Shown: positions 1 through 64,000 of the stretch, piece by piece
Layout of the letters: every line of letters begins with the position of its first letter
How positions within the stretch are numbered: position 1 is the stretch's first letter
Assembly: GCA_035714445.1 (NCBI GenBank)
Contig: DASTLY010000146.1
Location: forward strand, 17,730 to 81,729
DNA: 64,000 nucleotides
DNA from: Mycobacteriales bacterium
GTDB taxonomy: Bacteria; Actinomycetota; Actinomycetes; Mycobacteriales; SCTD01
Direction of reading: 5' to 3'
Made by a program: the position numbers and the translations under genes
The notes under the pieces: model-generated
Told to the model about the DNA's origin: nothing
The model's database searches: none
Seen by the model: the letters and a program-made list of their open reading frames with translations, nothing else

Positions 1-102
1 ACCGCGGTCCTCAGCTACGCCATCCCGCACCGCCGCCACGCACCCCCGGGCCGGCTGCCGGTCCCCGACCGGCCGGTCGACGCGCCGGCCCGCGCAGCGT
101 GA
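1..102 (+). CDS. 3' end of an unidentified upstream gene (partial)
   Basis: Frame 1 is open from the window edge to TGA 100-102. 31 of 33 third codon positions are G/C, like the real genes here. It is too short to assign a family. Confidence 0.25.
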   Translation, partial: TAVLSYAIPHRRHAPPGRLPVPDRPVDAPARAA

Positions 103-124
103 GCCCGGCGGGGTCGGCCGCCTG

Positions 125-694
125 ATGGGGACGGTCACGCCGCTGCGCCGGCGCGGCTCGGCGCGCACCCGGGAGCTGCTGCTGGCGGCGGCCGGCGAGC
201 TGTTCGCGGAGCGGGGCTACGACCGCACCACCCTGCGCGACATCGGGGAGCGTGCGGGCGTCGACCCGGCGATGGTCGCCCGGCACTTCGGGAGCAAGGC
301 CGGGCTGTACCTCGCCACGCTACGGGCCGAGCACGGCGGCGAGGTGCCGGCCGACCTGCTGGACCGCACCCGGCTCGCCGGCCTGCTCGAGCGGGTGCGC
401 CGCCGTGGCGGTGGGCCGGTGTTCCAGGCCGCGGTGCGCGCGCACGAGGACCCCGACGTCCAGGAGGCGGCGCGCGGTGAGCTGCACGCCCGGCTGGTGT
501 CGCCGCTGCGGGCCCGCTTCGAGCACGACGGCCTGGACCGGCCGCAGCTGCGCGCCGAGCTCGCCGTCGCGGCACTCGTCGGCGTGGCGCTCGGCCGGGG
601 CTCCGGCGCCTTTGCCGCCCTGGCCGAGGCGTCCGACGACGACGTCCTGGACCTGACGGCTCACCTGCTCGGTGGCCTGAGGGGCCCTTCCTGA
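125..694 (+). CDS. TetR/AcrR family transcriptional regulator
   Basis: ATG at 125. The N-terminal HTH region TRELLLAAAGELFAERGYDRTTLRDIGERAGVDPAMVARHFGSKAGLY is a classic TetR DNA-binding domain. Confidence 0.9.
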   Translation: MGTVTPLRRRGSARTRELLLAAAGELFAERGYDRTTLRDIGERAGVDPAMVARHFGSKAGLYLATLRAEHGGEVPADLLDRTRLAGLLERVRRRGGGPVFQAAVRAHEDPDVQEAARGELHARLVSPLRARFEHDGLDRPQLRAELAVAALVGVALGRGSGAFAALAEASDDDVLDLTAHLLGGLRGPS

Positions 695-944
695 CGCCCT
701 GTCAGACCCGGGCTACAGCACGTAAGCGCAGGTGAGAAGGGTCACCCGGCGGGACGCTTGCTGCAGCTAGCGGGCGGCCCGTAACGTGCCCGTCAACGCG
801 AGCGCCCACGCCCGGCCGGTCCACGACGACCGCCGGACCTGCGTCGGCCCGTCCGCCCGGTGGCCGGCACTGCGGTGCGCCACCCGAGAGGTCGTCCCAC
901 CTGCCCGCGGGCAGGCATAGCGGTCGGCCTTGCCCGGAGGTCCT

Positions 945-1643
945 GTGAAGTCCACCACCGCCAGACACGCACGTCCCCGTCCGAGGCTGCGCAACGCTGT
1001 CGTCGGCTCCGCCGCGGCCGGCGTGCTGGCCGTCCCGGTCAGCGCCACCCTGATCGCCCACGCAAGCCCCACGGCGTCGGCCGCCGCCCGCACACAGGCA
1101 CCGGCGGAGGCCACCGACCCCCACGACGCCCAGGTGGCCCGCCTCGCCGAGCACGCCCGGACCGTGCACACCGCCGTGGGCGCGCAGATGGCCATGGCCG
1201 CGATGCAGGTCGCGGGCGAGCAGGCCGCCGCCGCCGCCGAGGCGCAGCGCGTTGCGGAGGCCCAGCGGGCCGCCGACGAGCGGGTCGCGCAGGAGCGGGC
1301 CAGCCGGTCCCGCGAGGTCGTGGAGGTGCCGACCGTGGCCGCCTCCGGTGACCCGCGGTCGATCGCACGCACCCTGCTCGCCGCCCGGGGCCAGGGCAGC
1401 CAGTTCAGCTGCCTCGACTCGCTGTGGACCAAGGAGAGCGGCTGGAAGACGACGGCCGACAACCCCACGAGCAGCGCGTACGGCATCCCGCAGGCCCTGC
1501 CCGGCAGCAAGATGGCCTCCGCGGGCGCGGACTGGCGGACCAGCGCGAGGACCCAGATCCTGTGGGGGCTGTCCTACATCGCCGACCGCTACGGGTCCCC
1601 GTGCGCCGCCTGGAGCCACTCCAAGTCCCACAACTGGTACTGA
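945..1643 (+). CDS. Secreted cell-wall protein with C-terminal small transglycosylase-like domain
   Basis: The track ORF is 930..1643 (TTG). I prefer the in-frame GTG 945, which follows GGAGG at 936-940. It has a signal peptide (AAAGVLAVPVSATLIAHA) and an Ala/Gln/Glu-rich linker. The C-terminal block CLDSLWTKESGWKTTADNPTSSAYGIPQALPGSKM...WGLSYIADRYGSPCAAWSHSKSHNWY is typical of the lytic-transglycosylase-like domain of Gram-positive secreted wall proteins. Confidence 0.8.
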   Translation: MKSTTARHARPRPRLRNAVVGSAAAGVLAVPVSATLIAHASPTASAAARTQAPAEATDPHDAQVARLAEHARTVHTAVGAQMAMAAMQVAGEQAAAAAEAQRVAEAQRAADERVAQERASRSREVVEVPTVAASGDPRSIARTLLAARGQGSQFSCLDSLWTKESGWKTTADNPTSSAYGIPQALPGSKMASAGADWRTSARTQILWGLSYIADRYGSPCAAWSHSKSHNWY

Positions 1644-1672
1644 TCCGGGGCTGATCCGCCTTGCACCCGGTC

Positions 1673-3022
1673 ATGACCGACGACGCCCGCCCGGGCACCG
1701 ACGCCGCGGCCGCGGCCAGTGCCCGCGCCTGGCTGGTCTGGGGCGTCGCGCTGCTGGCGTACGCCGTGGCGGTGTTCCACCGCGCGTCGCTGGGGGTCGC
1801 CGGGACCGCGGCGCAGGAGCGGTTCTCGGCCGGCGCGTCGGCGGTCTCGCTGTTCGTGGTGCTGCAGCTCGCCGTCTACGCGGCCCTGCAGGTGCCCGTC
1901 GGGGTCGCCCTGGACCGGCTCGGGTCACGCCGGATGGTCCTGCTCGGGGCGCTGACCATGGCCGCCGGCCAGCTCGCCCTGTCGCTGGCGCACGACGTGC
2001 CGACCGCGATCGGCGCCCGGGTGCTGGTGGGCGCCGGCGACGCGATGACGTTCATCAGTGTCCTGCGGCTGGTGTCGCTGTGGTTTCCCGGCCGGCTGGT
2101 CCCGGTGGTCACCCAGCTGACGGGGATCCTCGGCCAGGCCGGGCAGGTCGTGGCGGCGTACCCGCTGGTGGCGCTGCTGGGCTCGGCCTCGTGGGGGGCG
2201 ACCTTCGCAGGCGCCGCCGCGGTCGGCGTGCTCGTCGCCGTGCTGGTGGCGGTCGCCGTCCGCGACGTCCCGCCCGGCGTGCGCGTCGACCCGCCGGCCG
2301 ACCTGGGCGAGGTGCGCGCCAACCTGCGGGACGCCTGGCGCGAGCCGGGCACCCGCATCGGCCTGTTCACCCACCTGGCCACCCAGTTCTCCGGGACGGT
2401 CTTCGCCCTGCTCTGGGGCTTCCCGTTCCTCACCGTCGGCGAGGGCGTGTCCCCCGGCACCGCCGCCCTGCTGCTGACGCTGCTCGTGGTCGTCGGGATG
2501 CTGTTCGCGCCCGTCCTCGGGCAGCTGTGCGCCCGCTGGCCGATGCGCCGCTCGGTCCTGGTGTTCGGGATCCTCGGCGCCACGGCGACCACCTGGACGG
2601 TGGTGCTGGCCTGGCCCGGCCGGGCACCCCTGCCGCTGCTCGTCCTGCTCGTCGCGGTGCTCGGCACCAACGGTCCCGGCTCGATGATCGGCTTCGACTA
2701 CGCGCGTACGGAGAACCCGGCCAGCCGCCTCGGCAGCGCCAGCGGCGTCGTCAACGTCGGCGGCTTCGTCGCCTCGCTGACCCTGATGCTCGGCGTCGGC
2801 GTCGTCCTGGACCAGCTCACCCCCGGCAGCTCGACCGACTACTCCCGCGACGCCTTCCGCGCGGCCTTCACGCTGCAGTACGTGCTCTGGGCGATCGGGC
2901 TGTACGGCGTCGTCAAGCACCGCCGCCAGCTGCGCATGCGGCTGGCCCGCGACGGGGTGATCCTGGCGCCGCTGGGCACCGCCGTGCGCGCCCGGCTGCG
3001 CGGCGGCTCCGCGTACGTCTGA
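1673..3022 (+). CDS. MFS transporter
   Basis: The protein is about 450 aa and highly hydrophobic, with about 12 predicted TM segments and an MFS-like loop (DRLGSRRMVLLGA). The track start is TTG 1661. The in-frame ATG 1673 (MTDDARPG) is preferred. Confidence 0.88.
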   Translation: MTDDARPGTDAAAAASARAWLVWGVALLAYAVAVFHRASLGVAGTAAQERFSAGASAVSLFVVLQLAVYAALQVPVGVALDRLGSRRMVLLGALTMAAGQLALSLAHDVPTAIGARVLVGAGDAMTFISVLRLVSLWFPGRLVPVVTQLTGILGQAGQVVAAYPLVALLGSASWGATFAGAAAVGVLVAVLVAVAVRDVPPGVRVDPPADLGEVRANLRDAWREPGTRIGLFTHLATQFSGTVFALLWGFPFLTVGEGVSPGTAALLLTLLVVVGMLFAPVLGQLCARWPMRRSVLVFGILGATATTWTVVLAWPGRAPLPLLVLLVAVLGTNGPGSMIGFDYARTENPASRLGSASGVVNVGGFVASLTLMLGVGVVLDQLTPGSSTDYSRDAFRAAFTLQYVLWAIGLYGVVKHRRQLRMRLARDGVILAPLGTAVRARLRGGSAYV

Positions 3023-3026
3023 CCGC

Positions 3027-3614
3027 CTACGGCCCGCCCGGCGCTGCCAGGAACCGCTCCACGGAGCGTAGGTGCGGGCCGACCAGCCCCGTCCGGGGGT
3101 CGGGCGCGATGAGCAGGCAGTCCGTGTGCGCCCGGGTCCAGGCCCGCACCGGTTCGCTGCGGGCCAGGTCGTCGTCGAGCCACACCAGGCGCCGGGCGGG
3201 CTCGGCCTGCAGCAGCAGCCGCACGATGTCGAACTTCCACCAACGGCCGGACAGCTCGTCGGGCGCCGCCGGGGTGACCCCGGCGAGCGCCGGCTGCCCG
3301 GCGTCGGCGGCACCGGGCGCGGCACCGGCACCGGGCGCGGCCACGTCGGCGTGCGTGCCGGCCACGGGCAGCTCCGGCAGCCCGAGCAGGGTGTGCAGCC
3401 CGCCGTTGGCGTCGTGGCCCCACGTGGTCAGCCACCGCACGTCTGCCTGGTCGATCCAGCTGCGGACGGCAGCCACGACCGACGGCGACCAGCGGATCGG
3501 CCAGGACCGGCCGAGCGCGGTGGCGCTGCCCCGCTGCCAGTCCGGCCAGGAGCTGTCGGGGGGGCCGAGGGCGTTGAGGACGCCGTCGACGTCGACGAGG
3601 ACGAGGGGTCGCAT
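3027..3614 (-). CDS. HAD-superfamily hydrolase-like protein
   Basis: The N-terminus MRPLVLVDVDGVLNAL carries the HAD DxDx(V/T) nucleophile motif. It starts 9 nt after the recD stop on the same strand. Confidence 0.65.
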   Translation of the reverse strand: MRPLVLVDVDGVLNALGPPDSSWPDWQRGSATALGRSWPIRWSPSVVAAVRSWIDQADVRWLTTWGHDANGGLHTLLGLPELPVAGTHADVAAPGAGAAPGAADAGQPALAGVTPAAPDELSGRWWKFDIVRLLLQAEPARRLVWLDDDLARSEPVRAWTRAHTDCLLIAPDPRTGLVGPHLRSVERFLAAPGGP

Positions 3615-3623
3615 GCCGCGGAC

Positions 3624-5426
3624 CTACCCGCCCGCCGCCGACGGACCCGGCGCGGCGTAGACCGCGGTCCCCACCACCCGCCGCAGCCCGCTGGCCCGGA
3701 CCACCTGGCGCTCGACGGCCGCCCGCACCGCCTCGTCGGTGCCGACCACCCGCACCCGCTCCCGCGCCCGGGTCACGGCGGTGTAGAGCAGCTCGCGGGT
3801 GAGGATGGCCGAGACCTGCGTCGGCAGGAGCACGGTCACGGCGTCGTACTGGCTGCCCTGGCTGCGGTGGACGGTCATCGCGTGCACCGGCTGCGCGGCC
3901 GCGAGCCGGGACAGCGGCAGCAGCTGCGCGCCGCCGGGTCGGGCGAACGCCGCGCGCAGCCCGTCAGGGGTCTGCACGACCACCCCGGTGTCGCCGTTGT
4001 AGAGCCGCGCCTCGTCGTCGTTGGCGGTGACCAGCAGGGGGGTGCCGGCCGGCCACTGCCCCGCGTGCCGGGCGGGGGCGCCGGACCAGCGGGCGACCTG
4101 CTGGTTCCAGTACGACACGCCGTACGGCCCGTGCCGGTGCGCGCACAGCAGCCGGTGCCGGGACAGCAGCGCGAGCGCCGGCTCGGCCTGCCCCGCGCCG
4201 GCCGCCCGGGTCAGCTCCCCCGCCGCCTGGACGACCTCGCTGCGCAGCCCGACGACGTCGTCGGTGAGCGTCACCTCGCCACCGGCGTGCAGCAGGTCGA
4301 GCACCCGGTCGGCGTCCCCCGCCCGGACGGCCTCTGCGAGGGCGCCGATGCCGGAGCCGAAGCGGTGCGGCACCCGCAGCCGTACGACGCCGTTGCGCAG
4401 CTGCCGGCGCTCCTCCTCGTCGAGGTCCCCGTCCGCGCCGGCCTCAAGGGTCGACGGCGGGCCGGCGGCGACCGGCGCCGGCCGGTGCACCAGGTCGCTG
4501 AGCACGGCGCCGGCCTCGACGGGCGTGAGCTGGTCGGGGTCACCGACCAGGACCAGCCGGGCGGCCGGCCGCACGGCCTCCAGGAGCCGGGCCATCATCG
4601 TCAGCGACACCATCGAGGACTCGTCCACCACGATGACGTCGTAGGGCAGGTGGTTGCGGGCGTCGTGCCGGAAACGGCTGCGGCTGTCGGGGCGCCAGCC
4701 GAGCAGCCGGTGCAGGGTGGACGCGGTGAGCCCGGCCGGCAGGCCCAGCTCCTCGGCCTGCTCCTGCACCGACTCCTGCAGCCGGGCGGCGGCCTTGCCG
4801 GTCGGGGCGCAGAGCGCGATCCGCGGGGCCGGGCCGCCCTGGTCGAGCAGCAGCCGAAGCAGGCGCGCGACGGTGTGCGTCTTGCCGGTGCCGGGCCCGC
4901 CGGTGACCACGCTCACCCAGCGCGTCGCCGCGACCGCGGCCGCCAGCCGCTGGCGGTCGGTGCCGCCCGCCGGCTGACCCGGGAACAGGGCGGCGAGCGG
5001 TCCGAGGTCGACGGTCGGCGCCGGCCCTAGCGCGCGCTCGTCCAGCTCCCGGCGTACGCGCTGCTCCTGCTGCCAGTAGCGGTCGAGGTAGAGCAGTCCG
5101 TCGACCAGCCGCAGCGGCCGCCACGGCGCCTGCGCCCCGACGGCCACCAGCGGGCTCGTCTGCAGCGCGTCCCAGGACCGCGGCCAGGCCAGCTCCACCG
5201 GTGGCGCGTCCTCGTCGGAAACGACCGACCCGGCGACCTCGGCGAGCTCGACGCAGACCGACCCGGTGCGCACGCCCCGCACCGCGAGCGCGACCGCCAG
5301 CAGCACCTCCTCGGTGCTCTCGCCACCGAGGCGGGCGAGCCGGAGCGCGACGTGCACGTCGGCCTCGGCCAGGACGCCGGCCTCGGCGAACGCGCGCAGC
5401 AGGCCGGTTGCCCGCACGGGGATCAC
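3624..5426 (-). CDS. recD: Exodeoxyribonuclease V alpha subunit RecD
   Basis: This is the C-terminal 600 codons of track ORF 3624..7949. It has Walker A VVTGGPGTGKTHTV, a Walker B/DEAD-like motif YDVIVVDESSM, VLVGDPDQLTPV and TVHRSQGSQY motifs. GTG 5424-5426 overlaps the recB TGA (5423-5425) as GTGA. Confidence 0.93.
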   Translation of the reverse strand: MIPVRATGLLRAFAEAGVLAEADVHVALRLARLGGESTEEVLLAVALAVRGVRTGSVCVELAEVAGSVVSDEDAPPVELAWPRSWDALQTSPLVAVGAQAPWRPLRLVDGLLYLDRYWQQEQRVRRELDERALGPAPTVDLGPLAALFPGQPAGGTDRQRLAAAVAATRWVSVVTGGPGTGKTHTVARLLRLLLDQGGPAPRIALCAPTGKAAARLQESVQEQAEELGLPAGLTASTLHRLLGWRPDSRSRFRHDARNHLPYDVIVVDESSMVSLTMMARLLEAVRPAARLVLVGDPDQLTPVEAGAVLSDLVHRPAPVAAGPPSTLEAGADGDLDEEERRQLRNGVVRLRVPHRFGSGIGALAEAVRAGDADRVLDLLHAGGEVTLTDDVVGLRSEVVQAAGELTRAAGAGQAEPALALLSRHRLLCAHRHGPYGVSYWNQQVARWSGAPARHAGQWPAGTPLLVTANDDEARLYNGDTGVVVQTPDGLRAAFARPGGAQLLPLSRLAAAQPVHAMTVHRSQGSQYDAVTVLLPTQVSAILTRELLYTAVTRARERVRVVGTDEAVRAAVERQVVRASGLRRVVGTAVYAAPGPSAAGG

Positions 5427-8400
5427 CGGCGGCCGGCCAGCAGGTCCGACAGCGCGACGACCAGCCCGGCGGGTGGCTGCCACTCGAACACGCCCGCGCC
5501 GGCCGGGCTGTCCGGGCCGCACATCCCGCGGACGAACAGGTACAGCACCGGCCCGAGGTGCCGCTCCGGCTCGTACGCCGGCTGGCGCCAGCGCAGGAAG
5601 CGGTGCAGCGCGACGGAGTAGAGCAGCGCCTGCAGCACGTAGTGCGAGCGCAGCATCTCCTCGACCAGCGCGGCGGGCCGGTAGTGCCAGGCGGTCAGCG
5701 GCCCGCTGCCGAGCCGGTTGGTCTTGTGGTCGACGACGACGTACGACGGACCCCCGCCCGTCGGCACCCGCAGCACCGCGTCGATGCTCCCGGTCAGATA
5801 GCCGCGCAGGGCCTGCGGCTCGAGGCCGTCGAGCAGGTCGGGGTAGCCCGACAGCGGGCCGAGGTCGTGGTCGCGCAGCAGCGCCGCGACGTCGGCCAGC
5901 CGGGCGTGCGGCACGGCATCGTCGCCGCCGGCCAGCGGCAGCTCGAAGTCGAGCTCGGCGAGGCGGTCGCCCTCGGCGATCTGCGCGAGCGTGCGTCCCA
6001 GGGAGCCGAGCGGCGTGTGCAGCACCGGGTGCAGGCCCTGCGCCAGGGCGGTCGGGTCCACCCCCGAGCCGGGCCGGCGCGCGACCGCCTCGGCGCACCG
6101 CTGCTCCAAGACGGCCGGATCGGGGTCCTCGAGCACCTCGTGCACCAGCGTGCCGAATGCCGCCCCACCCGGCAGGTCGGCCAGCGGGGACGACGGGCTG
6201 TCGACCGGCGGGGCCTCCGGCCCCAGCCCGTCGCCCGTGTCCAGCCCGTCGTCCGTGCCCAGCCCGTCGCCCGTGCCCAGCCCGTCGCCCGTGCCCAGCC
6301 GGTCGCCCGTGTCCAGCCCGTCGCCCGTGTCCTGCTCGTCGTCCTTGGCCGGCGCGTCGGGCTCGCTGCCGACCGCGGCCTCGTGCGCGCCGGCGGTCAG
6401 CGCGCTGTAGGAGGTGCGCCGCCACTGCTCGTCCAGGCTGCGGGTGAACCGGCTCACCGAAAGCGCCGGCGCCCTGCCGCGCGGCCGCTCCCAGCGCGCC
6501 GGGGTGCCCGGCAGGGCGCACTCGCCGGCCGTCCGGCCGCCCGAGGCGGCCGCGACCTCCTCGAGTCGGCGGGCCGCTGCCTCGTCCTGGGGCACGGGCA
6601 CCTGCGCGGCCGGCTCGAGGCCCGGGCCGGCCCCGCCGAACAGCAGCCGGTGCAGGGGCGCTCCCACCGTGGACCGGCTCGGCGCCCAGTGCGCGACGAC
6701 CTGGCACTGGGCGCGGGACAGCGCGACGTACAGCAGGCGCAGGTCCTCGCCGGCCTCCTCGGCGTCGTGCCGGGCGCGCGCGGCGCGGGCACCGGGCGAC
6801 TGCGTCCCGCCCACGTCGAGCACCCGCCGGCCCTGCTCGTCGTGCAGCCGCAGCACCTGCAGGCTGTCGGGTGACCACCGGTCCCAGGCGTACGGGACGT
6901 AGACGACCGGGAACTCCAGCCCCTTGCTCACGTGCACCGTCATCACCTGCACGGCGGCGGCGTCGGACTCGAGCCGCCGGCTGCGTTCGTCGGTGTTCTC
7001 GGTCTGGGCGGTCGCGATCCGGCGCCGCAGCCACTCCACCAGCGCGGTCAGCCCCAGCGAGTCCTGCAGCGCGGCCGCGTGCAGCGCCAGCGCGACGTGC
7101 CGCAGGTCGGTGAGCAGCCGCTCGCCCCCCGGCCGGGACAGCACCCGCGCGGGCAGCTGCCCCTCGGTGGCGAGCACCTCGAAGAAGGCGGCGACGCCGC
7201 GTACGGCCAGCAGGTCGGCCCACGACCGAAGCCGCGGCCCCAGCCGGTCGGCGAGCTCGTCGCCCGCCGCGTCGAGGTCGGCCTCGCTGTGACCGAGGAA
7301 CACCGACAGCGCCGCCGACCGCACCCGGCCGGGCCGGTGTGGCTGCTCGACGGCCTCGAGCAGGACCAGCCACTCCCGCGCGCTCGGGGTCGCGAAGACG
7401 CTGCCGCCACCGGCGAGGACGGCCGGTACGCCGGCCCGGCCGAGAGCCTCGCGCACCAGGGCGCCCTGCCGGTTGGTGCGCACCAGCACGGCCACGTCGC
7501 CCGGCTCCACCGGGCGCTCGAGCAGCCGCGCCGGCCCGGACAGCAGGCGCACGATCTCGGTCGCCACATCCGCGGCGACCGCCTCGCGCACCCGGTCGAC
7601 CCGGGGCAGCCCGCGCACCAGGGGACCGAGGCCGCCACGTGCCAGCCGGCGCAGCCGCAGCGGCGCCCCGGCCCCGGTCAGCCGGGCCTGCGGGTGCGCC
7701 CCGAGCACCGGCCGCACGACGATCCGCGGGTCGCCGAGGGCGGCCTGCCCCCAGAGCTGCTCGAGCGCCCCGAGCAGGACGTCGTCGCTGCGCCAGTTGC
7801 ACGACAGGGTGGCGGTCTCGGTGGCGACCGCACGCGCCGACAGGTAGGTGGTGACGTCGCCGCCCCGGAAGGCGTAGATGGCCTGCTTGGGGTCGCCGAT
7901 CAGGACCAGGGTGGTGTGGCTGTGGAAGGCCAGCCGCAGCACCTCCCACTGCACCGGGTCGGTGTCCTGGAACTCGTCGACGAGCACCACGCGGTAGCGG
8001 TCGCGCACGCGCTGACAGGCCACCGCTCCGTGCGCCGGGTCGGCCAGCGCGTCCCGCAGCAGCACCAGCCAGTCGTCGTAGTCGACCAGCCCGAGCCGGC
8101 GCTTGCGGGCCTCGACCTCCGCCCGCACCCGCGCCGCCGCGGCCGCGCGCTGCCCGGCGACGCCGTCCGCCCCCGGCGGGTGGAGCTCGGCGGAGCGGTC
8201 GCTGCCGACGGCGCGGCGGCCGAGCTCCAGCAGGTCCGCGTAGGCGATGGCGGGCGGGCCGGCCGCCGGGTGGGCGTAGCTGCGCAGGTAGAGGTCGTCG
8301 ACGACGTCCTTCACGAGGTCGTCGACGGACTCGACGAAGGTCGCGGACGGATCCGCGTCGGCGACGACCCCCAGGCCGTTGAGCATCTGCGAGCAGAACG

Positions 8401-8770
8401 AGTGGGTGGTGGCGATGGTGGCCGCGTCGAAGCCGGCCAGTGCGCGCACCAGCCGCTCCCGCCGCCGGGTGACCTCCGCGTCGTCGGCGCCGGCCAGCAG
8501 GGCGAGGACCGCGTCGTCGCCGCAGCGCGCGGCCGCGGGGTCACGCAGGCCACGCTCGGCGCTGGACAGCCGCTCCCGGACGCGGTCGCGCAGCTCACGG
8601 GACGCCGCGTTGCCGAACGTCACGAGCATGACCTCGGACAGCTCGGCCCGACCCTCCGCCACGTAGCGGGTGGTGAGGGCAGCGATCGTGAAGGTCTTGC
8701 CGGTGCCCGCGCTCGCCTCGAGCACCGTCGTGCCGGTCGGCAGCGCGCCGCAGACGTCGAACGGCGTCAC
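5423..8770 (-). CDS. recB: Exodeoxyribonuclease V beta subunit RecB (UvrD-like helicase plus PD-(D/E)XK nuclease)
   Basis: It has ASAGTGKTFTI Walker A, VLVDEFQDTD, and the C-terminal nuclease motifs GTLVHEVLE, GYLTGSIDAV and VVDHKTN. The track start is 8848. I prefer GTG 8768-8770 (VTPFDVCG), which overlaps the recC TGA as GTGA. Confidence 0.93.
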   Translation of the reverse strand: MTPFDVCGALPTGTTVLEASAGTGKTFTIAALTTRYVAEGRAELSEVMLVTFGNAASRELRDRVRERLSSAERGLRDPAAARCGDDAVLALLAGADDAEVTRRRERLVRALAGFDAATIATTHSFCSQMLNGLGVVADADPSATFVESVDDLVKDVVDDLYLRSYAHPAAGPPAIAYADLLELGRRAVGSDRSAELHPPGADGVAGQRAAAAARVRAEVEARKRRLGLVDYDDWLVLLRDALADPAHGAVACQRVRDRYRVVLVDEFQDTDPVQWEVLRLAFHSHTTLVLIGDPKQAIYAFRGGDVTTYLSARAVATETATLSCNWRSDDVLLGALEQLWGQAALGDPRIVVRPVLGAHPQARLTGAGAPLRLRRLARGGLGPLVRGLPRVDRVREAVAADVATEIVRLLSGPARLLERPVEPGDVAVLVRTNRQGALVREALGRAGVPAVLAGGGSVFATPSAREWLVLLEAVEQPHRPGRVRSAALSVFLGHSEADLDAAGDELADRLGPRLRSWADLLAVRGVAAFFEVLATEGQLPARVLSRPGGERLLTDLRHVALALHAAALQDSLGLTALVEWLRRRIATAQTENTDERSRRLESDAAAVQVMTVHVSKGLEFPVVYVPYAWDRWSPDSLQVLRLHDEQGRRVLDVGGTQSPGARAARARHDAEEAGEDLRLLYVALSRAQCQVVAHWAPSRSTVGAPLHRLLFGGAGPGLEPAAQVPVPQDEAAARRLEEVAAASGGRTAGECALPGTPARWERPRGRAPALSVSRFTRSLDEQWRRTSYSALTAGAHEAAVGSEPDAPAKDDEQDTGDGLDTGDRLGTGDGLGTGDGLGTDDGLDTGDGLGPEAPPVDSPSSPLADLPGGAAFGTLVHEVLEDPDPAVLEQRCAEAVARRPGSGVDPTALAQGLHPVLHTPLGSLGRTLAQIAEGDRLAELDFELPLAGGDDAVPHARLADVAALLRDHDLGPLSGYPDLLDGLEPQALRGYLTGSIDAVLRVPTGGGPSYVVVDHKTNRLGSGPLTAWHYRPAALVEEMLRSHYVLQALLYSVALHRFLRWRQPAYEPERHLGPVLYLFVRGMCGPDSPAGAGVFEWQPPAGLVVALSDLLAGRR
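6223..6330 (-). repeat. In-frame 18-bp tandem repeat (6 copies plus a partial) inside recB
   Basis: The plus-strand unit CCAGCCCGTCGCCCGTGY is repeated head-to-tail at 6223, 6241, 6259, 6277, 6295 and 6313. On the coding strand it is translated as DTGDGLDTGDRLGTGDGLGTGDGLGTDDGLDTGDGLG. Confidence 0.95.
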
Positions 8771-11700
8771 GCGCGCTCCTCGGCGGCCAGGAGCGGCGCC
8801 CACAGCCGGCAGGCGAGCGCGCCGAACCTGGTGGGCTCGTCGGGCCACGGCTCGTCGTCGGCGGACGGCTCGGCGAGCAGGTCGCCGAGCGGCGCCGCCT
8901 CGCCCCAGACGTAGCGGTGGTGGCGGTCCTCGTCCTCACCGGGGAAGCGGGTGTCGTGCCAGGCGCGGCCGGCGCTCTCGAGCGCCTGCTCCCGGCTGTC
9001 CCCGCCGAGGCGGGCGGCCGCGTAGGCGGCGGAGGTCTTGGTGGCGATCGGCAGCGGCTCCCGCAGCCCGCGGTCGTGGAGCTCGACCAGCTGCGCGAGG
9101 ACGGCGGGCGCCCCGGCGGGGGCGACGACCGTCGCGGTGGCCGGCCCGCGCGGGCCGCGGCCGACGGTGACCGCCCGGTCGCCCGCCCCGCTGCCGGAAA
9201 GGGCCAGCGCGAGCACCCAGGCGCGGAGCCGGTGGCGCGGTGAGAGCCGGGAGTAGGTCACCGTCACCACGGCGCCGGCCCGTACTCCGTTGACGGTGCC
9301 GGACAGCAGCCGGCCACCGCCCAGGTCGATCCCGACATCGACGGCGCAGGCCGGCCCCGCCAGCAGCGGTGCGCTCGCCTCGGCCAGCGGTCCCACCCGC
9401 TCGCCGACCTTGGCGAGCACCTGGCTGCCGAGCGGACCGGGCGGCAGGGTCCCACGCAGCCACTCCATGCGCCGGGCGTCCGCGGGGTCCGTGCCGGCCA
9501 GCGCCGCGGCCAGCAGCCGGTCGCCGACCGCCCACTCCTGCAGGGCGTCGAGCGACACCGCCAGCGCGTCGTCGACCGTGTCGTCCTCGCCCGGCAACGT
9601 GATCCGCAGCCGCTGCCGCAGGTAGGCCCTGACCGGGTGCTCGAGGAAGGCGACGAGGTCGTCGAGCGCGACCGGCCCGCCCCGCAGCGGCAGCCGTTGC
9701 CGCGGCAGCCCGGGGGCCGGCGGCCGGATCAGGCGTCGGGCGCCCGCGAGGTTGACCGGGTCGAAGCTGAAGGGCGTGGGGCCGGTGAACTGGCGCGCGT
9801 CGTGGGGCTGCAGCGGGTGGCGTACGACGACCGCGTCCCGACCCCGGGAGGTCATCACCGCCACGACGTCGAGCAGCTCGCCGACCGGCACCGCGGGGGG
9901 CCGCACGGCGCCACTGACCGGGTCCGCTCCGGTGTGCAGCACGACCAGTCGCTCCCCGGCGGCAAGCACCGCGTCCAGCAGCAGCTGCCGGTCCTCGGCC
10001 CGGACGTCGCGCTCCCCCACGCACGGCTCCCGGGCGAGGACGTCGTCGCCGTCCACCCCGCCGGTGCGCGGGAAGACGCCGTCGTCCAGGCCGAGCAGCA
10101 CGACCACGCGGTGCGGCACCGACCGCATCGGGACCATCGTGCAGACCGTGAGGTTGCCGGTGCGGAAGTTGGCCCGGGTCGGCCGGCCGCGCAACCGCTC
10201 GGCCAGCAGGGCCCGTACGTCGGCCAGCGCGACCTCGCCGACCGCGCCCTCGGCCGCCTCCCCGAGCTCACGCCGTGCCTGCGCCAGCTGCCACGCGTCG
10301 TCCTCGGCGGTGTCGGTGAGGCTGTCGAGCCCGCCGGTGAGCGCGTCGACCCAGTGCCCGGCGGGGTGCTCGCCGGACAGCCGGCCCAGGACGTCCTCGA
10401 GGCGGTCGAGCAACTCGGCGAGCCGGCCGGCCAGCGCCGTGTCGCTGCTGTCGACGTCGTCGAGCGGCAGGGCGAGCCCCAGCCACACCGGCTCGTCCTC
10501 CGAGGTGGTGACGCCGAGCAGCAGCCGGTCCAGGCCGGCCTGCCAGGTGTTCTGCGGCACGCCGTCCAGGCCGTACGGCCGCCGTTGCCGGGCGTCGATC
10601 CCCCACCGGACCCCCGACCGGGCGACCCAGTCCCGGATCCGCTCGAGCTCCTCGTCGCCGAAACCGAAGCGCCGCCGCACGCCCGGGGTGGCGGCGAGGT
10701 CCAGCACCTGGCTGGCGGTGACCCGGCTGTCGGCCAGCTCGAGCAGGGTGGCGACCGTGTCGAGCAGCGGGTTGGTACGGCGCAGGCTCCGGTCGGCGAG
10801 CCGGACCCGCAGCGCGTGGCCGGGGTGGGCGTGCCCCTGGCCCAGGCCGAACGCGGCCGACACCAGCGGCGCGAAGGTCTCCACGTCGGGGCACAGCACC
10901 AGGACGTCGCGCGGCTCCAGGGTGGCGTCGTCCTGGAACAGCCGCAGCAGCACCTCCCGGAGCACCTCGACCTGACGCGCCGGGCCGTGGCAGGAGTGCA
11001 CGACGAACGACCCGTCGACCGGCGCGGCGCCGGGCGGCCGGTCCTCGCGCAGGTCGTCCTGCAGGCGCCCCAGCAGGGTGTCGGGGCGGGGTCCGTCCGG
11101 GTGGTGGCAGTCGCGGCCCGGGGGCAGGCGCAGCTGCAGCTCGCGCACGTCCCGGGCCATGCTGCGCAGCAGCGGGTGCCGGGCGAGCGTCGCCGTCGGG
11201 TCGGCCCGCCGGCTGGTCGCGGTCCGCCCGCGCAGCTGCTCCCACAGCGCCGGGCTGGGGTGCGGCAGCCACAGGTGCACGTCGCGGTGCTCGGCCAGCG
11301 CCGACAGCACCTGCAGGTGGGCGTGCGGCAGCCGGGTCGGGCCGAACAGGCTGAGGCGCTCCGGCAGGTCGGACCGGCCGGGGTCGGCGACGAGTGCCGC
11401 ACAGCTGTCGGGCAGGCGCTCCGCCGGGCTGGGGCCCAGCCGGTCCCGGAGCCGCCGCCACAGCTCGGCCTGCCACTGCAGGTCGGCAGGCAGCGGGCCG
11501 GAGCCGTCGGTGTCGCGGCCCTGCGCCCAGTCGCGCAGCAGGTGCGGCCGGTGCAGGGCGTAGGAGTGGAACAGCTCCGCCAGGTGCGCGGCCGCGGCCC
11601 ACCTCCGGCCGCGGCGGTGACCGCCCGGCTCCCCGCTGGCGAGCTGCTCGCCGTGCCCGAGGTGCTGGGCCAGCACGGCGCACCACGGCTCGGCCATGCA

Positions 11701-12015
11701 CTCGTCGATCACCGCAAGCAGTGGCCACACCGGCGCCGACCAGGGGTCGGTGCGGGCATCGCGCCCGCTCCCCGCCGCGAGCGCGTCGTCGACCAGCCGG
11801 CCGGGCGCGGGAAAGGCGATGCCGGAGCAGATCCCGTCGGCGTCGGCACCGGCCCCGAGCACGCCGGCGAGCCGCTGCGAGAGCCACCGCTCCACGCCCT
11901 TGGCCGGCACCGCCACGACCTCGCTCCGGAACGGGTCCGACAGCGGCCGGCGCAGCACCTGCGCCAGGCCGTCGGCGAGCCGGGCCGTGCGTTCGGCGCG
12001 GTGGAGGTGCAGCAC
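8767..12015 (-). CDS. recC: Exodeoxyribonuclease V gamma subunit RecC
   Basis: The protein is 1082 aa with GTG at 12015. The N-terminus MLHLHRAERTARLADGLAQVL...VVAVPAKGVERWLSQRLA is typical of RecC, and the gene sits directly upstream of recB-recD. Confidence 0.92.
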   Translation of the reverse strand: MLHLHRAERTARLADGLAQVLRRPLSDPFRSEVVAVPAKGVERWLSQRLAGVLGAGADADGICSGIAFPAPGRLVDDALAAGSGRDARTDPWSAPVWPLLAVIDECMAEPWCAVLAQHLGHGEQLASGEPGGHRRGRRWAAAAHLAELFHSYALHRPHLLRDWAQGRDTDGSGPLPADLQWQAELWRRLRDRLGPSPAERLPDSCAALVADPGRSDLPERLSLFGPTRLPHAHLQVLSALAEHRDVHLWLPHPSPALWEQLRGRTATSRRADPTATLARHPLLRSMARDVRELQLRLPPGRDCHHPDGPRPDTLLGRLQDDLREDRPPGAAPVDGSFVVHSCHGPARQVEVLREVLLRLFQDDATLEPRDVLVLCPDVETFAPLVSAAFGLGQGHAHPGHALRVRLADRSLRRTNPLLDTVATLLELADSRVTASQVLDLAATPGVRRRFGFGDEELERIRDWVARSGVRWGIDARQRRPYGLDGVPQNTWQAGLDRLLLGVTTSEDEPVWLGLALPLDDVDSSDTALAGRLAELLDRLEDVLGRLSGEHPAGHWVDALTGGLDSLTDTAEDDAWQLAQARRELGEAAEGAVGEVALADVRALLAERLRGRPTRANFRTGNLTVCTMVPMRSVPHRVVVLLGLDDGVFPRTGGVDGDDVLAREPCVGERDVRAEDRQLLLDAVLAAGERLVVLHTGADPVSGAVRPPAVPVGELLDVVAVMTSRGRDAVVVRHPLQPHDARQFTGPTPFSFDPVNLAGARRLIRPPAPGLPRQRLPLRGGPVALDDLVAFLEHPVRAYLRQRLRITLPGEDDTVDDALAVSLDALQEWAVGDRLLAAALAGTDPADARRMEWLRGTLPPGPLGSQVLAKVGERVGPLAEASAPLLAGPACAVDVGIDLGGGRLLSGTVNGVRAGAVVTVTYSRLSPRHRLRAWVLALALSGSGAGDRAVTVGRGPRGPATATVVAPAGAPAVLAQLVELHDRGLREPLPIATKTSAAYAAARLGGDSREQALESAGRAWHDTRFPGEDEDRHHRYVWGEAAPLGDLLAEPSADDEPWPDEPTRFGALACRLWAPLLAAEERA

Positions 12016-12099
12016 ACCGTCTGTCTACCTCGGGGCACCGACAGTTCCGGTCAGTTCGCCGACAGGGTGGGCCGCTCGCAGGTGGGCAGGGGAACCGGC

Positions 12100-12951
12100 A
12101 TGACGCCTCCTGCCCCGGGCGACCGGGTTGTCCTGCTCACCGGCGCGTCCTCCGGCATCGGCCGCGAGAGCGCCCTGCGCTTCGCCCGGGCCGGCGACAC
12201 CGTCGTCGGCGTCGCCCGGCACGAGCCCGCGCTGCGCGAGCTCGCCGCCGAGCAGAGCGGCATCGAGGTGGAGGTGTGCGACCTGGACGTCGCGGCCGAC
12301 CGCGAGGCCCTGGTGCAGCGGGTGCTGGCGCGGCACGGTCGCATCGACGTCCTGGTCAACAACGCCGGGGTCGGGGCCATCGGCCTGCTGCACGAGCTCA
12401 GCGGCAAGGACGTCGAGCGGGTCTACCAGACCAACATCATCGCGTACGCCGACCTGGCCCGGCTCGTCCTGCCCCAGATGCTGGCGCGCGGCAGCGGCGC
12501 CCTGGTGCAGCTGTCCTCCGCGGGCGCCTGGGTCTCCGGTCCGCCGTCGACGATCTACTCCTCCAGCAAGTTCGCCGTCGACGGCCTGGTGGAGGGGCTG
12601 CGCCGGGAGACCCACGGCACCGGCGTGCTGGTGCACTCGGTCAACCCGGGCCCGATCGCCACGCCGTACCTGTCCCGCACGGCCGAGCGCCCGCCGCAGC
12701 CAGGTGACCCGGAGGTGCCCGACGCGCCCGGGTTCCCGGCCTCGTGGGTGGCGGACGCCGTCTTCGAGGTCGCGGCGGCCGGCCGGCCGATGACCCGCGC
12801 CGTACCCCGACCGGTGGGGCTGCTGCGGCTGGCGCAGGTGCCGCCGGTCGGGTTCGTGCTCGACGTCGTGCTCGGGCGCCTCGCCGGGCCGGTCGTGAAG
12901 CTCGCCCGCGACGCCGTCGCCGTACGGGTGCAGGGCATCCCGCGTCGCTGA
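12100..12951 (+). CDS. SDR family oxidoreductase
   Basis: Only the last 284 codons of track ORF 9637..12951 are a gene; the rest is antisense to recC. It has TGASSGIG and NNAG motifs and the YSSSK catalytic motif. ATG is at 12100. Confidence 0.9.
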   Translation: MTPPAPGDRVVLLTGASSGIGRESALRFARAGDTVVGVARHEPALRELAAEQSGIEVEVCDLDVAADREALVQRVLARHGRIDVLVNNAGVGAIGLLHELSGKDVERVYQTNIIAYADLARLVLPQMLARGSGALVQLSSAGAWVSGPPSTIYSSSKFAVDGLVEGLRRETHGTGVLVHSVNPGPIATPYLSRTAERPPQPGDPEVPDAPGFPASWVADAVFEVAAAGRPMTRAVPRPVGLLRLAQVPPVGFVLDVVLGRLAGPVVKLARDAVAVRVQGIPRR

Positions 12952-12985
12952 CCGCGCAGGCCCGCGCCCATGGCAAGGTGTCCCC

Positions 12986-13669
12986 GTGCGTCCTCTGAGC
13001 GTGGTCGGCCTGACCAGTGACGGCCTGCGCCTGGTGCTGCGCTCGGGCAACGACACCTTCGAGCTGGCGCTGCGGGACGTTCCCAGCGCCCGCCAGCCGG
13101 CGCTGCCGTTCGCCGAGGGCGCGCCGCCCACCCCGCGCGAGATCCAGCAGCGGGTCCGCGCCGGCGAGACGTCGGCGCAGATCGCGGAGCAGTCCGGGCT
13201 GCCGGTCGAGCACGTCCGGCGCTACGAGGGACCGGTGCTGGCCGAGCGCGAGTACCAGGCCACCCGGGCGCAGCGGGCCCGGGTCGAGGGCCGTCCGGTC
13301 GCGGAGCTCGTGGCCGAGCACATGCTGCGGATGGCCCAGGACCCGGAGCAGCTGTACTGGGACGCCTGGCTCGTCGAGCCGGGCCGCTGGGAGGTGCAGG
13401 CGCACTGCGGCCGCGAGTCCGTACGGCTGCGGTGGGACCCCGCGACGGTCAAGGTGCAGGCCATCGACGAGGCCGCCCGGCACGCGCTGCGCCTCGGGCC
13501 GGTCTCCGACGACGCCCTGGGGGCGGTCCTGCGGCCGGTCTCGGGCCGCGCCGTCCCCGTCCCCGCCGCACCGCGCAAGACCCCGGCCAAGGCCAAGCGG
13601 GCCGCGATCCCCGCGTGGGGCGACATCACGGCGGGTGTCGCCGGTCGGCCGACCGACCCGGACGGCTGA
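12986..13669 (+). CDS. sepH: Septation protein SepH (DUF3071 family)
   Basis: The start is GTG. The DUF3071-type N-terminus is MRPLSVVGLTSDGLRLVL. An HTH-like block is TPREIQQRVRAGETSAQIAEQSGLPVEHVRRYEGPVLAEREY. The basic C-terminal tail ends in KRAAIPAWGDI, resembling the conserved SepH C-terminal motif. Confidence 0.75.
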   Translation: MRPLSVVGLTSDGLRLVLRSGNDTFELALRDVPSARQPALPFAEGAPPTPREIQQRVRAGETSAQIAEQSGLPVEHVRRYEGPVLAEREYQATRAQRARVEGRPVAELVAEHMLRMAQDPEQLYWDAWLVEPGRWEVQAHCGRESVRLRWDPATVKVQAIDEAARHALRLGPVSDDALGAVLRPVSGRAVPVPAAPRKTPAKAKRAAIPAWGDITAGVAGRPTDPDG

Positions 13670-13682
13670 GCGTGCGCGGCCG

Positions 13683-14276
13683 CTACCCGTCGGGGTCGAC
13701 CGGCAGGGGCAGTCGCCGCCACCGCCCCAGTGGGCTGAGGGTGTCGAGGTCCACGGAGTACCAGCTGCCCTGACCCGGCTGGTCGTGCCGGCGGTCGATG
13801 GGCTCGCGCGCCAGGTGGCACCACAGCAGGGTCGCGACGGCCCCGTGACAGACGACGGCGACATCGCCCTCGACGGCGTGCCGCAGGCAGCGCCCGACGG
13901 CACCGACCACCCGGACCTGCGCGTCCTGCGCGGTCTCCCAGCCGCGGCTGCTCCGCGCGGGGTGGGCGAAGAACAGGTCGGCGAGCTCCTCGAACTCCGC
14001 GGGCGGGAGGAAGCCGGTGGCGGAGCGGTCGTTCTCGCCCAGGTCCGGGTCCACGGCGACGCCGGTGGCGCCGCAGGCCCGGGCAAGCAGCTCGGCGGTC
14101 TGCGCGGCCTTGCGCTCGCTGCTGCTGAACACGTGCCGGACCCGGGGGACCCACCACAACCGCAGCAGCCCCTGTGCCCGTCGACGCCCGAGCTCCGACA
14201 GCGACCAGTCCGGCACCGGCACGTCGGCGCGCACCTCCACCTCGGGGTGCGTCACGACGTGGAGCAGCCGGGGCAC
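13683..14276 (-). CDS. Histidine phosphatase (phosphoglycerate mutase-like) family protein
   Basis: The protein is 197 aa. The blocks HVVTHPEV, FSSSERKAAQTAELL and VAVVCHGAV fit the family layout, with a variant of the RHG motif. Confidence 0.7.
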   Translation of the reverse strand: MPRLLHVVTHPEVEVRADVPVPDWSLSELGRRRAQGLLRLWWVPRVRHVFSSSERKAAQTAELLARACGATGVAVDPDLGENDRSATGFLPPAEFEELADLFFAHPARSSRGWETAQDAQVRVVGAVGRCLRHAVEGDVAVVCHGAVATLLWCHLAREPIDRRHDQPGQGSWYSVDLDTLSPLGRWRRLPLPVDPDG

Positions 14277-14319
14277 GGGCGCAGCGTAGGCCGTGGGACT
14301 GCCCGATCCCGACGGCCGG

Positions 14320-14563
14320 CTACAGGCGGGGGTCGACCGGCTCGGGCTCGAGGGCGAGCACCGCGAGGACGGGCTCGTGCACCCGCCACAGGGCCTCGCG
14401 CTGCACCGCGCGCTCGAGCGACTCGATGCGCGTACTCCCGGGCCGCCGGCGAGCGCCGATGCCCGAGGCTCCGCCTGCGGAGCCGCACCAGGTTGGCCCG
14501 CTCGGTGTAGTCCTGCCCGTAGATGATGTGCAGGTACTCCCGGCCGCGGTCAGGTCCTCCCAC
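14320..14563 (-). pseudogene. Possible frameshifted remnant of a small gene of unknown family
   Basis: Two minus-strand frames each hold a protein-like stretch. One reads ...VGGPDRGREYLHIIYGQDYTERANLVRLRRRSLG. After a shift near 14455-14465 the other reads IGARRRPGSTRIESLERAVQREALWRVHEPVLAVLALEPEPVDPRL, ending at TAG 14320-14322. Neither frame alone has start, body and stop. Confidence 0.3.
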
Positions 14564-14673
14564 CAGCGGGTCGCCGCGGCGGTCGACGCCGGGTCGGTGG
14601 TGTCGACCGGGAGACGTCTGGTCGCGCGCGCATCTGGTTCGGCCCGGCGGCTGCAGTTCCGGAGGGCCGACGG

Positions 14674-15423
14674 CTACCCGGTACGCCCGGAGTGCGTCGA
14701 CGGGTCCTCGCCGCGGGTCAGCGGCGGCACGTGCTCGAGCGCGCCCGCCAGCCCGCCCAGCAACCGGCTGGACCGGTCGGCGAGCCCGGGCAGCGGGCCC
14801 GGAGCGCGGCGTCCGGCCCGCTCCAGCCCGTCCCGGGTCCGGTCCAGGAGCGACAGCGGCAGGGCGGCGACGACGTTGCCCGGCGGCCGGCGGGCGACGA
14901 CCGGGTGCGGCCGGGTCGGGGCGGTCCGTCGTACGAGCTCCCACGTACGGCCGAGGCGCCGCAGCCTCGGGCCGTCCAGCGCGGCCTGCAGCCGCGGCAG
15001 GATGAGGTCCTCCTCGTCGCGGGCGTCCTGGCGCAGCAGCGCCGACACGCGGTCGATCAGGGCCGCCCGCCCAGGGTCGCCGTGCGGGGTGCGCTCCAGC
15101 CGGGCGACCAGCTCGTTGATCTCCTGGTGCTCCTGCTCGTTGCGCACGGTGAGCTCCTGGCCGTCCGGCAGCGTCGCGCGCACCACCGGCCAGACCACGC
15201 TCTCCTCGGCGAACGCGTGCGGGAACACCAGCCGGTACAGCGCCCGCAGCGTCTCGTCCTGCTCCGGGCCGCTGGTCGCCGCGAGCCGGTCGAGCAGCAC
15301 GTCTAGCTTCGCATGGTCGCGGCGCTGCCGCACCAGCAGGCTCGCCTGCCCGCCGAGCTCGTCCACCGACTGCTGCGCGACCGAGCGCACTGCCCCTGAT
15401 GCGGGTCCTGAGGTGATGTCCAC
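14674..15423 (-). CDS. Hemerythrin domain-containing protein
   Basis: The protein is 249 aa. It has helical His/Glu-rich blocks (RRDHAKLDVLL, FPHAFAEESVVWP, EQEHQEINELV, EEDLILPRL) typical of hemerythrin-like cation-binding domains. Confidence 0.7.
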   Translation of the reverse strand: MDITSGPASGAVRSVAQQSVDELGGQASLLVRQRRDHAKLDVLLDRLAATSGPEQDETLRALYRLVFPHAFAEESVVWPVVRATLPDGQELTVRNEQEHQEINELVARLERTPHGDPGRAALIDRVSALLRQDARDEEDLILPRLQAALDGPRLRRLGRTWELVRRTAPTRPHPVVARRPPGNVVAALPLSLLDRTRDGLERAGRRAPGPLPGLADRSSRLLGGLAGALEHVPPLTRGEDPSTHSGRTG

Positions 15424-15462
15424 CCGGCGCGGTTTCCCGGCCTGCGGCGGCCGAACCGTGCG

Positions 15463-16467
15463 TCAGCGGTAGCGCAGGACCCCGTCGACGTCCTCCCGCG
15501 CCAGCCGGCCCTGGAGCGCGAGCAGGTCGAGGTGCGCCCCGGTCTCGAAGATCGCCAGCATCGCGTTGAAGCCGTCGAGATCGGCAAAGGAGCGGCCGTG
15601 CCGGGTCCAGAGCAGCCGTGTGGCGACGGCCGCGGCCGGCTCGCCCGTGCCGGTCGCGGCCTCGTGCACGTCGTCGAGCCGACGGCCGTGGTGGGCGACG
15701 AGCTCGTCGACCCGGGCGTGCACCGAGTCGCGCACCTCGCCGTGCGCCGGCAGCAGCACGGCGTCGGGACGGGCGCGCACCAGCGCGAGGGAGCGCAGGA
15801 AGGCGCCGAGCGGGTCGGCGCTGAGCACCGGCTCGAAGCCGATCGAGGGGGTGATCGTCGGCAGCACGTGGTCGCCGGCGAACAGCAGGCCGGCCGCCAG
15901 GTCGTGGAAGACGAGGTGCCCCGTGGTGTGCCCGGGCGTGGGCACCGCCTCGAGGACCCGGCCGCCCGGCAGCGGCACCTCGCCCGGCGGCAGCCACTGG
16001 TCAGGCAGCTCCCACACGTCGCGGTCGAACGGGTGCCCGGTCAGCGCCTCCTGCATCCGGTCGGCCCGTTCGCCGGCCCCGAGCCGGCGCAGCAGGTCGA
16101 GGTGCACGTCGAGCGGGTTGCGGTCCGGCTCCTGCATGCGCTCGAGCGTGGGCCGCTCGCCGGCCCCCAGCGCCACCACCGCGCCCGTCTCGCGACGCAG
16201 GGTCACGGCCTGCGTGTAGTGGTCGCGGTGCGCGTGGGTGACCAGGAACCGGCGGATGTCGCCGAGCTGCGCCCCGATCTGCGACAGGCCGGCGACGAGC
16301 ACCTCCCGGGCCGCGGGCAGCGCCCAGCCGCCGTCCACCAGCACCAGCCCGTCGGCCGTCTCGAGGGTATAGACGTTGACGGCCTTGAGACCGTCGTCCG
16401 GCAGCGGCAGCGGGATGCGGTGCACGCCGGGGGCGACGGGGAACGCGCCGGGCTCGGTCCAGGTCAT
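15463..16467 (-). CDS. MBL-fold metallo-hydrolase
   Basis: This is the last 334 codons of run-on track ORF 15463..19374. ATG 16467 gives MTWTEPGAF. It has the HxHxDH motif (THAHRDHY) plus TPGHTTGH and a downstream His. Confidence 0.88.
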   Translation of the reverse strand: MTWTEPGAFPVAPGVHRIPLPLPDDGLKAVNVYTLETADGLVLVDGGWALPAAREVLVAGLSQIGAQLGDIRRFLVTHAHRDHYTQAVTLRRETGAVVALGAGERPTLERMQEPDRNPLDVHLDLLRRLGAGERADRMQEALTGHPFDRDVWELPDQWLPPGEVPLPGGRVLEAVPTPGHTTGHLVFHDLAAGLLFAGDHVLPTITPSIGFEPVLSADPLGAFLRSLALVRARPDAVLLPAHGEVRDSVHARVDELVAHHGRRLDDVHEAATGTGEPAAAVATRLLWTRHGRSFADLDGFNAMLAIFETGAHLDLLALQGRLAREDVDGVLRYR

Positions 16468-16668
16468 GGGCCTGCCTACCAGGGCACCGGTTCCGGCTCG
16501 CAGCCGCACCGCGGGGAGCCGGCAAGGGTGCAGGTCGACCGGGTTCCTGGCGGCCGACAGGACCCACCGGGGCGGGTGCCCGGGCGTGGCCGGCGGAGCC
16601 CGGCCGCGCGCACGGCGCCGCCGTTGTCGCACGGCGCCCGCCGCATCCGTGAGACTGGACACGTGACC

Positions 16669-18426
16669 ATGCCCGAGCAGCACTCCCCGCCCGTCTACGC
16701 CTTTGCGGCCGGCGCGGTGCTGCACGCCCACGCCGACAGCACCCTCGAGCCCGCGGTCGTGCTGCACACGTTCCTGCCGGTCGCGGTCCGCGACCGCCTC
16801 GACGGCGCGGACGTGCGCGTCGACGTCTCCTCCGACGGCCCGGGCTCGGGGACCGTGACGGTCCGGGTGCTGGCCGACGGCCAGGCCCTGACCTGGTCGC
16901 TGCCCCTGGCGCCCCTGGTCGCCGCGCTGCCGGGGCAGTCCGGCGACGACGGGCGGATGGTCCTGCTCGCGGTCGTGGACGCCGAGCCCGCTCCCGGCTT
17001 CTGGGCCCAGGCCGTGGACTGCGAGCAGCTCGCGGCCGAGCTGCAGCTGCCGGTCGCCGATCTCGCCGAGGCCCTGCGCGGCCGGCTCACGCCCTGGCTG
17101 GCGGAGGACCTCGAGCTGCTGCTGCACGACGACGCCCACGACCGGGCTGCCGACTCCTCGCCCGCGCAGATCGTGGCGGACGCCGTCCTGGCGCACTACC
17201 GGGGCGACCTCGACGCCGCGGACGTGAGTGGCCGCCTGGTGCAGGCGCTGGTCTACGCGCCCGAGCCCAGCCAGCTGGAGATCGGCGCCCGGCTGTGCGC
17301 AGCCCTCGCCGCCGCCGTACGGGTCGCCGGCCCGGCCGTCGTCGCGACCGTCCTCGGCGGCCTGGGCCCGTTCGAGGCCGAGGAGCAGCGGCTGCTCTCC
17401 GCGCTGCCCGAGGCGATGGCCCTGCCCCAGGCGTCGGAGACCGAGGCGGCCATGGACCTCGTGATCGCCTCCCCCGACCGGGACGAGGGCGTGCGCGCCG
17501 CGGTACGCGTCACGGCGCAGCTGGCCCGGGCGGCCTTCGGCCCCGACCTGCCGCCCGACCAGGTCCTCGCCCGCCTCGAGATGGTCGACGACGCGGGGCT
17601 GCTGCGGCTGGCCCGGCTCTGGGTCGACCTGGCGCTCGGCGCCGCCGGCGACGCCCGGCACGCCGAGGGACTGCCCGACCGGGTTCGCGCCCAGGGCCGC
17701 CCCGGCGTGCTGTGGCTGCGCGGCACGGCCACCGCGCTCGCCTCGGCCGCGGTCGGGGTCGCGGGCCGCCGGGTCGAGCGGATCCTGCCGTCGTTGCGCG
17801 ACGCCCAGGAGGCGGCCGACAGCGAGGTGGAGGCCCGGGTCCGCGCCGGCCTGGACCTGGCGAAGTTCGTCCGCACCCGGGCCGGGATCGGCCCCGGCTC
17901 CTGGCTGCTGCTGCCGGCTCCCGCGGCCGCCTCCGCCGCGCTCGGCGCACTGCTCGACGGCGCGGACACCGACAACGTGGTCGACCTGCTCGCCGAGCTG
18001 CTGGAGAACGACGTCGACAGCCCCGACCTGCTCGACGGGCTGGTCTGCGCGACCGCGTCGCTGCTCGTCGGGCTCGACCCGCAGCAGGACGACGCCGTAC
18101 GCCGGATGCAGGTCGCCGACCTGCTGTCCGCTGTCCAGGGCGGGCCGCGGGGACCACGCTGGCTGCTCGGCACGCTGCTGCGGCTGGCGCCGGGACACGA
18201 CCCGCTCGCCGTCGACCTGGCGGCCTTCCTGCCGGACGAGCGCGCCGTAGACCCCGACCGGGCGGTGGAGAAGCTCGGCCTGCACGGGCTGCTCCGCGCC
18301 GGGCTGGACTGCCTGGCCGCGCTGGCCGCGGTGCTCGGGGAGGAGGCCGACCTGCCGCTCGAGGAGCTCTACCGCGACGTGCTCCCGGGCGCGCTCGAGG
18401 AGCACCAGCTTCTGCGCTCGTCCTGA
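16669..18426 (+). CDS. Hypothetical protein, 585 aa, Ala/Leu/Asp-rich, no recognisable domain
   Basis: This is the tail of track ORF 15532..18426. The start is ATG 16669 (or in-frame GTG 16663). GC3 is consistently high. I can see no TM segment, signal peptide or catalytic motif. Confidence 0.6.
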   Translation: MPEQHSPPVYAFAAGAVLHAHADSTLEPAVVLHTFLPVAVRDRLDGADVRVDVSSDGPGSGTVTVRVLADGQALTWSLPLAPLVAALPGQSGDDGRMVLLAVVDAEPAPGFWAQAVDCEQLAAELQLPVADLAEALRGRLTPWLAEDLELLLHDDAHDRAADSSPAQIVADAVLAHYRGDLDAADVSGRLVQALVYAPEPSQLEIGARLCAALAAAVRVAGPAVVATVLGGLGPFEAEEQRLLSALPEAMALPQASETEAAMDLVIASPDRDEGVRAAVRVTAQLARAAFGPDLPPDQVLARLEMVDDAGLLRLARLWVDLALGAAGDARHAEGLPDRVRAQGRPGVLWLRGTATALASAAVGVAGRRVERILPSLRDAQEAADSEVEARVRAGLDLAKFVRTRAGIGPGSWLLLPAPAAASAALGALLDGADTDNVVDLLAELLENDVDSPDLLDGLVCATASLLVGLDPQQDDAVRRMQVADLLSAVQGGPRGPRWLLGTLLRLAPGHDPLAVDLAAFLPDERAVDPDRAVEKLGLHGLLRAGLDCLAALAAVLGEEADLPLEELYRDVLPGALEEHQLLRSS

Positions 18427-18489
18427 CGGCTCAGCGACCGCCCGCGGGGTAACACGGCCGCGACCCGCCCTTCCACGCAGGAGGCTGCT

Positions 18490-18717
18490 GTGAGCAACCC
18501 CGAGATCGTCCCGCCGTCCGACGAGCCCGACGCCGCTGTCGGTACGGGCAGCGGCCGCGACGCGCAGGCCGCCACGCGGCCGCCAGACAACAGCGCCAGC
18601 ACGAGCGGGCTGGGCACCCACGACGAGCAGCAGGGGGCGTCCGCGAAGGGCGGCGCGGCGTACCAGCTCTCGGGCTCCGACGACGACGGCCCGCCCCGGA
18701 GCCCCAGCGGCACCTGA
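18490..18717 (+). CDS. Small acidic, low-complexity (Ser/Gly/Asp/Pro-rich) hypothetical protein, 75 aa
   Basis: GTG 18490 is preceded by a perfect AGGAGG at 18479-18484 (5-nt spacer). Codon third positions are G/C-rich. Confidence 0.55.
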   Translation: MSNPEIVPPSDEPDAAVGTGSGRDAQAATRPPDNSASTSGLGTHDEQQGASAKGGAAYQLSGSDDDGPPRSPSGT

Positions 18718-18725
18718 CAGCACGC

Positions 18726-19730
18726 TCATCCTGCGCCGTCCGGACCTGCGGCGAGGGCCGCCCGCACCTGCGCGGGGGGCAGCAGGCCGTCCAGCGCGGC
18801 CAGCAGCAGTTGCGCAAGGCCGTACCCGGGATCGGTCGACAGCGCCCGCTGCACCGCGACGAGCGCCAGCGCCCCGTTGCCGTGCGCGTACGCCACCCCG
18901 GCGAGCACGGCGCAGAGCGGTGCGTCGTCGGGCGGCACGACCCCGCGGGACAGCTGCCCGAGCAGCCCGAGGAGCGCGTCGCGGCGCGGCCCGCTCCAGG
19001 ACAGGACCGCGTCGCGGACCTCGACGACGTGCAGTGCCAGGGCGAGTGCCGCGGCGTCTGCCGGCGGCAGCGGCGCGGGCCGGCTCTCCCAGCTGTCGAG
19101 GGCCCGGCGCCACCGGTCCAGCTCCGCGTCGCCGCGCCGGCCGGCGGGCCGCCGCCCCTCGAGGGCCTGCCGGGCCTGCGCCTGCAGCCGCCGGGCGAGG
19201 GCGGCCCCGAGCGGCGGCTGCGGCGCCACGCTCGCGACCAGCTCCTCGCGGGAGGCCAGCACGGCCCTCCCGTCGTACGCCTGCTCGCTCGCGGCCGCCG
19301 TGACCAGCGCGCTGCCGGTGTCCACCGGCCGGCCGGTGGGCGGGCAGCACGGGGCGGTGCACGAGTAGGACCACCAGCGGCCGCCGCGCACCAGCAGCGC
19401 CTCGGTCACCTCGATGCCCCGCCCCGCCAGCGCCTGCTCGACCTCGGACACGAGCTCGGACCAGGGATGCCCGTCGACGCCCGGCTCGTGGCTGTGCACC
19501 ACCAGGACGGCCGCACGGGCACCGTCGCGGACCAGGCCCTCGCCGATCTGCCGGATCAGCAGCGGCACGTCGGCGAGGTCGGCCCGCACGGTCAGGCCGA
19601 TCCGCCGCCGCGGCCCCCGCAGGCTGAGGACGACCAGGCTCTCGCTCGGCGCGAAGCCCACCAGCCGGGGCACGAGGGCCGCGAGGTCGCCGGGATCGCG
19701 GCAGGTCAGCACAGGTGCGGGGACGGTCAT
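18726..19730 (-). CDS. DUF4192 domain-containing protein
   Basis: The protein is 334 aa. The N-terminus ...PGDLAALVPRLVGFAPSESLVVLSL and the Cys cluster WWSYSCTAPCCPPTGRPV match my memory of the actinobacterial DUF4192 family. Confidence 0.75.
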   Translation of the reverse strand: MTVPAPVLTCRDPGDLAALVPRLVGFAPSESLVVLSLRGPRRRIGLTVRADLADVPLLIRQIGEGLVRDGARAAVLVVHSHEPGVDGHPWSELVSEVEQALAGRGIEVTEALLVRGGRWWSYSCTAPCCPPTGRPVDTGSALVTAAASEQAYDGRAVLASREELVASVAPQPPLGAALARRLQAQARQALEGRRPAGRRGDAELDRWRRALDSWESRPAPLPPADAAALALALHVVEVRDAVLSWSGPRRDALLGLLGQLSRGVVPPDDAPLCAVLAGVAYAHGNGALALVAVQRALSTDPGYGLAQLLLAALDGLLPPAQVRAALAAGPDGAG

Positions 19731-19775
19731 GCGGCCGACCCTGCAGGCCTAGCTGGGTGCCCGCCAGGCCCGCGG

Positions 19776-19838
19776 CCCGACCTGTGGACGCCGCCCGACC
19801 TGTGGACGCCGCCCGACCTGTGGACGGCGCTCGACCTC
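19776..19838. repeat. 18-bp tandem direct repeat, 3 copies plus a partial fourth
   Basis: CCCGACCTGTGGACGCCG occurs at 19776-19793 and 19794-19811 (identical). CCCGACCTGTGGACGGCG is at 19812-19829, followed by CTCGACCTC. The array lies in the 119-bp gap upstream of the DUF4192 gene and downstream of the SDR gene. Confidence 0.95.
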
Positions 19839-19849
19839 CGCCCAGGCCG

Positions 19850-20725
19850 CTACGGCAGCGGCATCCCGCCGGTGACGCCGATCCGCTCCCCGGTGATGTA
19901 GCTGGCCTCCTGCGACGCGAGGAACACGAACGGCGCCGCGACCTCGATCGGCTGCCCGGGACGGCCCATCGGGGTCTGCTCCCCGAAGGACCCGACCTCG
20001 TCGGCCGGCATGGTGGCGGGGATCAGCGGGGTCCAGATCGGCCCGGGAGCCACCGTGTTGACCCGGATCCCCTTCTCCGCCACCTCCTGCGCCAGCGACT
20101 TGGTGATGTTGACGATCGCCGCCTTGCTGGCGGCGTAGTCCATGAGCGACGGCTTGGGCTGGTAGGCCTCCACCGAGCTGGTCGTCAGGATGCTGGAGCC
20201 GGGGGCCATGTGGGGGATCGCCGCCTTCGCCAGCCAGAACAGTGCGTAGACGTTGGTCCGGAACACCCGGTCGATCTGCTCGGTCGTGATGTCGGCGATC
20301 GAGCTCTGCGCCATCTGGTAGGCCGCGTTGCTGACCAGGATGTCGAGGCCGCCGAGCTCGCTCACGGCCTGCTCCACCACCGCCGTGCAGAACGACTCGT
20401 CCCGCAGGTCCCCGGCGACGGCCACGCCCTTGCGGCCGGCCTGCTCGACCAGCTGCACCGTCTGCTTGCCGTCGGCGTCCTCCTCCGGCAGGTGCACGAC
20501 CAGCACGTCGGCGCCCTCCCGCGCGAAGGCCACGGCCACCGCCCGGCCGATGCCCGAGTCACCACCGGTGATCAGGGCCCGCTTGCCGGTCAGCTTCCCG
20601 GACCCGGTGTAGGTCTGCTCGCCGTGGTCGGGCTGGCGGTCCATGTCCGCGGTCAGCCCCGGGTGCTCGATCGACTCCTCGCCGGGTGCACCGGGGTACT
20701 TCTGGGTCGGGTCCTCGCTGGCCAT
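19850..20725 (-). CDS. SDR family oxidoreductase (YhdF / general-stress glucose-dehydrogenase-like)
   Basis: The protein is 291 aa with TGGDSGIG and NAA motifs and the YAASK catalytic motif. It has an N-terminal polar extension typical of this SDR subgroup. Confidence 0.9.
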   Translation of the reverse strand: MASEDPTQKYPGAPGEESIEHPGLTADMDRQPDHGEQTYTGSGKLTGKRALITGGDSGIGRAVAVAFAREGADVLVVHLPEEDADGKQTVQLVEQAGRKGVAVAGDLRDESFCTAVVEQAVSELGGLDILVSNAAYQMAQSSIADITTEQIDRVFRTNVYALFWLAKAAIPHMAPGSSILTTSSVEAYQPKPSLMDYAASKAAIVNITKSLAQEVAEKGIRVNTVAPGPIWTPLIPATMPADEVGSFGEQTPMGRPGQPIEVAAPFVFLASQEASYITGERIGVTGGMPLP

Positions 20726-20855
20726 ACGTCCTCCTCGACTCGTGGGTCCGTGCGGCAGCCCCGGTGCCCGGCGCGGGGCGAGTCATGCCGTCAGGACCGG
20801 CACGAGCGGGGGGCAGGACCACCACGAGCGGACCGGGACCGGGAGCGGAACGCCG

Positions 20856-22124
20856 TCAGGAGGAGCGGGGCAGGGTCAGCCCGAGCAGCCCGGCGAGCCC
20901 GACGACGGCCGCGCTGACGAGCAGCGCCACGGTGTACGACGCGGAGTCGATCAGCAGCCCGGCCGCCAGCGGCCCGAGGATCGAGCCGAGGTCGCTGCTC
21001 ATCTGCCACACGGCCACCGGCGTGCCGCCCCTTCCCTCGACGACGTCCCCCACGAGCGCCGCGGGGGCCACCCCGAGCAGCGAGCCGCCAACCCCGAAGA
21101 CCGTCATCGCGAGCAGCAGGGACACCGGGCCGGTGGCGGCGGCGAGCAGCACCAGGGCAGCGGCGGTCGCCAGGGCGCCGAGGACCAGGGTGGGGCGGCG
21201 TCCGTTGGTGTCCACCGCCCGGCCGGCCGGGAGCAGCAGCGCCGTCTGCACCAGCGCCGACACCAGGAACGCCGCGCCGATCCAGCCCCCCGGCAGGTGC
21301 AGGGACTGCACCACCAGCAGCGGCACCAGCGTGCTGCGCACCCCGAGCACCGAGAAGCCCACGGCGAAGTTGCCGGCCAGCGCCGCCCGGTACGCCGGCT
21401 GCCCCAGGGCCTGCCCGAGGGTCGTACGTGGCTCAGCCGCGGCGTCGACGGGCACCGAGCCGCCGGCGACGACCGGCGCCGGCTTGGGCAGCAGCACCGC
21501 CCCGGCCACCCCGGCGAGCACCAGGGTCGCGGCGTACAGGAAGAACGGCGCGCGCAGCGAGACGCCGACGACCAGCCCGCCGAGCGCCGGCCCGACGATC
21601 CCGCCGATCAGGAACCCGGCCCGGTACACGCCCTGCGTCCGGCCGCGCTGGGCGGCGGCGGCGACGCGCAGCAGCAGGCTGGTCGAGGCGATCGTGAACA
21701 CCGCCGAGCCCACCCCGCCGATCCCCCGCAGCACCAGCAGCTGCGGGTACGACACCGCCAGGCCCGCCATCAGCGACGAGACGGCGACCACCGCGATGCC
21801 GCCGACCAGCGCCGTCCGCTCCCCCACCCGGTCGCTCAGCCGGCCGGCGGCCAGCCCGGACGCGAAGCGCATCAGCGCGAACGCCGACACCACGGCGCCG
21901 GCGGCTGTCGTCCCGACGCCGAACTGCAGGGCGAACAGCGGGATCGCGGGCGCCACGATGCCGAAGCCGAGGGCGACGCAGAAAGCCACCACCGCCAGCA
22001 CCCACGTCTCGCGGGGCAGGCCCCGCAGGCTCTGCGGGACGGCGGCCACGGCAGGATCCAACCAGCCGCGGCCCAGACGGGCGGGCCGGAGCCAGCAGGA
22101 GGAGAGCATGGACGCCACGGTCAC
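20856..22124 (-). CDS. MFS transporter
   Basis: The protein is 422 aa and multi-TM, with the MFS loop GRLSDRVGERTAL. The start is uncertain. The track ATG 22124 overlaps the divergent GNAT gene, and the in-frame GTG 22049 (VAAVPQSL...) is an alternative. Confidence 0.85.
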   Translation of the reverse strand: MTVASMLSSCWLRPARLGRGWLDPAVAAVPQSLRGLPRETWVLAVVAFCVALGFGIVAPAIPLFALQFGVGTTAAGAVVSAFALMRFASGLAAGRLSDRVGERTALVGGIAVVAVSSLMAGLAVSYPQLLVLRGIGGVGSAVFTIASTSLLLRVAAAAQRGRTQGVYRAGFLIGGIVGPALGGLVVGVSLRAPFFLYAATLVLAGVAGAVLLPKPAPVVAGGSVPVDAAAEPRTTLGQALGQPAYRAALAGNFAVGFSVLGVRSTLVPLLVVQSLHLPGGWIGAAFLVSALVQTALLLPAGRAVDTNGRRPTLVLGALATAAALVLLAAATGPVSLLLAMTVFGVGGSLLGVAPAALVGDVVEGRGGTPVAVWQMSSDLGSILGPLAAGLLIDSASYTVALLVSAAVVGLAGLLGLTLPRSS

Positions 22125-22413
22125 CCAGGCGCCCGGCGCCGACCGGTGGGAGATCTCCGTCGCCGGGCGGGTCGCCGGCTACCTGACGTACCGGAAGGAG
22201 CCCGGCCGGGTCGCCCTCGAGCACACCGTCATCAACCCGGCGTACGAGGGGCAGGGCCTGGCCTCGCAGCTGGTGCGGGCGAGCCTCGACCGGGCCCGCG
22301 AGCAGGGCCTCGACGTCTTGCCCGTCTGCTCCTACGTCCGGTCGTGGATCGGCCGGCACCCCGACTACCTCGACCTGGTGCCGGCCGGGGAGCGGGCCGG
22401 ATACGGGCTCTAG
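22108..22413 (+). CDS. Small GNAT-family N-acetyltransferase (YjdJ-like, about 100 aa)
   Basis: ATG 22108 follows AGGAGGAG. The sequence ...LEHTVINPAYEGQGLASQLVRASLDRAREQGLDVLPVCSYV... is typical of the single-domain GNAT-like family. It is the tail of track ORF 20686..22413. Confidence 0.8.
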   Translation: MDATVTQAPGADRWEISVAGRVAGYLTYRKEPGRVALEHTVINPAYEGQGLASQLVRASLDRAREQGLDVLPVCSYVRSWIGRHPDYLDLVPAGERAGYGL

Positions 22414-22470
22414 CCACAGGCACCCAAGAGCCACAGGGATCCAAGAGCCACAGGGACCCCCGCACAGGTG
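22412..22470. repeat. 17-bp tandem direct repeat
   Basis: CCAAGAGCCACAGGGAT at 22424-22440 is followed by CCAAGAGCCACAGGGAC at 22441-22457. It is flanked by degenerate copies (AGCCACAGG at 22412, CGCACAGG at 22461). The array sits between the GNAT stop and the SDR start. Confidence 0.9.
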
Positions 22471-22502
22471 GCATCCGCGGACAGCCGGGTACGCGGCCGT
22501 AC

Positions 22503-23297
22503 ATGACGGACACCCGACCCCTCGCCCTGATCACCGGCGCCTCCAGCGGCATCGGCCTCGAGCTCGCCCGGCAGTTCGCCGGCGGCGGCTACGACCTGCT
22601 CCTCGTCGCGGAGGACGACGCCCTCGACGCGGCGGCGGCCGGCCTGCGCGCCGGCGGCGTCCAGGTCCAGGCGGTGCAGGCGGACCTGCGGACCGAGGCC
22701 GGGGTCGAGCAGGTGCGCACCGCCCTGCTCGCCGACGGCCGCCCGCTGGACGCCGCCGCGCTCAACGCCGGCATCGGCCAGGGCGGCGCCTTCGTCGACC
22801 AGAAGATCGACGACGTGCTCTCCCTGATCGACCTCAACGTGCGCTCGACCGTGCTGCTCGCGCACGAGGTGCTCGGCTCCATGGTGGCCCGGGGCTCCGG
22901 TCGCGTGCTGGTCACGTCCTCGATCGCGTCGACCATGCCGGGCCCGTTCCAGGCCGTCTACAACGCGTCGAAGTCGTTCCTGCAGTCGTTCACCAAGGCG
23001 CTGCAGGGCGAGCTCGCCGGCACCGGCGTGACGGTCACCTCACTGATGCCCGGGCCGACGGACACCAACTTCTTCCTGCGCGGCGACCTGCTCGACACCG
23101 TCATGGGCTCAGGCCCCAAGGACAGCCCGGCGGACGTCGCCCGGCAGGGGTACGAGGCGCTGATGGCCGGCCGGCAGCAGGTGGTCGCGGCCTCGCTCAT
23201 GAGCAAGCTCATGGCGGCCAGCAACGCGGTGCTGCCCGACCCGGTCAAGGTCGCCGCGCACCGGCTGATGACCAAGCCCCGCAGCTCCCTGCGCTGA
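22503..23297 (+). CDS. SDR family oxidoreductase
   Basis: ATG is at 22503. It has TGASSGIG and NAG motifs and the YNASK motif. It is the tail of track ORF 20643..23297. Confidence 0.9.
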   Translation: MTDTRPLALITGASSGIGLELARQFAGGGYDLLLVAEDDALDAAAAGLRAGGVQVQAVQADLRTEAGVEQVRTALLADGRPLDAAALNAGIGQGGAFVDQKIDDVLSLIDLNVRSTVLLAHEVLGSMVARGSGRVLVTSSIASTMPGPFQAVYNASKSFLQSFTKALQGELAGTGVTVTSLMPGPTDTNFFLRGDLLDTVMGSGPKDSPADVARQGYEALMAGRQQVVAASLMSKLMAASNAVLPDPVKVAAHRLMTKPRSSLR

Positions 23298-23306
23298 GGC
23301 GCGGGC

Positions 23307-26036
<2,730 letters not shown>

Positions 26037-26103
26037 GCAACCTCCCGGTCGGTGTCGCCGCGACGCTAGTGCTCGCGTGTGACAGCCAGGGGTCGCAGCC
26101 GCG

Positions 26104-27588
26104 CTACCTGCCCGGTCGCAGTACCCTCGGCAGGCCGAGGACGGCGGCGAGGCCCAGCACCGAGCGCGGGCTGTAGGCCACCCGCCACAGCCCGCCGTGG
26201 GCCGCGCCGGAGACGAACAGGTCGTCCGGGTGCGTCGGCGCCGGGGCCTGCGCCCGCACGTCGTGCACGAGCAGCGCGGCCATCAGCACCCGGCTGGTAC
26301 GCGGTGCGAAGACCTCGACGCCGAACCGGTGGGCGCCGGCGTACGCCGCGGCGAGCAGCCGGTTCTTCGTCACCGACCGGGTCTGCGTGGCCGGGGCGAC
26401 ATTGGCGGACACCGGGTGCCCGTCGGCCTGCGCGACCACGGCCCGCCACCGCTGCACGCGCTTGGCCAGGGTGTAGTTGGGCCCCTGCTGCGGCACCAGC
26501 ACGTCCGCCACGCCGGCGGTGCTGCCGTCCTCGCGCTCGACGGTCGTGGTGTACGCGGGCGCGTACAGCCCCGCGTACCGCGCCGGCGTCTGCACCGTGC
26601 CCCAGAGCCCGCGCGCCGCCCAGTTGCGCCGCGCGCCGTCGACGACCTCCGCCGGTACGGCGAACGCGTCGGTCGGCGTGGCCAGCTCGGCGTAGCCGGT
26701 GCCCGGCCGCTCGCGCAGGAGCAGCTCGACGACGGCGTCGCTGGCGTGCACCACCTGGACGTGGCGCGCGCCGTCGGCGTACGCGTAGCTGCCGATCGTG
26801 AGCGGCAGGTCGGGCGCCGCCGTACGCAGGAACGCCGCCACCTCCGGCGTACGGGTCATCAGGTCGACACCGAGGGTGCCCGGGGCGCCCTCGACGGCGG
26901 TCAGCGTGCCGGCGCCGGCCCGGGCCGCGGCGGTCACCCGGTCCCAGATCGCCGGCACCGGCATGTCGACGGCGACCACGTGCGCGCCCCAGCGCGACAG
27001 CGGCTCCAGCGGCCCCATCTCGGCGCCGGCGCCCAGCAGCGCGAACGCCGAGTCGGACAGGTCGAGCCAGCCGGGCTCGTCGACCACCCGGTGCAGGGCC
27101 TGCCCGCAGGAGGCCTCGACCAGGCCGGCGGCCACCCAGGCGTCGACCTGGCGGCGCAGCGCGTCCCCGCGCAGCTGCTGCCCGCGGTAGGGCAGGACCA
27201 GCTCGGTCTCGCGCTGCCCCTCGCCGCGGACCACCTGGGCGCCGAGCGGCTCGCGGGGCGCCCCCAGGGCCTCGGCGAGCGGGGTCGCGGCGCCGTCCCG
27301 CTCGAAGCGCATCCGCCCGGCCAGCGAGTCCAGCCCCGACCGCGCGACCTCGACAGCCCCCTTGTCGCCGGCCGTCGCGGCCGCGGTGTGCTCGACCACC
27401 AGCCCGACGTAGTCCTTGCGCCAGTTGCGGCTGTGCTCGATGCGCTGCGCCAAGCCCTCGTCGACGACCCGCACCGCGTCGGCCCAGACCGCCCGGCCGG
27501 TCGCCGCGGTGCTCCTGGTGCCGTCGGCGCCCGTCGGGAACTGCACACCCTGCTGGCGGTCCTGCGACCCCGTCGGCCTGTTCGCCAC
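26104..27588 (-). CDS. Hypothetical protein (about 494 aa) with a possible Rossmann-like segment
   Basis: This is the tail of track ORF 26104..28767, with a tentative GTG start at 27588. The segment [27 protein letters not shown] looks like a dinucleotide-binding beta-alpha-beta element. I do not recognise the family. Confidence 0.5.
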
Positions 27589-27668
27589 GTCGACCTCCTC
27601 GTCGTCCCGGAGCGACGAGCGTGCCACCCGGCCGCGGCCGGCCGTCCCGCAGGTCGGCGTCGGGCCCG

Positions 27669-28676
27669 TCAGACCTTGAGCACCAGCTTGCCGGTGTTCT
27701 CCCCGGCGAACAGCTTGCGCAGTGCCCCGGGGAACGCCCGTACGCCGCCCTCGACCACTGTCTCCTGCGAGACCAGCCGGCCGTCGGCGAGCCAGCCGGA
27801 CATCTCCCGCAGCGCCTCCGGGAAGCGGTCGGCGTAGTCGAAGACGAGGAAGCCCTCCATGCGCGCCCGGCTGACCAGCAGCGACATGTAGTTGGCCGGG
27901 CCGGTCATCCGGCCCTCCGCGTTGTACTGGCTGACGGCGCCGCAGAGCACCACCCGGCCGCGCAGAGCGAGCCGCGGGAGCACCGCGTCGAGCACCTCGC
28001 CGCCGACGTTGTCGAAGTAGACGTCCACCTTGTCGGGGGTCTCGCGCCGCAGGCCGGCCCGCAGGTCGTCCCGGTAGTCGATGCAGGCGTCGAAGCCGAG
28101 CTCCTCGACGACGGCCCGGCACTTCGCGGCGCCACCCGCGATGCCGACCACCCGGCAGCCGTGGATCTTGGCGATCTGCCCGACCACGCTGCCGGTCGCC
28201 CCCGCGGCGCCCGACACCACCACGGTCTCGCCCGCCCGCGGCCGGCCGACGTCGAGCAGCCCGAAGTACGCGGTCATCCCGGTCATCCCGAGCGCGCCGA
28301 GGTAGGTCGGCAGCGGCGCCTTGGCCGGGTCGACGACCTGCACGCCCGCGCCGTCGCTCACGGCGTACTCCTGGACGCCGGTGGTGGCGACCACGTGCGC
28401 GCCCTCCGGGAAGCGACCCGCGCGGCTGGCGACGACCTCGCCGACGACGCCGGCCCGCATCACCTCGCCGAGGCCGACCGGCGGGACGTACGACCGGACG
28501 TCGTTCATCCAGCCGCGCATCGCGGGGTCCACCGAGATGTAGCGGGTGCGCAGCAGGAACTCGCCGTCCCCGGGCTCGGGGGCGGGTTCGGTCACCACGT
28601 CCCACACGTCGTCGGTGGGCAGGCCGGTCGGTCGCTTCGCCAGGCGCACGCTGGTGTTGTCGGTCATGGCAGCCAC
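27669..28676 (-). CDS. NADP-dependent oxidoreductase (medium-chain dehydrogenase, YncB/CurA/PTGR-like)
   Basis: The protein is 335 aa. It has SVDPAMRGWM, GMTGMTAYFGL and the VSGAAGATGSVVGQIAK cofactor loop, and ends ENTGKLVLKV. Confidence 0.92.
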   Translation of the reverse strand: MAAMTDNTSVRLAKRPTGLPTDDVWDVVTEPAPEPGDGEFLLRTRYISVDPAMRGWMNDVRSYVPPVGLGEVMRAGVVGEVVASRAGRFPEGAHVVATTGVQEYAVSDGAGVQVVDPAKAPLPTYLGALGMTGMTAYFGLLDVGRPRAGETVVVSGAAGATGSVVGQIAKIHGCRVVGIAGGAAKCRAVVEELGFDACIDYRDDLRAGLRRETPDKVDVYFDNVGGEVLDAVLPRLALRGRVVLCGAVSQYNAEGRMTGPANYMSLLVSRARMEGFLVFDYADRFPEALREMSGWLADGRLVSQETVVEGGVRAFPGALRKLFAGENTGKLVLKV

Positions 28677-28820
28677 CCTGCCACTGCCGGTGCGCAGGCT
28701 TTCCCGCGCCCGGCAGCCGGGGCCCGCTGCCGGTGCCGCGCCCCGGCGGTTCCGGTGCGTCGGTCACCGGGCATCACCTCGTCGTGCGTGGTGGACACGC
28801 CGAAGACCAGGAGGAACGAC

Positions 28821-29297
28821 ATGACCCAGCCCGCGGTCACCGAGCTCGACCGCACCCCCGTCGCCGACTACCGCACCTACGCCGAGGCGCAGCGGGCGGT
28901 GGACTTCCTGAGCGACTCGCACTTCCCCGTCGAGAAGACCTCCATCATCGGCTCCGACCTGCGGATGGTGGAGAACGTGATCGGCCGGCTCACCCGAGGC
29001 CGGGCGGCACTGGCCGGGGCCGGCAGCGGCGCCTGGTTCGGGCTCCTGTTCGGCCTGCTCATCTCGCTGTTCGCCAACGGCACCGGCAACACCTTCGCGG
29101 TGGTCCTCGAGTGCGTGCTGATCGGCCTGGCGTTCGGGGCGGTGTTCGGGTTCGTCGCCCACGCCGCGACCGGCGGCCGGCGCGACTTCACCTCCCGCAG
29201 CGCGATCGTGGCCCACCGCTACGAGGTCCAGGTCGACAGCGACGTTGCCGAGGACGCCAAGAACCTGCTGATCAAGCTGGCGTGGCGCACGAGCTGA
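28821..29297 (+). CDS. General stress protein 17M (YflT)-like membrane protein
   Basis: ATG 28821 follows AGGAGGA. An N-terminal YflT-like domain (YRTYAEAQRAVDFLSDSHFPVEKTSIIGSDL) is followed by two Gly-rich TM helices. Confidence 0.7.
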   Translation: MTQPAVTELDRTPVADYRTYAEAQRAVDFLSDSHFPVEKTSIIGSDLRMVENVIGRLTRGRAALAGAGSGAWFGLLFGLLISLFANGTGNTFAVVLECVLIGLAFGAVFGFVAHAATGGRRDFTSRSAIVAHRYEVQVDSDVAEDAKNLLIKLAWRTS

Positions 29298-30724
29298 GCC
29301 TGCTGCTGCGGGACGGCCGGACGCCCGAGCCCGTCGACCTGCGGCTGCGCGACGGGATCGTCGTCGAGCGCGGGCCGCACCTGTGGCCGGAGCCCGGCGA
29401 GCGGGTGCTCGACCTGGCCGGCAGGTACGTTCGTCGCGGCCTGCGCGACGCCCACGCCCACGTCGTCGAGTGGGCCCGGGCGCAGCGCGAGACCGACCTG
29501 TCCGGCGCCCGATCAGCGGTCGCCGCGGCGGAGCTCGTGGCCCGGGCCGACGGCAGGGGCCTGCTGCGCGGCGGCGGCTTCCGCGACACCGGCTGGCCGG
29601 ACCGGCCCAGCGCCGGCCTGCTCGACCGGGCCGCTCCCGGGCGGGCCGTCGTGCTGCGCAGCAGGGACATGCACAGCCTGTGGCTGTCGTCGGCGGCCCT
29701 CGCGCTGGCCGGCCTGCCCGGGCACCCGACCGGGCTGCTGCAGGAGCACGAGGCCTGGGACGCGCTGGCCCGGCTGCCGGCCCACCGCGACGCCGACGAC
29801 GACGACGCGGTGGCCGGCGCCGTCGCCGCCGCCCACCGCCGCGGGCTGACCGCCGTGCGGGACTTCTCGTTCGAGCAGAGCCACCCGGCGTGGGCCCGGC
29901 GGCAGCGCGAGGCCGGCGGCCGGCTGCCGCTGCGCGTCGAGGCGGTCGTGCAGCCGGACCTGCTGGCCTCGTACGTCGACCGGGGCCTCGCGACCGGCGA
30001 CGGCGACGCCTTCCTGACCGTCGGCCCGCTCAAGCTGTTCGCCGACGGCTCGCTGGGCTCCCGCACCGCCCGCTGCCTGACGCCGTACGCCGGGACCGAC
30101 GACCGGGGCCTGCGGCTGCTGGACCCCGAGCAGCTGCGCCGGGCGCTGGAGCAGGCCCGGGCGGCGCGGTTCGCTGTCGCGGTGCACGCCATCGGCGACG
30201 AGGCCACCCGCGACGCGCTGCACGCGCTGCAGGGCGCCGGCGTGCCGAGCAGCATCGAGCACGCCCAGCTCCTGCGGCCGGCGGACCTGCCGCTGTTCGC
30301 CCGCGGCGGCGTCACGGCGTCCCTGCAGCCGGCGCACCTGCTCGACGACGCCGGCGCCGTCGACGACCTGTGGCGCGGCACGCCTTCGATCCCGTACGCC
30401 GTCCGCAGCCTGGTGGAGGCCGGTGCCCGGGTCGTGCTCGGCAGCGACGCCCCCGTCTCGCCGCTGGACCCCTGGCGCAGCATCGCCGCGGCCGTGCACC
30501 GCACGGACGGCACCGCTCCCGCCTGGCGGCCCGCCGAGGCGGTGCCCCTCGAGCTGGCCCTGCAGGCTTCCGGCGCCCGCCGGCCGCGCCCGGGCGACGC
30601 CGCCGACCTGGTCGTGCTGGCGGAGCCGCCGTACGCGCTGTCGGCCGCCGACCTGGCAGCCATACCCGTGCACGCCACATTCGTCGGCGGCCGGTGCGTG
30701 CACGGACCCTGGGCACAGGACTGA
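29282..30724 (+). CDS. Amidohydrolase family protein (YtcJ-like metal-dependent hydrolase)
   Basis: This is the tail of track ORF 28733..30724. The start is GTG 29282 (tentative; it overlaps the previous gene by 16 nt). It has the DAHAH metal motif, KLFADGSLGSRTA, AVHAIGD, EHAQ and SDAPV motifs. Confidence 0.85.
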   Translation: MAHELSLLLRDGRTPEPVDLRLRDGIVVERGPHLWPEPGERVLDLAGRYVRRGLRDAHAHVVEWARAQRETDLSGARSAVAAAELVARADGRGLLRGGGFRDTGWPDRPSAGLLDRAAPGRAVVLRSRDMHSLWLSSAALALAGLPGHPTGLLQEHEAWDALARLPAHRDADDDDAVAGAVAAAHRRGLTAVRDFSFEQSHPAWARRQREAGGRLPLRVEAVVQPDLLASYVDRGLATGDGDAFLTVGPLKLFADGSLGSRTARCLTPYAGTDDRGLRLLDPEQLRRALEQARAARFAVAVHAIGDEATRDALHALQGAGVPSSIEHAQLLRPADLPLFARGGVTASLQPAHLLDDAGAVDDLWRGTPSIPYAVRSLVEAGARVVLGSDAPVSPLDPWRSIAAAVHRTDGTAPAWRPAEAVPLELALQASGARRPRPGDAADLVVLAEPPYALSAADLAAIPVHATFVGGRCVHGPWAQD

Positions 30725-30770
30725 GCGCGACGTCAGCCGGGACCTGGTGGTCGCCGACGTCAGGGGCGGG

Positions 30771-30950
30771 TCAGAGGCCGTCGGGGCAGACGGCGTCGAG
30801 CAGCCCGAGCGCCCCGAGCAGCTCGTCGCGGGCCTCGGTGTCGAGGACGCGGGCCCGGACGGTCTGGGCGGCCCGCCAGCGGGCGACGGAGCCGGCGTGC
30901 TCGGCGTCGGACAGTGCCTGGACGTAGGTCGGTGCTGCGAAGGTGTCCAT
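30771..30950 (-). CDS. Small hypothetical protein, 59 aa (below the ORF-track cutoff)
   Basis: My own translation from ATG 30950 to TGA 30771 is MDTFAAPTYVQALSDAEHAGSVARWRAAQTVRARVLDTEARDELLGALGLLDAVCPDGL. Third codon positions are G/C-rich. It is divergent from the TetR gene. Confidence 0.35.
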   Translation of the reverse strand: MDTFAAPTYVQALSDAEHAGSVARWRAAQTVRARVLDTEARDELLGALGLLDAVCPDGL

Positions 30951-31020
30951 GCCGCAGTGTGCACCCTTCCGGCGGCGCCGGGGCTACGCCGACTGCCACC
31001 TTTTTCGGCGGCGGAATTGC

Positions 31021-31036
31021 GAGTGAGCGCTCACTC
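31021..31036. promoter_or_regulatory. Perfect 16-bp palindrome, candidate TetR operator
   Basis: GAGTGAGCGCTCACTC is its own reverse complement. It ends 9 nt before GTG 31045 of the TetR gene that heads the ABC-exporter operon. Confidence 0.55.
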
Positions 31037-31044
31037 CGCTTAGG

Positions 31045-31683
31045 GTGCAGGACATGACCTCTTCCAGCCCGGCGGCCGCGCGGCGCGCCACCCGGGCACC
31101 GGCGTTGCCTCCCGAGCAGCGCCGGCAGGCCATCGTCGAGGCCGTGCTCCCGCTGCTGGTCGAGCACGGTGGTGGTGTGACGACCCGCGAGCTCGCGGAG
31201 GCGGCCGGCGTGGCCGAGGGCACCCTGTTCCGGGTCTTCGAGGACAAGGCCGCCCTGCTGCACGCCGCCGCGCACAGCGTCCTCGACCCCGACCGGGCGT
31301 GGCGCGCGCTCGCGGACGTCGACCCCGACCTGGCCCTCGACGCGATGGTGGCCACCGTGGCCGAGCAGCTGCTGGAGAGCCGGAGCCGGGTGATGGCCGT
31401 GCTCATGGCCGTCCGCGGCGCGCTGGCCACCGAGCCGTCCTCCCGCGGCCGTTCCCGCCCGGACGTCGTCCGGCAGTCGGACGGCGTCCTGCTGGAGGGG
31501 CTCACCGCGCTGTTCGCCCGCTACCCGGACGAGCTGCGCGTCGAGCCTGAGCGGGCGGCCCGTGCCCTCCGGGCCCTCGTCTTCGGGTCCCGCCAGCCGT
31601 GGGCGACGGAGAAGGACGCGCTGACCGGCCCGGAGATCGCCGACCTGCTCGTCGCCGGCGTACGCGAGGTGCCGCCGTGCTGA
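31045..31683 (+). CDS. TetR/AcrR family transcriptional regulator
   Basis: The HTH block is RRQAIVEAVLPLLVEHGGGVTTRELAEAAGVAEGTLFRVFEDKAALL. The start is GTG 31045 or in-frame ATG 31054. Confidence 0.9.
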   Translation: MQDMTSSSPAAARRATRAPALPPEQRRQAIVEAVLPLLVEHGGGVTTRELAEAAGVAEGTLFRVFEDKAALLHAAAHSVLDPDRAWRALADVDPDLALDAMVATVAEQLLESRSRVMAVLMAVRGALATEPSSRGRSRPDVVRQSDGVLLEGLTALFARYPDELRVEPERAARALRALVFGSRQPWATEKDALTGPEIADLLVAGVREVPPC

Positions 31684-33410
31684 TCCGCCTGCTCCGGCAG
31701 TCCCTGCGGCCCTACCGGCACCTGCTGCTGGCGGTCGTCGTGCTGCAGCTCGTCGGCACCGTCGCCGCGCTCTACCTGCCCAGCCTCAACGCCGACATCA
31801 TCGACAACGGGGTGGCCCGCGGCGACACCGGCTACATCATGCGTACCGGCGGCGTGATGCTCGTCGTCTCCGTGCTGCAGATCGCCTGCACCGTCGCGGC
31901 GGTGTGGTTCGGGGCGCGCACCGCGATGAGCTTCGGCCGCGACCTGCGCGCCGACATCTTCTCCCGCGTCGGCTCATTCTCCGGCCGTGAGGTCAGCACG
32001 TTCGGCGCCCCCTCCCTCATCACGCGCAACACCAATGACGTCCAGCAGGTCCAGATGCTGGTGCTGATGTCGTGCACGGTGATGGTCTCCGCACCGATCA
32101 TGATGGTGGGCGGCATCGTCATGGCGATGCGGGAGGACCTCGGACTGTCCTGGCTGCTCGCGGTCTGCGTGCCCGCGCTCTGCCTGACCGTCGGCCTGAT
32201 CGTCTGGCGCATGGTGCCGGGCTTCCGCGTCATGCAGGTCCGCATCGACGGGGTCAACCGGGTCCTGCGCGAGCAGATCACCGGCATCCGGGTCGTCCGC
32301 GCCTTTGTCCGCGAGCCGTACGAGACCGCCCGCTTCGACGAGGCCAACATTGACCTGACCCAGGTCGCCCTGACCGTCGGCCGCTGGATGGCGACGATGT
32401 TCCCCGCGGTCCTGCTCATCCTCAACGTGTCCAGCGTCGCGGTGCTGTGGTTCGGCGGGCACCGGGTCGACGACGGGCTCATGCAGGTGGGCGCGCTCAC
32501 CGCGTTCCTCGCCTACCTCGTACAGATCCTCATGGCCGTGATGATGGCGACCTTCATGCTGGTGATCACTCCGCGGGCAGCGGTGTGCGCCGACCGCATC
32601 GTCGAGGTGCTCGACACCGCGTCGTCGGTCGTCCCGCCCAGCGACCCGGTGACGTCGGTCGCCGTGCACGGCGAGCTCGAGTTCCGGGGCGTCGAGTTCA
32701 GCTACCCGGGCGCCACCGACCCGGTCCTGCGCGACCTCACCTTCTCGGCCCGCCCGGGGCAGACCACCGCGGTCATCGGTTCGACCGGCGCCGGGAAGAG
32801 CACGCTGGTCAACCTGGTGTGCCGGCTGTTCGACACCACCGGCGGCGCCGTGCTGGTCGACGGCGTCGACGTACGCCGACTCGATCCCGACCTGCTCTGG
32901 GGCAGCATCGGGCTGGTGCCCCAGAAGGGGTTCCTGTTCTCCGGCACCGTGGCCAGCAACCTGCGCTACGGCCGCCCGGACGCCACCGAGGACGACATGT
33001 GGGCCGCGCTGGAGATCGCGCAGGCGCGGGAGTTCGTCGAGGCGATGCCCGGCGGGCTCGAGGCGCCGATCTCGCAGGGCGGCACCAATGTCTCCGGCGG
33101 GCAGCGGCAGCGGCTGGCGATCGCCCGGGCGCTCATCCGCAAGCCGGAGATCTACCTGTTCGACGACGCCTTCTCCGCGCTGGACCTGGCCACCGACGCC
33201 CGGCTGCGCGCCGCCCTTCGGCCGGTCACCCGCTCCGCCACCGTGCTGGTCGTCGCCCAGCGGGTCAGCTCGATCCTCGACGCCGACCAGATCCTGGTGC
33301 TCGACCACGGCGTGGTGGTCGGCCGCGGCACCCACGAGGAGTTGCTCGACAGCTCATCGACCTACCGGGAGATCGTCGCGTCGCAGCTCGCCGTGCAGGA
33401 GGTCGCGTGA
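31677..33410 (+). CDS. ABC transporter ATP-binding protein/permease (exporter half-transporter)
   Basis: The track start is 31599. I prefer GTG 31677 ([15 protein letters not shown]), which overlaps the TetR stop. It has six N-terminal TM helices, then Walker [10 protein letters not shown], signature VSGGQRQR and Walker [13 protein letters not shown]. Confidence 0.92.
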
Positions 33411-35377
33411 GCACGCCGACCCCCGGGCGCATGCAGGAGACCGAGCGGATCTCGGCCGGTCCGGGCCCCGGTCGCGGGCCGTTCGGCGGCGGGATGGTCG
33501 GCCAGAAGTCGCTGTCGTTCGGGCCGTCCGCCCGGCGCCTGGTGGCCCGGCTGACCCCGGAGCGCGGCAAGGTGCTCGGCGTGCTCGTGCTCGCCCTGCT
33601 GAGCGTGGGGCTGTCGGTCCTCGGGCCGAAGATCCTGGGCCGGGCCACCGACCTCATCTTCGCGGGGCTGTTCGGCCGGCAGCTGCCGGCCGGACTCAGC
33701 AAGGAGCAGGCCGTCGCGGCGACCCGGGCGGGCGGCGACGGCCGGCTGGCGGACCTGCTGCAGCGCATGGACGTGACGCCCGGCGTCGGAGTGGACTTCG
33801 CCGCTGTACGCACCGTCCTGCTGGTCGTGCTCGCCATCTACGTGGCGTCCTCGGTCCTTGCGTGGCTGCAGGCGTACCTGCTCAACGACGTCGTCCAGGC
33901 CACCGTCTTCCGGCTGCGCGCGGAGGTCGAGGACAAGATCAACCGACTGCCGCTGCGGTACTTCGACCGGCAGCCCCGCGGCGAGCTGCTCAGCCGGGTC
34001 ACCAACGACATCGACAACATCAGTCAGACCCTGCAGCAGACGATGAGCCAGCTGCTCACCTCGCTGCTCACCGTGGTCGGCGTTGTGGCGATGATGTTCT
34101 ACATCTCGCCGCTGCTCGCCCTCGTCGCCCTCGTGACCGTGCCGCTGACCATGCTCGTCAGCTCGGTGATCATGAAGCGCTCGCAGGGGATGTTCATCGA
34201 GCAGTGGCGCCGCACCGGCACCCTCAACGCACACATCGAGGAGGCGTTCACCGGCCACGCCCTCGCCAAGGTCTTCGGCCGCCAGCGCGAGGTCGAGGAG
34301 GCCTTCCGCGTGCAGAACGAGGAGCTGTTCCGCGCCGGGTTCGGTGCGCAGTTCGTCTCGGGCCTGATCATGCCCACCATGATGTTCATCGGGAACCTGA
34401 ACTACGTCGCCATCGCGGTGCTCGGCGGGCTGCGGGTGGCGTCCGGGTCCATGAGCCTCGGCGACGTGCAGGCGTTCATCCAGTACTCCCGGCAGTTCAC
34501 CCAGCCGCTGACCCAGCTGGCCTCGATGGTCAACCTGCTGCAGTCCGGCGTCGCGTCCGCCGAGCGGGTCTTCGAGCTGCTCGACGCCGACTCCGAGCCC
34601 CTGGAGAACGACCGCCCGGTCGCCGACGTCGCGCACCGCGGCGAGGTCGTCTTCCACGACGTCTCGTTCCGCTACGAACCGGCCACCCCGCTGCTGGAGG
34701 ACCTGTCGCTGGTGGCCCGCCCCGGGCAGACGGTGGCCATCGTCGGCCCCACCGGCGCCGGCAAGACCACCCTGGTCAACCTGATCATGCGGTTCTACGA
34801 CGTGGACGGCGGCCGGATCACCCTGGACGGCGTCGACATCACCGAGCTGCGGCGCGCCGACCTGCGCGGCCAGATCGGCATGGTTCTGCAGGACGCCTGG
34901 CTGTTCGAGGGCACGATCCGGGACAACATCGCGTACGGCCGCCCCGGCGCCACCGAGGAGCAGGTCCTCACGGCGGCCCGGGCGACCTTCGTCGACCGCT
35001 TCGTCCACGCCCTGCCCGCCGGCTACGACACGGTGGTGGACGAGGAGGGCAGCAACGTCAGCGCCGGCGAGCGGCAGCTGATCACCATCGCCCGGGCCTT
35101 CCTGTCCGACCCGGCGCTGCTCATCCTCGACGAGGCGACCAGCTCCGTGGACACCCGCACGGAGCTGCTCGTGCAGAAGGCGATGGCCGCGCTACGCAGC
35201 GACCGCACCAGCTTCGTCATCGCCCACCGGCTGTCCACCATCCGCGACGCCGACCTGATCCTGGTGATGCAGGACGGCCGGATCGTGGAGCAGGGCGACC
35301 ACGAGAGCCTGCTGGCCCGCGGCGGCGCCTACGCCGCGCTGTACGACGCGCAGTTCGCGGCGCCGGCCGTCGCGTAG
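33407..35377 (+). CDS. ABC transporter ATP-binding protein/permease (second half-transporter)
   Basis: GTG 33407 overlaps the upstream TGA (GTGA). It has a TM domain, then [17 protein letters not shown] and [12 protein letters not shown]. Confidence 0.92.
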
Positions 35378-35383
35378 CCGGTG

Positions 35384-36064
35384 CTACGGCCAGCTGCGCT
35401 CCGTCCAGTCGGCCGCCGGGGTCCGCGAGTAGCGGACCTGCACGCGGCCCGGCTGCGCCTCGATCACCTGCGCGATCACCGTGGCGTACGTCAGGTCGTC
35501 CCGCTCCACATGCACCAGCAGCGACGTCGGCTCGTCCGTGGCGGTGCTCCCGGCCACGACGGCCTGCCACTGCGCCGCGGTCCCGGCGCTCTGGAAGACC
35601 GGCAGGTGCCGGGCGATCTTGTCCTCGTCGGCCGGCCCGGCGGTGACCATGGAGGTGCCCGCCGGCAGGTCCGCCGACGTCAGCCGCTGCCCGTCGAACT
35701 CCCAGACGGTCAGGCGGTCCGGCGCCGCGAGCACCAGCGCGAAGCTGGCCATCCCGTCGAGGTCCAGGTGGCGGGGCCAGTCCTGCAGAGGCTCCGCGGC
35801 CAGCAGCGGCAGGACCCCGCGCGAGGGCGCCATGGGAGCCGCCACCGTGCGCTGCCGCCGGTTCAGCACCAGGGCGCTCGTCCCGCTCGCGGTGTCCGTC
35901 ACGCACCAGCTGCCGCCGGCCTGCCGGTCCCGACCGCCGACGAGGGCCGGCCGATCGGGCCACCAGGTGCCGGGGTCGTCGAACGGGCGGCCGGTCAGCT
36001 CGTCGCGCAGCGCCAGCAGCAGGACGGGGCTGCCCTGCGCCCATCGCACCACGACCGTGCACAT
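35384..36064 (-). CDS. NRDE family protein (TANGO2/DUF833-like)
   Basis: The family-typical N-terminus MCTVVV is at ATG 36064 (the track ORF starts 17 codons earlier). The sequence ...GGRDRQAGGSW... follows. Confidence 0.78.
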   Translation of the reverse strand: MCTVVVRWAQGSPVLLLALRDELTGRPFDDPGTWWPDRPALVGGRDRQAGGSWCVTDTASGTSALVLNRRQRTVAAPMAPSRGVLPLLAAEPLQDWPRHLDLDGMASFALVLAAPDRLTVWEFDGQRLTSADLPAGTSMVTAGPADEDKIARHLPVFQSAGTAAQWQAVVAGSTATDEPTSLLVHVERDDLTYATVIAQVIEAQPGRVQVRYSRTPAADWTERSWP

Positions 36065-36462
36065 GCGCCCATCCAGAGGTCGGAACCGGTCGGGCAGGCT
36101 ACCCGCCGTTGACAAGGCTCCTCGACAACGCCGGGCGAGAGGGCCTGGCTACGTCGATCTGCGCGGCGAGATCAGCCGCCCGCCTCACCTTGGTCCTGGA
36201 GATCCTCGAGCTCGGCTGCGGTACCGGGCACCGGACCTGCAGGTATCGCGACAGGTTGAGCAGCGGTCAGGCCCGCAGCCTTGAGCAGCTGCGCGAGGCG
36301 TCCCATCTCAGCCGCCGTGCGCGGCGAATCTGCCTTGCGATGAGCGGCAGGGGGGGCCCGCGAGGTCCGCCCCTTGCCGCTCGACGGGGCACCGACTACG
36401 TCAACAAGCGGGACGGGCGTACTGCCGCGACGTGACGTGTCACGTGAGCGACGACGGACGGC

Positions 36463-39258
36463 TCAGCTGCAGCCGCTGGTGCTCCCGCAGCTCTCGCAGA
36501 CGTAGCAGCTGCCGGCCGGGCGCATCTTGACGCCGCACGTCATGCACAGCGGGGCGTCGGCAGCGGTGCCCTGCTGCATCTCCAGGAGCTCGGTCGAGCT
36601 GTGGGCCTGCGGCGGCGCGGCCTTGGGCGCCTGCACCGGTACGGACTGCGCCAGCCCCTCGACGTCGATCTCGTCCTCCGCGACCCCGGCGCCGTACTGC
36701 GTGGCGACGGTCGCGGCCCGCTCCTCCGCCGTGAAGATCCCCAGCTCGCTGCGCGCGTCGTAGGGCAGGTAGTCCAGCGCCAGCCGGCGGAACAGGTAGT
36801 CCATGACGGACTGGGCGATCCGGACGTCCGGGTCGTCCGTCATGCCGGCCGGGTCGAACCGCATGTTGGTGAACTTCGAGACGAAGGCCTCAAGCGGCAC
36901 GCCGTACTGCAGGCCGATGGAGATCGCGATGGAGAAGGCGTCCATCACCCCGGCGAGCGTGGAGCCCTGCTTGCTCATCTTGATGAAGACTTCGCCGAGG
37001 CCGTCGTCGGGGTAGCTCCCGGCGGTCATGTAGCCCTCGGCGCCGGCCACCGAGAACGACACGGTCTGCGACGGCCGCTTCTTGGGCAGGCGCTTGCGGA
37101 TGGGCCGGTACTCCACGACCGTCTGGACCTCGGCGGTCTTCTCGGAGTCCTTCTTGTCCTGCAGCGGCTGACCGACCTTGCTGTTGTTCCGGTAGATCGC
37201 CAGTGCCTTCAACCCGAGCTTCCAGCCCTGGAAGTACACGTTGGCGACGTCCTCCACGGTCGCTTCCGCGGGCAGGTTCACGGTCTTGGACAGCGCCCCG
37301 GACACGAACGGCTGGATCGCGGCCATCATGTTGACGTGCCCCATCGGGCTGATCGAGCGGGCGCCCATCGCGCAGTCGAAGACCCCGTAGTGCTCGGTCC
37401 TGAGACCGGGCGCGTCGATGACGTGCCCGTGCTGGGCGATGTGCTCGACGATCGCCTCGACCGACTCCTCCTGGTAGCCCAGGGCGCGCAGCGCGCGGGG
37501 AACGGTCTGGTTGACGATCTGCATCGAGCCGCCGCCGACCAGCTTTTTGAACTTGACCAGGGCGAGGTCGGGCTCGAGGCCGGTCGTGTCGCAGTCCATC
37601 ATCAGACCGATGGTGCCGGTCGGCGCGATCACGGAGGCCTGCGCGTTGCGGTAGCCGTTCTTCTCACCCAGCGCCAGGCACTCCTGCCACGCCTTCGTCG
37701 CCTCCTGCAGGATCCGGCCGTCGTCGGCGCCGACCGCACGCACGGCGTCGTTGGCCGCGGCGTGCTTGCGGATCACGCGCTTGTGGCCATCGGCGTTGCG
37801 GGCGTAGCCGTCGTACGGCCCGACGATGGCGGCGAGTTCGGCGGAGCGGCGGTAGGCGGTGCCGGTCATCAGCGAGGTGATCGCGCCGGCCAGGGCCCGG
37901 CCGCCGTCCGAGTCGTACGCGTGGCCGGTGGCCATGAGCAGGGCGCCGAGGTTGGCGTAGCCGATGCCGAGCTGCCGGAAGGCCCGGGTCGTCTCCGCGA
38001 TCGGCTCGGTCGGGAAGTCGGCGAAGCAGATCGAGATGTCCATCGCGGTGATGATGATCTCGACCGACCTGGCGAACAGCCGTGCGTCGAACGTGCCGTC
38101 CTCGCGCAGGAACGTCATCAAGTTCAGCGAGGCGAGGTTGCACGACGAGTTGTCCAGCGACATGTACTCGCTGCAGGGGTTGGACGCCGTGATGCGCCCC
38201 GACTCGGGGTTGGTGTGCCAGTCGTTGATGGTGTCGTCGTACTGGATCCCCGGGTCGGCGCACTCCCAGGCCGCCTTGGCGAGCTTGTTCCACAGGGTCC
38301 GGGCGTCGACGGTCTCCAGGACCCGGTTGTCCAGGCGGGCCCGCAGGCCGAACTCCTTGCCCTGCTCCACGGCCCGCATGAACTCGTCGCTGACCCGCAC
38401 CGAGTTGTTGGCGTTCTGGTACTGGACGCTGACGATGTCCTTGCCACCGAGGTCCATGTCGAAGCCGGCGTCGCGGAGCGCGCGGATCTTGTCCTCCTCG
38501 CGCGCCTTCGTCTCGATGAACTCCTCGATGTCGGGGTGGTCCACGTCGAGCACGACCATCTTGGCCGCCCGCCGGGTCGCACCGCCGCTCTTGATCGTCC
38601 CTGCCGACGCGTCGGCGCCGCGCATGAAGGACACCGGGCCGGACGCGGTGCCGCCGGAGGACAGCAGCTCCTTGGAGGAGCGGATGCGGGAGAGGTTGAG
38701 GCCGGCGCCGGAGCCGCCCTTGAAGATCAGGCCCTCCTCCCGGTACCAGTTGAGGATTGAGTCCATGTGGTCGTCGACCGCGAGGATGAAGCAGGCGCTC
38801 ACCTGCTGCGGCGCGCTGGTGCCGACGTTGAACCAGACCGGGCTGTTGAAGCTGAACACCTGGTGCAGCAGCATCCAGGTCAGCTCGTGCTCGAACACCT
38901 CGGTGTCCTGGGGCGACCCGAAGTAGCCGTGCTGCGCGCCCGCCGCTGCGTACCTGCTGACGACGCGGTCGATGAGCTGGCGCAGGCTGGACTCCCGGGT
39001 GTCGCTGCCGACAGCACCACGGAAGTACTTCGTGGTGACGATGTTCGCGGCGTTGACCGACCAGGACTCAGGGAACTCGACGCCCCGCTGCTCGAAGTTG
39101 ACCGAACCATCCCGCCAGTTGGTCATCACGACGTCGCGGCGCTCCCAGCGCACCTCGTCGTACGGGTGGACGCCTGGCGTGGTGAAGACCCGCTCGACCT
39201 TCAGCGTGGCAGCGCCGCGCCGCGTCTGCCGGGGGGCACCGCTGACCGTCTCCGTCAT
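36463..39258 (-). CDS. nrdJ: Vitamin B12-dependent (class II) ribonucleoside-diphosphate reductase
   Basis: The start MTETVSG at ATG 39258 follows GAGGAA. It has FRGAVGSDTRESSLRQLIDRVV, SNPCSEY and CNLASLNL, and a Cys-rich C-terminal tail CMTCGVKMRPAGSCYVCESCGSTSGCS. Confidence 0.95.
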   Translation of the reverse strand: MTETVSGAPRQTRRGAATLKVERVFTTPGVHPYDEVRWERRDVVMTNWRDGSVNFEQRGVEFPESWSVNAANIVTTKYFRGAVGSDTRESSLRQLIDRVVSRYAAAGAQHGYFGSPQDTEVFEHELTWMLLHQVFSFNSPVWFNVGTSAPQQVSACFILAVDDHMDSILNWYREEGLIFKGGSGAGLNLSRIRSSKELLSSGGTASGPVSFMRGADASAGTIKSGGATRRAAKMVVLDVDHPDIEEFIETKAREEDKIRALRDAGFDMDLGGKDIVSVQYQNANNSVRVSDEFMRAVEQGKEFGLRARLDNRVLETVDARTLWNKLAKAAWECADPGIQYDDTINDWHTNPESGRITASNPCSEYMSLDNSSCNLASLNLMTFLREDGTFDARLFARSVEIIITAMDISICFADFPTEPIAETTRAFRQLGIGYANLGALLMATGHAYDSDGGRALAGAITSLMTGTAYRRSAELAAIVGPYDGYARNADGHKRVIRKHAAANDAVRAVGADDGRILQEATKAWQECLALGEKNGYRNAQASVIAPTGTIGLMMDCDTTGLEPDLALVKFKKLVGGGSMQIVNQTVPRALRALGYQEESVEAIVEHIAQHGHVIDAPGLRTEHYGVFDCAMGARSISPMGHVNMMAAIQPFVSGALSKTVNLPAEATVEDVANVYFQGWKLGLKALAIYRNNSKVGQPLQDKKDSEKTAEVQTVVEYRPIRKRLPKKRPSQTVSFSVAGAEGYMTAGSYPDDGLGEVFIKMSKQGSTLAGVMDAFSIAISIGLQYGVPLEAFVSKFTNMRFDPAGMTDDPDVRIAQSVMDYLFRRLALDYLPYDARSELGIFTAEERAATVATQYGAGVAEDEIDVEGLAQSVPVQAPKAAPPQAHSSTELLEMQQGTAADAPLCMTCGVKMRPAGSCYVCESCGSTSGCS

Positions 39259-39353
39259 GGAGTTCCTCTTCTCATCGTGACGTACAACAACCGCGACAGG
39301 CACGGCATTCACCGACAGGGCACGTCTGTGGAGCGGGTGGAGCGGAGGGGATG

Positions 39354-39860
39354 TCAGGCAGGGGCGAGCGTGTGCGCGGTGGGGCGATCGTCGCGCCCGC
39401 GGGTGGTCCGGAGCTCCGGAGCAGCGCGAAGAGCAGCGATCTCGGCCTCGAAGTCGGCCAGCGACTCGAAGGAGCGGTAGACGCTCGCGAAGCGCAGGTA
39501 GGCGACCTCGTCCAGGACCCGCAAGGGGGTCAGGATCGCCATCCCCACCTCGTCGGCCGGGACCGCGGCCGTACCGCCCTCCCGCACGGTCTCCTCAACC
39601 TGCTGGGCAAGCAGGGCGAGCGCGTCCTCGTCGACCGGCCGGCCCTGGCACGCCTTGCGCACGCCCGAGATGACCTTGGCCCGGCTGAAGGGCTCGGTCA
39701 CGCCGCAGCGCTTCACCACCAACAGCGAGGTCTCCTCCACCGTGGTGAAGCGGCGACCGCAACTCGGGCACGAGCGGCGGCGCCGGATGGCGTCGCCGTC
39801 GTTGGCCTCGCGGCTGTCGACGACTCGGGAGTCGGCGTGGCGGCAGTACGGACAGCGCAC
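39354..39860 (-). CDS. nrdR: Transcriptional repressor NrdR
   Basis: GTG 39860 gives VRCPYCRH...[11 protein letters not shown] (a zinc ribbon), followed by an ATP-cone domain. The track ORF begins 10 codons upstream. Confidence 0.93.
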
Positions 39861-39885
39861 GTGACGACCTCCGTCCTCCTCTTCC

Positions 39886-39955
39886 TCCACAGACTGTGGA
39901 GGACCGCGTCCACAGGATGTGGAGAACTACAACCGTGTAAGCACTAGATGTGGTG
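39886..39955. promoter_or_regulatory. Three NrdR boxes upstream of nrdR-nrdJ
   Basis: The boxes are TCCACAGACTGTGGA (39886-39900), TCCACAGGATGTGGA (39909-39923) and GCACTAGATGTGGTG (39941-39955). Each is a palindrome or near-palindrome of the CACwAgATgTGG type. The centres of boxes 2 and 3 are 32 bp apart. Confidence 0.8.
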
Positions 39956-40290
39956 CCGCGGACAGTAGGGCGCCACGAGAGGTAGGGCAAGGCCCGAGCC
40001 CCGACACGCCGAGACGAATCCGCCGCCGCACCCGCAGGACGACGCCTCCCGACCGTTGCCCGTGCCTTGGCGGTGGCTGCGTGCGGGCGGTCGAGCTCGC
40101 GTCGGGGTCGGCGTCCAGGTGGCCGGTGCCGGCCCCTGCCCAGCCGGCTGTCAAAGGCCCCGGCGCCGCCCCGGCATCGATGCCTGTGATCCTGGGAACA
40201 ACGTCGCGGACAGACTGCGGTCTGCTCAAGGGAGGTCGTGCCCACGTCGACACCCAGCAGGCCTGTGCCCCCCTGTGCTCGGAGATCTCG

Positions 40291-41178
40291 ATGCGCCCTG
40301 TCCTCGCCGCCGCGCGCCGGCTGCCGCAGTCCCGGCTGGCCCGTGTGCTGGCCGTCGTGCTGGCCGTGTCCGTGGCAGCGGTGAACCTGGGGCACCTCCC
40401 GAGACTGGACATCGAGCCGGTGGTCTACGGCCTGCTGCCCTGGGTCGTCGGCAAGTACGTCCTGTGCCCCCTGCGCTGGCACGGCATCTCGGCAAGCGGC
40501 AAGTCCCGGCGGTGGCACCTGCGGGTGTACGCGGAGAGCGAGCTGCTCGGGCTGCTCACCCCGGCGCACGCCGGCACCGATCTGTGGCGGGTCCACCAGC
40601 TGCGCGGCGTCGGCATGGACAGCCCCAGTGCGTTCGCCGACGTCGCGCTCGACCGGTTGCTGGGCGCCATCGGCCTGACCGTCTTCGTGATCCTGGCCGG
40701 CGCCACCCTGCCGCCGCAGGTCCTGCTCGCGGCCGGTGGCATCGCTGTCGTGGTGCTGGTGGCCGCCCTGCTGATCCGGCAACATCGTCCCGGCCTGCTC
40801 GCGAAGCGGCCGCTGCCGCCGACCCGCAAGCTGGCCCACGGCCTGGGCCTGAGCCTGTGCTACCAGCTCACGATCATGGGGCTGCTGTTCGGCGGGTTGT
40901 CGGCGACCGGGCACACCGTCGCTCCGCTGGCCCTGCTCGGCGTGTTCGGGGCCAGCCAGGTCGCCGGGATCATCCCGGGCGTGCAGGGCGCGGGCCCGAA
41001 GGAGGGCGCCCTGGTGGCCGGGCTCGTCGGTCTCGGCGTGCCGTTCGGCAGCGCCCTCGGAGCCGTGTCGCTGATCTCGATCGCGGCGTGGGCTCCCGCG
41101 CTGCTGCTCGGCGGCACCTGCCTGTTCGTCAGCCGTCACCTGGCCAAGCAGGCCCGCGGCGCCCTCGCCGCGGCGTGA
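40291..41178 (+). CDS. Flippase-like / lysylphosphatidylglycerol-synthase TM-domain (UPF0104) membrane protein
   Basis: The start is ATG 40291 (the track ORF begins 124 codons earlier in non-protein-like sequence). It is multi-TM and Gly/Leu/Ala-rich. Confidence 0.6.
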   Translation: MRPVLAAARRLPQSRLARVLAVVLAVSVAAVNLGHLPRLDIEPVVYGLLPWVVGKYVLCPLRWHGISASGKSRRWHLRVYAESELLGLLTPAHAGTDLWRVHQLRGVGMDSPSAFADVALDRLLGAIGLTVFVILAGATLPPQVLLAAGGIAVVVLVAALLIRQHRPGLLAKRPLPPTRKLAHGLGLSLCYQLTIMGLLFGGLSATGHTVAPLALLGVFGASQVAGIIPGVQGAGPKEGALVAGLVGLGVPFGSALGAVSLISIAAWAPALLLGGTCLFVSRHLAKQARGALAAA

Positions 41179-41301
41179 TCCTCGGCGTTTCGCGCGTAGA
41201 GCGCGAGGTGCGGGCGCCAGCAGGTGGCACAGTTCCCGCACGATGACCGACAGCACGCGCGCCGCGGCACGCCGTACGCCGACGCCGCGGCGGGGGTGCG
41301 C

Positions 41302-41922
41302 ATGAGCGGTGTCCTGCGGGTCGCCCACCGCGCCGGCAACGACCTGCGGCTGCTGCCCGCGGCAATTCACGCCGGCGCGGACGTGATCGAGGCCGATGTC
41401 CACCTGCGTCGTCGCCGGCTCGAGATCCGGCACGGCCGAAGCCTGGGCCCCGTCCCGTGGCTGTGGGAGCCCTTCTACCTCGTGCGGGACCTTCGGCTTC
41501 AGCTCGCCGACCTGCGCGCGGCGACGCCGCCGGGCAGCACCCTGATGCTGGACCTCAAAGGCAGCAGCCCCCAGCTGGGCGAGCAGGTGCGCCAGGCCAT
41601 GGCCGGCGCCGAGCCGTACCTCGTCTGCAGTCGGCTCTGGCCGGCACTCGAGGCCTTCGCCAGCGAGCCGGACGTCAAGGTGGTGCATTCGGCCCGCACC
41701 CGCGGCGAGCTGCGGCGGCTGACTGCGCGGCTGCGTACACACCACACCTGGGGCGTGTCGCTGCACCGGGAGCTCCTCACCGCCGCGGGCGTGGCGGACC
41801 TGCGCAAGCAGGCCGAGATCGTGATGACCTGGCCGATCGACACGCTCGAGGCGTATGACTTCGTGGTGCGCCTGGGCGTCAACGCGGTGATCAGCAATGA
41901 CCTTGCCGTGCTGGCGAGTTGA
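41302..41922 (+). CDS. Glycerophosphodiester phosphodiesterase (GDPD)-like protein
   Basis: ATG 41302 gives MSGVLRVAHRAGNDLRLLPAAIHAGADVIEADVHL, which matches the GDPD HR..N / E.D motif layout. Confidence 0.65.
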   Translation: MSGVLRVAHRAGNDLRLLPAAIHAGADVIEADVHLRRRRLEIRHGRSLGPVPWLWEPFYLVRDLRLQLADLRAATPPGSTLMLDLKGSSPQLGEQVRQAMAGAEPYLVCSRLWPALEAFASEPDVKVVHSARTRGELRRLTARLRTHHTWGVSLHRELLTAAGVADLRKQAEIVMTWPIDTLEAYDFVVRLGVNAVISNDLAVLAS

Positions 41923-41959
41923 CCCACTCGTCACGACAGACCCCCTGCGGCCGACACGG

Positions 41960-42328
41960 CTACGCCGCGGCGGGGAGCAGCAGCTGGTGACCGGTCTGCA
42001 CCGCAGCCGTCGGCAGGTGGTTGAGCCGACGCAGCTGCGCCACCACCTCGCGGGGGTCGCGCTCCGGGGCCACCCGCCGGGCGATCGACCAGAGCGTGTC
42101 CCCCTGCTGCACCGTGACCTGTGTCAGGGCAGGGGCCGGCACCGGTCCGGGCCCGGTCGCCCGGCTGCTCGCCGAGCGGCCTGCGGCGAACGCGCCCAGC
42201 ACGATCAGCACCAGGATGAGCAGCACCAGCAGGTATCCACGGGTCGTCAGGTGCACCCCCGCTCGGGAGCGGGGCACGGCGGCAGGTGCGGGCCGGTGCG
42301 TGCGGGTGCGGGTGGCGATGCTGCTCAT
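41960..42328 (-). CDS. LysM peptidoglycan-binding membrane protein (Rv2719c-like, SOS-regulated)
   Basis: ATG 42328 follows GAGGGAGAG. It has a single TM helix (GYLLVLLILVLIVLGAF) and a C-terminal LysM domain (VTVQQGDTLWSIARRV...LRRLNHL). It is divergent from lexA, as in mycobacteria. Confidence 0.85.
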   Translation of the reverse strand: MSSIATRTRTHRPAPAAVPRSRAGVHLTTRGYLLVLLILVLIVLGAFAAGRSASSRATGPGPVPAPALTQVTVQQGDTLWSIARRVAPERDPREVVAQLRRLNHLPTAAVQTGHQLLLPAAA

Positions 42329-42364
42329 CGGGCTCTCCCTCGGTTCGTCACGTGCCCGGTGTCC

Positions 42365-42396
42365 CCGAACGCGCGTTCGATCGAACGTCTGCTCGA
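42365..42396. promoter_or_regulatory. Two abutting LexA (SOS) boxes
   Basis: CCGAACGCGCGTTCGA is at 42365-42380 and TCGAACGTCTGCTCGA at 42381-42396. The actinobacterial consensus is TCGAAC-N4-GTTCGA. The boxes lie 37-68 nt upstream of the LysM gene. Confidence 0.85.
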
Positions 42397-42433
42397 AGTT
42401 GTACCGCACGGGTCCGACAAAGTCGCGACACGT

Positions 42434-42449
42434 TCGAACAGATGTTTGA
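42434..42449. promoter_or_regulatory. LexA (SOS) box upstream of lexA
   Basis: TCGAACAGATGTTTGA has one mismatch to TCGAAC-N4-GTTCGA. It lies 73 nt upstream of the lexA GTG 42522. Confidence 0.85.
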
Positions 42450-42521
42450 GTTCGAGCCCGGACAGGTCTAGCGTTCGGCCGTGATCACGGGGCGACAGCC
42501 CCACGAGCTGAGGAGCCAGAC

Positions 42522-43223
42522 GTGTCGACGAAGGAGCCCACGACGGTGCGCAACCTGCCCGATGGGCCGGCGGACGAGGCCGGGCTGACGCCCCGCCAGC
42601 GCAAGGTGCTCGAGGTCATCCGGGAGTCGGTCGAGCGCCGCGGCTACCCACCCACGGTCCGGGAGATCGGCGTAGCGGTCGGTCTTACCAGCACCTCGAG
42701 CGTGTCTCACCAGCTGATGACGCTGCAGAAGAAGGGGTTCCTCCGTCGCGACCCCAGCCGGCCGCGGGCGGTCGACGTGAGGCTGCCCGGCGACGCCGCG
42801 GCCGCCGACCGCGCCGTCGACGAGGCGGCCGAGCGGGCCGCCCATCCGCAGCCGGCTTACGTCCCCGTGCTGGGCCGCATCGCGGCCGGCGGACCGATCC
42901 TGGCCGAGCAAGCCGTCGAGGACGTGTTCCCGCTCCCCCGTGAGCTGGTGGGAAGCGGCACCCTGTTCCTGCTCAGGGTGGTGGGCGACTCCATGATCGA
43001 GTCAGCGATCGCGGACGGCGACTGGGTCGTCGTGCGTCAGCAGCCCGCCGCCGAGAACGGCGACATCGTCGCCGCGATGATCGACGGGGAGGCGACGGTC
43101 AAGACGTACAAGCGGCACGGCGGACACGTCTGGCTCATGCCGTCAAACGCGAACTACGCGCCGATCGCGGGTGACAACGCCGTCGTCCTCGGGCGGGTCG
43201 TCACGGTGCTCCGCAAGGTGTGA
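42522..43223 (+). CDS. lexA: LexA repressor
   Basis: The protein is 233 aa. It has a winged HTH ([44 protein letters not shown]), the cleavage site region [14 protein letters not shown], and the S24 peptidase Ser/Lys (GDSM ... VKTY). Confidence 0.96.
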
Positions 43224-43229
43224 GCCGCA

Positions 43230-43263
43230 GGCCGGCCCCACGGGTCAGCCCGTGGGGCCGGCC
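43230..43263. terminator. 15-bp-stem hairpin shared by convergent lexA and the PKD-like gene
   Basis: GGCCGGCCCCACGGG-TCAG-CCCGTGGGGCCGGCC is a perfect inverted repeat starting 7 nt after the lexA stop. The right arm encodes the last codons of the minus-strand gene. Confidence 0.7.
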
Positions 43264-44126
43264 TCCAGCTGGGTCCGGGCCTGCTCGACCGGCAGCTGCT
43301 GAGCCTGGCCAGGCACGTCCGCCTCGCCGTCCAGCTCGTAGACGGTGGGGCTGTCGCCGATGGTGAACGTGCCCGTGTAGAAGCACCGCAGCGACACCGA
43401 CATCGGGCCCGCGGTCCGGTAGACGTGCTCGGTGCGCAGCGCACCCGGGCTCGCGGACGCGGTCTGGCCGTCGCCAAAGACCCAGACGTAACGCGAGGCG
43501 CTCACACTGACGGTGACGGGGTAGCCGAGGATGGTGCGGGGCGGCAGCGCGAACTGGGCCGGCATGTCACTGGTGAACAGCGTGACCGCCCCGGCCAAGG
43601 TGCCCGCTGCTGGCTGGGTCGTCACAGTCGCCGCCGGAATTGGGTACGAGCGCCATTCACGACGGACCTGCGCCTCCACCGCGATCAGTGGATCGACGCC
43701 GGGTTGGTCCGCGCCGTAACACTCCACGCCGGGCCGGCGCACCGGAGCGCCATAAGCGCCGCTTACCTCGTTCCACGTTTGCACGTACACCCAGAACTGG
43801 ATGTCGCCCTCAACGTCGCAGCTGTTGAGGGCCAGCCCACACAACCCGTTCGCCTCGGTCGCGCTATTGCCCGGGCAGGTCGGCACGTAGACCAGCCGCG
43901 GAGGATGCGCGTCGATCGGCTGGCGACGGCCGATTGGTTCTCCTGGGCCACTTGGGGAGCCTGGCCTGCAGGTCGGCAGGCCGGCGTGACAAGACACGCC
44001 ACGACATCTTCCTGGCGGTTCGGGTGGCCCACAACTCGAAGCAGCGACTGCCTCTGGTGCCAAGATCGCCAAGGGGCCCGCGAGCAGGAGGAGGAGACCG
44101 GCCGCAAGGCGCTTCCGCTTCGTCAT
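43245..44126 (-). CDS. Secreted Cys-rich protein with PKD-like C-terminal domain
   Basis: ATG 44126 gives MTKRKRLAAGLLLLLAGPLAILAPEAVAA, a signal peptide. About 10 Cys occur in the first 120 mature residues. The C-terminal RYVWVFGDGQTASASPGALRTEHVYRTAGPMSVSLRCFY resembles the PKD WxFGDG...HxY signature. G+C is lower than in the flanks. Confidence 0.65.
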   Translation of the reverse strand: MTKRKRLAAGLLLLLAGPLAILAPEAVAASSCGPPEPPGRCRGVSCHAGLPTCRPGSPSGPGEPIGRRQPIDAHPPRLVYVPTCPGNSATEANGLCGLALNSCDVEGDIQFWVYVQTWNEVSGAYGAPVRRPGVECYGADQPGVDPLIAVEAQVRREWRSYPIPAATVTTQPAAGTLAGAVTLFTSDMPAQFALPPRTILGYPVTVSVSASRYVWVFGDGQTASASPGALRTEHVYRTAGPMSVSLRCFYTGTFTIGDSPTVYELDGEADVPGQAQQLPVEQARTQLEAGPTG

Positions 44127-44695
44127 CCTTGATAGAATTCGGTCACGAGCCACCGACCTGATGCGTTAGAGACTTCAGTGTGTAGTGTCGCCTCGGAAAG
44201 CGCGGGAACCGTTTCGATTAGAACGTCGTTTCTATCGTAGGCGTCGAGTCGTTCGTAACTGACCCTAGCTGAAACGGTGGTTGCTTTCGACTCTAACGGC
44301 GGCGCTACCGCGTCAACTATTGAGATGCGGCCACCGCGGTAAGACTCACCTGCCGCTGCGGATTGCCTGAGGGAGGCTACGTGATTCGCGCACGATCTAC
44401 AGCCCGGCGCCGCTAAGTCAGCGATCGCCGCTGAGTCAACCCGGCGATAGGCGTCATTCAAGACGTCCACCCAATACAGAGCAAAGGCGGTGGCGCTTTC
44501 AGCAGAGCCGTCGCCAACCGGTGGTGGTAGCGGCAGGTTACTGACCGGGCCCGGCGTCGGAGCGGCAGAGGCAGCCGAGCCGGTGGTTGGCGCAGCGGTG
44601 CCTAATGGCGGCAGCACCGCGGGGGACGACGTCGGCTCCGACCCGCACGCGGACAGGACAAGGCCGAGAGCCAGAGCTGGGACAAAGCGTTGCAT
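44123..44695 (-). CDS. Lipoprotein, DUF6318-like
   Basis: ATG 44695 gives MQRFVPALALGLVLSAC with a lipobox (LSAC), then a Pro/Ser/Thr linker. A globular domain follows, with FALYWVDVLNDAYRRVDSAAIADLAAPGCRSCANHV. The stop overlaps the downstream ATG as ATGA. The 3' half is markedly AT-richer than the rest of the window. Confidence 0.65.
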   Translation of the reverse strand: MQRFVPALALGLVLSACGSEPTSSPAVLPPLGTAAPTTGSAASAAPTPGPVSNLPLPPPVGDGSAESATAFALYWVDVLNDAYRRVDSAAIADLAAPGCRSCANHVASLRQSAAAGESYRGGRISIVDAVAPPLESKATTVSARVSYERLDAYDRNDVLIETVPALSEATLHTEVSNASGRWLVTEFYQG

Positions 44696-44857
44696 CGCGG
44701 CAGCGTAGGTGCCGCAGCCCCCACCCCCCGGATGCCTGTGGACAGTCACCCGAATGGCCCAGCCTTGTCGGCGGCCCGCCTGCAACAGCCCGCAGTAGGG
44801 GGCGGCACCCACCACCGTAAGCACGGCCCCACGCCGTGCAGCCCGCCCGCGATGACG

Positions 44858-45538
44858 CTAGCCAGGCAGCTGCCCGACGACCACCAGTCGCCCATCGGGG
44901 TCGCGGACAGCCACCCCCATGCGCTGCCAGTACGGGTTCGCCGGCGTCTCCGCGGAGACGCCGGCAGCCACGAGCCGGTCGCGGACGACCGCGACATCGG
45001 CGGCGGTCGGCAGGTACACCACCAGCAGGTCGTCACCGGTGGCCGCGACCGGCGTCGCGCCACCGGCGGTCAGCTCCAGCTGCGCGCCGCCCGGCAGGTC
45101 GATGATGACCAGCTCGAAGGGCGTCGCCGCGTGCGGGCCGTCGAAGGCGAAGCCCAGCAGGCGGCCGTAGAAGGCGACGGCCGCCGGGATCGAGCGGGTC
45201 GGGTGGGCAACCCGGGTGCGCACCCAGCGCAGGTCGGGCAGCTCCTCCAGCACGGAGGTGCCGGCGGCGGACGGGACCTCCCAGGACTCGTGCACCCGCA
45301 GGCGGCCGTCGGCCAGCAGCTCCAGGCGCGCCTCGGCGCGCCCAACGGTGATCACGCCGTTGCGCTCGATCTGGCTGAAGCCGAACTCGAGGTCGGCCCC
45401 GTCGCGGCGACCGGCGAGGGTGCCGGCCACCACCGAGCCACCGGAGTAGCTGGCCGTGACCGTGCCCTCGCGGTCCTCGCGGAACGTCAGGACCCGGTCG
45501 GCCTCGGTGAAGCGTCGGCCGTCGAGCGAGGGGATCAA
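44858..45538 (-). CDS. VOC (glyoxalase/bleomycin-resistance fold) family protein with an N-terminal extra domain
   Basis: The C-terminal half VAHPTRSIPAAVAFYGRLLGF...VAVRDPDGRLVVV fits the VOC fold. The start is uncertain: the TTG at 45538 overlaps the hflX stop. Confidence 0.7.
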   Translation of the reverse strand: MIPSLDGRRFTEADRVLTFREDREGTVTASYSGGSVVAGTLAGRRDGADLEFGFSQIERNGVITVGRAEARLELLADGRLRVHESWEVPSAAGTSVLEELPDLRWVRTRVAHPTRSIPAAVAFYGRLLGFAFDGPHAATPFELVIIDLPGGAQLELTAGGATPVAATGDDLLVVYLPTAADVAVVRDRLVAAGVSAETPANPYWQRMGVAVRDPDGRLVVVGQLPG

Positions 45539-47052
45539 GGGCTGGCGTACGCCGAGAGCTCGACGGCGAGCTGGCGGCCGACGCGCGCCGACAGGTGGGT
45601 GCCCTCGCCGAGGTGCTCCTCGGTGAGCACCTCGCCCTCGGAGTGGATCCGGGAGACCAGGGCGCCGGAGACGTACGGCAGGACGACGTCGACGAGGACG
45701 TCGGGGTGCGGCACCTCGTCCTCGAGGATCTGCAGCAGCTCGGGCAGTCCCTCGCCGGTCTTGGCAGACACCAGCACGGCGTGCTTCTCGCGGCGCTGCA
45801 GACGGCCGAGCACCAGCGGGTCGGCGACGTCTGCCTTGTTGACGACGACGACCTCGGGGATACCGGCGGCGCCGATGTCGGCGAACACCCCGCGTACGGC
45901 GGCGAGCTGGCCCTCGGGGTCGGGGTGCGAGCCGTCGACGACGTGCAGGACCAGGTCGGCGCCCGAGACCTCCTCCAGCGTCGACCGGAACGCCTCGACG
46001 AGCTGGTGCGGCAGCAGCCGGACGAAGCCCACCGTGTCGGTCAGGGTGAACTCGCGGCCGGCCGGGGTCTGCGCCTTGCGCACGGTCGGGTCCAGGGTGG
46101 CGAACAGCGCGTCCTCGACGAGCACACCGGCGCCGGTCAGCCGGTTGAGCAGCGAGCTCTTGCCCGCGTTGGTGTAGCCGGCGATGGCGACGCTCGGCAC
46201 CGAGTTGCGCTCGCGCTCCTGGCGCTTGACGTCACGCGCCGTCTTCATGAGCTTGATCTCGCCGGCCAGCTTGGCCTTGCGGCTGCGGATCCGTCGCCGG
46301 TCGGTCTCGATCTTGGTCTCGCCCGGTCCGCGGGTCCCGACGCCGCCGGAGCCGGAGCCGCCCGCGCCACCGCCCTGCCGCGACAGGCTCTCGCCCCAGC
46401 CACGCAGCCGGGGCAGCATGTAGGTCATCTGCGCCAGCTCGACCTGGGCCTTGCCCTCCCGGGAGGTGGCGTGCTGGGCGAAGATGTCGAGGATCAGCCA
46501 GGTCCGGTCGATGACCTTGACCTTGACGATCTCCTCGAGGCTGCGCAGCTGGCCGGGGGTCAGCTCGCCGTCGCAGATGACGGTGTCGGCGCCGGTCGAC
46601 AGGACCGCGTCGCGCAGCTCCTTGGCCTTGCCCGAGCCGACGAACGTCTTCGGGTCCGGCTTCTCGCGGCGCTGCGCCAGCCCTTCGAGCACCTCGCAGC
46701 CGGCGGTCTCGGCCAGTGCCTGCAGCTCCGCGAGGGAGTTCTCCGCGGTGGTCGCGTCGCCGGTGTAGACGCCCATGAGCACGACGCGCTCCAGCCGTAG
46801 CTGGCGGTACTCGACCTCGGAGATGTCCTCGAGGTCGGTGCGGATGCCGGCGACGCGGCGCAGCGACTGACGCTCCTCGAGCTCGAAGCCTTCGCCTTCG
46901 AGGTCGTGGAACAGCTCGTCGGGCAGCTCGCCGTCGAGGTGGATGGTGGGGTCGGAGACCGGGGAGGCAGGTGCAGCAGTCATCGACTGGTGAACGCCGC
47001 GCGCTGGTGTCGTCATCCCGATCAGAGTGGCACGCTTGGACGCCGAAAGCAC
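45535..47052 (-). CDS. hflX: GTPase HflX
   Basis: It has the HflX N-domain (DRTWLILDIFAQHATSREGKAQVELAQ), then G1 GYTNAGKSSL, G3 DTVGF and G4 NKAD. Confidence 0.94.
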   Translation of the reverse strand: MLSASKRATLIGMTTPARGVHQSMTAAPASPVSDPTIHLDGELPDELFHDLEGEGFELEERQSLRRVAGIRTDLEDISEVEYRQLRLERVVLMGVYTGDATTAENSLAELQALAETAGCEVLEGLAQRREKPDPKTFVGSGKAKELRDAVLSTGADTVICDGELTPGQLRSLEEIVKVKVIDRTWLILDIFAQHATSREGKAQVELAQMTYMLPRLRGWGESLSRQGGGAGGSGSGGVGTRGPGETKIETDRRRIRSRKAKLAGEIKLMKTARDVKRQERERNSVPSVAIAGYTNAGKSSLLNRLTGAGVLVEDALFATLDPTVRKAQTPAGREFTLTDTVGFVRLLPHQLVEAFRSTLEEVSGADLVLHVVDGSHPDPEGQLAAVRGVFADIGAAGIPEVVVVNKADVADPLVLGRLQRREKHAVLVSAKTGEGLPELLQILEDEVPHPDVLVDVVLPYVSGALVSRIHSEGEVLTEEHLGEGTHLSARVGRQLAVELSAYASP

Positions 47053-47058
47053 CTGAGT

Positions 47059-47787
47059 TCAGCCCGGCAGGGCCCGCAGGCCCTCGACGAGCTCGACCCG
47101 CTCTGCGGCGGTCAGGGCCGCGAAGGCCGGTCGTACCAGCAGGTCGGTGCGCGCCTCGGCGGCGGCCATCGCGTCCCGCGCGAGCTCCGGGTCGGGCCAC
47201 GGCTCGGGCCACGCGAAGAACCGGGCGTTGTCGGCGCCGTACCGGCCGGACATGACGGCCTGGAGCGGGCCGACGCCCTCGGCGACGACCGCCACCAGGT
47301 GCAGCGCGCCGCGGTGCTCGCGCATCACCTGCAGCGCGAGCGCCAGCCGCCCGGCGTCGTCCGGAGCCAGGCCCTTGGCCAACGCCCGCCAGCCGGCGAA
47401 CACCGGCAGCCCGGCGGGCTCGACGACATCGGCCGCGGCGTCGAGCAGGTCGGCGAGCCGGCCGGGCGCGGGCACCTGCGCGAACGTCGTACGGCCCCAG
47501 GCCGCGCAGGCGAGGGCGTACTCACGGGCCATCTCGCCGACCGGGAGCACGTCCCGCCCCCGGTCCCAGGCCTTGCGCTGCAGCGCCGGCGGGAAGAAGC
47601 CGAAGGCCGCGATGCAGGCGTCCGCCTCGCCGTCGCCGAGCACCCCGCCGCGGCCGCAGTGGTACCAGCTCCAGCCTCTGAGGCCGAGTGCGGTGCCGCG
47701 CGCCGCGACCGCCGGATCGAACATCCAGGCGCCACCCAGCCGCCCGACCGGCTCGGCAACGGCGCGTACGGCCTCCTCGGGCGTCAC
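47059..47787 (-). CDS. Conserved actinobacterial hypothetical protein (SCO6745-like)
   Basis: GTG 47787 overlaps the dapF TGA (GTGA). It has protein-like composition. The family name is from memory of similar sequences only. Confidence 0.5.
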   Translation of the reverse strand: MTPEEAVRAVAEPVGRLGGAWMFDPAVAARGTALGLRGWSWYHCGRGGVLGDGEADACIAAFGFFPPALQRKAWDRGRDVLPVGEMAREYALACAAWGRTTFAQVPAPGRLADLLDAAADVVEPAGLPVFAGWRALAKGLAPDDAGRLALALQVMREHRGALHLVAVVAEGVGPLQAVMSGRYGADNARFFAWPEPWPDPELARDAMAAAEARTDLLVRPAFAALTAAERVELVEGLRALPG

Positions 47788-48551
47788 GGCCACAGCCAGT
47801 CGTCCCGCAGCTCGCCCTCGGCGACCAGGACGGCAGGCCCGTCGAGCAGCACGTGACCGTCCGGCCGCCAGGTCACCACCAGGGTGCCGCCGGGCACGTC
47901 GACGCGGTACGGCTCCCCCCGCCCGCTCGCCGTCCGCAGCACCTCCGACACCACGACCGCGCACGCGCCGGTGCCGCACGAGCGCGTCTCCCCCACGCCG
48001 CGCTCGTGCACGCGCATCCGCAGGTGCCGCGGGCCGACCTGCTCGACGTACTCGACGTTGACGTCCCGCCGGTCCGGGGCCAGCACGCCCAGCGCGACGA
48101 CCGACGGCACCGGCAGGACGGCGTGCGGGTTGCCCATGTCGACGCCGGTCGCCTTCTCACCGTCCACGAGCACCGGCTCACCGACCACGGCCGGGCCCAT
48201 GTCGACGACCACCCGGTCGGCGAACACCTCGACCTGCTTGACCCCGCCCCGGGTCGCCAGGGCCATCACCCCGGGGGCGGCGAGGCCGGCGTCCACCAGG
48301 TAGCGGGCGTAGACCCGTACGCCGTTGCCGCACATCTCGGCGACGCTGCCGTCGGCGTTGCGGTAGTCCATGAAGTACGCCGCCTCGGCCGGGTCGTCGT
48401 GCCGCACCACGCGCAGGACCCCGTCGGCGCCGAGGCCGGCCCGCCGGTCGCAGATTCGCGCGACCAGGTCGGGGGTCAGCTCGAGCGCGTCGTCGAGGTC
48501 CGGGAGCAGGACGAAGTCGTTCTCGGTGCCGTGGCCCTTCAGGTACCTCAC
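47784..48551 (-). CDS. dapF: Diaminopimelate epimerase
   Basis: The N-terminus is MRYLKGHGTENDFVLLPD. It has the two catalytic Cys contexts MCGNGVRV and RSCGTGA. Confidence 0.93.
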   Translation of the reverse strand: MRYLKGHGTENDFVLLPDLDDALELTPDLVARICDRRAGLGADGVLRVVRHDDPAEAAYFMDYRNADGSVAEMCGNGVRVYARYLVDAGLAAPGVMALATRGGVKQVEVFADRVVVDMGPAVVGEPVLVDGEKATGVDMGNPHAVLPVPSVVALGVLAPDRRDVNVEYVEQVGPRHLRMRVHERGVGETRSCGTGACAVVVSEVLRTASGRGEPYRVDVPGGTLVVTWRPDGHVLLDGPAVLVAEGELRDDWLWP

Positions 48552-48568
48552 GCGGTCAGGCTAGGCCG

Positions 48569-49453
48569 TCACAGCACCGCGAGCGCGGAGTCCAGGCCGG
48601 CGCTGTCGCCGGGCAGCCAGTGGATGCGGGGGTCGCGGCGGAACCAGGCGCGCTGCCGCCGGACGAACCTGCGCGTGGCGGTGACCGTCGCCGCCCGCGC
48701 CTGCTCCTCGGACAGCCGGCCGTCGAGCTGCGCCAGGGCCTGGGCGTAGCCGAGCGCGCGGGACGCGGTGACCCCGTGGCGCAGGCCGTGGGCCGCCAGC
48801 GCCTCGACCTCGCCCACCAGGCCGCGCTCCCACATCCGGTCCACGCGCTGCGCGACGCGCTCGCCGAGGTCGTCGCGGTCCAGCCCGATCTGGACGACGT
48901 CGTACACCGACGTGTAGGTCGTGAGCTCGCCCGGCACCGGACCGCCCAGCGCCAGGACCTCGAGGGCGCGGACGACGCGGCGCCCGTTGCCCGGCTCCAT
49001 GCGGGCGGCGGCCGGCGGGTCCAGCGCTGCCAGCCGGGCGTGCAGGGCGTACGGGCCGAGCGCCGCGAGCTCGGCCTCCAGCGCGGAGCGCACCGCCGGG
49101 TCGGTGCCCGGGAAGCGCAGGTCGTCGAGCGCCGCCCGCAGGTAGAGCCCCGAGCCACCGACCAGCACCGGGGTGACGCCCCGGGCCAGCAGGCCGTCCA
49201 GCACCTGCCGGCACAGCAGCTGGTAGTCGGCGGCCGTCGCCGTCCGCGTGACCGGCCAGACGTCGAGCAGGGCGTGCGGCACGCCGCGCCGCTCCGCGGG
49301 GGTGAGTTTGGCGGTGCCGATGTCCATGCCGGCGTAGAGCTGCATGGAGTCGGCGTTGACGACCTCGCCGCCGAGGGCCAGCGCGAGCTGCACCCCGAGG
49401 TCGGACTTGCCCGTCGCGGTCGGGCCGACGACGGCGACGACCCGCGGGCTCAC
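48569..49453 (-). CDS. miaA: tRNA dimethylallyltransferase
   Basis: It has the P-loop GPTATGKS, DSMQLYAGMDIGTAK and GGSGLY. I prefer GTG 49453, which overlaps the upstream TGA, over the track start 49486. Confidence 0.93.
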   Translation of the reverse strand: MSPRVVAVVGPTATGKSDLGVQLALALGGEVVNADSMQLYAGMDIGTAKLTPAERRGVPHALLDVWPVTRTATAADYQLLCRQVLDGLLARGVTPVLVGGSGLYLRAALDDLRFPGTDPAVRSALEAELAALGPYALHARLAALDPPAAARMEPGNGRRVVRALEVLALGGPVPGELTTYTSVYDVVQIGLDRDDLGERVAQRVDRMWERGLVGEVEALAAHGLRHGVTASRALGYAQALAQLDGRLSEEQARAATVTATRRFVRRQRAWFRRDPRIHWLPGDSAGLDSALAVL

Positions 49454-49875
49454 CGCTGCAGGCCGGCCAGGCTCGTGACCGCCCACACGACGTCGCCGCC
49501 GAGCCGCAGGCGGCCGGTCAGCACCAGCCGCTTCGGGTCCTGCGCGCCCGCGGCCACCCGCAGGAAACGCACCAGGGTGGTGCGCAGCGTCGCCCGCGGC
49601 GGGTCACCGGGCTCCGCGCGGTGCTGCGCGCCGGTCGGGCCGAGCTCGAGGGCGTGCCGGTGCTCGCGACCGTCGTCGTCCAGGGCGAACAGCAGCAGGC
49701 CGGGAGCCAGCCCCGTCGCCGTCACGCGCGCCGCCCAGCCGTCGAAGACCAGCCCCAGCACGGTCGCCGTACCGATCCCGTGCACCCGGTCCCGAATCTC
49801 GTCGTCGCCGGCCTCGCGCAGGAACGCCAGGACCTCCTCCGGGGTCAGGCCCGCGAGCTCGTCGGGCAGCTCCAT
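49450..49875 (-). CDS. SCP2 sterol-binding domain-containing protein
   Basis: The protein is 141 aa. The C-terminal ...LVLTGRLRLGGDVVWAVTSLAGL is typical of SCP2-like domains. It occupies the position between miaB and miaA that is common in Actinobacteria. Confidence 0.65.
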   Translation of the reverse strand: MELPDELAGLTPEEVLAFLREAGDDEIRDRVHGIGTATVLGLVFDGWAARVTATGLAPGLLLFALDDDGREHRHALELGPTGAQHRAEPGDPPRATLRTTLVRFLRVAAGAQDPKRLVLTGRLRLGGDVVWAVTSLAGLQR

Positions 49876-51353
49876 CAGGAGCAGGACACCGCGGGCAGCG
49901 GCGCCGGGACGCCGATGCCGGGCAGGCCGAGCGGGACGCCCCGGGAGGCCGGGGTCGTCGGCGTCCGGACTGCCGCCCAGGCGTCCCCCGCGAGGGTCCG
50001 ACGGTGCGACAGCAGCGAGCCGTCGGCCTCCAGGTAGTGCGGCCCGCCGCGGGTCACCACGGCCTCGACCACGTCGCCGGCGCGTACCGCCGTCGTCCCG
50101 GCCGGCCGGGCGAGGTGCACCAGACGGTTGTCGCGGGCCCGGCCGTCCATCCGGCCCCGGCGGCCGTCGACCTCGTGGACCAGCACCTCGACGGTCCGGC
50201 CGACCTGCGCGAGGTTGCCCTCCAGCGTGATCCGGTCCTGCAGCTCCACCAGCCGGCCGTACCGCTCGGCGACCACCTCCGGCGGCACCTGGTCGCCGTA
50301 CGTGGCGGCGGGCGTACCCGGACGCGGGCTGTACTGGAAGGTGAAGGCGCCGGCGAAGCGGCTCTGCTCGACGACCCGCAGGGTGTCCTCGAAGTCGGCG
50401 TCGGTCTCGCCCGGGAAGCCCACGATGACATCGGTGGTGATGGCAGCGTCCGGAATGCGGTCGCGCACCCGCTCCAGGATGCCGAGAAAGCGCTCGGAGC
50501 GGTACGAACGGCGCATCGCCCGCAGGACCGCGTCGGAGCCGGACTGCAGCGGCATGTGCAGGCTGGGACAGACCGCAGGGGTCTGCGCCATCGCCTCGAT
50601 CACGTCGTCGGTGAAGTCGCGCGGGTGCGGGCTGGTGAAGCGCACCCGCTCCAGCCCGGTCGCCCCGACGGCCCGCAGCAGCGCCCCGAAGGCCTGCCGG
50701 TCGCCGAACTCCCGCCCGTAGCTGTTGACGTTCTGCCCCAGCAGCGTCACCTCGAGCACGCCCTGCTCGACGAGCACCTCGACCTCGCGGAGCACGTCAC
50801 CCGGCCGGCGGTCGCGCTCCTTGCCGCGCAGGGCCGGGACGATGCAGAAGGTGCAGGTGTTGTCGCAGCCGACGCTGATGCTCACCCACGCCGTCGCCGC
50901 GCTCGCCCGGCGCGCCGGCAGCGCGCTCGGGAAGACCTCGAGCGCCTCGAGCAGCTCGACCTGGCTCTCCTGCTCCACCCGCGCCCGCTCCAGCAGCACG
51001 GGCAGCGCGCCCACGTTGTGCGTGCCGAACACGACGTCGACCCACGGGGCCTTCTTCGTGATGACGCCGCGGTCCTTCTGCGCCAGGCAGCCACCGACCG
51101 CGATCTGCATCCCGGGCGTGCGGTCCTTCACCGGCTTGAGGTGGCCGAGGTTGCCGTACAGCCGGTTGTCGGCGTTCTCCCGCACCGCACAGGTGTTGAA
51201 CACGACCACGTCGGGCGTGCCGCCGGCCGGCACCGGCAGGTAGCCGGCCTCGTCGAGCAGCCCGCCGATCCGCTCGCTGTCGTGGACGTTCATCTGGCAG
51301 CCGTACGTGCGGACCTCGTACGTCCTGGCTCTCGGGGGCTCGGTCACGCTCAC
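49875..51353 (-). CDS. miaB: tRNA-2-methylthio-N6-dimethylallyladenosine synthase
   Basis: The UPF0004 domain has [12 protein letters not shown]. The radical-SAM cluster is [16 protein letters not shown] domain lies at the C-terminus. Confidence 0.95.
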
Positions 51354-51549
51354 CCGAGCAGCCTACGGGCGGCGGGTCGGGGGCGTACGTCGTCCGAGTC
51401 CGGCCGTACGCCTTCAGATGACATGATCGAAGGCCGACGGTGGTCCACGACGGTGCCGTCTGGCGCGCCCCGACCGGTCGTCCGGCGGCGCCGGTCCGGG
51501 CCCTGCCCACGACTCCGGGCGATGCCCACGACGAGAGGACGACAGCCAG

Positions 51550-53484
51550 ATGTGCGGCGCCGATCAGGACGACCACGCGGACAACGGGCTGCTGACCGAC
51601 GGCGGCGAGGAGCCGGCCGAGCACGGCGACGGCCTCCTGCCGGCCAGCCGCCGCGGCTTCCTGCTCGGAGCCGGCGCGGCGTTGGCGGCCGGCGGGCTGG
51701 TCCTGCCGAGGGGCCGCGCCTTCGCGGCGACGGCGGCGACCCGCCAGCCGAACGCGCTCGCGCCGGGCGGTGACGCCGGCCCGGCCCAGCGGATCGCCAT
51801 GCACGTGCACACCAACGACGAGGGGTCGGGCCCGCACTCGGCATCGGTCGGCGTCCAGCACAGGAACGCGGACGACATCGGGGTGGACCTGCTGGTGCTC
51901 ACCCCGCACTCGCACCGCCAGCAGGCGACCTTCTACCTCCGGACTCTGGACGACGCGAAGCTCGAGTCGTACACCACCGGCAACGGCGGCAGTACCGCCG
52001 CCGACCGCAGCGGTCCGCGGGACGGGACGCTGCACCTGGTCGCGCAGGCCGGCTCGGGCGGCCCGGTCTCGTGCGGCTACCACCCGATTGCCGCCCAGGC
52101 CAAGAACCGGCTGCGCACGACGATCGCGGGTCACACGGTGACGCTGACCTTCGGGCCGGTGCAGATCACGTCCGGCGCGTGGTTCGAGATGCGGGTCCCG
52201 CTGTCGACGCACGCGGCCTACCGGAGCCTGCAGGCCGGCGCCTACACGCTCGTGCACCGCTTCCGGGACGACGTGGCGCCGGGCAGCAGCTACGAGGACA
52301 ACGGGTTCACCGGGGTCGTGACCCAGCGGGTGCCGCTGCCGGGCGACAGCGTCGCGATCGACATGGTCGAGGCCATCCGGCCGTTCTGGGACGACATGCT
52401 GCCCGAGGACAACTGCTTCTACGACCTGATGCTCACGGCGGTCAGCAACCGGGCCGGCGCCCGGGCCGAGGTGACGCTGGCCAGGGTGAGCATCGACCGG
52501 ACGAGGAGCGATCCGGCCTCGCTGGTGCGCACCTTCTCCGACGCGATCGCCACCTACAGCCCCCGTTACCCGGGGATGACGACCTGGGCGTCGAGCGAGA
52601 TCAGCGGCTACAACAACCCGCACGTGAACTACTTCGGGGTCCCCCAGCGCTTCCCCGACGAGACGCGCGGCACGCCGGACCGGATCGAGGCGCTGTACGA
52701 CGAGTTCGTCGCGCAGGTCCACGCCGAGGGCGGCGCGGTGTCGCTCAACCACCCCTTCGGCCCGACCGGCGGGCCGGCGTTGAACGCGCAGGCCCAGGCC
52801 GCGAAGGTGCGGGAGGTGGCCGGACAGCTGCTGGACAACCGGCGCTTCGACACCCACATCCTGGAGGTGGCGTACTTCGTCCGCGGCTACGTCACCATCG
52901 AGGGCCACCTCGCGCTGTGGGACGTGCTGTCCCAGCACGGGCAGTTCGTGACCGGGAACGGGGCCAACGACGACCACTCCGGGCGCAGCTGGAAGGGGCT
53001 GGGCTTCCTCACCGGGATGTGGGCGCCGTCGCTGTCGCCGCAGGACGTGGTCCAGGCACTGGTCGCCGGGCGCGCCTACGCCACGCACCCCGGCCACTGG
53101 CCCTACGGGCACCTCGACATGCAGCTGCGCGGAGCCGGTGACGGTAACGCGGACGTACCCATGGGCGGCGTCATCGTCTCGGGCGCCACCAAGCGGACGC
53201 TGGACGTGACCGCGGTCAACCTGCCCGCCGGCGGCCGGGTGGAGATCTGGGCCGGCAGCATGGACAGCAGCAGCCTCGACCCCAACACGTCGCCGATCCG
53301 GACGTTCGCCGCGTCCGAGTTCGGCACCTCGGCCGTGTGCAGCACCTCCGTGGGCACCGCGACCGGCCGCTTCTTCCGGGCGGTGGCCAAGAACTCCTCG
53401 GGCCGGATCATCGGCGTGGGCAACCCGATCTGGGCCCTCACGTCCGTCCCCTCCGGCGGGATCCCGGCGCCGCGCCGCTACTGA
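51550..53484 (+). CDS. Tat-exported protein, possible PHP/CehA-McbA-like metallohydrolase
   Basis: It has the twin-arginine motif SRRGFLLGAGAALAAG followed by AFA. The His-rich blocks MHVHTNDEGSGPHS, LTPHSH and LNHPFGP suggest a PHP-type metal site. The functional call is tentative. Confidence 0.6.
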   Translation: MCGADQDDHADNGLLTDGGEEPAEHGDGLLPASRRGFLLGAGAALAAGGLVLPRGRAFAATAATRQPNALAPGGDAGPAQRIAMHVHTNDEGSGPHSASVGVQHRNADDIGVDLLVLTPHSHRQQATFYLRTLDDAKLESYTTGNGGSTAADRSGPRDGTLHLVAQAGSGGPVSCGYHPIAAQAKNRLRTTIAGHTVTLTFGPVQITSGAWFEMRVPLSTHAAYRSLQAGAYTLVHRFRDDVAPGSSYEDNGFTGVVTQRVPLPGDSVAIDMVEAIRPFWDDMLPEDNCFYDLMLTAVSNRAGARAEVTLARVSIDRTRSDPASLVRTFSDAIATYSPRYPGMTTWASSEISGYNNPHVNYFGVPQRFPDETRGTPDRIEALYDEFVAQVHAEGGAVSLNHPFGPTGGPALNAQAQAAKVREVAGQLLDNRRFDTHILEVAYFVRGYVTIEGHLALWDVLSQHGQFVTGNGANDDHSGRSWKGLGFLTGMWAPSLSPQDVVQALVAGRAYATHPGHWPYGHLDMQLRGAGDGNADVPMGGVIVSGATKRTLDVTAVNLPAGGRVEIWAGSMDSSSLDPNTSPIRTFAASEFGTSAVCSTSVGTATGRFFRAVAKNSSGRIIGVGNPIWALTSVPSGGIPAPRRY

Positions 53485-53511
53485 GCCGCAGCCACGCTCG
53501 GTCGCCCAGGC

Positions 53512-54114
53512 TCAGTCGTCCGCCTCGAGCAGGACCGCCTCGAGGTCGGCCTCGACGCCCTCCTGCGCCAACGCCTCGCGCACCACCCGGAACGCGAGGC
53601 CGGCCGGGTAGCCCTTGCGGGCCAGCAGGCCGGCGAGCCGTCGGACCCTGGCCTGCGGCTCGAGGTGCCGGGTCGCGGGCAGGCGGCGGGCCACCAGCTC
53701 CCGCGCGGTGGCCAGCTCCTGCTCCGGCTCGAGGGTGTCGACCGCGTCACGGACCAGCTCCTCGTCCACCCCCTTGCGACGCAGCTCCTGCGACAGGGCC
53801 CGGCCGGCCAGCCCGCGGCCCCGGTGCCGGCTGGTCACCCACATCTCGGCGAACAGCGCGTCATCGATCATGCCCACCTCGGTGAGCCGCCCGAGCACCT
53901 GGTCGGCCGCCTCGGCGGGGACACCGCGCTTGGCGAGCACGGCCGCCAGCTCGGCCCGGGTCCGCGGGGCGTGCTCGAGCTGGTGCAGGCAGATCTGCCG
54001 GGCGACGTCGACCGGGTCCGCGGGAGGCCCGGCCGGCTCCCGCGGCTCCGGCGTCGCTGCGTCGAGCCGACGCCGACCTCCGCTCGGCCGACCGGACCCC
54101 CACCCCGGTGCCAC
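53512..54114 (-). CDS. recX: Recombination regulator RecX
   Basis: GTG 54114 lies 3 nt after the recA stop. The helical repeats are ARQICLHQLEHAPRTRAELAAVLAKRGVPAEAADQVLGRLTEVGMIDDALFAE. Confidence 0.92.
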   Translation of the reverse strand: MAPGWGSGRPSGGRRRLDAATPEPREPAGPPADPVDVARQICLHQLEHAPRTRAELAAVLAKRGVPAEAADQVLGRLTEVGMIDDALFAEMWVTSRHRGRGLAGRALSQELRRKGVDEELVRDAVDTLEPEQELATARELVARRLPATRHLEPQARVRRLAGLLARKGYPAGLAFRVVREALAQEGVEADLEAVLLEADD

Positions 54115-54117
54115 GGC

Positions 54118-56253
54118 CTAGAGGTCGACGGGGACCGGCGCCCGGAGGTCGGCCTCGGCGTCGATCTGCGGCCCGACGCCGAGCTTCTCCTTGATGCGCT
54201 TCTCCACCTCGTTGGCGAGGTCGGGGTTGTCGCGCAGGAACGCGCGAGCGTTCTCCTTGCCCTGGCCGAGCTGGTCGCCCTCGTAGGTGTACCAGGCGCC
54301 GGACTTGCGGACGATGCCGTGCTCGACGCCCATGTCAATGAGCGAGCCCTCGCGGCTGATCCCGACGCCGTAGATGATGTCGAACTCTGCCTGCTTGAAC
54401 GGCGGCGCCATCTTGTTCTTCACGATCTTGGCGCGGGTCCGGTTGCCGACCGCGTCGGTGCCGTCCTTGAGCGTCTCGATCCGGCGCACGTCGATACGCA
54501 CCGAGGCGTAGAACTTGAGCGCCTTGCCGCCGGTGGTCGTCTCCGGGCTGTTGTGCACGAGCACCCCGTCGGCGAGGTAGTTGTGGCTGCCCTCGACCTC
54601 GATGTCGTAGCGGTGCATGGACCGCGTCGGGGGCTTGACCTTGACCTCGAGGACCGTGGCCGGCACCGGCAGCAGCGTCGGCTCGACGAACTCCGGCTCC
54701 ACCGCGAAGCGACCCCTGAAGCGCTCGAGGAGCTTGTACTGCATCGACGGGTGCACGAAGGGCGCCACCAGCTCGTGCAGCTTGGCGGTCTCGTCACCGA
54801 ACACCAGGACCGCCATCTGCCGGGCTCCCCGCCGGCTGAGCTTTGGGTGCAGGTCGAAGCGGTCGGCGAGCGTCTCGACCAGCCGCTCGCGCGAGCCCTC
54901 GCTCATCGCCTGGACGCAGATCTCACTGCGTCCGCTGCCGTCGGCAGTGCGCTCCTGCAGGCCCTTGGCGCGCACCTGGAACGATCCGTCATCCATGTAC
55001 CAGACCGCGAGCGCCAGCGGCGACAGGCCCTTGAGGTAGTCGTAGGACAGGTGCTTCTTGCCGTCGCCCCAGTAGACCGTGCCGCGCAGCTCGGCGAGCT
55101 CGGGCAGCGGCGTGAGATCGACGAAGGCTGCGCCCTTCGCGTTCACGGACCGCGACTGCTCGACGTTCCCGAGCAGCGCGGCCTTCCAGTCAAGGTAGTC
55201 CGCCTGCGCACGGCCGTGGCCCATGCGGAACCGCGTGCCGAGGCTGCCGGCGATCCGGCTCGGCGACAGCGCTGCATCGCCCATCAGGCCACCCAGCACG
55301 ACCTGCCACTGCTGGCCGCTGAGCCGGTGCGGCTGCGACAGCATGACCCGGTCACCGGCGATGATCTCGCCGGCCTCGCGCCACCCGCCCGGGGTGCGCA
55401 CCAGGTGATTGGCGGTCAGGCCCAGCTGCGCCCGCCCGTTGCCACCGGGCTTGGCGACGGTGAGCTGCAGGAACTGGTCGGTGACGCCGTTGTCGAACCA
55501 GTTGACGATGCGCTTGGGGACGACCTTGCCGAGGTCGGGGTCGTACGACAGGACCTCGACGTCCATCTTCTGGTTGACGATCTTGCCGATCTTCTCCTGC
55601 GTGCCGTCCGCCAGGCTTACGCGGGTGCCGTAGGAGAGACAGCCAAACATTACTCCGATCTTCTCGCGCAGCTGGTTGATGAAGATCGCCGTGGTGTTGG
55701 TGTTGGCCAGGGCGCCGGTCATCTTGCGCAGCGCCTGACTCATCAGCCGGGCCTGCAGCCCGACGTGGCTGTCACCCATCTCGCCCTCGATCTCGGCCCG
55801 GGGCACCAGCGCGGCGACCGAGTCGATGACCAGGATGTCGAGGGCGCCGGAGCGCACCAGCATGTCGGCGATCTCCAGTGCCTGCTCGCCGGTGTCGGGC
55901 TGGGAGACCAGCAGGGCGTCGGTGTCGACGCCGAGCTTCTTGGCGTACTCCGGGTCGAGGGCGTGCTCGGCGTCGATGAACGCGGCGATGCCGCCGGCCG
56001 CCTGCGCATTGGCGACGGCATGCAGCGCGACGGTCGTCTTGCCCGAGGACTCCGGGCCGTAGATCTCCACCACCCGGCCACGTGGCAGCCCGCCGATGCC
56101 GAGCGCGACGTCGAGCGCGATCGACCCGGTCGGGATCACCGCGATGGGCGCCCGCACCTCGTCGCCGAGGCGCATGACCGAACCCTTGCCGAAGTTCTTG
56201 TCGATCTGCGCGAGGGCCATCTCGAGAGCCTTTGCGCGGTCCGGTCCTGCCAC
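54118..56253 (-). CDS. recA: Recombinase RecA precursor containing an intein (711 aa; 347-aa RecA after splicing)
   Basis: The N-extein (204 aa) has the P-loop GPESSGKTT and ends [14 protein letters not shown]. The C-extein (143 aa) starts [18 protein letters not shown]. Confidence 0.96.
54550..55641 (-). mobile_element. RecA intein with LAGLIDADG homing-endonuclease domain (364 aa, residues 205-568)
   Basis: It begins [13 protein letters not shown] (block A). The TxxH block B is LTANHLV. The LAGLIDADG motifs are [12 protein letters not shown] and [11 protein letters not shown]. It ends [15 protein letters not shown], followed by Ser+1. Coordinates were derived by codon counting from ATG 56253. 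Confidence 0.93.
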
Positions 56254-56295
56254 GGGATCCTCCGTTGTCGGTGAGCTGCGGTCCGATCGACGGTG

Positions 56296-56318
56296 ACGTT
56301 AGGAGCGACCTCCGACAG
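56296..56318 (-). promoter_or_regulatory. RecA-NDp (PafBC-type) promoter motif upstream of recA
   Basis: The minus strand reads CTGTCGGAG-GTCGCTCC-TAACGT. The published pattern is tTGTCRgtg-N8-TAnnnT. The -10-like hexamer is about 43 nt upstream of the recA ATG. Confidence 0.6.
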
Positions 56319-56370
56319 AACGTGCTGTCGGCGGCCGGCCTGTGGGCACCCGGACAGGACTGACGCTAGC

Positions 56371-56386
56371 CCGAACATCTGTTCGA
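56371..56386. promoter_or_regulatory. LexA (SOS) box upstream of recA
   Basis: CCGAACATCTGTTCGA matches TCGAAC-N4-GTTCGA except at the first base. It lies 118-133 nt upstream of the recA ATG. Confidence 0.85.
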
Positions 56387-56456
56387 CACGATTCGACACG
56401 CCGACGCGCGTCGAGACCTGCCGTACCGGCTCCGAGCAGGCCCCGGGGGAGCGGGC

Positions 56457-57323
56457 TCAGGCCTCGTCGGCGAGCGCGACGCCCGCGGGCTGGCCGGGTC
56501 GCACCGTGGTCGGCGCCTTCCCGCTGCGCCCCTGCCGCCGGTCGATCGCCTTCGCCAGGCTCGACAGCGCGAGGTTGACGACGATGAACACCAGGGCGAC
56601 CGTCAGGTAGATCGGCAGCGAGTAGCTGCTGCCGAGGAACTCCACGACGTTGCGGCCGGCCCGCAGCAGCTCCAGGTAGCCGATGACGAACCCCAGCGAG
56701 GTGTCCTTGAGCAGCACCACGACCTGGCTGATCATCGCCGGCAGCATCACCCGCAGGGCCTGGGGCAGCAGCACGTAGCGCATCGCCTGCACCGGCCGGA
56801 GCCCGATGGCGAGGGCGCCCTCGCGCTGCCCGCGGGGCAGGGACAGCACCCCGGCGCGCACGATCTCGGCGATGACCGCGCTGTTGTAGAGCGTCAGGCC
56901 GACCACCAGCGCCCAGAACACCGACACGTCGGCGCCGACCGACGGACCGCCGAGGAACAGGAAGAAGATCACCAGCAGCAGCGGCAGCCCGCGGAACAGC
57001 TCGACCCAGACGCGTACCGGGATGCGGATCCAGGCGGTCTCGGAGAGCCGGCCCACCGCCAGCAGGATCCCGACGACCAGCGACAGCACCATCGCGGTGG
57101 CCGCGGCCTTCAGGGTGCCGACGAGCCCGTCCACCAGCAGCTGGCGGACGTCGGGGTCCTTGAGCACCGCCCAGCGCTCGCCCTCGAACTGGTCACGCGA
57201 GGCGAGTCGCTGCACGACGAGCACCGCGAGCAGCGCGAGCACCACCGCGCCGGCGACGCTCAGCAGCTGGCTGCGCCGCCGGGCCTTCGGTCCGGGGACG
57301 TCGTAGAGGACGGCGGTGCTCAC
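56457..57323 (-). CDS. gluD: Amino-acid (glutamate-type) ABC transporter permease
   Basis: GTG 57323 overlaps the upstream TGA (GTGA). It has the EAA-like loop EIVRAGVLSLPRGQREGALAIGL. It is the tail of track ORF 56457..58400. Confidence 0.85.
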   Translation of the reverse strand: MSTAVLYDVPGPKARRRSQLLSVAGAVVLALLAVLVVQRLASRDQFEGERWAVLKDPDVRQLLVDGLVGTLKAAATAMVLSLVVGILLAVGRLSETAWIRIPVRVWVELFRGLPLLLVIFFLFLGGPSVGADVSVFWALVVGLTLYNSAVIAEIVRAGVLSLPRGQREGALAIGLRPVQAMRYVLLPQALRVMLPAMISQVVVLLKDTSLGFVIGYLELLRAGRNVVEFLGSSYSLPIYLTVALVFIVVNLALSSLAKAIDRRQGRSGKAPTTVRPGQPAGVALADEA

Positions 57324-57964
57324 CGGGCCACCGCCACCCGCGTCTCGACGGCGCCCGCGATCAGGCCGGACGGGATGGTCAGCACCAGGTAGCAGACCGC
57401 CGTGCCCAGCAGGATCGAGATGGGCCGGCCGGTCTCGTTGGCCAGCCGGGTGCCGACGGCCGTGAGCTCCGCGATGGCAAAGGCACTCGCGATCGAGGTG
57501 TTCTTCGTCAACGCGATGAACACGTTGATCAGTGGCGGTACGACGGTGCGGAACGCCTGGGGCAGCACGACGTGCCGCAGGGTCTGGGTGAACGTCAGCC
57601 CGATGGAGCGGGCGGCCTCCGCCTGCCCGACACCGACGGAGTTGATGCCGGAGCGCACCGCCTCGCAGAAGAACGCCGCGTGGTAGACGGACATCGCGAT
57701 CACCGCGAACTGGAAGAACGACAGGCCCACGTCGAGCTGGGGCAGGACGAACACCGAGAAGAAGAAGACGATCGTCAGCGGGGTGTTGCGGACGACCTCG
57801 ACGTACGCGGTACCCGCCCCGCGCACCGGCGCCGCCGGCGCCACCCGCATGGCGGCCAGCAGCGTGCCGAGCAGCAGCGAGAGCACACCCGAGATCAGCG
57901 TGAGCTTGAGGGTCTGCCAGAACCCCTCGGCGAAGACGTCGAGGTTGTCGAACACGGCGTCCAT
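57320..57964 (-). CDS. gluC: Amino-acid (glutamate-type) ABC transporter permease
   Basis: The protein is 214 aa with 5 TM helices and the loop EAVRSGINSVGVGQAEAARSIGL. Confidence 0.87.
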   Translation of the reverse strand: MDAVFDNLDVFAEGFWQTLKLTLISGVLSLLLGTLLAAMRVAPAAPVRGAGTAYVEVVRNTPLTIVFFFSVFVLPQLDVGLSFFQFAVIAMSVYHAAFFCEAVRSGINSVGVGQAEAARSIGLTFTQTLRHVVLPQAFRTVVPPLINVFIALTKNTSIASAFAIAELTAVGTRLANETGRPISILLGTAVCYLVLTIPSGLIAGAVETRVAVAR

Positions 57965-58021
57965 GCGGCCCCCTCCCGGACCTGGCCGGAGCGCCCGCGG
58001 GTGCGGGCGCTCCGGGCTCGG

Positions 58022-58897
58022 TCACGCGTAGTCGTCGACCTTCGGGGGTTCGGGGGTCTTGCCGGCCACCTTGCCGGCCGTCTCCTCCCAGGCCTTCTTC
58101 CAGCGGCCGTCGGTGTACATCGCGGTCAGCCGCTCGTTGATGAAGTGCCGCAGGTCGTCGCGGGCCTGCGCGACGCCGATGCCGTACGGCTCCTGCGTGA
58201 ACGGCTTGCCGACCAGCTCGAAGGACTCCTTGTCCTTGTCGATCAGGCCCAGCAGGATGACGTTGTCGGTGGTGACCGCCTGCACCTGGCCGTTCTTGAG
58301 CGCCTCGGCGCACTTGGAGTAGACGTCGAACTCCACGAGCTGTGCCTGCGGGTAGTCCGTGCGGATCTTGCCAGCCGGCGTGGAGCCGGCGACCGAGCAC
58401 ACCTTCTTGCCGGCCAGCGCCTCCGGGCCACTGATGGCATCCGGGTTGTTCTTCTTGACCATGATGTCCTGGCCCGCGACGTAGTAGGGCCCGGCGAAGT
58501 CCACGACCTCCTTGCGCTTGGCGTTGATCGTGTAGGTCGCGACGACCAGGTCGACCTTGCCCTGCGTCAGGAACGGCTCGCGGTTGGCCGACACCGTCTC
58601 GACGAACTCGACGTTGTCACCGGAGATGCCGAGCTCGCCGGCGAGCAGCGTCGCGATCTTGACGTCGAAACCCTCCGGCTTGCCCTGCAGGTTCTTCAGC
58701 CCGAACAGCGGCTGGTCGAACTTCGTCCCGATGATGATCTTCTGGGCCTTGTTCAGGGTCTCCATGGTGGAGCCGGGCGCGAAGCTCGCGGACGGCACGG
58801 GCGCGGAGGCGGTGTCGTCGTCCCCCCCTCCGCAGCCGGCGGCCAGCAGGGACAGACCGAGGACGGCCGCTGCCAGGCCGGGGCGTCGTACTCGCAT
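58022..58897 (-). CDS. gluB: Glutamate ABC transporter substrate-binding lipoprotein
   Basis: It has the lipobox LLAAGC and a family-3 solute-binding domain (IIGTKFDQPLFG, DLVVATYTIN). Confidence 0.87.
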   Translation of the reverse strand: MRVRRPGLAAAVLGLSLLAAGCGGGDDDTASAPVPSASFAPGSTMETLNKAQKIIIGTKFDQPLFGLKNLQGKPEGFDVKIATLLAGELGISGDNVEFVETVSANREPFLTQGKVDLVVATYTINAKRKEVVDFAGPYYVAGQDIMVKKNNPDAISGPEALAGKKVCSVAGSTPAGKIRTDYPQAQLVEFDVYSKCAEALKNGQVQAVTTDNVILLGLIDKDKESFELVGKPFTQEPYGIGVAQARDDLRHFINERLTAMYTDGRWKKAWEETAGKVAGKTPEPPKVDDYA

Positions 58898-58942
58898 GGG
58901 TGGTCCCTTTCGAGAGGTGGGCGGTGCGGGGAACGGTGTGGG

Positions 58943-59704
58943 CTAGTGGGAGAGGATCTTCGACAGGAAGTCGCGGGCGCGCTCGCTGGTGGGGGCCGTG
59001 AAGAACTCGTGCGGGGTGGCCACCTCGACGATGCGACCGTCGGCCATGAACACCACCCGCTGCGCCGCGGACCGGGCAAAGCCCATCTCGTGCGTCACCA
59101 CGACCATCGTCATGCCGTCGCGGGCGAGCCCGGTCATCACCTCGAGGACCTCGTTGATCATCTCGGGGTCGAGGGCGGAGGTGGGCTCGTCGAACAGCAG
59201 GACCTTGGGGTCCATCGCCAGCGCCCGCGCGATGGCGACGCGCTGCTGCTGCCCGCCGGAGAGCTGGGCCGGGTGGCTCCCGGCCTTGTCGGCCAGCCCC
59301 ACCCGCTCGAGCAGCTCCTTGGCACGCTTCTCGGCCGCCGCCTTGTTGAGGCCGCGGGCCTTGATCGGGCCGAGCGTGATGTTGTCGAGGACGGTCTTGT
59401 GCGCGAACAGGTTGAAGGACTGGAAGACCATGCCCACGTCGGCCCGGAGCTTGGCGAGGTCCTTGCCCTCGGCCGGCAGCTCGCGTCCGTCGATCTCGAT
59501 CCGGCCGGCCTCGATCGTCTCGAGCCGGTTGATGCACCGGCACAGCGTGGACTTGCCGGAGCCCGACGGGCCGATGACGACGACGACCTCGCCGGGCTGC
59601 ACGGTCAGGTCGATGTCGAACAGCACCTGCAGGGCCCCGAAGGACTTCTGCACGCCCTCGAGCAGCACGAGTGGGCGTACCTGCGTCCCGGTCTGGACTG
59701 ACAC
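58943..59704 (-). CDS. gluA: Amino-acid ABC transporter ATP-binding protein
   Basis: It has GPSGSGKST, LSGGQQQRVAIARAL and LLFDEPTSALD. I prefer GTG 59704 over track ATG 59791. Confidence 0.92.
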   Translation of the reverse strand: MSVQTGTQVRPLVLLEGVQKSFGALQVLFDIDLTVQPGEVVVVIGPSGSGKSTLCRCINRLETIEAGRIEIDGRELPAEGKDLAKLRADVGMVFQSFNLFAHKTVLDNITLGPIKARGLNKAAAEKRAKELLERVGLADKAGSHPAQLSGGQQQRVAIARALAMDPKVLLFDEPTSALDPEMINEVLEVMTGLARDGMTMVVVTHEMGFARSAAQRVVFMADGRIVEVATPHEFFTAPTSERARDFLSKILSH

Positions 59705-59826
59705 CGCGCCTCCCGCTCCCGCAGCGCCCGTACGGGCCGCGTTCGGGGATTGGAGCACACTCGTAGGTCGTCGAGCGGCAGCACACAGCACGGAATGGTC
59801 ACGACCTGGCCGGGCGGGCCGCCGGG

Positions 59827-60021
59827 TCAGCGCTCGGCGGCAGGTGCGGCCGTGGCGTCGCAGACGGCCCGCCAGACGGTCTTGGCGTCCTCGCCGGCGG
59901 CCAGCGCCTCCCGGACGGTGCGGTAGTCGAGCTCGGCGAGCACCTGGTCCGCCGCGTAGGACGGCGCGTAGAGCGGCCCGAACTTCTCGTCCATCCGCCG
60001 CCAGAACTCCGTCAGCCGCAC
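59827..60021 (-). CDS. DUF3046 domain-containing protein (Rv2738c-like)
   Basis: The sequence MRLTEFWRRMDEKFGPLYAPSYAADQVLAELDYRTVREALAAGEDAKTVWRAVCD closely resembles the small conserved protein found next to recA in mycobacteria. Confidence 0.85.
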   Translation of the reverse strand: MRLTEFWRRMDEKFGPLYAPSYAADQVLAELDYRTVREALAAGEDAKTVWRAVCDATAAPAAER

Positions 60022-60046
60022 CCCGACAGCGTAGGGGTCGTCGGGG

Positions 60047-62713
60047 TCAGCGCAGGTGGGCCGGACCCTCGGCAGTGAGCCGCCGCGGCCCGCGCTCCGG
60101 GTCGAGCTCGGCGGGCAGCAGCCGGACGCCGCCGTGCAGGACGACCACCCCCCGCTCCCCCACCAGCACCGGGTCGAGCAGCACCTCAGCGACGTCCGGG
60201 ACCTCCTCGGCGAGACGGGCCAGCCGCAGCAGGACCTCCTGCAGGGCCGCCGTGTCGGTGCCCTGCAGGAGCGCGGCCCCCCGGATCCCGGCGACCAGGT
60301 CCGCGGCGTCCAGGTCGGTCAGCGGCAGGGTGCGGGTCAGCGGGTCGGCGAGCAGGTCGGCCGCGACGCCGCCGAGGCGAAGGGACACCAGCGGTCCGAC
60401 GGCGGGATCGGTCCACAGCCGGACGACCGTGGAGACGCCCGCCGGCGCCATGGGCTGCACGATCACCGGGCCGCCGCTCACGAGCGCCTGCACCGTCGTC
60501 CAGGCGGCCCGCAGCTCGTCCGGGGCGTTCAGTCCCAGCTGCACCGCGCCGACGTCGCTGCGGTTGCGCCAGCGGGGGTCGCCGCTCTTGAGCACGACCG
60601 GCCAGCCGGCATCGACCGCCGCCTGCAGCGCCTCGTCCAACGAGGCCGGGTAGGCAGTGGGCCACACCTCGATCCCGACGGCGGCGAGCAGGTCGCACGC
60701 GGCGGTCGGCGCCAGCCACTCCCCGTCGTGCGGGTGCTGCGCGGCGACCGTGCGGGCCTGCCCGGCACGTACGCCCGCCAGCTCCGGCACCTCGCCCTGC
60801 GGCCGCGCGCGCCAGGCGGCGTACGCCGAGGCCCGCCCGAGCGCCAGCGCGGCCGACTCGGGCGAGGCGTACGACGGGACCGATCCCCGCTCTTGGCCGT
60901 CGCCGAGGGCCAGCTCGTCCGGCACCCCGTCGACCCCGAGGTAGGACGCGAGGACCGGCAGCGGCCCCTGCTGCGACGCCGTGAGCAGCACCTGCGCGAG
61001 CCCCGCCGCGTCCGGGTGCGGCGTCACCAGCGCGAGCAGCGCGTCGACCTCCCCGCTGCCGACGACCAGCCGGACGGCCACCTCGAGCTGCGCCGGCTCG
61101 GCCAGCGGCCCCAGGTCGACCGGGTTGGCGGTCTCGGTGGTCCCCGCCAGCGCCTGCAGCGCGACCTGGACGTCCCCGGGCAGCTCCGGGACCTCGAGCC
61201 CGGCGCCCCGGCAGGCGTCGGCAGCCAGCGAGGCCAGCGCGCTGGACGTGCCGACGATGCCGACCCGGGAGCCGGCGGGCAGCGGCTGCAGGGCGAGCAG
61301 CTGGGCGGTCTCGAACAGCTGCGCGAGGGTGTCGACGCGGATGACCCCCGCCGAGCCGAACAGCGCGTCGACGGCCACGTCACCGGCGCCCCGGCCGCTC
61401 TTGAGCGCGACGACCGGCTTCGTCCGGCCGACCGTACGGGCGATGCGGGCGAACTTGCGCGGGTTGCCGAACCCCTGCAGGTGCATGAGCACGACGTCGG
61501 TGCCGAGGTCGGCCTGCCAGTACTGCAGCAGGTCGTTGCCCGACACGTCCGCACGGTCGCCGATCGACACGAACGTCGACAGGCCCAGCCGGCGCCGGGA
61601 CGCCTCGGCCAGGAACGTGCCGGCCAGCGCGCCGGACTGGCTGAACACGCCGACCCGGCCGGGCAACGGCGACCCGGTCGCGAAGGTGGCGTGCAGGCGT
61701 ACTGCCGCGTCGGCGTTGACCAGGCCCATCGCGTTGGGTCCGATCAGGCGCATCCCGCCGTCGCGCGCGGCCTGCACCACCTGCGCGAGCCGGGCGCGGC
61801 CCTGCTCCCCCGCGTCGCCGAACCCGCCGGCGACGACGAGCAGCCCCCGGACCCGCTTCTCGGAGCACGCGCGTACGGCGTCGAGCACCAGCGCCGCCGG
61901 CAGGGCGATCACGGCGAGGTCGACGTCGTCCGGGACGTCGCGGATGTCGGCCCAGGCGCGCACCGACCGCACGTGCGGCGCCGCGGGGTTCACAGGGTAG
62001 ACCGGGCCGTTGAACCCGTGTGCGAGCAGGGAGCGGAGCACCTCGTGCCCGGCCGTGCCCGGCTCGCGCGACGCGCCGATGACCGCCACCGCGGCCGGCG
62101 CGAGCAGCCGCGCGACGCTGCGCGCCTCGGCGCGGTGCTCCCGCGCGCGGACGACCTGCAGCGAGGCCTCGGTCTCCTGGATCGGGAAGGTCAGCTCGAT
62201 GTAGCCGTCCGCCATCTCCCGGGAGACCTCGAAGCCGGCGCTGCGGAAGACCGAGATCATCCGCCGGTTCTGGGGGAGAACGTCGGCGACGAAGCGCACG
62301 ACGCCGCGCTCGCGGGCGGCCGCCTCCAGGTGCTCGAGCAGCAGCGCACCCAGGCCGCGGCCCTGGTGGGCGTCCTCGACGACGACGGCGACCTCGGCGT
62401 CCGGCGTACCCGGGAAGCGCGAGTAGCGGCAGACGCCCACGATCTCGTCGCGCAGCAGCGCCACCAGCGCCGCTCGCTCGTCGTGGTCGACGGTGGTGAA
62501 GCGCTCGACGTCGCGGGCGGGCAGGGTGCGGACCATGGAGAAGAAGCGGTTGTAGACGGTCTCCGGGGACAGCCGGCTGGGGCAGGCGCGCAGCCGGTCG
62601 GCGTCGTCGGGCACGATCGGGCGGACGTGCACGGTGCCGCCGTCGGCGAGCACGGCGTCCGCCTCCCAGTGCTTGGGGTACGCGCTCGGCTCGGTCACCC
62701 GGCCATCCTCCAC
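60047..62713 (-). CDS. Bifunctional GNAT acetyltransferase / NDP-forming acyl-CoA synthetase-like protein (Pat-type protein acetyltransferase, actinobacterial domain order)
   Basis: The N-terminal GNAT domain has VVVEDAHQGRGLGALLLEHL. CoA-binding (VAVIGASREPGTAGH), succinyl-CoA-ligase-like and ATP-grasp segments follow. The start is GTG 62713 or in-frame GTG 62698. Confidence 0.88.
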   Translation of the reverse strand: MEDGRVTEPSAYPKHWEADAVLADGGTVHVRPIVPDDADRLRACPSRLSPETVYNRFFSMVRTLPARDVERFTTVDHDERAALVALLRDEIVGVCRYSRFPGTPDAEVAVVVEDAHQGRGLGALLLEHLEAAARERGVVRFVADVLPQNRRMISVFRSAGFEVSREMADGYIELTFPIQETEASLQVVRAREHRAEARSVARLLAPAAVAVIGASREPGTAGHEVLRSLLAHGFNGPVYPVNPAAPHVRSVRAWADIRDVPDDVDLAVIALPAALVLDAVRACSEKRVRGLLVVAGGFGDAGEQGRARLAQVVQAARDGGMRLIGPNAMGLVNADAAVRLHATFATGSPLPGRVGVFSQSGALAGTFLAEASRRRLGLSTFVSIGDRADVSGNDLLQYWQADLGTDVVLMHLQGFGNPRKFARIARTVGRTKPVVALKSGRGAGDVAVDALFGSAGVIRVDTLAQLFETAQLLALQPLPAGSRVGIVGTSSALASLAADACRGAGLEVPELPGDVQVALQALAGTTETANPVDLGPLAEPAQLEVAVRLVVGSGEVDALLALVTPHPDAAGLAQVLLTASQQGPLPVLASYLGVDGVPDELALGDGQERGSVPSYASPESAALALGRASAYAAWRARPQGEVPELAGVRAGQARTVAAQHPHDGEWLAPTAACDLLAAVGIEVWPTAYPASLDEALQAAVDAGWPVVLKSGDPRWRNRSDVGAVQLGLNAPDELRAAWTTVQALVSGGPVIVQPMAPAGVSTVVRLWTDPAVGPLVSLRLGGVAADLLADPLTRTLPLTDLDAADLVAGIRGAALLQGTDTAALQEVLLRLARLAEEVPDVAEVLLDPVLVGERGVVVLHGGVRLLPAELDPERGPRRLTAEGPAHLR

Positions 62714-62717
62714 CGGC

Positions 62718-63911
62718 TCAGCCCGAGCGGGTCACCGCGCCGCCCCGCGACCGGGTCTGCCGGGCGCGAGGAAGCCGAGCGGGACGCGTCTCGGTCGGGC
62801 CGGCCGCGGCACGGCGCTCCGGGTGGCCGAACAGCCAGCCCTGCCCCAGGTCGACGCCGAGCTGCGCTGCGGCAGCCGCCTGCTCCTCGGTCTCGACGGC
62901 CTCGGCGAGCACCCGCCCGCCGTACGAGTGGGCGATGTCGACGACGGCGGCCACGACCGCACGGCTGGTGGGGTCCGGCAGCGCCTGGACGAGCTCCTTG
63001 TCGAGCTTGACGACGTCCGGCCGCAGGCGCACCAGCATCGTCAGGGAGGCGTAGCCGGCTCCCAGGTCGTCGAGCGCGACCCTGCAGCTGCGGGAGCGGT
63101 AGTGGTCGAAGACCCCCTGCAGGTGGTCGACGTCGCGGACCAGGTGGGTCTCGGTGACCTCGAACACGACCTGGTCCAGCCCGATCCCGGCGTCGCGCGC
63201 CGCCTGCTCGGTCGTCCGCAGGCAGACCTCGGGCCGGTAGATCGACGTCGGGATGAAGTTGATGAACAGCAGCTGGTCGGGAGCCAGCCAGCCGGCGGCG
63301 TCCCGCAGCGCGGTGGTACGGCCCACCCGGTCGAGCAGGTGCGTCCACCCGGCGGCCTCGGCCGCCGGGAACAGCTCGTCGGGGCTCAGCCGGAGCCCGC
63401 CGGGGGTGACCCCCCGCAGCAGCGCCTCGAAGCCGATGGTCCTGCGGTCGGTCAGCGACACGATCGGCTGGTACTCCGCGTAGAACCCGGCCGCCTCGTC
63501 CGCGAACAGCGGGAGCAGGTCGGCATGCCGGAGCCGCGCGGCGGCAGCCGCGAGCGTCGGCGCGGTCAGCGCCCGGCGCAGGACCTCCGGGGCGGTCGGG
63601 TCGAGCCCCGCCAGCACCGTGCACCGGACCTCGGCGGCCTCCACCGGTGACAGCGCGGCCCCGGCGTGCGTGACGAAGGCGTCCGCGTCCTCGGTCTGGA
63701 GGGCGAGCAGTCCCGGAGCCAGCACCCGGAGCGGCACGCCCTGCCGCCGGGCCAGCGTGCGCAGCACCGTCGCGGTGTGGTCGACCTGGGTGGCCAGCAG
63801 CAGGGACCCGCCGGTAGGGGACGTGCACGGGGCGCTGCACGGGCAGCCCGCGCAGGAAGACGTGGTCACGGTGCTCCTGGCAGGAGATGTCGTCGGGGAA
63901 CGGCTCTGCAT
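62718..63911 (-). CDS. EAL domain protein (putative c-di-GMP phosphodiesterase) with an uncharacterised N-terminal region
   Basis: The EAL-domain signature residues are all present: GFEALLR, FINFIP, FEVTET, ALDDLGAGYASL, VKLDK, AEAVETEEQ and QGWLFG. The N-terminal about 130 aa and the start (ATG 63911) are uncertain. Confidence 0.8.
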   Translation of the reverse strand: MQSRSPTTSPARSTVTTSSCAGCPCSAPCTSPTGGSLLLATQVDHTATVLRTLARRQGVPLRVLAPGLLALQTEDADAFVTHAGAALSPVEAAEVRCTVLAGLDPTAPEVLRRALTAPTLAAAAARLRHADLLPLFADEAAGFYAEYQPIVSLTDRRTIGFEALLRGVTPGGLRLSPDELFPAAEAAGWTHLLDRVGRTTALRDAAGWLAPDQLLFINFIPTSIYRPEVCLRTTEQAARDAGIGLDQVVFEVTETHLVRDVDHLQGVFDHYRSRSCRVALDDLGAGYASLTMLVRLRPDVVKLDKELVQALPDPTSRAVVAAVVDIAHSYGGRVLAEAVETEEQAAAAAQLGVDLGQGWLFGHPERRAAAGPTETRPARLPRARQTRSRGGAVTRSG

Positions 63912-64000
63912 CGACAGCCCCGGCAGGTGCCTGAAGGACCGCGGGCGGCCGGGGCGGACCGGCTCGACCGGTGTTTGTCGGACCCTGCCGCCACACTGGC

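Follow-up and report, generated by a model that had tools for sequence, protein, structure and literature searches.

Between lexA and hflX, two genes fall far below the GC content of their surroundings. Does this fall mark a piece of DNA that was recently imported, or does it belong to the genes themselves? We addressed this question in a 64-kb stretch of actinobacterial DNA (the window), whose GC content averages 0.743 (standard deviation, 0.040). An earlier note on this DNA had counted 31 and 32 G+C by hand in the 60-nt lines 44161-44220 and 44221-44280, with 46 in the flanking line 45541-45600, and had described a low-GC islet spanning positions 43230 to 44860. Recounting gives exactly the same figures, and sliding-window analysis places the window-wide 300-bp minimum, 0.57, at 44101-44400. 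The drop is therefore real; its proposed extent is not, as the low GC is distributed unevenly over 43230-44860 and concentrated at ~43900-44520, with the 3' two-thirds of the downstream gene, geneB, close to host composition. Codon usage shows the same pattern. GC3 is 0.62 in the upstream gene, geneA, and 0.81 in geneB, compared to 0.93 to 0.97 in most neighboring genes, and within geneB it is 0.63 for codons 1 to 75 and 0.88 for codons 76 to 293. Three TTA codons occur in geneA and none in the 16,098 codons of 34 other open reading frames (ORFs).

The dip recurs at the same position within the pair in nearly every genome that carries it, including an Arthrobacter plasmid, and in 10 of 12 genomes the lowest GC of the ~21-kb locus falls inside the pair. 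GC3 of geneA homologues is 0.58 to 0.81 everywhere; for the Arthrobacter homologue, it is 0.64 versus 0.80 to 0.84 in the neighboring genes. Because the same place within the pair is affected across nearly all carriers, the dip is not the mark of a single recent import. Rather, its position matches that of a ~0.6-kb block with sharp boundaries, which we describe below. The features of the locus are collected in Table 1.

Table 1. Features of the lexA-hflX interval (window coordinates)
Feature	Position	Strand	Details	Basis
lexA	42522..43223	+	core flank	
GC-rich stem-loop	43223..43270		strong; between convergent lexA and geneB	folding
geneB	43245..44126	-	secreted Cys-rich protein, 293 aa	sequence reading, Pfam, AF2 model
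geneB PKD-like Ig domain	43272-43634	-	residues ~165-285	
geneB small alpha/beta domain	43647-43898	-	residues ~77-160; 4 conserved Cys	
Hypervariable low-GC block	43902..44521	-	GC 0.618; geneA codons 59-190 and geneB codons 1-75	
ATGA stop/start overlap, geneA/geneB	44123..44126	-	translational coupling	
geneA	44123..44695	-	DUF6318 lipoprotein, 190 aa	Pfam match and sequence reading
geneA invariant CxxC	44390-44401	-	Cys99 and Cys102	alignments of relatives
-10-like hexamer	44702..44707	-	TACGCT (TAnnnT), 6 nt before geneA ATG	
Conserved heptamer	44736..44742	-	TCCACAG, upstream of geneA	composite pattern scan
Glyoxalase/YycE-like gene	44858..45538	-	GC3 0.94, host-like	
hflX	45535..47052	-	core flank	

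Both genes carry predicted export signals. In the geneA product, a signal peptide with a lipobox (LSAC, Cys17) is followed by a linker rich in Pro, Ser, and Ala and by a DUF6318 domain. Read from the sequence, its start is M-Q-R followed by a hydrophobic stretch and L-S-A-C17, which conforms to a signal peptide ending in [LVI][ASTVI][GAS]C. The match to DUF6318 (PF19843) scores 25.7 bits against a gathering cutoff of 23.8 and covers most of the model (residues 52 to 186; model positions 13 to 156 of 158), so that both calls of the note, a lipobox lipoprotein and DUF6318-like, hold. DUF6318 is also matched by eight of nine locus homologues and by all 61 database relatives. The relatives of geneA are, like it, lipoproteins of ~180 to 200 residues with an invariant CxxC; within this actinobacterial family, geneA is a very divergent member. 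Only an exhaustive HMMER search found relatives, the closest among 1.84 billion representatives being 50% identical, while a word-seeded search with geneA returned no homologue. All 61 relatives that were aligned and all 150 that were scanned retain both Cys99 and Cys102. Almost every sequence of alignment A5 has Cys17, and a lipobox-like motif is present in at least 119 of the 150; Trp182 is conserved as well. Weak matches to Tim44 and ARC6-IMS hint at an NTF2-like fold. The single-sequence AlphaFold model reaches a pLDDT of 40, and geneA alignments, searched as profiles against PDB sequences, matched only lipoprotein signal peptides. The literature searched contains no mention of DUF6318 and no description of a PKD-like downstream partner, promoter element, or hypervariability for it.

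The N terminus of the geneB product resembles a Sec signal peptide and is followed by a disordered Cys/Pro-rich segment (residues ~30 to 75); eight of its nine cysteines lie within the first 136 residues. The PKD-like module carries YVWVFGDG...HVY. Its Pfam scores fall below the gathering cutoffs (19.9 and 20.5 bits for PF00801 and PF18911 versus 23.5 and 27), and PKD matches occur in 9 of 10 geneB homologues, with a best E value of 1.6e-6. The AF2 model, with pLDDT of >90 over residues 71 to 280, displays a PKD-type Ig-like beta-sandwich with the WxFGDG motif. The best Foldseek match is the ColG PKD domain 4aqo (target-normalized TM score, 0.76; probability, 1.00), and the geneB profile matches ColH (E value, 8.8e-6). 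Thus, the C-terminal ~120 residues resemble the PKD domains of the clostridial collagenases ColG and ColH (4aqo, 4jrw, and 9lrk) in their Ig-like sandwich and WxFGDG...HxY, whereas geneB has no catalytic domain and stays under the Pfam thresholds. These results agree with the initial description of geneB as a Cys-rich, PKD-like protein with a signal peptide. Only the PKD part was matched by Foldseek in PDB and BFVD; the N-terminal alpha/beta Cys domain had no structural match there.

To establish how the pair is distributed, we examined ~20-kb loci from relatives. Of 45 assessable relatives, 11 carry the pair between hflX and lexA and 4 carry it nearby; the other 30 lack it at the locus, although a copy elsewhere in their genomes would have escaped notice. 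This distribution upholds the earlier claim that this is accessory DNA. It is missing at the locus from the closest relative by HflX identity, L016 (91%), and from L005 (88%), and is present in L002, L003, L089, and L091 (89 to 91%). The order glyoxalase-pair-lexA or hflX-pair-lexA is found in L002, L003, L009, L013, L021, L027, L083, L084, L089, and L091, and the glyoxalase-pair-lexA slot holds the pair in at least six diverged genomes, every one of which also shows the conserved upstream element and the low-GC dip. The glyoxalase/YycE-like gene, whose 5' end overlaps the hflX stop codon, is a separate accessory occupant of the interval. That the gene order is otherwise core, as proposed, is borne out by many relatives in which the interval is tight, the hflX and lexA stop codons being 30 to 60 bp apart in L006, L016, L020, and L022.

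Wherever geneA is found, so is geneB. With HMMs of both families, a geneB-type ORF is seen directly downstream of 19 of 19 nontruncated DUF6318 matches. The proposed translational coupling is confirmed by the ATGA at 44123-44126, and a 4-nt overlap is also present in L003, L013, L027, L033, L083, and L085. The two genes also travel together on an Arthrobacter plasmid, where DUF6318 family protein WP_223993950.1 precedes a hypothetical protein, and on an Arthrobacter megaplasmid. The pair is accordingly an accessory, obligately paired module of patchy presence among relatives. Neither ORF is interrupted in the window or in L009, L013, L021, L027, L083, and L084, and frameshifted homologues occur in metagenome-assembled genomes (MAGs) L002, L015, and L045.

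A conserved upstream element accompanies the pair. In 15 geneA-type promoters, TCCACAG precedes the -10-like hexamer by 27 to 29 nt; in two promoters that are more distant (L070 and L088), the spacing is 39 nt. All 14 matches to the composite promoter pattern in 1.25 Mb precede geneA-type lipoproteins, and TAnnCT is located 6 to 7 nt (in one case 9 nt) before the start codon at 15 of 15 homologous loci. As the hexamer ends so close to the ATG, the geneA-geneB transcript is probably leaderless, starting from the TCCACAG-bearing promoter, and the heptamer is probably a regulator-binding site. As a -35 element, it is too far from the hexamer, and nothing is conserved at 16 to 18 nt. An NrdR half-site was likewise rejected, since nrdR-proximal sites are full palindromes (TCCACAGnnTGTGGA) and the geneA site lacks a second half. 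No GAAC-N4-GTTC box indicative of SOS control is present upstream of geneA, and a consensus promoter/terminator scan of 42300-45600 gave no matches.

Comparison between carriers shows where the pair departs from its surroundings. HflX and LexA are 80 to 92% identical, geneA 25 to 50%, and geneB 29 to 61%. L013 and L021 share ~95% nucleotide identity over ~6 kb, with the exception of one block of ~550 bp, at 37 to 60%, and of short indel-rich intergenic stretches, which also diverge. The GC content of the block is 0.52 to 0.63 in both genomes. Outside it, dS is 0.22 for hflX, 0.18 for lexA, and 0.24 for geneB from codon 76 to the end; inside, dS is 1.54 and 1.50, with dN of 0.60 and 0.80. The left boundary is the same in a second close pair, L015/L025, and the block boundaries in the window were transferred from these two comparisons. 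Between the window and L083, the identity trough lies at 43980-44270. Hence, the block has sharp boundaries, saturated dS inside versus ~0.2 outside, and recurrently low GC. Constraint nonetheless persists within it, as the CxxC and the DUF6318 match are kept throughout. Identities over the core only (37% for L013-L021; 40% for L013-L010 and L013-L027) are too saturated to prove phylogenetic incongruence.

The module is chromosomally resident in Actinomycetes, and many relatives carry very different versions of it at the locus. The explanation that we favor, with a probability of about 0.6, is a miniature replacement island, in which homologous recombination would swap entire alleles of the core of this envelope module. 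Replacement flexible genomic islands are swapped through homologous recombination; their products are typically exposed structures, and they have been linked to phage pressure (Lopez-Perez, Martin-Cuadrado and Rodriguez-Valera 2014, PMC4033161). The present locus is similar in that highly divergent versions of the same kind of product occupy the same place, with sharp boundaries, excess synonymous divergence, inferred recombination in the flanks, and products predicted to be exposed. It differs in its size, as a block of ~0.6 kb covering parts of two genes contrasts with multigene glycosylation or O-antigen clusters; in its alleles, which are homologous (the same DUF6318 fold) instead of different gene sets; and in that genomes also differ in whether they have the module at all. 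In soil actinobacteria, loci of this sort are poorly documented.

According to this replacement model, geneA would be a membrane-anchored lipoprotein and geneB its translationally coupled secreted partner with a small disulfide-type domain. In this uncultured Frankiales/Mycobacteriales lineage, the pair fills a variable gap between convergent hflX and lexA and would have been lost from many genomes. The block, comprising the mature DUF6318 domain and the first 60 to 75 geneB codons, would exist as many deeply divergent alleles and be replaced as a unit, with crossovers in two conserved flanks, of which one comprises the promoter, signal peptide, and linker of geneA and the other is the geneB body. 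Recombination is here suggested by two pairs of close genomes, and many MAGs were assembled from long reads and contain frameshifts. The block may encode a surface that is exposed, or by which the two proteins interact, and that evolves under diversifying, possibly frequency-dependent, selection, the agent of which could be phage or another recognition process. The GC content of bacterial genes correlates positively with intragenic recombination (PMC4450053). Low GC may persist in the block because divergent alleles, which do not recombine internally, would escape GC-biased gene conversion; additionally or alternatively, the alleles may circulate in a shared pool.

The horizontally acquired islet of the earlier note can be cast as a recent import of the two genes from a donor of lower GC, which entered between lexA and hflX and duplicated a hairpin target. 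Atypical composition and codon usage, the lack of the pair in L016 and L005, and the homologous pair on an Arthrobacter plasmid would all fit, yet we consider this explanation quite improbable. Of the two similar hairpins said to bracket the islet, that at 43223-43270 is significant, with a 16-bp perfect stem (-52 kcal/mol; z score, -6.4), no U-tract, and the geneB stop codon in its loop, and is probably a bidirectional terminator. The candidate at 44825 folds like its shuffles (z scores, -1.0 and -1.8), and the similarity between the flanks is at chance level, the common 9-mer GGCCCCACG having 5 copies in the window versus 4.06 expected. As empty hflX-lexA sites in relatives also share no such sequence and contain nothing att-like, target duplication is largely refuted. 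The hallmarks of an integrative mobile element or classical genomic island (integrase, tRNA/att site, and direct repeats) were not found: a tRNA scan of the window detected no tRNA, no significant repeat flanks the pair, and the called neighbors are core genes with no integrase or transposase among them. An Rfam scan of the whole window was also empty, phage searches with the pair gave no matches, and PADLOC and PHROGs models did not match it at E values up to 0.01. Furthermore, the slot, the upstream element, and the internal dip are common to many diverged genomes, geneB already has host-like composition toward its 3' end (GC3, 0.88), and the geneB family has been found so far only in Actinomycetes of similar GC. 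In situ decay, with weak expression, drift, and AT-biased mutation perhaps turning the genes into pseudogenes, is unlikely. It would account for low GC3, the TTA codons, frequent loss, a geneA that gene callers skip, and the three frameshifted MAG homologues, but the latter come from MAGs built on long reads, which are prone to indel errors. Decay also fits poorly with intact ORFs in seven genomes, the window's included, with conservation of the lipobox, CxxC, Trp182, and the 4-nt overlap, and with sharp block edges at which dS jumps ~7-fold within a transcript conserved at both ends.

Two further explanations concern the variability of the block. As in toxin-CT/immunity modules, the variable stretch straddles a gene junction; it is also poorer in GC than the conserved parts. 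These traits, with the NTF2-like hints in geneA, would suit a polymorphic toxin/immunity pair, or another antagonism pair, whose cognate specificity resides in the block. This is nevertheless very improbable, as neither protein matches a toxin, immunity, or defense family, each stays within its family across all alleles, no genes for a secretion system lie nearby, and the variable part of geneB is its disordered Cys/Pro-rich N terminus instead of a C-terminal tip with enzymatic activity. Targeted hypermutation, as by a diversity-generating retroelement (DGR), or cassette gene conversion from silent copies might also create extreme, sharply bordered local divergence, and saturated dS would also be produced by a local hypermutation process. 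Typical DGR variable regions are adenine restricted and 100 to 150 bp long; here, the divergence involves indels and all base types over ~600 bp of two genes. As the 64-kb window contains neither a further copy of the block nor a template for it, and the called neighbors include no reverse transcriptase, we regard this as the most remote of the explanations. The proposed exchange of whole alleles replaces a generic equation of low GC with horizontal transfer by a specific, testable picture, in which DUF6318 gains an obligate partner gene, a conserved promoter element, and an invariant CxxC within a hypervariable domain.

What the alleles might be for can be addressed only tentatively. The block could be a cognate, allele-specific interface between the CxxC lipoprotein and the Cys-rich N terminus of geneB, possibly tethered by a disulfide, and so a polymorphic determinant of envelope recognition. 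By the same speculative reading, it could serve as a phage receptor or decoy or as a self/non-self marker, widespread in Actinomycetes yet overlooked because gene callers skip or truncate the two genes. IdsD/IdsE of Proteus and TraA/TraB of Myxococcus are polymorphic recognition pairs. They resemble the present pair in being adjacent genes with variable regions and in possible allele-specific recognition of an envelope partner; however, they have no sequence or fold relationship to it, and the likeness is one of analogy only. Should the block prove to determine recognition, it would give access to the specificity of phage-host or cell-cell contacts in uncultured Frankiales-like bacteria; the homologous pair in cultivable Arthrobacter strains makes experiments possible.

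The locus also exposes a blind spot in annotation. In the JGI annotation, geneA is uncalled and geneB is called as a shorter product, which is why an exact-sequence lookup of full-length geneB gave no match. Across the JGI and ENA/NCBI pipelines, geneA is omitted or geneB truncated in several genomes, and the family is therefore underrepresented in protein databases. A metagenome scan with the narrow alignment A4 recovered three loci.

The window is part of the 117-kb JGI metagenome contig Ga0334941_0000104, and its nearest relatives are uncultured Frankiales/Mycobacteriales MAGs (HflX identity, 77-91%). A DUF6318 lipoprotein gene (geneA) and the gene for a secreted, Cys-rich/PKD-like partner (geneB) lie between hflX and lexA. 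An earlier note had described 43230-44860 as a lower-GC, horizontally acquired two-gene islet bracketed by hairpins. Its underlying observation, a low-GC two-gene patch between lexA and hflX, is confirmed, and its hand counts of G+C in three 60-nt lines were all exact on recount. The minimum 300-bp GC in the 64-kb window is 0.57, at 44101-44400 (mean, 0.743; SD, 0.040). GC3 is 0.62 in geneA, 0.63 in geneB codons 1-75, 0.88 in geneB codons 76-293, and 0.93-0.97 in neighbouring genes, while geneA holds three TTA (Leu) codons (31, 94, and 134) versus none in the 16,098 codons of 34 other window ORFs; its homologues have 0-1. The dip is thus genuine, but concentrated in ~43900-44520, a core referred to here as the block.

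Features of the hflX-lexA region and related sites in the window
Feature	Position	Strand	Description
hflX	45535-47052	-	upstream neighbour of the glyoxalase gene and the pair
Glyoxalase/YycE-like gene	44858-45538	-	between hflX and geneA
geneA	44123-44695	-	190 aa; signal peptide and lipobox MQRFVPALALGLVLSAC, Pro/Ser/Ala-rich linker, DUF6318 domain
ATGA	44123-44126		geneA/geneB overlap
geneB	43245-44126	-	293 aa; 9 cysteines; motif YVWVFGDG...HVY
Stem-loop	43223-43270		16-bp perfect GC-rich stem; geneB stop codon in the loop
lexA	42522-43223	+	convergent with geneB
TCGAACAGATGTTTGA	42434-42449		putative SOS box
LysM gene	41960-42409	-	divergent from lexA
TCCACAGACTGTGGA and TCCACAGGATGTGGA	39886-39923		palindromes between nrdR (-) and the LPG_synthase_TM gene
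TCCACAGGTCGGGCGGCG	19782-19840	-	three tandem 18-bp repeats
DUF4192 gene	18726-19730		start follows the TCCACAGGTCGGGCGGCG repeats

A genome scan with HflX yielded 80 loci (designated by L numbers), in which the pair was sought by tblastn and profile HMMs; 45 of these, each with hflX and lexA, are assessable. The pair lies within the hflX-lexA interval in 11 of the 45 (L002, L003, L009, L013, L015, L021, L027, L038, L041, L045, and L070), close by but outside it in four (L007, L033, L039, and L048), and is absent from the locus in 30, several of which have just 30-60 bp separating the two stop codons. In L005, L014, L016, and L039 the glyoxalase gene is the sole occupant of the interval, and three further contigs (L008, L010, and L025) stop within geneA, immediately past hflX. 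Five more loci (L083, L084, L089, L090, and L091) came from protein-based and metagenome searches, and wherever their flanks are present the order is glyoxalase-geneA-geneB-lexA. Among the genomes nearest the window (HflX, 88-91%), L002, L003, L089, and L091 have the pair and L016 and L005 do not. Given these counts and the shared gene order, the pair is accessory DNA, as the earlier note proposed, yet it stays at a single syntenic position in many species-level genomes.

Two loci hold additional copies: L041 carries two tandem pairs (12264-15242), each with a TCCACAG promoter, and L045 (11570-15158) may carry a second, inverted one. The glyoxalase/YycE-like gene is also accessory in the hflX-lexA gap, with only some relatives carrying a copy, and is 39-74% identical between genomes whose HflX proteins are 80-91% identical; its GC3 of 0.94 resembles that of the host, and there is a 4-nt overlap between its 5' end and the hflX stop codon.

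The two genes of the pair travel together. A geneB-type ORF directly follows the DUF6318 match on the same strand in 19 of the 19 matches not cut by a contig end, usually with a 4-nt overlap. The pairing extends to another order: on Arthrobacter sp. NicSoilB11 plasmid NZ_AP024658.1, a gene annotated "DUF6318 family protein" has a "hypothetical protein" matching geneB as its downstream neighbour, and a 1.0-Mb Arthrobacter replicon likewise carries such a pair.

Between pair-bearing genomes, HflX and LexA are 80-92% identical, whereas geneA is only 25-50% and geneB 29-61% identical. The closely related loci L013 and L021 share ~95% nucleotide identity over ~6 kb (HflX protein, 99%) except, setting aside short indel-rich intergenic stretches, in a single block of ~550 bp (L013 12089-12640). 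Here identity falls to 37-60% and GC is 0.52-0.63 in both; the block comprises the mature DUF6318 domain and geneB codons 1 to 60-75.

Nei-Gojobori divergence between L013 and L021
Segment	dS	dN
hflX	0.22	0.005
lexA	0.18	0.007
geneB codons 76-end	0.24	0.041
geneA codons 1-58	0.35	0.086
geneA codons 59-end (block)	1.54	0.60
geneB codons 1-75 (block)	1.50	0.80

The roughly sevenfold jump in dS, with its sharp borders, indicates block alleles much older than the L013/L021 genome split, which would have been exchanged or retained whole rather than having arisen through recent acceleration at the protein level. The same left border, ~175 nt into geneA, recurs in another close pair, L015 and L025 (hflX, 93.9% nucleotide identity), and between the window and L083 identity drops to 0.30-0.43 at 43980-44270. 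Short-read contigs L008, L010, L025, L039, L085, and L086 end within or beside the block, which is consistent with population-level polymorphism.

These data bear on the proposal of a recent foreign insertion with a duplicated target, which is contradicted on both duplication and recency. As in 10 of 12 genomes the GC minimum of the ~21-kb locus falls within the pair, and GC3 of geneA homologues is 0.58-0.81 throughout, Arthrobacter included, low GC characterises the block whatever the lineage and is not the mark of one recent import here. With regard to duplication, the stem-loop beside lexA is strong (-52 kcal/mol; z, -6.4), but the sequence at 44825 is no more stably folded than its shuffled versions (z, -1.0 and -1.8). 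The 9-mer common to both flanks occurs five times in the window versus 4.06 expected, the longer flank pattern has no match at the other site with two mismatches allowed, and the empty sites of relatives L016, L005, L014, and L039 contain nothing resembling the flank sequence. Whole-window scans found no tRNA or Rfam family, and no integrase or transposase domain is present among called neighbours. Of the earlier interpretation, therefore, the accessory status stands, and the idea of a recent insertion with target duplication does not.

Decay of the pair, a toxin/immunity pair, and DGR-like mutagenesis were also considered, and the defining components of each are missing. No paralogue or silent copy lies in the window, PADLOC, PHROGs, and NCBIfam searches gave no matches, and none was found among phage sequences. 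We conclude that the locus is an envelope module with a miniature "replacement" island as its core. Conserved flanks (the geneA promoter, signal peptide, and linker on one side and the geneB body on the other) would supply homology for recombination that swaps the divergent block. This matches the pattern of replacement flexible genomic islands, for which exposed structures are the usual products and phage pressure is the presumed driver (PMC4033161). Unalignable alleles would preclude intragenic recombination and thereby GC-biased conversion, leaving GC persistently low (PMC4450053). The locus is of a known kind, here built on an uncharacterised protein pair.

In geneA, the DUF6318 match scores 25.7 bits (cut-off, 23.8). 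An exhaustive HMMER search found 1033 representative relatives at E ≤1e-3 (top identity, 50%); among the best 150 of these, all have a CxxC motif and at least 119 a lipobox. All 61 sequences in a geneA alignment match DUF6318, and only Cys99 and Cys102 are invariant. Weak Tim44 and ARC6-IMS matches hint at an NTF2-like fold, and profile searches of PDB sequences found no solved structure related to geneA. The geneB N terminus looks like a Sec signal peptide. A geneB model from a 12-sequence alignment (pLDDT, 80.9; >90 for residues 71-280) predicts a disordered Cys/Pro-rich N terminus, a small alpha/beta domain in which four cysteines (C84, C96, C103, and C136) are conserved, and an Ig-like domain. 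The sole structural relatives of the latter are PKD domains and phage Hoc-like or PKD proteins, including the ColG PKD domain 4aqo (TM, 0.76, normalised to target); the geneB profile matches the ColH PKD domain (E, 8.8e-6), and the PKD scores of geneB itself are slightly under Pfam cut-offs. The block joins the DUF6318 segment to the geneB Cys-rich N terminus; in view of this, the invariant CxxC, and the translational coupling of the genes, we speculate that the two segments interact, perhaps via disulfide chemistry.

The JGI annotation leaves geneA uncalled and cuts geneB to 213 aa; in ENA/NCBI, geneA of L002 is likewise uncalled and geneB shortened, as is Arthrobacter geneB in NCBI. Truncated geneB lengths in L001, L002, and L087 are 213, 162, and 254 aa; atypical composition presumably accounts for both the omission and the shortening. 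Since pipelines omit geneA and truncate geneB, both families are under-represented in protein databases, where geneB homologues number only about a dozen.

Upstream of geneA, 15 loci conserve G-TCCACAG-G, 27-29 nt, TAnnCT, 6-7 nt, and the start codon; the composite pattern occurs 14 times in the window and 1.25 Mb of loci, in every case ahead of a geneA-type lipoprotein. L070 and L088, which are more distant, have a longer TCCACAG spacing of 39 nt, an increase of roughly one helical turn. The heptamer probably serves as a regulator site, and the -10-like hexamer lies near enough to the start codon to suggest a leaderless geneA transcript. Roughly 30 nt past the TCCACAGGTCGGGCGGCG repeats, a TAGGCT hexamer precedes the start of the DUF4192 gene; as the heptamer and its spacing to TAnnnT are as in geneA promoters, the two may share a regulator. 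The TCCACAGACTGTGGA and TCCACAGGATGTGGA palindromes, also present in L089 (7273-7310), include a TCCACAG half-site and, lying upstream of nrdR-nrdJ, resemble NrdR boxes. The candidate SOS box, in the divergent promoter region between lexA and the LysM gene, is near the actinobacterial consensus.

Follow-up and report, generated by a model that had tools for sequence, protein, structure and literature searches.

Among the inteins of RecA, the closest described systems are those of Mycobacterium leprae (PI-MleI; UniProt P35901) and M. tuberculosis (PI-MtuI), which are tabulated as "b (206-570)" and "a (252-691)", respectively (Topilina et al. 2015, Table 1; PMC4513877). Site-b RecA inteins listed in 2015 also include those of Thermomonospora curvata, Verrucosispora maris, Saccharomonospora spp., Isoptericola variabilis, and Thermobifida fusca (PMC4513877), and RecA inteins were recorded in 56 bacterial genomes by another survey (PMC4760082). 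The recA gene described here is located within a window of 64,000 nucleotides (the whole stretch of DNA that was analysed) from an uncultured, soil-type actinomycete of high GC content, with affinities to Frankiales and GTDB Mycobacteriales. As judged from the sequence, the insert that interrupts this SOS-regulated recA is most probably (with a probability of about 0.9) a genuine class-1 intein belonging to the "b", or M. leprae-type, allele of RecA. An intein of this kind, site, architecture, and taxonomic range is already known, and the window copy is real but ordinary.

The window sequence derives from the metagenome assembly ENA ERZ27253086 (contig k141_900144). The open reading frame for the recA precursor is located at 54118-56253 on the minus strand, as are all the features described below, and encodes 711 amino acids (76.9 kDa) between a GTG start and a stop codon at 54118-54120. 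The precursor was recognized by Pfam RecA (E = 2.4e-135) in two stretches, of which the N-terminal one covers residues 8-205, by Pfam RecA_C in its C-terminal part (E = 5.9e-26), and by NCBIfam TIGR02012 (547 bits). The insert runs from the first residue of CLSYGT, precursor residue 205, to the last of VLVHN, residue 568, and thus measures 364 amino acids (40.1 kDa; 54550-55641). The N-extein (55642-56253), corresponding to RecA residues 1-204, carries the P-loop GPESSGKT at 56035-56058, while the C-extein (54121-54549), corresponding to residues 205-347 of the spliced protein, begins with SPETTTGG, of which the first residue is the Ser+1 nucleophile. Removal in silico of this in-frame insert restored an uninterrupted and contiguous RecA of 347 residues (36.8 kDa), exact to the base with what had been proposed in the preliminary description. 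When the 120 nearest RecAs that lack an intein were compared, 104 had a junction identical to the one thus created, and 119 had either this junction or a one-residue variant of it, without interruption; Ser+1 is a native RecA residue by the same comparison (119/120 intein-less relatives).

The surroundings of the gene are those of an ordinary recA. A ribosome-binding site, GGAGGA, is located 5 nt 5' of the start codon, and a motif match to the actinobacterial SOS (LexA) box, TCGAACAGATGTTCGG, was found at 56371-56386, its last base preceding the start codon of recA by 117 nt. Two matches to this box were found within the window as compared with zero expected from 100 shuffles, the second copy being located 5' of lexA, which lies in the same window. 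The recX gene is present downstream of recA. The SOS box, its copy at lexA, and the neighbouring recX altogether indicate that recA is a normal, regulated host gene.

The insert carries a complete splicing apparatus. The N-terminal splicing (HINT) subdomain, intein residues 1-105 (55327-55641), was identified by NCBIfam intein_Nterm (TIGR01445; 39.2 bits vs a cut-off of 24.5), by alignment with the splicing domain of PI-MtuI (residues 1-102), and by Foldseek, and the C-terminal splicing subdomain, residues 331-364 (54550-54651), by NCBIfam intein_Cterm (TIGR01443; 31.6 bits vs a cut-off of 15.6) and by alignment with the PI-MtuI C-terminus, ...FDLEVEELHTLVAEGVVVHN. Pfam Intein_splicing gave 29.2 bits, under its cut-off of 35.8. 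Block A is represented by Cys1 (55639-55641), block B by T76-A-N-H79 (TANH, intein residues 76-79; 55405-55416), block F by the C-terminal splicing block with D346 (54577-54609), and block G by VLVHN with H363 and N364 (within 54550-54651), followed by Ser+1 (VLVHN/S, intein residues 360-365; here and below a slash marks the splice junction or the point of insertion). The class-1 set of C1, T76, H79, D346, H363, N364, and S+1 is complete, and when nine diverse members of the family were aligned, its six intein residues did not vary. Cys1, TANH, VLVHN, and Ser+1, together with two LAGLIDADG motifs, had all been named in the preliminary description, and each was found at the position claimed, an outcome far beyond what chance would give.

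A structural model of the intein was generated by AlphaFold (AF2) from the nine-sequence alignment with a mean pLDDT of 83.8, and the splicing domain was predicted to take the HINT fold. On Foldseek comparison with the PDB, the splicing part superposed on the M. tuberculosis RecA mini-intein (5i0a/3ifj) with an rmsd of 1.2-1.3 A and 35% identity over about 100 residues; this mini-intein is also the best solved relative of the splicing domain (E = 2e-13). The DnaB and DnaE inteins superposed on the modelled splicing domain as well, and PI-PfuI, PI-SceI, and TliVMA were matched by the intein as a whole.

An insert of this type could in principle be a decayed or non-splicing remnant that has turned recA effectively into a pseudogene. 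At the level of sequence, this is contradicted on every side: the 711-codon frame is intact, all the splicing blocks are conserved, the SOS box and the ribosome-binding site are in place, recX is co-located downstream, and the extein dN/dS against the three closest relatives, among the matches listed, is only about 0.05-0.08 (Nei-Gojobori estimates, which are biased here because dS is compressed at 94% GC3). A dead insert is thus hardly credible, and the reading as a splicing-type intein is retained below.

The position of the insert, between ...GVMFG and SPETT..., is that of RecA site b. The M. leprae protein (RECA_MYCLE; P0282 in our set, a cluster member of P0246, itself a 99%-identical match to an M. 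leprae intein query) is collinear with the window precursor, both being 711 amino acids in length with 72% identity, and the junction is the same in the two, KIGVMFG/C...VHN/SPETTTGG. In this alignment the M. leprae intein occupies residues 206-570, identical to the "b (206-570)" of the published table (PMC4513877), and the site-b assignment therefore matches. The coordinates of the site-b intein of Thermomonospora curvata (D1AAC0), 205-568, are numerically equal to those of the window intein. The M. tuberculosis-type "a" site (54391-54423) was found by sequence inspection to be contiguous, VKNK/MAPPFKQ, and hence is unoccupied; the arrangement of a site-a intein, KNK/C...HN/C(S or A)PPFK, was not found in the window RecA. 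The earlier assignment to the M. leprae-type site and away from the M. tuberculosis site was thus borne out.

The window intein is related to the M. leprae intein over its full length, including the endonuclease, and shares with it the combination of a HINT domain with an I-SceI-like LAGLIDADG domain, Cys1, Ser+1, and a nearly equal size (364 amino acids vs 365 in M. leprae). Identity amounts to 85% for the exteins and 61% for the inteins, within which the C-terminal splicing subdomain is the most similar part (71%), ahead of the N-terminal splicing subdomain (64%) and the endonuclease (58%). The likeness of the N-terminal block to that of M. leprae, which had been suggested in the preliminary description, agrees with this pairwise alignment. 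The two differ in about 39% of the intein residues, with the endonuclease domain most diverged, in the end of LAGLIDADG motif 1 (GDA vs GDG in M. leprae), and in host, which is an uncultured non-mycobacterial actinomycete rather than a mycobacterium. PI-MtuI shares with the window intein the RecA host, the HINT fold, class 1, and the Cys1 nucleophile, but is different with respect to its site (KNK/C...HN/CSPPFK, residues 252-691), its length of 440 amino acids, its +1 residue (Cys instead of Ser), and its endonuclease, the sequence match to the window intein being confined to the splicing blocks. The two sites may be occupied in a single gene: in two of the related loci (L046 and L074), the site-b intein is accompanied by a homologue of PI-MtuI (E = 2e-64) at KNK/CLAEGTR...VVVHN/CAPPFK, which confirms the position of site a. 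The NCBIfam equivalog model NF007072, "intein-containing recombinase RecA", gave 639 bits on the window precursor, below its cut-off of 1024, and its match was confined to the exteins and the splicing block at the N-terminus. The correct annotation of the gene is "intein-containing recombinase RecA", with a mature product of 347 amino acids and 36.8 kDa.

Nested between the splicing subdomains is a LAGLIDADG homing-endonuclease domain, approximately intein residues 106-330 (54652-55326), which was identified by Pfam LAGLIDADG_2 (PF03161; E = 1.4e-31, 110 bits vs a cut-off of 25), HMMER, and Foldseek. Motif 1, VLGGLMGDA (intein residues 115-123; 55273-55299), and motif 2, LAVWYMDDG (residues 211-219; 54985-55011), contain D122 and D218, which in the HMMER alignment stand opposite to D44 and D145, respectively, of I-SceI, the catalytic pair of that enzyme. 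The predicted structure shows the pseudo-dimeric alpha-beta-beta-alpha-beta-beta-alpha fold, and Foldseek matched the endonuclease model to I-SceI (E = 1.5e-12, TM 0.71) and, with TM of 0.6-0.7, to I-WcaI, I-DmoI, and I-Tsp061I. In addition to the fold, LGDA, WxMDDG, and PxMxYKL are common to the window domain and I-SceI, and motif 1 ends in GDA, as it does in this active enzyme; I-SceI itself is a free-standing protein encoded in a yeast mitochondrial intron, with another DNA target and about 20% sequence identity.

The dN/dS of the endonuclease domain was 0.22-0.30, about 0.27, with the nearest relatives in the same range, and that of the splicing subdomains was about 0.22 (medians over 1,346 pairs by the same Nei-Gojobori method and with the same bias at 94% GC3). 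These values indicate that purifying selection acts on the endonuclease domain, in keeping with a mobile element that still functions, and that the domain is not decaying. Selection to preserve the fold does not by itself prove cleavage at the homing site. A degenerate endonuclease, which was also considered, was rejected on the basis of the dN/dS, the alignment of the catalytic aspartates, and the confidence of the predicted fold. With the splicing residues and both LAGLIDADG motifs present, the twofold architecture appears to be intact, in agreement with the preliminary description.

From these features the following pathway may be proposed. The recA gene would be translated into a 77-kDa precursor, in which the 40-kDa intein splits RecA between Gly204 and Ser205. 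We take this point to be equivalent to G204/N205 of E. coli RecA, in the middle of the DNA-binding loop L2, and because of this position the precursor should be inactive. Splicing is expected to take the four canonical steps of class 1. T76 and H79 would promote the N-S acyl shift at Cys1, trans-esterification to Ser+1 would come next, H363 and D346 would then aid the cyclisation of Asn364, and a final O-N shift would leave the 37-kDa RecA and the free intein. The LAGLIDADG domain with D122 and D218, either in the free intein or still on the precursor, would most likely cut an intein-less recA at the junction between ...GTGATGTTCGGC and AGCCCCGAGACC..., the putative target in the intein-less gene reading GAGAAGATCGGCGTGATGTTCGGC directly followed by AGCCCCGAGACCACCACCGGTGGC. 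Such cleavage would lead to homing by gene conversion, and homing would account for a distribution that is patchy yet very wide. We infer from sequence that the window intein actually splices and that its endonuclease is actually active. The M. leprae homologue reportedly does not splice in E. coli, and PI-MleI was reported by Singh et al. (2009, JBC) to cleave in an atypical manner, so that activity within this family is not a given.

The family to which the window intein belongs is large. When the protein database was searched with the intein, at least 1,604 matches were obtained at E <= 1e-10, the best being 80% identical among the matches listed, from Ilumatobacteraceae, Dactylosporangium, Rhodococcus ruber, Pseudonocardiales, Streptosporangiaceae, Nocardioides, Trebonia, Mycobacterium, and even Trueperaceae; the source names include the NCBI designation "intein-containing recombinase RecA". 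The junction ...FG/C...HN/SPE was found in all 106 of the protein matches that span the whole intein. When every GTDB species was represented by a single genome, a relative was found to be encoded in at least 541 of them, distributed over many actinobacterial orders and including Micromonospora, Nonomuraea, Streptomyces, Amycolatopsis, Nocardia, Saccharopolyspora, Plantactinospora, Halopolyspora, and many MAGs. Among 80 genome loci, 76 could be parsed for the junction (L078 is an incomplete locus), and the same ...FG/C...HN/SPE was present in 76 of 76.

The intein is also present in all three of the closest relatives by extein among the matches listed: an Actinomycetales MAG (L002; extein 96.9%, intein 80% identical), a Mycobacteriales MAG (L005; 96.6% and 79%), and a Frankiales MAG (L014; 94% and 81%). 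The preliminary description had regarded the occurrence outside Mycobacterium as a taxonomic novelty. By the criterion which that description itself set, this view is not tenable: the same intein is present in the closest relatives, a relative is encoded in at least 541 species genomes, and such inteins were tabulated in 2015 (PMC4513877); as a clue to intein spread, the non-mycobacterial occurrence was covered by published surveys a decade ago. The window intein is 63-81% identical to the genome and metagenome members among the matches listed, and because no member exceeds 81% within this set, it represents a new sequence and not a new type, adding one sequence to the family and no new principle.

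Side by side with these intein-carrying genes, RecAs that lack the intein and have an intact insertion site were found at identities to the spliced protein of up to 94%, including those of Frankia, Parafrankia, Angustibacter, and Amycolatopsis at 88-91%. The intein is therefore patchily present among close relatives, as is expected of a mobile element with empty sites left to invade. Since intein-plus and intein-minus recA alleles coexist in close relatives and the endonuclease is under selection, the family should be a convenient system for studies of intein persistence.

An alternative to a homing element is that the intein splices normally but is a vertically inherited resident, of which the endonuclease no longer homes and the LAGLIDADG domain is kept for a non-homing function or for structure, such as folding or splicing competence of the precursor. 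Several observations agree with this alternative. The composition of the intein is fully ameliorated, its GC and GC3 (0.69 and 0.94) being equal to those of the extein (0.69 and 0.95), and the insert is accordingly not a recent arrival in composition; those relatives with the closest exteins are also among those with the closest inteins among the matches listed; and the atypical cleavage reported for PI-MleI points in the same direction. Against the three closest relatives among the matches listed, dS is similar for the intein (0.54-0.67) and the extein (0.47-0.58), although the comparison is weakly informative on vertical versus horizontal descent, as dS levels off near 0.5-0.7 when GC3 is 94%. 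The similarity suggests that intein and extein have been inherited together vertically at this local scale, rather than recent homing.

The retention of D122 and D218 in alignment with I-SceI, however, an endonuclease dN/dS as low as that of the splicing domain, and the patchy distribution, with vacant sites even in relatives of 94% identity, speak against this alternative. Moreover, the distances of intein and extein are only weakly correlated (Pearson 0.38, Spearman 0.17; 2,485 pairs), and an Anaerolineae MAG carries an extein just 64% identical to that of the window together with an intein that is 70% identical. These two observations indicate horizontal transfer on longer time scales. A purely resident intein is a possible but unlikely explanation.

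A further proposal is that the intein has been co-opted as a switch, in which splicing conditional on redox, metal, or temperature gates RecA and the SOS response by the environment. Its location in a functional loop, where the precursor is presumably inactive, would suit such a role, the intein is long-lived and under selection, and the RecA intein of M. tuberculosis and the RadA intein of Pyrococcus offer analogies that make conditional splicing plausible. No sensor, however, is indicated in the sequence, the only two cysteines of the intein being C1 and C242, the latter within the endonuclease domain, and the intein is dispensable because close relatives function without it. We regard a switch of this kind as improbable. 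The earlier statement that RecA activity is conditional on splicing holds trivially, as it does for any intein, but no sign of regulated splicing was found in the sequence. The two ideas may be combined, with the site-b intein as an ancient and mostly vertical resident of Actinomycetota, of which the endonuclease has been kept through co-option, for instance as a conditional-splicing gate of RecA and SOS. The equal composition of intein and extein, their similar dS, and the endonuclease omega of about 0.27 are consistent with this combination, to which we likewise assign little weight. The mobile class-1 intein of the b allele remains the preferred reading.

The base composition of the window shows a GC dip at 55450-55749. 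A recent horizontal arrival, for which this dip might be taken, was rejected on the GC and GC3 values given above. The dip was traced to residues rich in K, I, and N and to a few codons ending in A or T that cluster at residues 200-212, where such codons are only mildly enriched across the family.

RecA inteins at the M. leprae-type position (site b), the position occupied in the recA of the window, were also observed in genomes with other phylum labels: the Anaerolineae bacterium CG2_30_64_16 MAG (locus L028), labelled Chloroflexota, and a Trueperaceae MAG labelled Deinococcota (protein match P0036). Between L028 and the window, the inteins are 70% identical, but the exteins merely 64%. The presence of site-b inteins in genomes carrying these two labels, together with the L028 identities, suggests horizontal transfer across phyla, while a binning error behind the Chloroflexota and Deinococcota labels of the two MAGs is a possible alternative.

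Two inteins were present simultaneously in the recA genes of Streptosporangiaceae MAG BP_381 (L046:3001-6000) and uncultured Actinomycetes MFD05841.bin.1.133 (L074:3001-6000), one at site b and the other a PI-MtuI homologue at site a, as identified by its match to 2imz (E=2e-64) and flanked by the junctions KNK|CLAEGTR...VVVHN|CAPPFK. In the 2015 table of RecA intein sites (PMC4513877), Thermobifida is listed with b plus c2 inteins and M. canettii with a or b, depending on the strain; the pairing of a and b within one recA was not found among the entries of this table.

The window intein contains only two cysteines, the catalytic Cys1 and Cys242, the latter being located in the motif GRxEICVxAM of the endonuclease domain (window about 54916-54918) and invariant in all nine diverse members of the site-b family examined. 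At the N-terminal splice junction, 13 codons (recA codons 200-212; window 55618-55656, minus strand) hold five of the 40 A/T-ending codons of recA (GGA, GTA, TTT, TGT, and GTA), on the background of a gene GC3 of 94%. Upon comparison of 73 family members, A/T-ending codons were mildly enriched at these positions and no more; a translational pause, a co-conversion tract or chance may account for the cluster.

Directly downstream of recA is recX (53512-54114, minus strand), with three RecX HTH domains, followed by a 644-aa ORF (51550-53484, plus strand) for which no Pfam match is recorded in the public gene call. The longest recX ORF, with a candidate GTG start 4 nt past the recA stop codon, encodes 200 aa, as against 142 aa in the public gene call.

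A total of two perfect actinobacterial SOS boxes (TCGAAC-N4-GTTCG) were identified in the window, against zero expected from 100 shuffles, both on the minus strand. One (56371-56386) lies upstream of recA, the start codon being 117 nt downstream of its last base, and the other (42365-42380) ends 142 nt upstream of lexA (42522-43223, plus strand; Peptidase_S24 plus LexA_DNA_bind). Since the neighbours of these boxes are recA and lexA, the window holds both core SOS genes.
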